In this document: piece by piece, positions 1 to 959 of the stretch | Layout: each line of letters starts with the position of its first letter | How positions within the stretch are numbered: the first letter of the stretch is position 1 | Origin: Escherichia coli | GTDB lineage: Bacteria > Pseudomonadota > Gammaproteobacteria > Enterobacterales > Enterobacteriaceae | Assembly (NCBI RefSeq): GCF_003334815.1 | Contig: NZ_QOWO01000112.1 | Direction: 5' to 3' (one strand) | Length of the DNA: 959 nucleotides | Position numbers and translations under genes: made by a program | Notes under the pieces: generated by a model | What the model was told of the DNA's origin: nothing | Databases searched by the model: none | The model's input: only the letters and a program-made list of their open reading frames with translations

Positions 1-93
1 TGACCGCAGCGGCGAAGCGTACCCTTGCATCCCTGCCAGCCCGGCTAAGATGGAGGCACGGCACAGCCCGCACACGACACGGCGGCCACATAA

Positions 94-126
94 CTGAAAA
101 ACCACAAGGCCATGCCCTGCATGGCC
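94..126 (-). terminator. Second hairpin with T-rich tail: possible backup terminator or RNA 3'-end structure (tentative)
   Basis: Seen in sequence: plus-strand GGCCATG (108..114) / CCCTG loop / CATGGCC (120..126) form a perfect 7-bp stem. On the minus strand it is followed by TTGTGGTTTTTCAG (complement of 94..107). The T-run is separated from the stem by GTGG, so it is weaker than a canonical terminator. No U-tract follows it on the plus strand (GGGTAAAGCGG). Confidence 0.35.
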
Positions 127-181
127 GGGTAAAGCGGAGCCGGCGGCGACGTCCTTTGTGCTCTGTCCGGGGACCGGCAGG

Positions 182-205
182 AAAAAGGCGGGGATTTACC
201 CCGCC
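182..205 (-). terminator. Rho-independent (intrinsic) transcription terminator for the minus-strand CDS
   Basis: Seen in sequence: plus-strand GGCGGGG (187..193) / ATTTA loop (194..198) / CCCCGCC (199..205) form a perfect 7-bp stem with 6 of 7 G:C pairs. On the minus strand the hairpin is followed immediately by TTTTT (complement of A-run 182..186). It starts 7 nt downstream of the TGA stop. On the plus strand the hairpin is followed by AGTGTCATCATTTCC, which is not a clean U-tract, so it is mainly unidirectional. Confidence 0.72.
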
Positions 206-212
206 AGTGTCA

Positions 213-959
213 TCATTTCCGGATTTTTGCCAGGGCATCCGCCATGCTGCGGATTTCGTTCCGGGCTTCCCGGACCACCTCCCGCAGAACACCACGGTCA
301 AACCAGCGGCGGGGCGGTTCATCCGGTATACGCAGCACATCCCAGGCCAGCCAACTGGACAGGATATGTTCAATACAATCGCTGACCAGATACATTTCCA
401 CCGCCGAAAAACGTGCGCCCCGGTTCAGGATGGCGTCGAGCACCACGGGCAGGTTTTCGTCGTCCTCATCGAGCCAGCAGGGGTGATCGCTCTCCTTCAC
501 GACCAGGCGAAAGCGGCGCGTCTGGCGGGTCAGTAACGTCTGACCGGTGGTGGTCAGCGCCGCCCGGATACGCCGCGTATCTTCTGCCACCTGGTAACTG
601 ACACAGCGTACTGCATCGCGTACCGCATCAAGAACTGCCCTGATTTCGTCCTCTGCCAGCCACTCACCGGCATACGGGAAAGACACCTGCGTTCCGTCTG
701 CCGGAAGTACCGGCAGCGACTGCCACTGACTGCCGGACAGTACAAGTTCCGCCCCGGTTCCGGTCAGTTTGTGAATGGCGGAGGCCAGGAGCGGCGGCAG
801 TGCGCCGCCGTGACGGTTGATAAGTAACGTCGCCAGCCGGGGCGCATCCAGCAGAACATAAATGCTGATCCAGCCCGGATGGTTCGGGTTCCGCTGGTCA
901 ACATCCGTCTCTTCCGGCCAGCCCTGCGCCAGCAGCAGGTTGCGGGCGTGACGACAAAT
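213..959 (-). CDS. Hypothetical protein of unknown family, C-terminal 248 aa; 5' end of the gene lies beyond the window edge
   Basis: Seen in sequence: the minus-strand frame is open without any stop from 959 down to TGA at 215..213 (248 codons; an open run this long is improbable by chance even at this GC content). Codon first positions are G-enriched and codons are typical enterobacterial (CTG, GCG, CCG, CAG, GAA, GAT, CGT, CGC). The translation is protein-like (...[29 protein letters not shown]...[17 protein letters not shown]...[33 protein letters not shown]...[25 protein letters not shown]), and an intrinsic terminator follows 7 nt after the stop. The GTG at 686..684 used by the ORF track is preceded by only a weak SD-like GGAA and the frame and codon pattern continue unchanged upstream, so the true start is probably outside the window. 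Product family not recognised. Confidence 0.8.

Follow-up and report, generated by a model that had tools for sequence, protein, structure and literature searches.

An Escherichia coli plasmid window with few stop codons at its left end very probably carries the promoter-distal half of a class 2 single-stranded DNA promoter upstream of klcA

Hairpins that serve as promoters in single-stranded plasmid DNA have been described by several groups. Wen et al. (NAR 2025, PMC12672017) reported that the hairpins located 5' of klcA and ardA are class 2 ssDNA promoters and used 5' RACE on fresh transconjugants to map where transcription starts. In pESBL and F, transcription occurred from single-stranded DNA in new transconjugants and was silent when the DNA was double-stranded (PMC12672017). 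Fraikin et al. (bioRxiv 10.64898/2026.01.09.698686) named the F copy ssp2, which controls yfgB, and described that the end of the ssp2 stem stalls complementary-strand synthesis until the stall is resolved by UvrD. The same element was found independently by a third group and named Frpo3, with a GC content of 68.6% (10.1101/2025.04.03.647016), and Samuel et al. listed a candidate termed Frpo' 4 in their Supplementary Table 2 (Nature 2024, PMC11541004). Class 2, ssp2, Frpo3 and the Frpo' 4 family are names for the same published element. The class 1 ssDNA promoters comprise Frpo/ssiD of F (Masai & Arai 1997) and ssi1-3 of ColIb-P9.

In our study we analyzed a stretch of 959 nt of E. coli DNA (the window), which matches several E. 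coli plasmids, e.g. pE2863-1, with 100% identity. Matches were found in 3693 of the 5426 complete E. coli genomes, at 6670 places on plasmids and 83 on chromosomes. The window is leading region of an IncI1-type conjugative E. coli plasmid. On the window's minus strand the gene order in pE2863-1 reads DUF1281, methylase, DUF1380, a yffB-like gene of 258 aa, a spacer of 417 nt, an antirestriction gene, ssb, psiB, psiA and ardA, followed by nikA/nikB. The right half of this spacer corresponds to window 1-212; the spacer separates the yffB-like gene from a klcA/ardB-type gene whose ATG is located 206 nt left of window position 1 (L001 5795 in pE2863-1). The protein encoded there belongs to the Pfam family Antirestrict (PF03230, KlcA/ArdB type, E=3e-26). 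For the 258-aa yffB-like protein the Pfam search gave nothing significant, and no NCBIfam family was assigned to either flanking protein. A scan for tRNA and tmRNA found none in the window. The plasmid ssb is annotated as frameshifted (pseudogene) in pE2863-1 (L001 3418-3944). Within the spacer, window 1-156 is very probably the promoter-distal half of a non-coding element of ~355 nt that is homologous to the published class 2 ssDNA promoter and would share its mechanism. The features of the window are as follows.

1-68, plus strand: 3' (non-template) arm of the class 2/ssp2 hairpin, seen as inverted repeat, in the minimum free energy (MFE) fold and in the consensus structure with covariation.
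25-30, plus strand: -35-like hexamer TTGCAT on the non-template arm (putative box).
46-51, plus strand: -10-like hexamer TAAGAT (putative box), likewise on the non-template arm and separated from TTGCAT by 15 nt.
69-156, plus strand: 3' flank of the repeated element, common to the klcA- and ardA-upstream copies in the alignment.
108-126, no strand assigned: small conserved hairpin GGCCATGCCCTGCATGGCC from the terminator scan, with a putative function only.
187-205, minus strand: intrinsic-terminator-like hairpin GGCGGGGTAAATCCCCGCC followed by TTTTT, just past the yffB-like stop, from the terminator scan.
213-959, minus strand: 3' part of the yffB-like coding sequence (258 aa), with its stop at 215-213 and its start past the right edge, from open reading frame and annotation.

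The comparison with the copies studied in F and pESBL revealed clear sequence homology. The spacer shares 97.1% identity with the region upstream of yfgB in F, 95.4% with the region upstream of klcA in pESBL and 82% with Frpo' 4, and the gene order of pE2863-1, from the yffB-like gene through the element to yfgB/klcA, is shared by both F and pESBL. Moreover, the ssp2-specific primer of Fraikin et al. matches window 358-380 (minus strand) exactly, as does their primer 'yffB up F' at 452-471 (minus strand), and these exact matches tie the window directly to the published ssp2 locus. A second copy of the element lies directly upstream of ardA in pE2863-1 (L002 26217-26570; 94.4% identical over 355 nt), and window 1-156 shows 92-94% identity to the ardA-upstream copies. 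Since the homology between the klcA and ardA copies ends at window ~156, the right boundary of the element is placed there; window 157-212 belongs with the 3' end of the yffB-like gene. As described for class 2, the element sits in the leading region, immediately upstream of an antirestriction gene, with the transferred strand as template according to gene orientation, and it forms a long stable stem-loop in that strand. Altogether, nothing material differs from class 2/ssp2: identity amounts to 95-97% across the whole spacer, the flanking genes are alike, a second copy precedes ardA and the transferred strand contains a long GC-rich hairpin. The differences consist of a few substitutions and 1-nt indels, and the window holds just the 3' arm and the 3' flank. 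The klcA-upstream element is already known, and the window represents one more plasmid's copy of it.

Folding of the spacer's plus strand gave a long, imperfect hairpin (MFE -106.5 kcal/mol, z = -4.9), whereas the minus strand folds less well (-95.1 kcal/mol). Window 1-68 pairs with a 5' arm at L001 5834-5895, 105-166 nt left of the window. A repeat search with a minimum of 40 nt returned nothing, and the underlying 32-nt inverted repeat (L001 5832-5863 and 6039-6070) appeared only with a shorter seed. Homologues were gathered from species-representative genomes by a degenerate core pattern, and 20 distinct sequences were aligned, which originate from IncI1 and IncF plasmids, Klebsiella, Enterobacter, Entomohabitans, Erwinia dacicola and a shorter subfamily from Pantoea, Erwinia and Rahnella. 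The RNAalifold consensus of these 20 sequences contains 44 pairs. Standard pairs occupy 95.7% of the cells, compared with 31-41% when the partners are slid. Changes on both sides were observed at 17 pairs (3-6 in the slid controls; 0/500 shuffles) and in 63 cells (4-19 in the controls), a pattern that by itself does not distinguish a DNA fold from an RNA fold of the same strand. Wobble pairs are distributed asymmetrically, with 42 G:T cells and 7 A:C cells, and this excess of G:T identifies the window's plus strand as the folding strand. The plus strand is the template strand of the leading-region genes, and the gene orientation relative to nikA/oriT points to it as the transferred strand. This strand call agrees with the orientation of the sequences given by Samuel et al.

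The apical domain of the hairpin (L001 5886-6021, which ends in window 1-21) is 94.9% conserved among the close members though it is weakly paired. Its plus strand is rich in G (60 G and 33 C), with eight GGG runs and no CCC run. A canonical G-quadruplex in the apical domain was considered and rejected, as a motif of four G tracts with loops of up to 12 nt occurs solely in the 5' arm, where 11 of the 12 close members and one of the eight members of the short subfamily (L011) have it; the idea is retained as speculation only.

Two hexamers of the 3' arm resemble promoter boxes. From their sequence, TTGCAT and TAAGAT would be the -35 and -10 boxes of the non-template strand. The CTTG at window 24-27 is kept in 19 of the 20 aligned members and reads CTTT in L012. 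Variants of the hexamer such as TTGCAA and TTGTCT are accompanied by matching changes in the 5' arm. In the double-stranded form the copy on the coding strand reads GTGCAT and TTG is absent, in agreement with a promoter formed only by the folded single strand. A scan of the window for double-stranded sigma-70 promoters found no site on either strand. In the -10-like hexamer the T, the A and the final T of TAnnnT are invariant in 20/20 sequences, and TAAGAT faces ATAAAA on the 5' arm, where AAG opposite AAA leaves a mismatch bubble of 3 nt. The distance between the hexamers, which is short for sigma-70, is 15 nt in all but one variant, and the intervening sequence varies with compensation on the other arm. 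That exception is a K. pneumoniae-type variant found in K. pneumoniae ATCC 13883 and in contigs of gut MAGs (L007, L008, L009, L024). It has TTGCAA with a compensating change in the 5' arm, and between the boxes its 3' arm is 5 nt longer and its 5' arm 4 nt shorter, so that 20 nt separate the two boxes in the non-template arm. ATAAAA on the 5' arm, and with it the 3-nt bubble, is found in the klcA copies and in the ardA copy of pESBL, whereas the 5' arm of the ardA copy in pE2863-1 reads ATCTTA, a perfect complement of TAAGAT without a bubble. The 20-nt variant and this bubble-free copy indicate that neither the spacing nor the -10 mismatch is strictly kept. With these boxes, transcription would start near L001 5844 and the leader would comprise ~50 nt. 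By analogy with ssp2, the site of the stall that is relieved by UvrD may correspond to about window 68-90.

The following mechanism is proposed for the locus. During conjugation the window's plus strand, as judged from where nikA lies and how the genes are oriented, would enter the recipient single-stranded. The single-stranded element would then fold into the long imperfect hairpin, whose stem would restore a promoter in duplex form. With TTGCAT and TAAGAT, the 3' arm (window 1-68) would supply the non-template strand, and the 5' arm outside the window would serve as template. Host RNA polymerase could transcribe leftwards into klcA ahead of complementary-strand synthesis, and once the DNA has been turned double-stranded the hairpin and the promoter would be lost. 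Homology, synteny, fold, covariation, folding strand and the lack of conservation of the open reading frame (ORF) discussed below come from this analysis; the induction in vivo, the starts mapped by 5' RACE and the block resolved by UvrD come from the literature on the pESBL and F copies.

An earlier sequence-only reading had noticed that stop codons are rare on the minus strand at the left end of the window and suggested that the next minus-strand gene, or its 5' leader, could begin there, with an ATG at 30-28. The scarcity is as described. The minus strand of 1-195 contains a single stop (TAG at 47-45), two of its frames are free of stops, and the frame of the ATG is open from 195 to 1 and closed upstream by TAA at 198-196. 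The caveat given at the time, that this might just reflect high GC, turned out to be correct. Segment 1-180 has 66% GC with just 22 T on the plus strand; the minus strand is poor in A because the plus strand has so few T, and stop codons are scarce there because every stop codon needs an A. In 5000 shuffles of 1-180 the minus strand had on average 3.8 stops, compared with one observed (P(<=1) = 0.068, rounded P = 0.07), and the scarcity is not more than chance for this composition. The single TAG at 47-45 is the complement of CTA at the -10-like site, and the ATG is the reverse complement of CAT in the -35-like TTGCAT.

A small protein-coding gene that starts at this ATG and runs off the left edge would nevertheless agree with the open frame, which in pE2863-1 measures 89 codons from the ATG and 114 from an upstream GTG. 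An early in-frame stop left of position 1, which the sequence-only reading had named as a sign against a gene, is absent: the frame stays open for 79 further codons in pE2863-1, runs across the annotated start of klcA and terminates at L001 5761. It is the comparison of homologues, and not the early-stop check, that refutes the gene. The ORF from the ATG comprises 89 aa in plasmid F, but 71 aa in pESBL, Escherichia sp. (L017) and Enterobacter, where the tail is frameshifted, 58 aa in the ardA-upstream copy, 54 aa in K. grimontii, where the frame differs from residue 5 on, and just 3 aa in Entomohabitans and Erwinia dacicola. No distant member has the ATG, nor does the K. pneumoniae-type variant, which reads TTGCAA, and the alignment of homologues contains 1-base indels inside the frame. 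A conserved start codon and reading frame were not found among the homologues. Besides, AGGG abuts the ATG with zero spacing, the frame runs into the klcA start, and the substitutions in the spacer compensate between the arms and are not codon-like. No gene is annotated in the spacer in 39 of the 40 plasmids listed, among more than 5000 matching records, and none in RefSeq. We therefore give virtually no credence to a gene at this position. The stop-poor frames are an artefact of a GC-rich, A-poor structural DNA element and not coding sequence. The left end of the window is indeed tied to the next minus-strand gene, as the non-template arm of the klcA promoter hairpin and neither as a gene start nor as an mRNA leader.

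Two non-coding alternatives were also weighed. The conserved hairpin could act as RNA, i.e. as a structured klcA leader, an antisense RNA or a small RNA, and not as folded DNA. Covariation alone is compatible with either, terminator-like hairpins are present in the window, and the Rfam scan gave a weak match to AS-pc01 at 108-209 (plus strand). However, all Rfam matches were sub-threshold, and the best of them scored far below the gathering score (AS-pc01 20.8 bits vs 79; Pseudomon-groES 18.4 vs 50). A klcA leader would consist of minus-strand sequence, but the 42 G:T against 7 A:C cells and the better fold both favour the plus strand, and neither strand has a double-stranded sigma-70 promoter. 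Moreover, published work documents activity from single-stranded DNA in transconjugants (PMC12672017) and shows that DNA synthesis is physically stalled at the ssp2 stem (10.64898/2026.01.09.698686), and a function as RNA is accordingly very unlikely. The remaining alternative, a mere GC-rich spacer that carries terminators of the upstream operon and has no promoter function, draws on the two terminator-like hairpins of the minus strand (205-187 and 126-108). The hairpin at 187-205 is specific to the klcA-side copy, as it is kept in F and pESBL and absent from the ardA copies. Downstream of the one at 108-126 the minus strand has a T-rich run, and this hairpin may be a terminator of the upstream operon; in its homologue in Erwinia dacicola GGCCATG/CATGGCC is replaced by GGCCCG/CGGGCC, with two compensatory pair changes. 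Yet conservation extends over ~355 nt and is seen in more than 5000 plasmids and in different genera, a duplicate of the element precedes a second anti-restriction gene next to a different upstream gene, and with ~60 bp per arm the covarying hairpin greatly exceeds the size of a terminator, all of which makes a plain spacer extremely unlikely. The folded-DNA promoter of class 2 is the reading that we retain.

Similar to class 1, this class 2 element is a leading-region hairpin on the transferred strand that would recreate -35 and -10 boxes and drive early ('zygotic') genes. The apical region of class 1 is A/T-rich, whereas the element of the window has 66-69% GC, and class 1 is followed by ssb/psiB, whereas klcA/ardA follow here. 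No similarity of the spacer to ssiD/Frpo of F, ssi1-3 of ColIb-P9 or the ssb-upstream region was detectable. Three class 1 Frpo/ssi copies with 84-99% identity to ssi1-3 of ColIb-P9 occur elsewhere in pE2863-1 (L002 21086-21416, 27430-27756 and 30810-31137), upstream of ssb, of a hypothetical gene downstream of ardA and of a DUF4942 gene. The spacer upstream of the DUF1281-methylase operon (L001 9676-10092) folds as a hairpin as well (z = -5.4). Three class 1 copies, two class 2 copies and the methylase-operon element add up to six hairpin promoters in pE2863-1, as has been reported for pESBL.

The DUF1281-methylase element is probably the published 'class 3'/ssp3 of Wen et al., who described class 3 as unrelated (PMC12672017). 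Its motif is found in the two reference plasmids, pESBL and F, at the following positions.

L004 3279-3302: motif of the DUF1281-methylase element.
L005 4664-4687: motif of the DUF1281-methylase element.

The element shares with class 2 a colinear series of blocks, namely GCCGTGCC, CCGGGCG, GAAGCCGCAG, GACCGGGTGAG, CTTGCAT, a gap of 15 nt, TAACGT and GGCACGGC. The profile of the 20-sequence family matches it at about E=5e-10 and near full length in pE2863-1, pESBL and F, and 34 of the 42 consensus pairs form in it. A profile built from class 2 members alone reaches merely E=0.03 on this element, BLAST barely sees it, and with ~183 nt versus 247 nt for the element of the window it is shorter and only ~55% identical. 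The members of the short subfamily from Pantoea, Rahnella and Erwinia (L011-L015, L021, L022) measure ~193 nt versus 247 nt and are without part of the apical domain. They keep the clamps, TAnnnT, CTTG (CTTT in L012) and the blocks AAGCC(G/A)CA and ACGGG(T/C)GA, and two of them are identical to the low-certainty Frpo* 1 and Frpo* 3 of Samuel et al. These short forms bridge class 2 and the DUF1281-methylase element, which suggests a single wider family. On the strength of sequence comparison we tentatively propose, at somewhat less than even confidence, that class 2 is the long form of a wider leading-region hairpin-promoter family which would include the ~190-nt forms of Pantoea, Erwinia and Rahnella as well as the DUF1281-methylase element. 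The common core of this family comprises a GCCGTG/CACGGC clamp, a CGGGC/GCCCGG clamp around the mismatched TAnnnT, CTTG at a distance of 15 nt upstream, and two invariant blocks, AAGCCGCA and ACGGGTGA. As a speculation, the G-rich apical domain, present in the long form only, might underlie, rather than the stem alone, the replication roadblock activity, which is present in ssp2 and missing from ssp3.

Copies of the element are also present in contigs and MAGs that are filed under Gram-positive taxa, i.e. Streptomyces morookaense (L006), Collinsella (L009-L010), Oscillospiraceae/Oscillibacter (L007-L008) and Lachnospiraceae (L018). A wide host range that includes Streptomyces, Collinsella and Clostridia was rejected, as these copies are 88-98% identical to E. 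coli plasmids. Their most likely explanation is contamination or the mis-binning of plasmid contigs from enterobacteria.

The role of the hairpin as a promoter has already been published (2024-2026), and the covariation test together with the strand evidence adds modest extra support for the published structure. For a genome scan, the analysis removes a false gene candidate from the leading region. IncF and IncI plasmids are major carriers of antibiotic resistance, and the element analyzed here is one switch that lets these plasmids express anti-restriction genes within minutes of entry into a new cell.

Follow-up and report, generated by a model that had tools for sequence, protein, structure and literature searches.

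Single-stranded promoters of class 1, the Frpo/ssi type, reportedly go back to Masai and Arai in 1997. Three classes of ssDNA promoter are defined in the available text of Wen et al. (NAR 2025; PMC12672017), in which the promoters lying 5' of klcA and ardA on pESBL, an IncI1 plasmid, make up class 2, with homologues in F; the same text describes mapping of the pESBL transcription start sites by 5' RACE and also reports RNA-seq. The F copy is named ssp2 in a preprint (bioRxiv 10.64898/2026.01.09.698686), the accessible part of which places it between yffB and yfgB (an ArdB homologue) and describes a stem that stalls complementary-strand synthesis at the stem end until it is resolved by UvrD. 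Supplementary Table 2 of Samuel et al. (Nature 2024) gives Frpo reference sequences, including the candidates 'Frpo' 4', 'Frpo* 1' and 'Frpo* 3'. Promoters of this kind allow conjugative resistance plasmids to express anti-restriction and SOS-inhibition genes within minutes of arriving in the recipient, before the second strand is made, and ssp2 additionally delays that strand, prolonging the burst of expression.

The DNA analysed here is a 959-nt stretch from Escherichia coli (the window), which is matched in 5181 complete E. coli records, nearly all of them plasmids and usually at two places per record. An exact match lies in plasmid pE2863-1 (L001 in the coordinates below), where the gene map places it within the leading region, and the pE2863-1 genes ardA, psiA, psiB and ssb, together with those for a ParB homologue and an "antirestriction protein", are all found on the window's minus strand. 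The nick-site sequence in F is oriented such that the window's plus strand is the one transferred (the T strand) and serves as template for the leading genes. The window is leading-region DNA of an IncI/IncF-type conjugative plasmid.

Most of the window (213-959, minus strand) is occupied by the 3' part of a yffB-like leading-region gene, annotated as encoding the hypothetical protein WP_001005043.1, which is 258 aa in full and runs off the window. No Pfam family was found for this protein (best E = 0.18), although its gene is a conserved upstream neighbour of ssp2 in thousands of IncF/IncI plasmids. Eight nucleotides past its stop codon (213-215) lies its intrinsic terminator (182-205, minus strand), GGCGGGG-TAAAT-CCCCGCC followed by TTTTT, recovered both by the terminator scan and as inverted repeat I8. 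An intergenic gap of 417 nt with 64% GC separates the yffB-like gene from an antirestriction gene of the ArdB/KlcA type (PF03230, Antirestrict, E = 3e-26); window positions 1-212 form the outer half of the gap, and its other end is the start of the antirestriction gene. The same genes are arranged in the same way around the gap in F.

Several further observations were made in these leading regions. At L001 6011-6341, upstream of a frameshifted ssb, there is a class 1 Frpo/ssi element 99% identical to ColIb-P9 Frpo3, and the hypothetical-protein CDS at L001 6328-6642 overlaps its end, maybe as another spurious ORF call on a hairpin. Weak similarity to 'Frpo* 1' was seen upstream of a DUF1281/methylase operon at L001 11771-11891 and, in F, at L002 2664-2784, and this sequence may correspond to the class 3 promoter reported upstream (5') of M.EcoGIX. 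Near-identical enterobacterial leading-region sequence also turned up in two Streptomyces morookaense contigs (L006, L007) and in Collinsella and Oscillospiraceae MAGs (L012, L016, L032); its presence in assemblies with Gram-positive labels most likely reflects contamination or mis-binning.

A long hairpin in the gap between yffB and the antirestriction gene

When the plus strand of the gap is folded as ssDNA, it forms an imperfect hairpin of ~240 nt (L001 ~7833-8070) with a free energy of -106.5 kcal/mol (z = -4.9), a value that no shuffle equals. Window positions 1-70 (plus strand) are the right (3') arm of this hairpin, as judged by the fold, by covariation and by homology. Neither the left arm nor the apex falls within the window; both are found about 170 nt 5' of its start (L001 7833-8000), and because this partner arm is missing from the window the right arm had seemed to be unstructured intergenic DNA.

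To collect copies, a degenerate right-arm pattern was run against a one-genome-per-species collection, retrieving 76 loci. Of these, 45 remained as candidate copies after BLAST against the full gap; their identity runs from 97% to ~65%, and they come from Klebsiella, Enterobacter, Pantoea, Erwinia, Buttiauxella, Yersinia and other genera. An RNAalifold consensus fold from an alignment of 27 non-redundant copies contains a long-range basal stem in which 16 of 40 pairs are kept through changes on both sides; one such pair is U-A in 16 sequences, C-G in 11 and broken in none. Overall, 94.8% of stem cells are paired, compared with 31-42% when the partners are slid by 1-3 columns, and the slid controls give 2-7 pairs changed on both sides against the observed 16, and a covariation score of at most 0.057 against the observed 0.253. 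None of 500 shuffles reached the observed value for cells paired, for pairs changed on both sides or for the covariation score. The right arm of the basal helix (GGCACGGCAC.GCC, window 54-68, plus strand) corresponds to helix 1 of the fold, in which 7 of 14 pairs have changed on both sides and 92% of cells are paired. The long stem is maintained by compensatory substitutions across Enterobacterales.

Promoter-like hexamers can be placed on the right, non-template arm, and the long stem-loop would rebuild with them a double-stranded promoter with a -35 and a -10. The probable -35-like hexamer, TTGCAT (25-30, plus strand), is paired with the left arm; TTGCAT itself is present in 27 of 39 family members, and the pairs at columns 46-49/212-215 are conserved. 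The probable -10 hexamer is TAAGAT (46-51, plus strand), the centre of which is mismatched against ATAAAA on the left arm: the three central bases are unpaired with that arm in 37 of 39 copies, and the consensus fold leaves columns 233-239 unpaired. A mismatched -10 centre of this sort is what one would expect of a pre-melted bubble. The invariance of TA..RT in the -10 is not independent evidence, because it was required by the search pattern, whereas the pattern put no constraint on the -35, the spacing or the mismatches. A distance of 15 nt from the TTGCAT position to the -10 is found in 34 of 39 family members. On the left (template) arm the hexamers are ~19 nt apart, an asymmetry that arises from bulges and gives a mean of ~17 nt; this asymmetry (window 25-51 versus L001 7848-7884) is conserved in most copies. 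The 15-nt right-arm spacer implied by these assignments is short for sigma-70. A sigma-70 promoter scan of the double-stranded window returned no sites, a blank that fits a promoter present only in folded ssDNA, yet is no evidence for such a promoter. From the placement of the hexamers, themselves provisional in their exact extent, we infer that +1 would lie opposite window ~58 on the left arm. The published stall of complementary-strand synthesis at the stem end would be expected by the basal helix, at window ~68-72.

Several lines of comparison connect this hairpin to published elements. The F copy is 97% identical and syntenic, lying between yffB and an ArdB/KlcA-type gene, and two primers of the ssp2 preprint match the window exactly ('ssp2-specific' at 358-380 and 'yffB up F' at 452-471); the window locus is therefore the same as the ssp2 locus of F. 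Local BLAST aligns the element with 'Frpo' 4' at 82% identity across 340 nt, and its right arm with 'Frpo* 1' and 'Frpo* 3' at 75-77%. As expected of class 2, it is situated in the leading region, on the T strand, immediately upstream of an early anti-defence gene whose orientation it shares, and it is homologous to experimentally studied copies through F and through a paralogous class 2 copy (300 nt, 96% identical) directly upstream of ardA in pE2863-1. Judged by this homology, the window element is a class 2 ssDNA promoter of the ssp2 type, already known and represented here by another plasmid's copy. In the ardA-upstream paralogue (L001 867-1211) the -10 is fully paired (ATCTTA opposite TAAGAT), unlike the -10 in the window copy with its mismatched centre, and the two copies may therefore differ in strength or in opening.

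A short reading frame over the promoter arm

A sequence-only reading of the window had drawn attention, with low confidence, to a 25-aa ORF on the minus strand, running from an ATG at 122..120 to a TAG at 47..45 (window 45-122), and both coordinates and translation proved correct. It had offered two readings of this ORF, a type I toxin or membrane micro-protein on the one hand and a chance frame on the other, and had favoured the latter. The ORF exists because a stop-poor, GC-rich stretch runs from an ATG in the stem of a small hairpin to a CTA that overlaps the -10 box. That CTA (plus strand, 45-47) is the complement of the stop codon, and the 3' third of the ORF extends across both the -10 box and the basal stem, with codons 18-25 over the basal helix (54-68). 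The encoded peptide would contain a hydrophobic stretch of ~19 residues.

ORFs of this size are what the base composition of the gap would lead one to expect. In 2000 dinucleotide-preserving shuffles of the 417-nt, GC-rich gap, 95.8% contained ATG ORFs of at least 25 aa, with a mean of 2.45 compared with 2 observed; when GTG and TTG starts were admitted as well, every shuffle contained such ORFs, with a mean of 5.15 compared with 4 observed. The signals expected of a translated type I toxin gene, a ribosome-binding site and an accessible start codon, are lacking here. The sequence-only reading was right that the start codon lies inside a hairpin stem, since the ATG sits in the 8-bp stem of the hairpin at 108-126, and right that there is no Shine-Dalgarno sequence: the minus strand upstream reads GGCTCCGCTTTACCCGGCC-ATG, with nothing Shine-Dalgarno-like in 19 nt.

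Comparison of the copies shows that neither the reading frame nor the start codon is conserved under purifying selection in the way expected of a small-protein gene. In the F copy a 1-nt deletion in the hairpin loop shifts the frame; the same ATG there opens a 103-aa frame across the whole hairpin, which we regard as meaningless. The ATG is missing from the homologous position in four more diverged lineages, where the corresponding segments measure 76, 77, 79 and 80 nt, none of them a multiple of 3. Among eight distinct alleles with an intact frame there are 12 nonsynonymous and 4 synonymous single-site changes. First, second and third codon positions account for 4, 7 and 5 of them, so that the third position is not favoured, and in one of these alleles Asp and Glu appear within the hydrophobic stretch. 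The variation is concentrated in the linker between the hairpins (window 79-101), which holds 12 of the 13 varied positions; the 3' third of the ORF is nucleotide-invariant among intact alleles and shows no synonymous change either. In allele-specific searches of complete E. coli genomes, 237 records carried the frameshift allele, compared with 1645 for the window allele and 2513 for one with a Gln-to-Arg change. The ORF is thus open in ~4150 of the ~4400 E. coli records found by the three queries, a proportion that is expected at 90-100% identity and by itself does not exclude translation. Frame-breaking indels in close relatives, which the sequence-only reading had named as grounds for abandoning a gene, are accordingly present in the 1-nt deletion of F and of those 237 records.

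Database searches were in line with these comparisons. The peptide had no match in NCBIfam or PADLOC at E values up to 10, and an exact look-up of three peptide alleles in a collection of 15 billion proteins found none, although absence from that collection is weak evidence alone because short ORFs are rarely called. Of 40 plasmid records sampled, 39 have no CDS annotated beneath the match. Rfam searches at the gathering threshold across both leading regions (pE2863-1 and F) placed no family at the ORF locus, while sok, FinP and traJ_5 were recovered at their known places. A cognate antisense RNA or a toxin/antitoxin family match, as expected of a type I toxin, was likewise not found. The blank NCBIfam and PADLOC searches and the missing alleles add to the case on which a type I toxin or micro-protein gene was rejected.

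The ORF is therefore best viewed as a chance reading frame. The preference of the sequence-only reading for chance is borne out by the shuffles, the F frameshift, the loss of the ATG and the substitution pattern, and its alternative, the toxin or micro-protein, did not survive the want of a conserved frame and of any family match. We are highly confident that the 25-aa ORF is an accidental frame in GC-rich DNA and not a gene, and that the segment at 45-122 is non-coding and part of a class 2 ssDNA promoter of the ssp2 type; the ORF should not be annotated as a gene. More generally, GC-rich hairpin arms yield stop-free frames and a short window may hold only one arm, so that spurious small ORFs are to be expected at such places. 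The locus beneath the ORF does matter, but as a promoter that has already been published.

The outer flank and a proposed mode of action

Outside the long hairpin, on the minus strand, the terminator scan detected a terminator-like hairpin at 94-126, GGCCATGC-AGG-GCATGGCC (126..108) followed by TTGTGGTTTTTCAG (107..94), which holds the ATG of the ORF. It has an 8-bp stem with 6 GC pairs, a 3-nt loop and the tail TTGTGGTTTT; its 3' sequence on the mRNA-sense strand is also given as TTGTGGTTTTT. The sequence at 108-126 thus has the form of an intrinsic terminator, a GC-rich stem-loop with a T-rich tract directly after it on the strand that is transcribed. Other lineages carry GGCCCGG-TTT-CCGGGCC or GGCCCGG-CTT-CCGGGCC, each with TTTTGGGT, and a further lineage has GGCCCG...CGGGCC with TTGTGG; distant family members have no small hairpin. 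Because hairpin and T-tract are kept with different letters, the stem through compensatory changes, it is the structure and the T-tract, and not the ATG inside, that are selected. As a whole, the minus-strand flank (60-215) has an unexceptional RNA fold (z = -1.1), in which only the two terminator hairpins stand out.

Farther out, at the outer edge of the repeated unit, lies a conserved motif, GCGGAGC-N5-GCGACGTCCTT (131-157, plus strand). In the form GCGGAGC-N(2-7)-GCGAC(N)TCCTT it is present in 24 of 39 class 2 members, compared with 0.011 expected per flank, at a distance of 34-86 nt 3' of the right-arm anchor, and in mRNA sense it reads AAGGAnGTCGC. Similarity to the ardA-upstream paralogue stops just past it. 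By eye, the GCGGAGC...TCCTT motif showed no convincing complementarity to the 5' flank or to the apical arm.

Taking promoter activity and the replication stall from the accessible texts on F and pESBL, we propose the following sequence of events. On entry of the T strand into the recipient, RNA polymerase would initiate on the folded ssDNA and transcribe the antirestriction operon, as described for F and pESBL, leaving the base of the hairpin along its left arm toward lower coordinates; the promoter would be turned off once the complementary strand is made, again as in F and pESBL. The stem would stall synthesis of that strand until UvrD resolves it, a step described for F only. The small hairpin and T-tract at 94-126 would act as a second terminator on the mRNA-sense strand, following the one at 182-205, and might in this way shield the promoter hairpin from yffB read-through. 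On its sequence, then, the small hairpin is a probable second terminator.

Read-through from the yffB operon is also the premise of the one reading in which the ORF would have a role, as a real hydrophobic peptide (a type I toxin or membrane micro-protein) translated from such transcripts. Its open frame in most close copies, its stretch of ~19 hydrophobic residues and the occurrence of type I systems in leading regions (hok/sok in F) would all suit a peptide of this kind. Nevertheless, the ORF lies downstream of a strong terminator, has no Shine-Dalgarno sequence and begins in a GC-rich stem of 8 bp; the frameshift is carried by F itself, where the function of the element was demonstrated, and by 237 E. 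coli records with this allele; and the loss of the ATG in four lineages with segments of 76, 77, 79 and 80 nt, the excess of nonsynonymous over synonymous changes (12 to 4) and the acidic residues in the hydrophobic core of one allele all point away from selection on a protein. With NCBIfam, PADLOC and the protein collection all blank, 39 of 40 records without a CDS, and an ORF of such size expected by chance, we consider a real peptide very improbable. Equally hard to credit is that the plus strand at 108-209 encodes an AS-pc01-type antisense sRNA (Rfam RF02875). A weak full-length Rfam match with three hairpins does exist there, but at 20.8 bits (E = 0.51) it falls far under the 79-bit gathering threshold; no match at threshold was found anywhere in the pE2863-1 or F leading regions, no promoter-like site was found, and the three hairpins are already explained as two terminators and a GC-rich palindrome. 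We rejected this match as a chance structural resemblance, given its sub-threshold score and a locus that stayed blank in the scan that recovered sok, FinP and traJ_5 at their own places.

A different question is whether the 3' flank at ~71-157 (the linker, the small hairpin and GCGGAGC...GCGACNTCCTT) works as DNA on the T strand, in priming, helicase entry or as a roadblock, in place of an RNA terminator. The small hairpin forms equally well on the plus (T) strand, and some of the 24 of 39 members with the GCGGAGC motif have no terminator-like hairpin at all. In F, moreover, the accessible part of the preprint maps the stalled 3' end to the stem end, which adjoins this flank and is where UvrD must act, and priming of DNA synthesis is known from class 1 elements. 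However, the same part of the preprint ascribes the stall to the stem itself, and the A-tract of the T strand (the T-tract in mRNA sense) is conserved next to the hairpin in all lineages that keep it, a hallmark of intrinsic terminators for which a role at the DNA level is not obvious. On balance we regard a purely DNA-level flank as unlikely, and retain the reading of 94-126 as a probable second terminator. Doubtful as well, and offered here as a suggestion, is the idea that the outer flank (~94-157), with the small hairpin and the GCGGAGC-N-GCGACNTCCTT motif, might constitute a functional module that has gone undescribed in class 2 ssDNA promoters. It could be an insulator that prevents an arriving RNA polymerase from melting the promoter hairpin, or else a signal in the DNA, for priming or for the entry of UvrD, that determines how long the replication stall lasts.

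Relation to known systems

With its small size, its hydrophobic product and its place in a leading region close to stable hairpins, the 25-aa ORF resembles type I toxin-antitoxin loci such as hok/sok (= flmA/B), but it differs from them in having no conserved frame, Shine-Dalgarno sequence, antisense RNA or family match. The true hok/sok locus of F was readily detected, and it lies elsewhere (L002 12808-13135).

Class 1 Frpo/ssi elements (Frpo1/Frpo2 = ssiD in F; ssi1-3 in ColIb-P9) share their mechanism and genomic niche with the window element, but their stem architecture differs. Comparison of F ssiD/Frpo1-2 and ColIb-P9 ssi1-3 with the window element gave no BLAST hit (word size 7, E up to 1e-3), and membership of class 1 was rejected for want of sequence similarity. 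DNA synthesis is primed at class 1 elements, whereas the accessible part of the preprint (bioRxiv 10.64898/2026.01.09.698686) reports that ssp2 blocks it. The sequences 'Frpo' 4', 'Frpo* 1' and 'Frpo* 3' are homologous to the window element but have neither the ATG nor the reading frame of the 25-aa ORF; they are computational candidates and derive from an insect-gut metagenome element.

The closest correspondence is with the class 2 promoters themselves. The small terminator-like hairpin and the GCGGAGC...GCGACNTCCTT motif of the window go unmentioned in the accessible text of the class 2/ssp2 literature. In other respects the window matches the class 2 promoters of pESBL and ssp2 of F closely: it occupies the same locus, has a second copy 5' of ardA and carries a long imperfect ssDNA hairpin with a -35 and a -10, as we place them, on the T strand.

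Follow-up and report, generated by a model that had tools for sequence, protein, structure and literature searches.

The window, by which we mean the whole stretch of 959 nucleotides analysed here, matches the E. coli plasmid pE2863-1 with 100% identity over its full length, and its sequence was matched in 3,693 of 5,426 complete E. coli genomes, nearly all of these matches being plasmid-borne. On pE2863-1 all genes around the window lie on the minus strand, in the order methylase, hypothetical protein, DUF1380 protein, yffB-like gene, a gap of 417 nt, an antirestriction protein of the ArdB/KlcA type and, further along, ssb, psiB, psiA and ardA. The plasmid pESBL-EA11 (hereafter pESBL) has the same gene order with oriT (nikA) beyond ardA, and the order also holds for the F plasmid, in which no ardA is annotated and oriT (traM) is found on the far side of psiB. 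The window comes from the leading region of a conjugative plasmid of the IncI/IncF type. Conjugative transfer has a 5'-to-3' polarity and the leading region enters first; with this polarity, the gene order and the side of oriT in pESBL and F identify the plus strand of the window as the transferred (T) strand, and as the template for all of these leading-region genes.

Positions 1-212 are the first 212 nt of the 417-nt intergenic region upstream of ardB/klcA. An earlier note on this DNA, made from the letters alone, had described two tandem hairpins here, downstream of a gene on the minus strand. That gene is real: its frame stops at 213-215 and runs off the end of the window, and the annotations of pE2863-1, pESBL and F give its product as a hypothetical protein of 258 aa. 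In the methylase operon it comes last. Thousands of other plasmids besides F and pESBL conserve the protein, yet it has no Pfam or NCBIfam match; an NCBIfam search with the antirestriction protein on the other side of the gap gave no useful result. The features of the window are as follows.

1-69, plus strand: right (3') arm of a long stem-loop, the non-template strand in the hairpin; the stem ends with GCCC (66-69)
70-107, plus strand: module linker between the main stem and hairpin 2, moderately conserved, with a variable A/C run at 96-104
108-126, either strand: hairpin 2, GGCCATGC (108-115) pairing with GCATGGCC (119-126), 8 bp with a 3-nt loop, inside the repeat
131-157, plus strand: 3'-terminal motif of the module, AAAGC-GGAGC-CGGCG-GCGACGTCCTT, the whole stretch reading AAAGCGGAGCCGGCGGCGACGTCCTT
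158-181, no strand: context-specific spacer between the terminator and the module, found only in the klcA context; homology between copies stops at 156-157
182-205, minus strand: hairpin 1, GGCGGGG (187-193) pairing with CCCCGCC (199-205), loop 194-198, U5 tract 186-182
213-959, minus strand: 3' part of the yffB-like gene (249 codons), stop codon TGA at 215-213, frame open to the window end

Both hairpins are present as the earlier note had them, two perfect 7-bp stems about 55 nt apart; reading hairpin 2 as 8 bp with a 3-nt loop describes the same structure as 7 bp with a 5-nt loop. They had also been said to be oriented for the minus strand, and a scan for terminator-like sites lists both on that strand, but since both stems are palindromic the orientation comes only from the flanking T runs. 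The scan returned three minus-strand sites, where shuffled sequences would give 0.8 +/- 1.1; hairpin 2 accounts for two of the three, in overlapping registers.

Hairpin 1 begins 7 nt past the yffB-like stop codon TGA and consists of seven G-C pairs around a 5-nt loop, after which the minus strand continues with an uninterrupted TTTTT (186-182). Its predicted energy as RNA is -16.1 kcal/mol (z -3.5, with 1 of 200 shuffles as good), and as DNA it has a z of -4.2, with none of 200 shuffles as good. It resembles known intrinsic terminators in its short all-G+C stem, its 5-nt loop, its uninterrupted U5 tract and its place right after a stop codon. By these sequence features hairpin 1 is an ordinary Rho-independent terminator of the upstream operon, the strong terminator that had been proposed, and transcripts of the yffB-like operon would end there. 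At the same position in F, pESBL, Salmonella and two Klebsiella copies, a hairpin is likewise preceded by a run of A on the plus strand. The Klebsiella-type copies have different stems at this position, the Entomohabitans copy has only a weak A run, and in the E. cloacae copy the A run is replaced by a T run that follows on the plus strand.

Hairpin 2 is a different case. As RNA its predicted energy is -15.7 kcal/mol with a z of -1.7, and 10 of 200 shuffles do as well; as DNA its z is -2.9, equalled by 1 of 200 shuffles. After the stem the minus strand continues with TTGTGGTTTTTC (107-96), within a T-rich run that extends over 107-94. Compared with intrinsic terminators its stem is alike, whereas its U tract is interrupted and not conserved. 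It could nevertheless be one half of a tandem fail-safe arrangement in which the yffB-like transcript has both hairpins at its 3' end and hairpin 2 catches what reads through hairpin 1. Its energy as RNA and its passing of the loose minus-strand scan, with eight pairs and the tail TTGTGGTTTT, fit that idea, as do the tails of the E. coli/F/pESBL type, which have T at 3-5 of their first 8 bases. The tail of the window copy reads UUGUGGUUUUUC, with 4-5 U among its first 8 bases. Stopping read-through into a gene that is supposed to stay silent on established plasmids would also be biologically sensible. The larger setting of hairpin 2 argues against this reading, which we regard as doubtful.

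That setting is a repeat. In pE2863-1, the region upstream of the antirestriction gene and the region upstream of ardA share 300 nt without gaps at 96% identity. With gaps allowed, the homology of the two copies covers L001 7803-8156 (L001 being the coordinates of the pE2863-1 leading-region stretch), which corresponds to window -197 to 156 and amounts to about 354 nt, ending in ...GCGACGTCCTT. Window 1-157 is the right part of this module, with hairpin 2 inside it; hairpin 1 and the 24 nt preceding it lie outside. The copy upstream of ardA stands behind a different gene, and it has hairpin 2 and lacks hairpin 1. Hairpin 2 is thus inherited with the module, and the suggestion that it forms part of a structured 3'-UTR of the upstream gene is probably wrong, as 1-157 belongs to the single-stranded DNA (ssDNA) promoter module of the next gene downstream. 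Both hairpins are real, yet they do not form a pair and differ in origin.

As single-stranded DNA, the plus strand of the whole gap has a folding energy of -106.5 kcal/mol (z -4.9), which no shuffle out of 100 equalled. The predicted fold is an imperfect stem-loop of 237 nt (L001 7833-8069), whose left arm and loop lie outside the window, the left arm continuing into the template of the antirestriction gene. The right arm holds a candidate -35 hexamer, TTGCAT (25-30), and a candidate -10 hexamer, TAAGAT (46-51), separated by N15, a spacer that is short for sigma-70. In the predicted structure the AAG of TAAGAT faces AAA of the left arm, which opens a 3-nt bubble between runs of 8 and 15 perfect pairs. 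The predicted transcription start lies some 7 nt beyond the -10 hexamer, close to L001 7844, and would give a leader of about 48 nt with a GGAGG Shine-Dalgarno sequence. The element stands in a leading region, upstream of a gene templated by the transferred strand, and its single strand is predicted to fold into a long stem-loop that rebuilds a -35/-10 pair, with the hexamers as a candidate assignment.

Elements of this kind have been described and tested in F and pESBL, and in that respect the finding is already known. The study in PMC12672017 (cited as Wen et al. 2025, NAR) reports six operons induced in pESBL recipients; klcA and ardA are each preceded by one of two similar hairpins, which the study defines as class 2 ssDNA promoters, with starts determined by 5'-RACE. 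Induction is reported there within 15 min of mating, with transcription from the pESBL homologue seen by both 5'-RACE and RNA-seq, and the promoters are reported to be inactive once the DNA is double-stranded. The corresponding element of F, ssp2, lies between yffB and yfgB (ArdB); it physically stalls complementary-strand synthesis, with the stalled 3' end at the end of the stem, and the stall is resolved by UvrD, the delay prolonging early expression (Fraikin et al., 2026 preprint, bioRxiv 10.64898/2026.01.09.698686). According to this literature, host RNA polymerase starts at the pESBL and F hairpins in the recipient before the complementary strand is made, and so drives ardB/klcA (and ardA).

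Sequence identity to these elements is high: 95.0% over 417 nt to the region upstream of klcA in pESBL, 92.4% over 355 nt to that upstream of ardA in pESBL, and 97.1% over 411 nt to ssp2 of F. The class 2 promoter of pESBL, which is the same as F ssp2, agrees with the window element in sequence, flanking genes, strand and the second copy upstream of ardA; nothing essential differs, and what we have is another plasmid's copy. Hairpins 1 and 2 are both found in F and in pESBL, with small changes in the loops. Judged by its sequence the module is a copy of the class 2 ssDNA promoter, or ssp2, already described, and with 95-97% identity to the pESBL and F elements the identification is secure. Its promoter function is carried over from those elements. 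On this basis the incoming T strand would fold, and the right arm would supply TTGCAT-N15-TAAGAT as the non-template strand for RNA polymerase. Window 94-205 is then very probably a junction, where the end of one leading-region operon meets the ssDNA promoter of the next.

The class 1 elements Frpo/ssi1-3 of F and ColIb-P9 (Masai and Arai 1997, as represented in the papers citing that work) follow the same principle as the window element, a long imperfect T-strand hairpin that lies upstream of leading-region genes with the T strand as their template, rebuilds -35/-10 for host RNA polymerase and is silent on duplex DNA, and they are reported to be required for early leading-gene expression in vivo. 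They have no alignable similarity to the window element, and hexamers and tail differ. Closer to it is Frpo' 4, given in Supplementary Table 2 of PMC11541004 (Samuel et al. 2024) as a computational candidate only. Frpo' 4 is a clear homologue of about 82-84% identity that shares the arms, TTGCAT...TAAGAT and the terminal motif and has a hairpin at the position of hairpin 2; the stem of that hairpin is GGCCCG/CGGGCC where the window has GGCCATGC/GCATGGCC, and no minus-strand T run follows. The accessible text of PMC12672017 and that of bioRxiv 10.64898/2026.01.09.698686 describe the large stem-loop and make no mention of the tail hairpin or the terminal motif.

The conservation of hairpin 2 was followed through two sets of relatives. 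A scan of one genome per species with the conserved right-arm pattern yielded 62 distinct class-2-like modules in Enterobacterales, and a metagenome scan anchored on either side of hairpin 2 added many more copies of the ssp2 subfamily. Counted over both sets, the segment that runs from the right arm to GCGGAGCC occurs in 123 copies and 56 distinct versions. Since MAFFT had put the Klebsiella-type stems one column out of register, stems were classified sequence by sequence and not by column covariation. Of the 56 versions, 51 have a perfect stem of 5 bp or more, and it ends 7-8 nt before GCGGAGCC, save in two singleton variants with a stem change (9-10 nt). Four stem types occur, namely GGCCATGC/GCATGGCC, GGCCCG/CGGGCC, GGCCCGG/CCGGGCC and the imperfect GGCCACGTC/GACGGGGCC. 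The common type comes with eight loop forms (CCC, CCT, ACC, TCC, CTC, TCT, CC and CT), while its stem is changed in four singletons only. Among these single-base stem variants, all singletons, one keeps a G-T pair on the plus strand and two keep a G-U pair on the minus strand, a split that carries no strand signal.

Energy alone puts hairpin 2 just marginally above chance. What makes it convincing is conservation, because a perfect stem is kept in 51 of 56 natural variants at a fixed spacing with the loop free to vary. This is the pattern that would be expected of a selected stem, although the compensatory switches may go back to as few as two or three independent events. The stem could instead be a functionless palindrome hitch-hiking in the module; most copies are more than 90% identical, so that part of the conservation reflects recent common descent, and some subfamilies do without hairpin 2. 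Against this, eight loop variants stand opposite four singleton stem changes, and three other stems pair at the same position and spacing, which makes hitch-hiking improbable. Other class-2-like subfamilies have unrelated small G+C hairpins just before the conserved GGAGC motif, or none; as some of them have no hairpin there, hairpin 2 appears from these sequences to be dispensable to the promoter type as such.

The T run behaves differently from the stem. GUGG breaks it up, and even near-identical copies differ in it, reading GGTTTTT, GGGTTTT, GGGGGTT or GGTGTTT; the tails of close copies include TTGTGGTTTTTC, TTGTGGGTTTTC, TTGTGGGGGTTC and TTGTGGTGTTTC. In diverged copies the T run is lost and the stem is kept, with tails such as TTGTGGTGATAA, TTATCGGTGAAA and TTTTGGGTGCCC. 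The features of a terminator are therefore not kept together in relatives, where the stem stays and, in diverged copies, the U tail becomes UUGUGGUGAUAA, UUAUCGGUGAAA or UGAGAGCU. The earlier note had held that a lack of conservation across 94-180 would speak against its interpretation. The opposite is seen, 94-157 being highly conserved, as part of the promoter module. A fail-safe pair thus keeps some plausibility for the plasmids at hand, but the travelling of hairpin 2 with the promoter module, including a copy behind a different gene with no hairpin 1, and the loss of its T tail in diverged copies weaken it considerably. Hairpin 2 may terminate weakly in this lineage; termination does not appear from the comparison to be the conserved property.

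The A/C run at 96-104 of the plus strand (GAAAAACCAC) also differs among near-identical copies (AAAAACC, AAAACCC, AAACCCC and AACCCCC) and behaves as a mutable homopolymer boundary.

A role as DNA on the incoming strand should be considered too. Hairpin 2 and its tail might nucleate the stem, limit invasion by SSB, position the stall or take part in priming. In keeping with this, the stem is conserved and the tail of an RNA terminator is not, hairpin 2 as DNA beats 199 of 200 shuffles, and it sits on the T strand 38 nt beyond the base (3') of the main promoter stem, the stem that stalls complementary-strand synthesis in F. Unrelated small G+C hairpins at the same place in other subfamilies point the same way. 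A further lead, and no more than that, is AAGCGG at 132-137, just after the hairpin, a hexamer which we take to be common to PriA (n') primosome assembly sites. It occurs in many subfamilies and reads ACGCGG, ATGCGG or AGGCGG in others, the first two of these replacements being found in close relatives and so weighing against the lead. Several subfamilies have no hairpin at all, the published stall maps to the main stem and not to the tail, and a fold of the whole region gives the tail no stable conserved partner. With these points on both sides, a role as DNA is possible and we put it forward tentatively.

Returning to the junction of operon end and promoter module, hairpin 2 would be a selected accessory hairpin of the promoter module and not the 3' UTR of the gene upstream, as we infer from its inheritance. 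Its most likely role would be insulation of the module. On duplex plasmid it could serve as a weak second terminator, stopping transcripts that have got past hairpin 1, and on the incoming single strand as a local fold keeping the tail from competing with the main stem. Hairpin 2 may act at the level of RNA or of DNA, and the evidence does not choose between the two.

Beyond hairpin 2, the module closes with its terminal motif, whose family consensus is GGAGC-N(1-11)-GCGACATCCTTAT. By reading, it is recognisable in about 45 of the 62 diverse class-2-like modules of Enterobacterales (46 of 62 with a strict regular expression), and it is kept even where everything between the motif and the right arm differs. 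Carriers beyond the window include modules L010, L013, L016, L019, L029, L045, L052 and L053. It is possible, though we would not consider it probable, that the tail of class 2 elements (108-157, hairpin 2 with GGAGC-N-GCGACATCCTTAT) is a separate functional domain that has so far escaped description. If so, it may set the pause or priming of the complementary strand on the incoming strand, or insulate the promoter from the upstream operon.

Three more specific ideas about this region were tried and rejected. Sequestration of the ardB/klcA Shine-Dalgarno sequence by the GCUCC of the tail in a read-through RNA, as opposed to an RNA begun at the promoter, is not borne out by partition-function folding, in which Shine-Dalgarno pairing is 0.05-0.35 with partners outside the tail. 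For the tail to close a helix with the 5' flank of the module, it would need a 7-bp complement (GATGTCG/CGACATC) that is found only in the L010-type subfamily and is absent from the window type. A small ORF at 45-122 (25 aa, with its ATG in the stem of hairpin 2) was also set aside, the ATG being missing from diverged copies. Read on the minus strand, the terminal motif resembles a Shine-Dalgarno sequence fused to an ATG (ATAAGGATGTCGC), and it resembles the real start of a methylase gene next to Erwinia-type modules. In five modules (L028, L102, L111, L161 and L172), arms of the ssp2 type are joined to a tail that ends like another subfamily (…ATAAAAGCGGAGCCGGCGACAGCCTTATCC), which by sequence suggests recombination between module types.

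The earlier note had also raised, as speculation, a small RNA in the 75-nt spacer. An RNA of the minus strand could end at hairpin 2, or an antisense RNA of the plus strand, similar to AS-pc01, could start from the right-arm promoter on duplex DNA and end at hairpin 1. In the gap the only Rfam match with E < 1 is a weak one of plus-strand 108-209 to AS-pc01 (RF02875), aligning three hairpins, and TTGCAT/TAAGAT could be read rightwards on duplex DNA. At 20.8 bits (E 0.27-0.51), where the gathering score is 79, this match is no better than chance and involves no sequence similarity; one other sub-threshold match, to Pseudomon-groES (18.4 bits, E 0.97), appeared when the window was scanned. The Rfam check that had been proposed thus gave no family at gathering score in the window, the whole gap or 12.5 kb of leading region, nor any STAXI match. 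No sigma-70-like promoter passed the scan on either strand of the window, in agreement with what had been concluded by eye. Neither hairpin has a U tract on the plus strand, and a 171-nt minus-strand RNA folds no better than shuffles (z -1.2). The published promoters are reported to be inactive on duplex DNA. We therefore regard a small RNA at this place as highly improbable.

What is added here to the published picture is that the second hairpin is assigned to the promoter module and not to the gene upstream. Thousands of plasmids of the IncF/IncI type carry the module with the same tail. Promoters of the ssDNA kind control how a plasmid establishes itself in its first minutes, among other things its anti-restriction, its SOS inhibition and when strand conversion takes place, and because of this control over early establishment the conserved tail is a reasonable target for mutational work on plasmid spread.

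Several further observations were made on the leading region of pE2863-1 and on the modules collected. A class 1 ssDNA promoter lies upstream of ssb (L001 6011-6341) and is 99.4% identical to Frpo3 of ColIb-P9, so that the elements of this plasmid number no fewer than one of class 1 and two of class 2; the ssb gene itself is annotated as frameshifted. Two further direct repeats are present in the same region, one of 137 nt at 98% identity (L001 31-167 and 6374-6510) and one of 40 nt at 88% identity (L001 267-306 and 6636-6675), the latter, CCTGCATTTCAGGCAGGCGTAAGCCTGCCAGGGTTTTCCG, containing a hairpin. Enterobacterial leading-region sequence near-identical to the window was also met in assemblies with Gram-positive labels, namely two contigs of Streptomyces morookaense (L011 and L012), a Collinsella MAG (L038) and a Lachnospiraceae MAG (L041), most likely through contamination or mis-binning. 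Finally, Izhakiella capsodis has two right-arm promoter cores 158 nt apart on the same strand (L014 2041-2078 and 2199-2236), which suggests compound or tandem modules.

Follow-up and report, generated by a model that had tools for sequence, protein, structure and literature searches.

Antibiotic resistance spreads through the Enterobacterales mainly on IncF and IncI plasmids, whose leading regions, the parts that enter a recipient first, decide plasmid survival in the first minutes inside a new host. In these regions ArdB/KlcA (PF03230) and ArdA (PF07275) form the anti-restriction module, the ParB-like YfjB (HerB) reprograms host transcription, and PsiB and PsiA are small soluble proteins, of which PsiB works by binding the host protein RecA and not by catalysis. 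Wen et al. (NAR 2025) describe six pESBL operons whose expression rises strongly in new transconjugants, each behind a hairpin promoter active only as single-stranded DNA. According to the same text, class-1 promoters are ssi/Frpo elements, class-2 promoters precede klcA and ardA, where the two 5′ hairpins are alike, and the class-3 promoter, which is included among the transcription starts mapped by 5′ RACE, lies upstream of M.EcoGIX. In plasmid F, it reports, the class 2 and 3 promoters are conserved and the KlcA and M.EcoGIX operons are enriched in transconjugants.

The gene considered here, yffB, belongs to one of the commonest families of this region. Among leading-region-enriched families, the YffB family was no. 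10 of the 100 largest, with 3556 members, an enrichment FDR p given as 0 and T-strand orientation; the median distance of its members from oriT was 18 ORFs, and it was labelled “Uncharacterized; Anti-restriction ArdA” (Samuel et al., Nature 2024). A literature search under yffB, yubG, ychA, ngrC and the WP accessions found no functional study. The interest of yffB lies in the function of a very abundant leading-region family that has neither a recognised domain nor a structural relative.

YffB is like ArdB and ArdA in its leading-region island, its strand, its probable expression from single-strand promoters and its dispensability in K-12 matings, and these two are the immediate downstream neighbours of YffB-like genes even in distant plasmids. 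They are unlike it in sequence, profile and fold, between which no similarity was detected: YffB did not match PF03230, and hhalign against the neighbouring ArdB gave a probability of 1.2%. YffB is also longer (258 aa, compared with 141 and 166 aa for ArdB and ArdA) and lacks the strong acidity of a DNA mimic. YfjB/HerB, once uncharacterised as well, is another large leading-region family of the same plasmids, and it is zygotically induced, as YffB probably is. However, HerB has recognisable ParB/CTP-binding and HTH modules whereas in YffB no domain could be recognised, and aligning the two with hhalign gave a probability of 0.2%. PsiB and PsiA resemble YffB as soluble leading-region proteins, but they showed no homology to it (hhalign probability 0.1-0.2%) and their operon, driven by Frpo/class-1 promoters according to Wen et al. 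(NAR 2025), differs from that of yffB.

Identity and plasmid neighbourhood of the gene

The window, by which we mean the whole 959-nt stretch of Escherichia coli DNA that was analysed, carries on its minus strand a reading frame at 213-959, with 248 open codons followed by a TGA stop at 213-215; the frame exits the window at position 959. In the identical plasmid pE2863-1 the full-length CDS is 777 nt long and encodes a protein of 258 aa annotated as “hypothetical protein” (WP_001005043.1). The window is therefore short of the first 10 codons only, which lie beyond position 959, and encodes residues 11-258. A preliminary description, made from the letters of the window, had marked this ORF and quoted four segments of its product, and translation returned the ORF and all four segments in their places.

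The gene is yffB of plasmid F, which is the same as ychA (Hp11 in pESBL) and yubG. Its product was 93.8% identical to the F-plasmid allele (WP_001005032.1, at 55565-56341 of F), and 241 of 258 residues (93.4%) were identical to YchA/Hp11 of pESBL. Two published F-plasmid primers matched the window exactly, “yffB up F” at 452-471 and “ssp2-specific” at 358-380. Family members are named YchA, NgrC and yubG in UniRef and AFDB, yubG being the UniProt name on one member, while the name YchA is used for R100, IncI1 and pESBL and the pESBL re-annotation has YchA/Hp11. PHROG 8919, to which no function is assigned, matched the protein over its full length (residues 1-258, E 6e-137). A tblastn search of 50,697 phage records gave no match, so the PHROG match is no pointer to a phage origin. 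The gene of the window is thus a catalogued orphan, the same gene as YffB/YchA/YubG/“NgrC”, and nothing of substance sets it apart.

The frame was examined as a possible by-product of base composition. The window has a GC content of 62.3%, GC3 of the ORF was 0.69, and the count of 40 G/C in its first 60 nt given in the preliminary description was exact. Since another frame in this DNA has only 2 stops, a long ORF is by itself weak evidence of coding. GC-rich sequence yields long ORFs in several frames, the adjoining hairpin spacers hold apparently spurious annotated ORFs, and databases hold many truncated copies of the gene, all of which would suit a spurious or non-functional ORF. Against this, dN/dS relative to the F-plasmid allele was 0.25 (20.7 non-synonymous and 26.3 synonymous differences), and a Shine-Dalgarno-like AGGGAG lies 5′ of the ATG. 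Homologues ranged from 93% to about 25% identity and were still full-length with conserved motifs at the lower end. The AlphaFold2 model, built from an alignment of 13 sequences, was confident (pLDDT 87.3, pTM 0.81), and AFDB models of members at 18-28% identity had the same fold (TM 0.7-0.86). The probability that the ORF is spurious is negligible, and yffB is real and under selective constraint.

Some database records carry other descriptions of this stretch. The label “DUF1472” belongs to an ORF in another frame that covers the 3′ end of yffB together with the ssp2 spacer; of the candidate ORFs for it, neither matched current Pfam. DUF1380-YffB fusion proteins (375-418 aa) were not taken as evidence of a domain fusion. 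Nearly all of them were singletons or fell in very small clusters, and they are explained by the 45-nt in-frame spacer between the two genes together with a lost stop codon or frameshifts.

The preliminary description had taken the GC richness, given an enterobacterial background, as a sign of an accessory or horizontally acquired locus, and the distribution of the gene bore this out. Many E. coli plasmids matched the window at 100% identity. Across complete E. coli genomes, plasmids held 6670 of the 6753 matching places, and 3693 of 5426 genomes carried yffB. In PLSDB at least 5000 records matched; they belonged to Escherichia, Klebsiella, Salmonella and Shigella, and of the matches listed about 80% were predicted to be conjugative. 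The alternative of a housekeeping family with conserved synteny, which would have made this an ordinary core gene, gave way to a leading-region gene carried by thousands of plasmids. The sequence of the window is identical to public records and adds nothing beyond plasmid databases and recent papers.

Inspection of the flanks, which had been proposed as a check, placed the gene in the leading region of IncF/IncI-type conjugative plasmids, between the unit of a single-strand-specific DNA methylase and ardB/klcA and among anti-restriction neighbours. In pE2863-1 the genes on one strand are, in order, DUF1281, the DNA methylase, a 73-aa YubE, DUF1380, yffB and ArdB/KlcA, followed by a second DUF1380, ssb, DUF905, the ParB-like gene, psiB, psiA and ardA. 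Thus yffB has a DUF1380 gene on one side and ardB/klcA on the other, and the T-strand serves as its template. Plasmid F and pESBL-EA11 have the same gene order around yffB, and an IncF33 study gives the order ycgA/B-ychA-klcA-ycjA (PMC10654068). This position between the methylase and ardB/klcA, which is not visible from the window, is the decisive context for the gene.

At 23-40% identity, family members occurred in the leading regions of further plasmids, on metagenomic contigs and in Scandinavium and Paramixta. In every contig long enough to judge, the YffB-like gene stood directly upstream of ArdB (PF03230) or ArdA, and this synteny was kept at 25-30% identity in unrelated leading regions. 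The methylase/YubE/DUF1380 trio was present in one divergent locus (L011) and missing from three others (L003, L005 and L009). Since loci lacking the methylase still have ArdB or ArdA downstream, the stable partner of YffB is the anti-restriction module with its promoter spacer, not the methylase.

Hairpins and the transcription unit

All leading-region genes are coded on the minus strand of the window, and the plus strand is therefore the template. It is also the transferred strand, which enters the recipient 5′ to 3′ from oriT, itself located beyond ardA. The four genes methylase (a homologue of M.EcoGIX), YubE, DUF1380 and yffB are separated by gaps of 0, 13 and 45 nt. Past the yffB stop, at 182-205 on the minus strand, the hairpin scan and RNA folding found an intrinsic-terminator-like hairpin, GGCGGGG-TAAAT-CCCCGCC followed by TTTTT. 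Its stem-loop (205-187) starts 8 nt past the stop, has 7 G-C pairs, folds at -21.2 kcal/mol (z -2.4) and is unique within 21 kb of the plasmid. It likely marks the end of the methylase-yffB transcription unit. From the short gaps (0-45 nt) and the terminator after the last gene, we infer that yffB is co-transcribed with the methylase. The zygotic induction in the available text of Wen et al. (NAR 2025) is stated per operon, and yffB is not individually named there.

A sigma-70 promoter scan of the window returned 0 sites, and an Rfam search of it gave nothing near a gathering score. Upstream of the methylase-yffB unit, the transferred strand has a hairpin-forming single-strand promoter, and the T-strand spacer there folded far better than its shuffles (z -6.2). 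Downstream of yffB, window positions 1-156 (plus strand) form a block that recurs at 93.6% identity upstream of ardA on the same plasmid (3054-3210 of plasmid stretch L001), a shared class-2 ssDNA-promoter sequence. This repeat corresponds to the likeness of the klcA and ardA promoters described by Wen et al. (NAR 2025). Inside the block, at 103-126 on the minus strand, lies a second hairpin, GGCCATGCAGGGCATGGCC, with a T-rich tail. Positions 9-69 (plus strand) are the 3′ arm, on the transferred strand, of the long class-2 hairpin ssp2, the promoter of ardB/klcA (yfgB), as found by ssDNA folding and an inverted match. Its partner arm maps to L001 9833-9900, beyond the window. Folded as ssDNA, the 417 nt that separate yffB from ardB (L001 9796-10212) form this long hairpin, with window positions 9-69 as its distal arm, at -106.5 kcal/mol (z -4.9).

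The position of ssp2 between yffB and yfgB has been reported before, and ssp2 stalls complementary-strand synthesis until it is resolved by UvrD (Fraikin et al., bioRxiv 2026). Loss of ssp2 mattered in the natural strains HS, IAI1, B and ED1a. YffB could be a DNA-processing accessory on the incoming strand. It would then assist the single-strand-specific methylase M.EcoGIX, or else act at the neighbouring ssp2 hairpin, perhaps by influencing how the promoter is used or how long synthesis of the complementary strand is delayed. Such a role would suit a gene that seems to share an operon with the methylase in both IncF and IncI plasmids and that directly adjoins ssp2, and it would suit the conserved Arg and Trp residues of the protein. 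However, divergent homologues occur without an adjacent methylase, and the ssp2 conversion delay persists under rifampicin, with plasmid-encoded causes ruled out (Fraikin et al., bioRxiv 2026). The net charge of YffB is moreover negative, its surplus of Arg relative to Lys is in keeping with a GC content of 62%, and fold searches detected no nucleic-acid-binding fold. We consider a DNA-processing role quite improbable.

Protein features and searches for relatives

YffB has a mass of 29.1 kDa, a pI of 5.7 and a net charge of -5, with 26 Arg to 4 Lys, an excess that is compositional given DNA of 62% GC. It is modelled as a soluble, mildly acidic alpha/beta protein. In the AlphaFold2 prediction the N-terminal half comprises H5-21, E29-31, E42-48, H49-60, H66-75, E81-86 and E100-103. 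The C-terminal half comprises a long helix (H113-145), a hairpin (E151-156/E160-167), H180-190, a second hairpin (E193-203/E208-220) and H232-256. Residues W24, P25, A144, R155 and E166 are invariant in the family and W172, R220, P222, W229, A242 and R243 nearly so, with further invariant or near-invariant positions at G23, F160, A192 and P225. The family alignment contained no conserved His, Cys, Ser or Lys and no Asp-containing constellation. C131 is common in the family and is a Ser in the allele of the window. Lacking conserved residues of a catalytic type, the pattern is suggestive of a scaffold or a binding protein more than of an enzyme.

The features singled out in the preliminary description differed in their conservation. 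The Arg-rich basic patch (residues 154-165; 495-530, minus strand) is there as described and coincides in the alignment and the AlphaFold2 model with the conserved beta-hairpin (E151-156, E160-167), including the invariant R155, while the invariant E166 lies just past it. The acidic cluster is also present, at residues 172-181 (447-476, minus strand), though in the alignment its D/E run is not itself conserved: what persists is the nearly invariant W172 and a loop that tends to be acidic in the closer homologues. A C-terminal helix had been proposed for residues 234-258 (216-290, minus strand), and AlphaFold2 predicted one at 232-256. Conservation there is concentrated in the preceding motif DVLRxPGxPxRxWFDR (R220, P222, W229) and, within the helix, in A242-R243. 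The fourth quoted segment, read from the translation, comprises residues 194-204 (378-410, minus strand). A tandem YffB-linker-YffB AlphaFold2 run, a crude homodimer test scored by pTM and pLDDT, gave 0.64 and 79.9 respectively, a hint at a homodimer that is suggestive at most.

Searches for relatives outside the family were made with sequences, profiles and structures. Pfam, queried with YffB and 13 family members, gave no match better than E 0.18, NCBIfam gave no match with YffB, PADLOC found 0 families, and the best match in the PDB, by sequence and by profile, was at E 0.26. When 1.84 billion representative proteins were searched exhaustively with phmmer, 181 matches came up, and those aligned or checked were members or fragments of the YchA family. 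Single-sequence and profile word-index searches of a cluster set of 5.8 billion sequences gave, among the matches listed, only hypothetical proteins of Enterobacterales. The family profile was also compared by hhalign with 18 other leading-region proteins of the plasmid, including ArdA, ArdB, PsiA, PsiB, YfjB, both DUF1380 genes, DUF1281 and the methylase, and all probabilities were at or below 1.2%. The structure prediction and Foldseek search that had been proposed as a check gave the confident model described above and, against AFDB50, 50 best matches that all fell within the YffB family; the top ones were named YchA, NgrC and yubG, with TM up to 0.98. As far as these tools can resolve, the predicted fold appears confined to its own family. 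That the preliminary description could place the protein in no known family was borne out for Pfam, NCBIfam, PADLOC and the PDB, but not for the literature and databases in which it is already named YffB/YchA/YubG and grouped as PHROG 8919. With no domain match and no fold relative outside the family, the decision to withhold a function was sound.

The label given by Samuel et al. (Nature 2024) would make YffB a divergent ArdA-type DNA-mimic anti-restriction protein. It arose because 10 of the 3556 family members match the ArdA HMM or structure, and in some plasmids the gene does stand directly upstream of ardA. However, neither YffB nor the 13 members matched PF07275, and hhalign against the ArdA of the same plasmid gave a probability of 0.3%. 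The surface of a strongly acidic DNA mimic was also not found, and with a net charge of -5 and a pI of 5.7 YffB is no classical DNA mimic. Sequence and fold comparison effectively refute an ArdA-type identity, which we regard as highly improbable.

Candidate roles in the recipient

Our preferred reading is that YffB is a non-enzymatic, early-expressed binder of a recipient factor, probably of a defence system. We give it a probability of roughly 0.4, and it is its binding and anti-defence mechanism that we infer. It draws on the identity of the window to plasmids, the leading-region neighbours on one strand, the apparent operon structure, the enrichment of the family in leading regions, the synteny with ArdB/ArdA, the selective constraint on the protein, the missing enzyme signature and the dispensability of the gene in K-12 matings. 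Under this reading yffB would be the last gene of a four-gene leading-region unit, methylase-YubE-DUF1380-YffB. Right after entry, the hairpin promoter upstream of the methylase (class 3, ssp3), active only as ssDNA, would fire, and transcription would pass through yffB and terminate at the stem-loop (205-187). The hairpin promoter that follows, ssp2, with an arm at window positions 9-69, would then drive ardB/klcA. YffB would thus be made within minutes of entry from a single-stranded template. It would act stoichiometrically and without catalysis, binding and neutralising a factor of the newly invaded cell; the likeliest target would be a defence or restriction component that E. coli K-12 lacks.

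Transposon data from pESBL bear on the last point. With a K-12 recipient, YchA/Hp11 scored 1.00 for non-essential and 0.00 for required-for-transfer, and ardB and the methylase scored similarly (Yamaichi et al., NAR 2015). For the methylase of pESBL, a role appeared only with restricting recipients. The cassette of the published M.EcoGIX::gent mutant may silence yubE, DUF1380 and ychA too. Against an anti-defence binder, PADLOC, the fold search and hhalign found no similarity of YffB to known anti-restriction or anti-CRISPR proteins. Likewise, in screens that included Foldseek, 3546 of the 3556 family members had no match in the anti-restriction set and 3553 had none in the anti-CRISPR set (Samuel et al., Nature 2024).

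YffB may be the founding member of a new anti-defence fold, inhibiting an enterobacterial immune system outside the coverage of ArdA, ArdB and the methylase, a proposal that we find rather doubtful. In one version of it, YffB may block a methylation-dependent nuclease (type IV, Mrr/Mcr-like), which may otherwise attack DNA promiscuously adenine-methylated by the operon partner M.EcoGIX. If true, a new anti-defence fold would explain why a top-ten leading-region family has stayed without a function in K-12 assays. The gene yffB is a reasonable anti-defence candidate and a good candidate for experiment, and not a new discovery.

A position in the leading region is no proof of anti-defence, since the neighbouring YfjB/HerB reprograms host transcription. 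YffB could similarly be an establishment or host-reprogramming factor that modulates the physiology, transcription, replication or repair of the recipient. The two families have the logic of zygotic expression and the genomic region in common, and the lack of resemblance to known anti-defence proteins would fit a role of this kind. No DNA-binding or regulatory domain was detected by Pfam in YffB or the 13 members, however, the close, ancient association of the gene is with ArdB or ArdA and not with ssb, psiB or yfjB, and the pESBL TnSeq showed no fitness or maintenance effect. Host reprogramming is, in our view, unlikely, and early binding of a defence component remains our preferred reading. 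Once found, the target of YffB would reveal a new anti-defence mechanism or another host manipulation during establishment. A conserved host target, as host reprogramming would have it, suits the 90-95% identity that is kept widely across plasmids. The allele of the window was a rarer variant, with 73 records at an identity of at least 99% compared with 3347 records at 90-95%.

The ssp2 element and the end of yffB

The window holds just one half of ssp2, the class-2 single-strand promoter that drives ardB/klcA (yfgB). Positions 9-69 (plus strand) form the distal arm of its long ssDNA hairpin and pair with positions 9833-9900 of L001, the plasmid leading-region locus carrying the window sequence, which lie outside the window. 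In addition, ssp2 stalls complementary-strand synthesis until it is resolved by UvrD (Fraikin et al.). On the same plasmid, a second copy of a 157-nt block was found upstream of ardA (window 1-156 against L001 3054-3210, 93.6% identity). That copy, too, has an inverted partner, at L001 2885-2938. The repeat agrees with published work in which the klcA and ardA promoters are alike, and the recurrence explains why the genome search returned two places per record.

Two hairpins were found downstream of the yffB stop codon. The first (window 182-205, minus strand) has the clean shape of an intrinsic terminator, with a stem of seven G-C pairs and a TTTTT tract behind it. The other hairpin (window 103-126, minus strand) is part of the repeated class-2 block. 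Jointly they may block read-through and so insulate ssp2.

In some records a “DUF1472 domain-containing protein” or “hypothetical protein” was called over the 3′ end of yffB and the ssp2 spacer, and in some another such ORF was called over the spacer of ssp3, the class-3 promoter upstream of the methylase gene. ORFs of this kind over promoter spacers lie at L013 2150-2722 and, on the minus strand, at L001 9768-10373 and 12465-12776. In the pO157-type plasmid record (CP051801.1, L013) yffB was left uncalled despite an intact copy. The Arg/Cys/Pro-rich ORF at L001 9768-10373, a counterpart of the annotated ORF, had no match in current Pfam and looks like a GC-driven artefact overlying a hairpin promoter.

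DUF1380 and the genes around yffB

The spacer between DUF1380 and yffB (L001 10990-11034) is 45 nt long and in frame, and contains a GC hairpin, GCCGCCtccgGGCGGC, directly before the ribosome-binding site. Since the spacer is in frame, one lost stop codon is enough to join DUF1380 and YffB into a single protein, and the 418-aa database entries are explained in this way; those of 375 aa probably arose by frameshift. Almost all DUF1380-YffB fusions were singletons or formed very small clusters.

In the most divergent YffB-like loci, L005 and L009, a conserved 156-aa protein (encoded at L005 3608-4078 and L009 6443-6913) was found upstream of the YffB-like gene. The two proteins were 48.7% identical, had no Pfam domain and were only faintly similar to DUF1380 (E 0.1-0.3). 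It is possible, if unproven, that a DUF1380-like and a YffB-like gene form a two-gene module.

In pESBL, yubE, DUF1380 and ychA (yffB) lie downstream of the M.EcoGIX locus (L012 1783-3958) in the same apparent operon. The restriction-evasion phenotype of the published M.EcoGIX::gent replacement in this plasmid was credited to the methylase. Since the replacement sits upstream of these three genes, part of the phenotype could stem from their polar loss.

Database copies and a tandem model

Many of the 181 representatives at 50% identity were fragments or frame-shifted (e.g. P0010, P0046, P0048, P0117 and P0132). Their abundance suggests that the GC-rich yffB is often mis-sequenced, misassembled or turned into a pseudogene. 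The 83 matching places in E. coli chromosomes are probably integrated plasmids. When YffB was modelled as a YffB-(G4S)6-YffB tandem (AlphaFold2, alignment A3), both copies stayed folded, with a pTM of 0.64 judged only against the rough expectation of a lower value for two independent halves; the model hints at a homodimer.

Follow-up and report, generated by a model that had tools for sequence, protein, structure and literature searches.

The gene on the minus strand of the window (the whole 959-nt stretch of Escherichia coli DNA analysed here, from contig NZ_QOWO01000112.1) is ychA, alias yubG or ngrC (phrog_8919), a 258-aa leading-region gene of IncI/IncF-type enterobacterial conjugative plasmids. 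We show that its translation starts at an ATG located 30 nt past the window and that the GTG at 686, which is listed as the start of a shorter open reading frame (ORF), encodes the internal residue Val102. The interpretation as a 258-aa ychA read from this ATG is held with very high confidence, and the operon membership and early expression proposed below are inferred for it.

Extent of the reading frame and its start site

The minus-strand frame is open from 959 down to a stop codon at 213-215 (given as TAA/TGA in the translation from 959), so that codons 11-258 and the stop of ychA occupy positions 213..959 of the window. Its translation from 959 to 686 is exactly the peptide quoted in the original prediction, which had described this part of the frame as stop-free and protein-like. 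In the ORF list for the window, the frame appears as a 157-aa ORF at 213..686 (minus strand) with a GTG start, because the true ORF runs past the window edge. The start of the 157-aa ORF is a window-edge artefact, and the start site itself is already known, with the 258-aa gene model being present in RefSeq for thousands of plasmids; the 157-aa call for this window should be discarded.

The absence of stops at 687-959 is by itself weak evidence of coding, being also observed in 649 of 5000 dinucleotide shuffles (13%; 64% GC), whereas the complete 248-codon open frame was reproduced in none of 2000 shuffles. Across the GTG, GC content by codon position stays alike (0.71/0.48/0.71 in the upstream part and 0.69/0.45/0.68 in the downstream part), in agreement with the shared codon pattern that had been noted there.

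For extension beyond the window, we used plasmid pE2863-1 (locus L001), which is 100% identical to the window over L001 positions 6001-6959. Many plasmids of enterobacteria show the same complete identity; the matching plasmid records number at least 5000, come mostly from Escherichia, Klebsiella, Salmonella and Shigella, and the majority of them are predicted to be conjugative. Past position 959, the ORF gains 10 codons (MNENTTLNAL) up to an ATG at L001 6989 (window-equivalent 987-989, minus strand), which results in a full-length ORF of 258 aa. The gene thus leaves the window, as had been claimed, although by only 30 nt, and a good start is reached before any stop. This ATG is the first ATG/GTG/TTG downstream of an in-frame TGA located 16 codons upstream, and no further in-frame ATG, GTG or TTG occurs between codons 1 and 102. 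The RefSeq/PGAP CDS WP_001005043.1, a hypothetical protein, is the same 258-aa ORF (window-equivalent 213-989); the window product is identical to it over the part covered and differs in lacking the first 10 codons, which bears out the statement that a 157-aa call would truncate the gene.

The two start codons differ in their potential for ribosome binding, as judged from how strongly the 3′ end of the 16S rRNA would pair with the bases 5′ of each codon (anti-SD pairing). The sequence 5′ of the true ATG is CAGGGAGAACGATTAATC in L001, and its GGGAG pairs at -8.2 kcal/mol, which is among the top 3% of positions in the gene. For the GTG (684..686, minus strand), which follows GACGGAACGCAG, the value of -3.5 kcal/mol ranks at the 39th percentile of gene positions and is hence background; the original prediction had likewise seen no good Shine-Dalgarno (SD) sequence there. 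Both GGGAG and ATG are kept in all eight DNA copies compared. The seven diverged copies have 91-95% DNA identity and come from IncFII, IncFIA, IncFIB, IncI1 and IncI-gamma/K plasmids; in each of them, the annotated CDS begins with the homologous ATG and encodes a protein of 256-258 aa.

Conservation, selection and structure upstream of residue 102

An exhaustive homologue search, which covered 1.84 billion cluster representatives, found full-length relatives at 27-65% identity. These have 254-275 aa, their alignments begin at residue 1-8 in either protein, and residues 1-101 are conserved in homologues as distant as 27-30% identity. In the diverse family alignment, M1, W24 and P25 are invariant, and the window's product has the N-terminus by which the family can be recognized, MxxN(T)TLNALIxRH...GWP, in a protein of about 255-275 aa. 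Among 16 close homologues, no variation is seen at residues 16-24 (RNLLLAQGW) or at many other positions in 1-101, and Val102 sits within a conserved block, TQV(S/F)FPYAGEWL. In distant members, position 102 is occupied by V, I or L. Two distant homologues have an SD sequence of their own: L010 (30% identical), in which position 102 is Leu with a CTG codon, possesses its own ATG, a GGAGG SD sequence and an in-frame stop 5 codons upstream, and in L012 (47% identical) a stop lies 2 codons before the ATG. As the original prediction had implied, conservation continues N-terminal of residue 102; the relatives share the start, and none of the homologue families starts where the GTG lies.

Selection on the two parts of the gene was compared in the eight DNA copies. 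Codons 1-101 have a pN/pS ratio (Nei-Gojobori) of 0.25 and codons 102-258 one of 0.29, and the variable sites at the three codon positions number 4/8/25 and 21/11/43, respectively. The codons upstream of the GTG are therefore coding and, like the rest of the gene, under purifying selection.

An AlphaFold2 model of all 258 residues, built from a 17-sequence alignment, has a mean pLDDT of 89.2 and a pTM of 0.83. One half is modelled with helices at 5-21, 49-59 and 66-75 and strands at 29-31, 41-48, 81-86 and 100-103, and the other half with a helix at 113-145, two beta hairpins, a helix at 180-190, a further beta hairpin and a helix at 232-257. The part of the N-terminal alpha/beta half that lies in the window (codons 11-101, 687..959, minus strand) mostly has pLDDT values of 80-96 and belongs to one compact model, in which residues 1-101 form an integral and confidently predicted portion of the protein. 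A hydrophobic segment of membrane-helix length is not found in the protein (the maximum Kyte-Doolittle 19-residue window is 1.4). YchA would be a soluble two-lobed alpha/beta protein.

Alternative start sites

These observations bear on three other possibilities for the start of the protein. That a 157-aa protein truly begins with GTG-686, the frame upstream of this codon being non-coding or a remnant, could be proposed from the window's ORF list and from the 13% of shuffles in which the 91-codon upstream stretch is free of stops. As the only start, however, this GTG is excluded by conservation, selection, SD sequence and structure, and we consider the proposal vanishingly improbable: conservation of the upstream part persists in homologues of 27-30% identity, its pN/pS is 0.25 with variation dominated by third positions, the GTG lacks an SD sequence, distant homologues have I or L at residue 102, the ATG is the start in all annotations examined, and the structure model integrates residues 1-101. 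It is also very unlikely, if somewhat less so, that two products are made, i.e., the 258-aa protein and a minor isoform from GTG-102 that corresponds to the C-terminal half alone. In the model, this codon falls between the strand at 100-103 and the helix at 113-145, near the junction of the lobes, and it is GTG in 8/8 close copies, although these eight are too alike for the choice of GTG to be informative. The anti-SD pairing at background level speaks against such an isoform, as does the lack of conservation of a start codon at 102, where L010 has CTG (Leu) and other homologues have I or L.

If translation began further upstream, at an ATG overlapping the stop codon of the preceding DUF1380 gene (TGATG), the product would be a 271-276-aa form (MLSPPALRAAIQGERLI-MNEN...) and the start would be translationally coupled. 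Large protein clusters are called in this way (P0009, 275 aa; P0018, 273 aa; P0055, 271 aa), and in two of the eight variants (L003 and L004) the upstream ATG, 17 codons before the ychA ATG, is in frame with no stop in between. Nevertheless, the longer form is impossible in the other six (the window's allele and five others), which have either no start after the in-frame stop or a TGA 2 codons upstream; it would also translate the intercistronic hairpin and the SD sequence itself, and PGAP annotates L003 and L004, too, from the start of the 258-aa protein. Because the extension is closed in six of eight variants, the 271-276-aa gene calls are probably over-extended, and we give the longer form almost no credence. 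The 258-aa protein that starts at the ATG past the window is hereafter referred to as YchA.

Family assignment

YchA matches phrog_8919 with an E value of 6.4e-137, its residues 1-258 aligning with positions 1-258 of the 259 in the profile. In all, 401 homologues were found, and members of the family are named YchA, NgrC or YubG in AFDB. It resembles other members of this family both in length and in its leading-region position between a DUF1380 gene and klcA. In a table of families that are significantly over-represented in leading regions (Samuel et al. 2024, Supplementary Table 1; PMC11541004), row 10 comprises 3,556 members, mostly YchA (but also NgrC, YubG and YfdA), which are classed as uncharacterised; KlcA and DUF1380 are found in rows 9 and 7 of the same table, respectively (PMC11541004). 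The YchA family is one of the ten most abundant leading-region families. A literature search for YchA, YubG and NgrC retrieved no functional study, the matches to 'NGRC' being unrelated acronyms.

Ten members of the YchA family in that table are labelled 'antirestriction' via an ArdA HMM (PMC11541004). A relationship between YchA and ArdA (PF07275) was considered and rejected, as Pfam gave no match and hhalign against the ArdA of the same plasmid gave a probability of 0.2%. In contrast to the DNA mimic ArdA, YchA is not strongly acidic (pI 5.73; 35 D+E versus 30 K+R), and its fold has no ArdA-like match. The simplest explanation for these few ArdA labels is fusion or mis-calling of ORFs. A relationship with KlcA/ArdB (PF03230) was rejected in the same manner (no Pfam match; hhalign probability of 0.9% against the neighbouring KlcA). 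The genes for YchA and KlcA are neighbours in the leading region and have the same orientation, but they would belong to separate transcription units, between which lie a terminator-like hairpin and a ssDNA-promoter hairpin.

Searches of Pfam, NCBIfam and PADLOC with YchA gave no meaningful match, a PDB sequence search with the family profile and a comparison of the model with solved folds gave none, and Foldseek against AFDB50 returned family members only. The two-lobed fold that is confidently predicted for YchA is one without a counterpart among solved or annotated structures.

Genomic neighbourhood and possible link with DUF1380

In pE2863-1, the genes on one strand are, in order, DUF1281, a hypothetical gene, a DNA methylase, a gene for a 73-aa protein (whose counterpart in L012 belongs to the YubE Pfam family), DUF1380, ychA, a klcA/ardB-like antirestriction gene and another DUF1380 gene, followed further on by ssb, a ParB-like gene, psiB, psiA, ardA and then the nikA/relaxase region. 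This stretch is the leading region of the plasmid. In pE2863-1 as well as in the distant L010 and L012, ychA is located downstream of the DUF1281/methylase/DUF1380 genes and upstream of klcA and is transcribed towards oriT, and a matching order (...ycgA/B-ychA-klcA-ycjA) has been described for an IncF33 plasmid (PMC10654068).

L010 and L012 are metagenomic contigs whose YchA homologues have 30-47% identity. The neighbourhood is kept in them as umuDC, DUF1281, (MTase, YubE), YchA, a gap of ~420 nt, KlcA and ArdA. In L010, the ychA homologue lies 365 nt after DUF1281 with neither a methylase nor a DUF1380 gene in between, so that it may have its own promoter there.

In the allele of the window, the DUF1380 gene and ychA share a reading frame and are separated by one TGA and 15 codons (L001 6989-7037). 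Fusions of the two proteins are present in databases (P0006, P0057 and P0109). In 418-aa fusions, the DUF1380 stop codon has been lost (read-through), whereas in 375-aa fusions, which are present on 5 and 15 contigs, a deletion joins ...NQAR to NLLLAQGW... through the shared motif QAR(N/T)LL. Judging from these sequences, such recurrent in-frame fusions suggest that DUF1380 and YchA are functionally linked and may act together.

A conserved 9-bp GC hairpin, ATCGCCGCC-loop-GGCGGCGAT, is located just outside the window (L001 about 7008-7029, minus strand; window-equivalent about 1008-1029), in the interval that separates the DUF1380 stop codon from the SD sequence of ychA. Its stem is identical in the eight variants and its loop varies (TCCG, TGCCCTGC or TGC). 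Since it is not followed by a U-tract, the hairpin does not qualify as a canonical terminator and might instead act in RNA stability or processing.

Proposed expression and role

The genes for the methylase, the YubE-like protein, DUF1380 and YchA are separated by gaps of only 0, 13 and 45 nt. Beyond ychA, a consensus scan predicted a GC-rich, terminator-like hairpin, GGCGGGGTAAATCCCCGCC followed by TTTTTCC, at 187..205 (minus strand), 8 nt past the stop codon. This predicted hairpin is likely to be an intrinsic terminator at the end of a methylase-DUF1380-ychA transcription unit. Because of the short gaps and the hairpin past its stop codon, ychA is probably the last cistron of this tightly spaced block, which would be closed by the hairpin and followed by the ssDNA promoter of klcA.

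All genes of the block run towards oriT, and for this reason the entering T-strand (the plus strand of the window) would serve as their template. In transconjugants of pESBL (IncI1), strong early induction of six leading-region operons has been reported, and the early-induced operons, driven by ssDNA promoters, include the ones beginning with M.EcoGIX (a methylase) and with klcA (PMC12672017). Considering the template orientation of the T-strand and these early-induced operons together, early production of YchA in the recipient is most probable. Its most likely role there would be to aid establishment of the plasmid or counter-defence, possibly jointly with the DUF1380 protein encoded next to it, but this functional reading is tentative and may well prove wrong. 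The same holds for the more specific proposal that YchA represents a new kind of establishment or anti-defence factor, early-acting and working with the DUF1380 protein. The gene ychA is very common in the leading regions of IncI/IncF plasmids, which are involved in the spread of antibiotic resistance, and its location near known anti-restriction genes and single-stranded-DNA promoters makes it a reasonable candidate for functional screening.

Elements between ychA and klcA

The intergenic region between ychA and klcA comprises 417 nt (L001 5796-6212), and window positions 1..156 (plus strand), outside the gene, form part of it. The region contains a 32-nt inverted repeat (L001 5832-5863 and 6039-6070), one arm of which corresponds to positions 39-70 of the window, and as single-stranded DNA it folds into a long hairpin with a z value of -4.3 on the plus strand (T-strand). 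On the same plasmid, a 355-nt copy with 94% identity directly precedes ardA (L009 817-1170), and therefore two matching places per plasmid record were obtained in the window search. Class 2 ssDNA promoters have been described 5′ of klcA and ardA, and transcription initiation from the single-stranded form was reported for pESBL by 5′ RACE (PMC12672017). Positions 1-156 of the window share with these promoters the large hairpin 5′ of klcA and the similar copy 5′ of ardA, and on this likeness they appear to match the published class 2 single-stranded-DNA promoter hairpin and to belong to it.

The Rfam family AS-pc01 ('Antisense to pHK01_035', an antisense RNA of IncFII plasmids) was also matched at positions 108-209 of the window (plus strand), opposite the 3′ end of ychA, with the full length of the model aligned through three hairpins. 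The score of 20.8 bits is below the gathering score of 79 and the match was judged to be hairpin-driven, so the candidate was rejected; it is probably a chance match or a very diverged relative.
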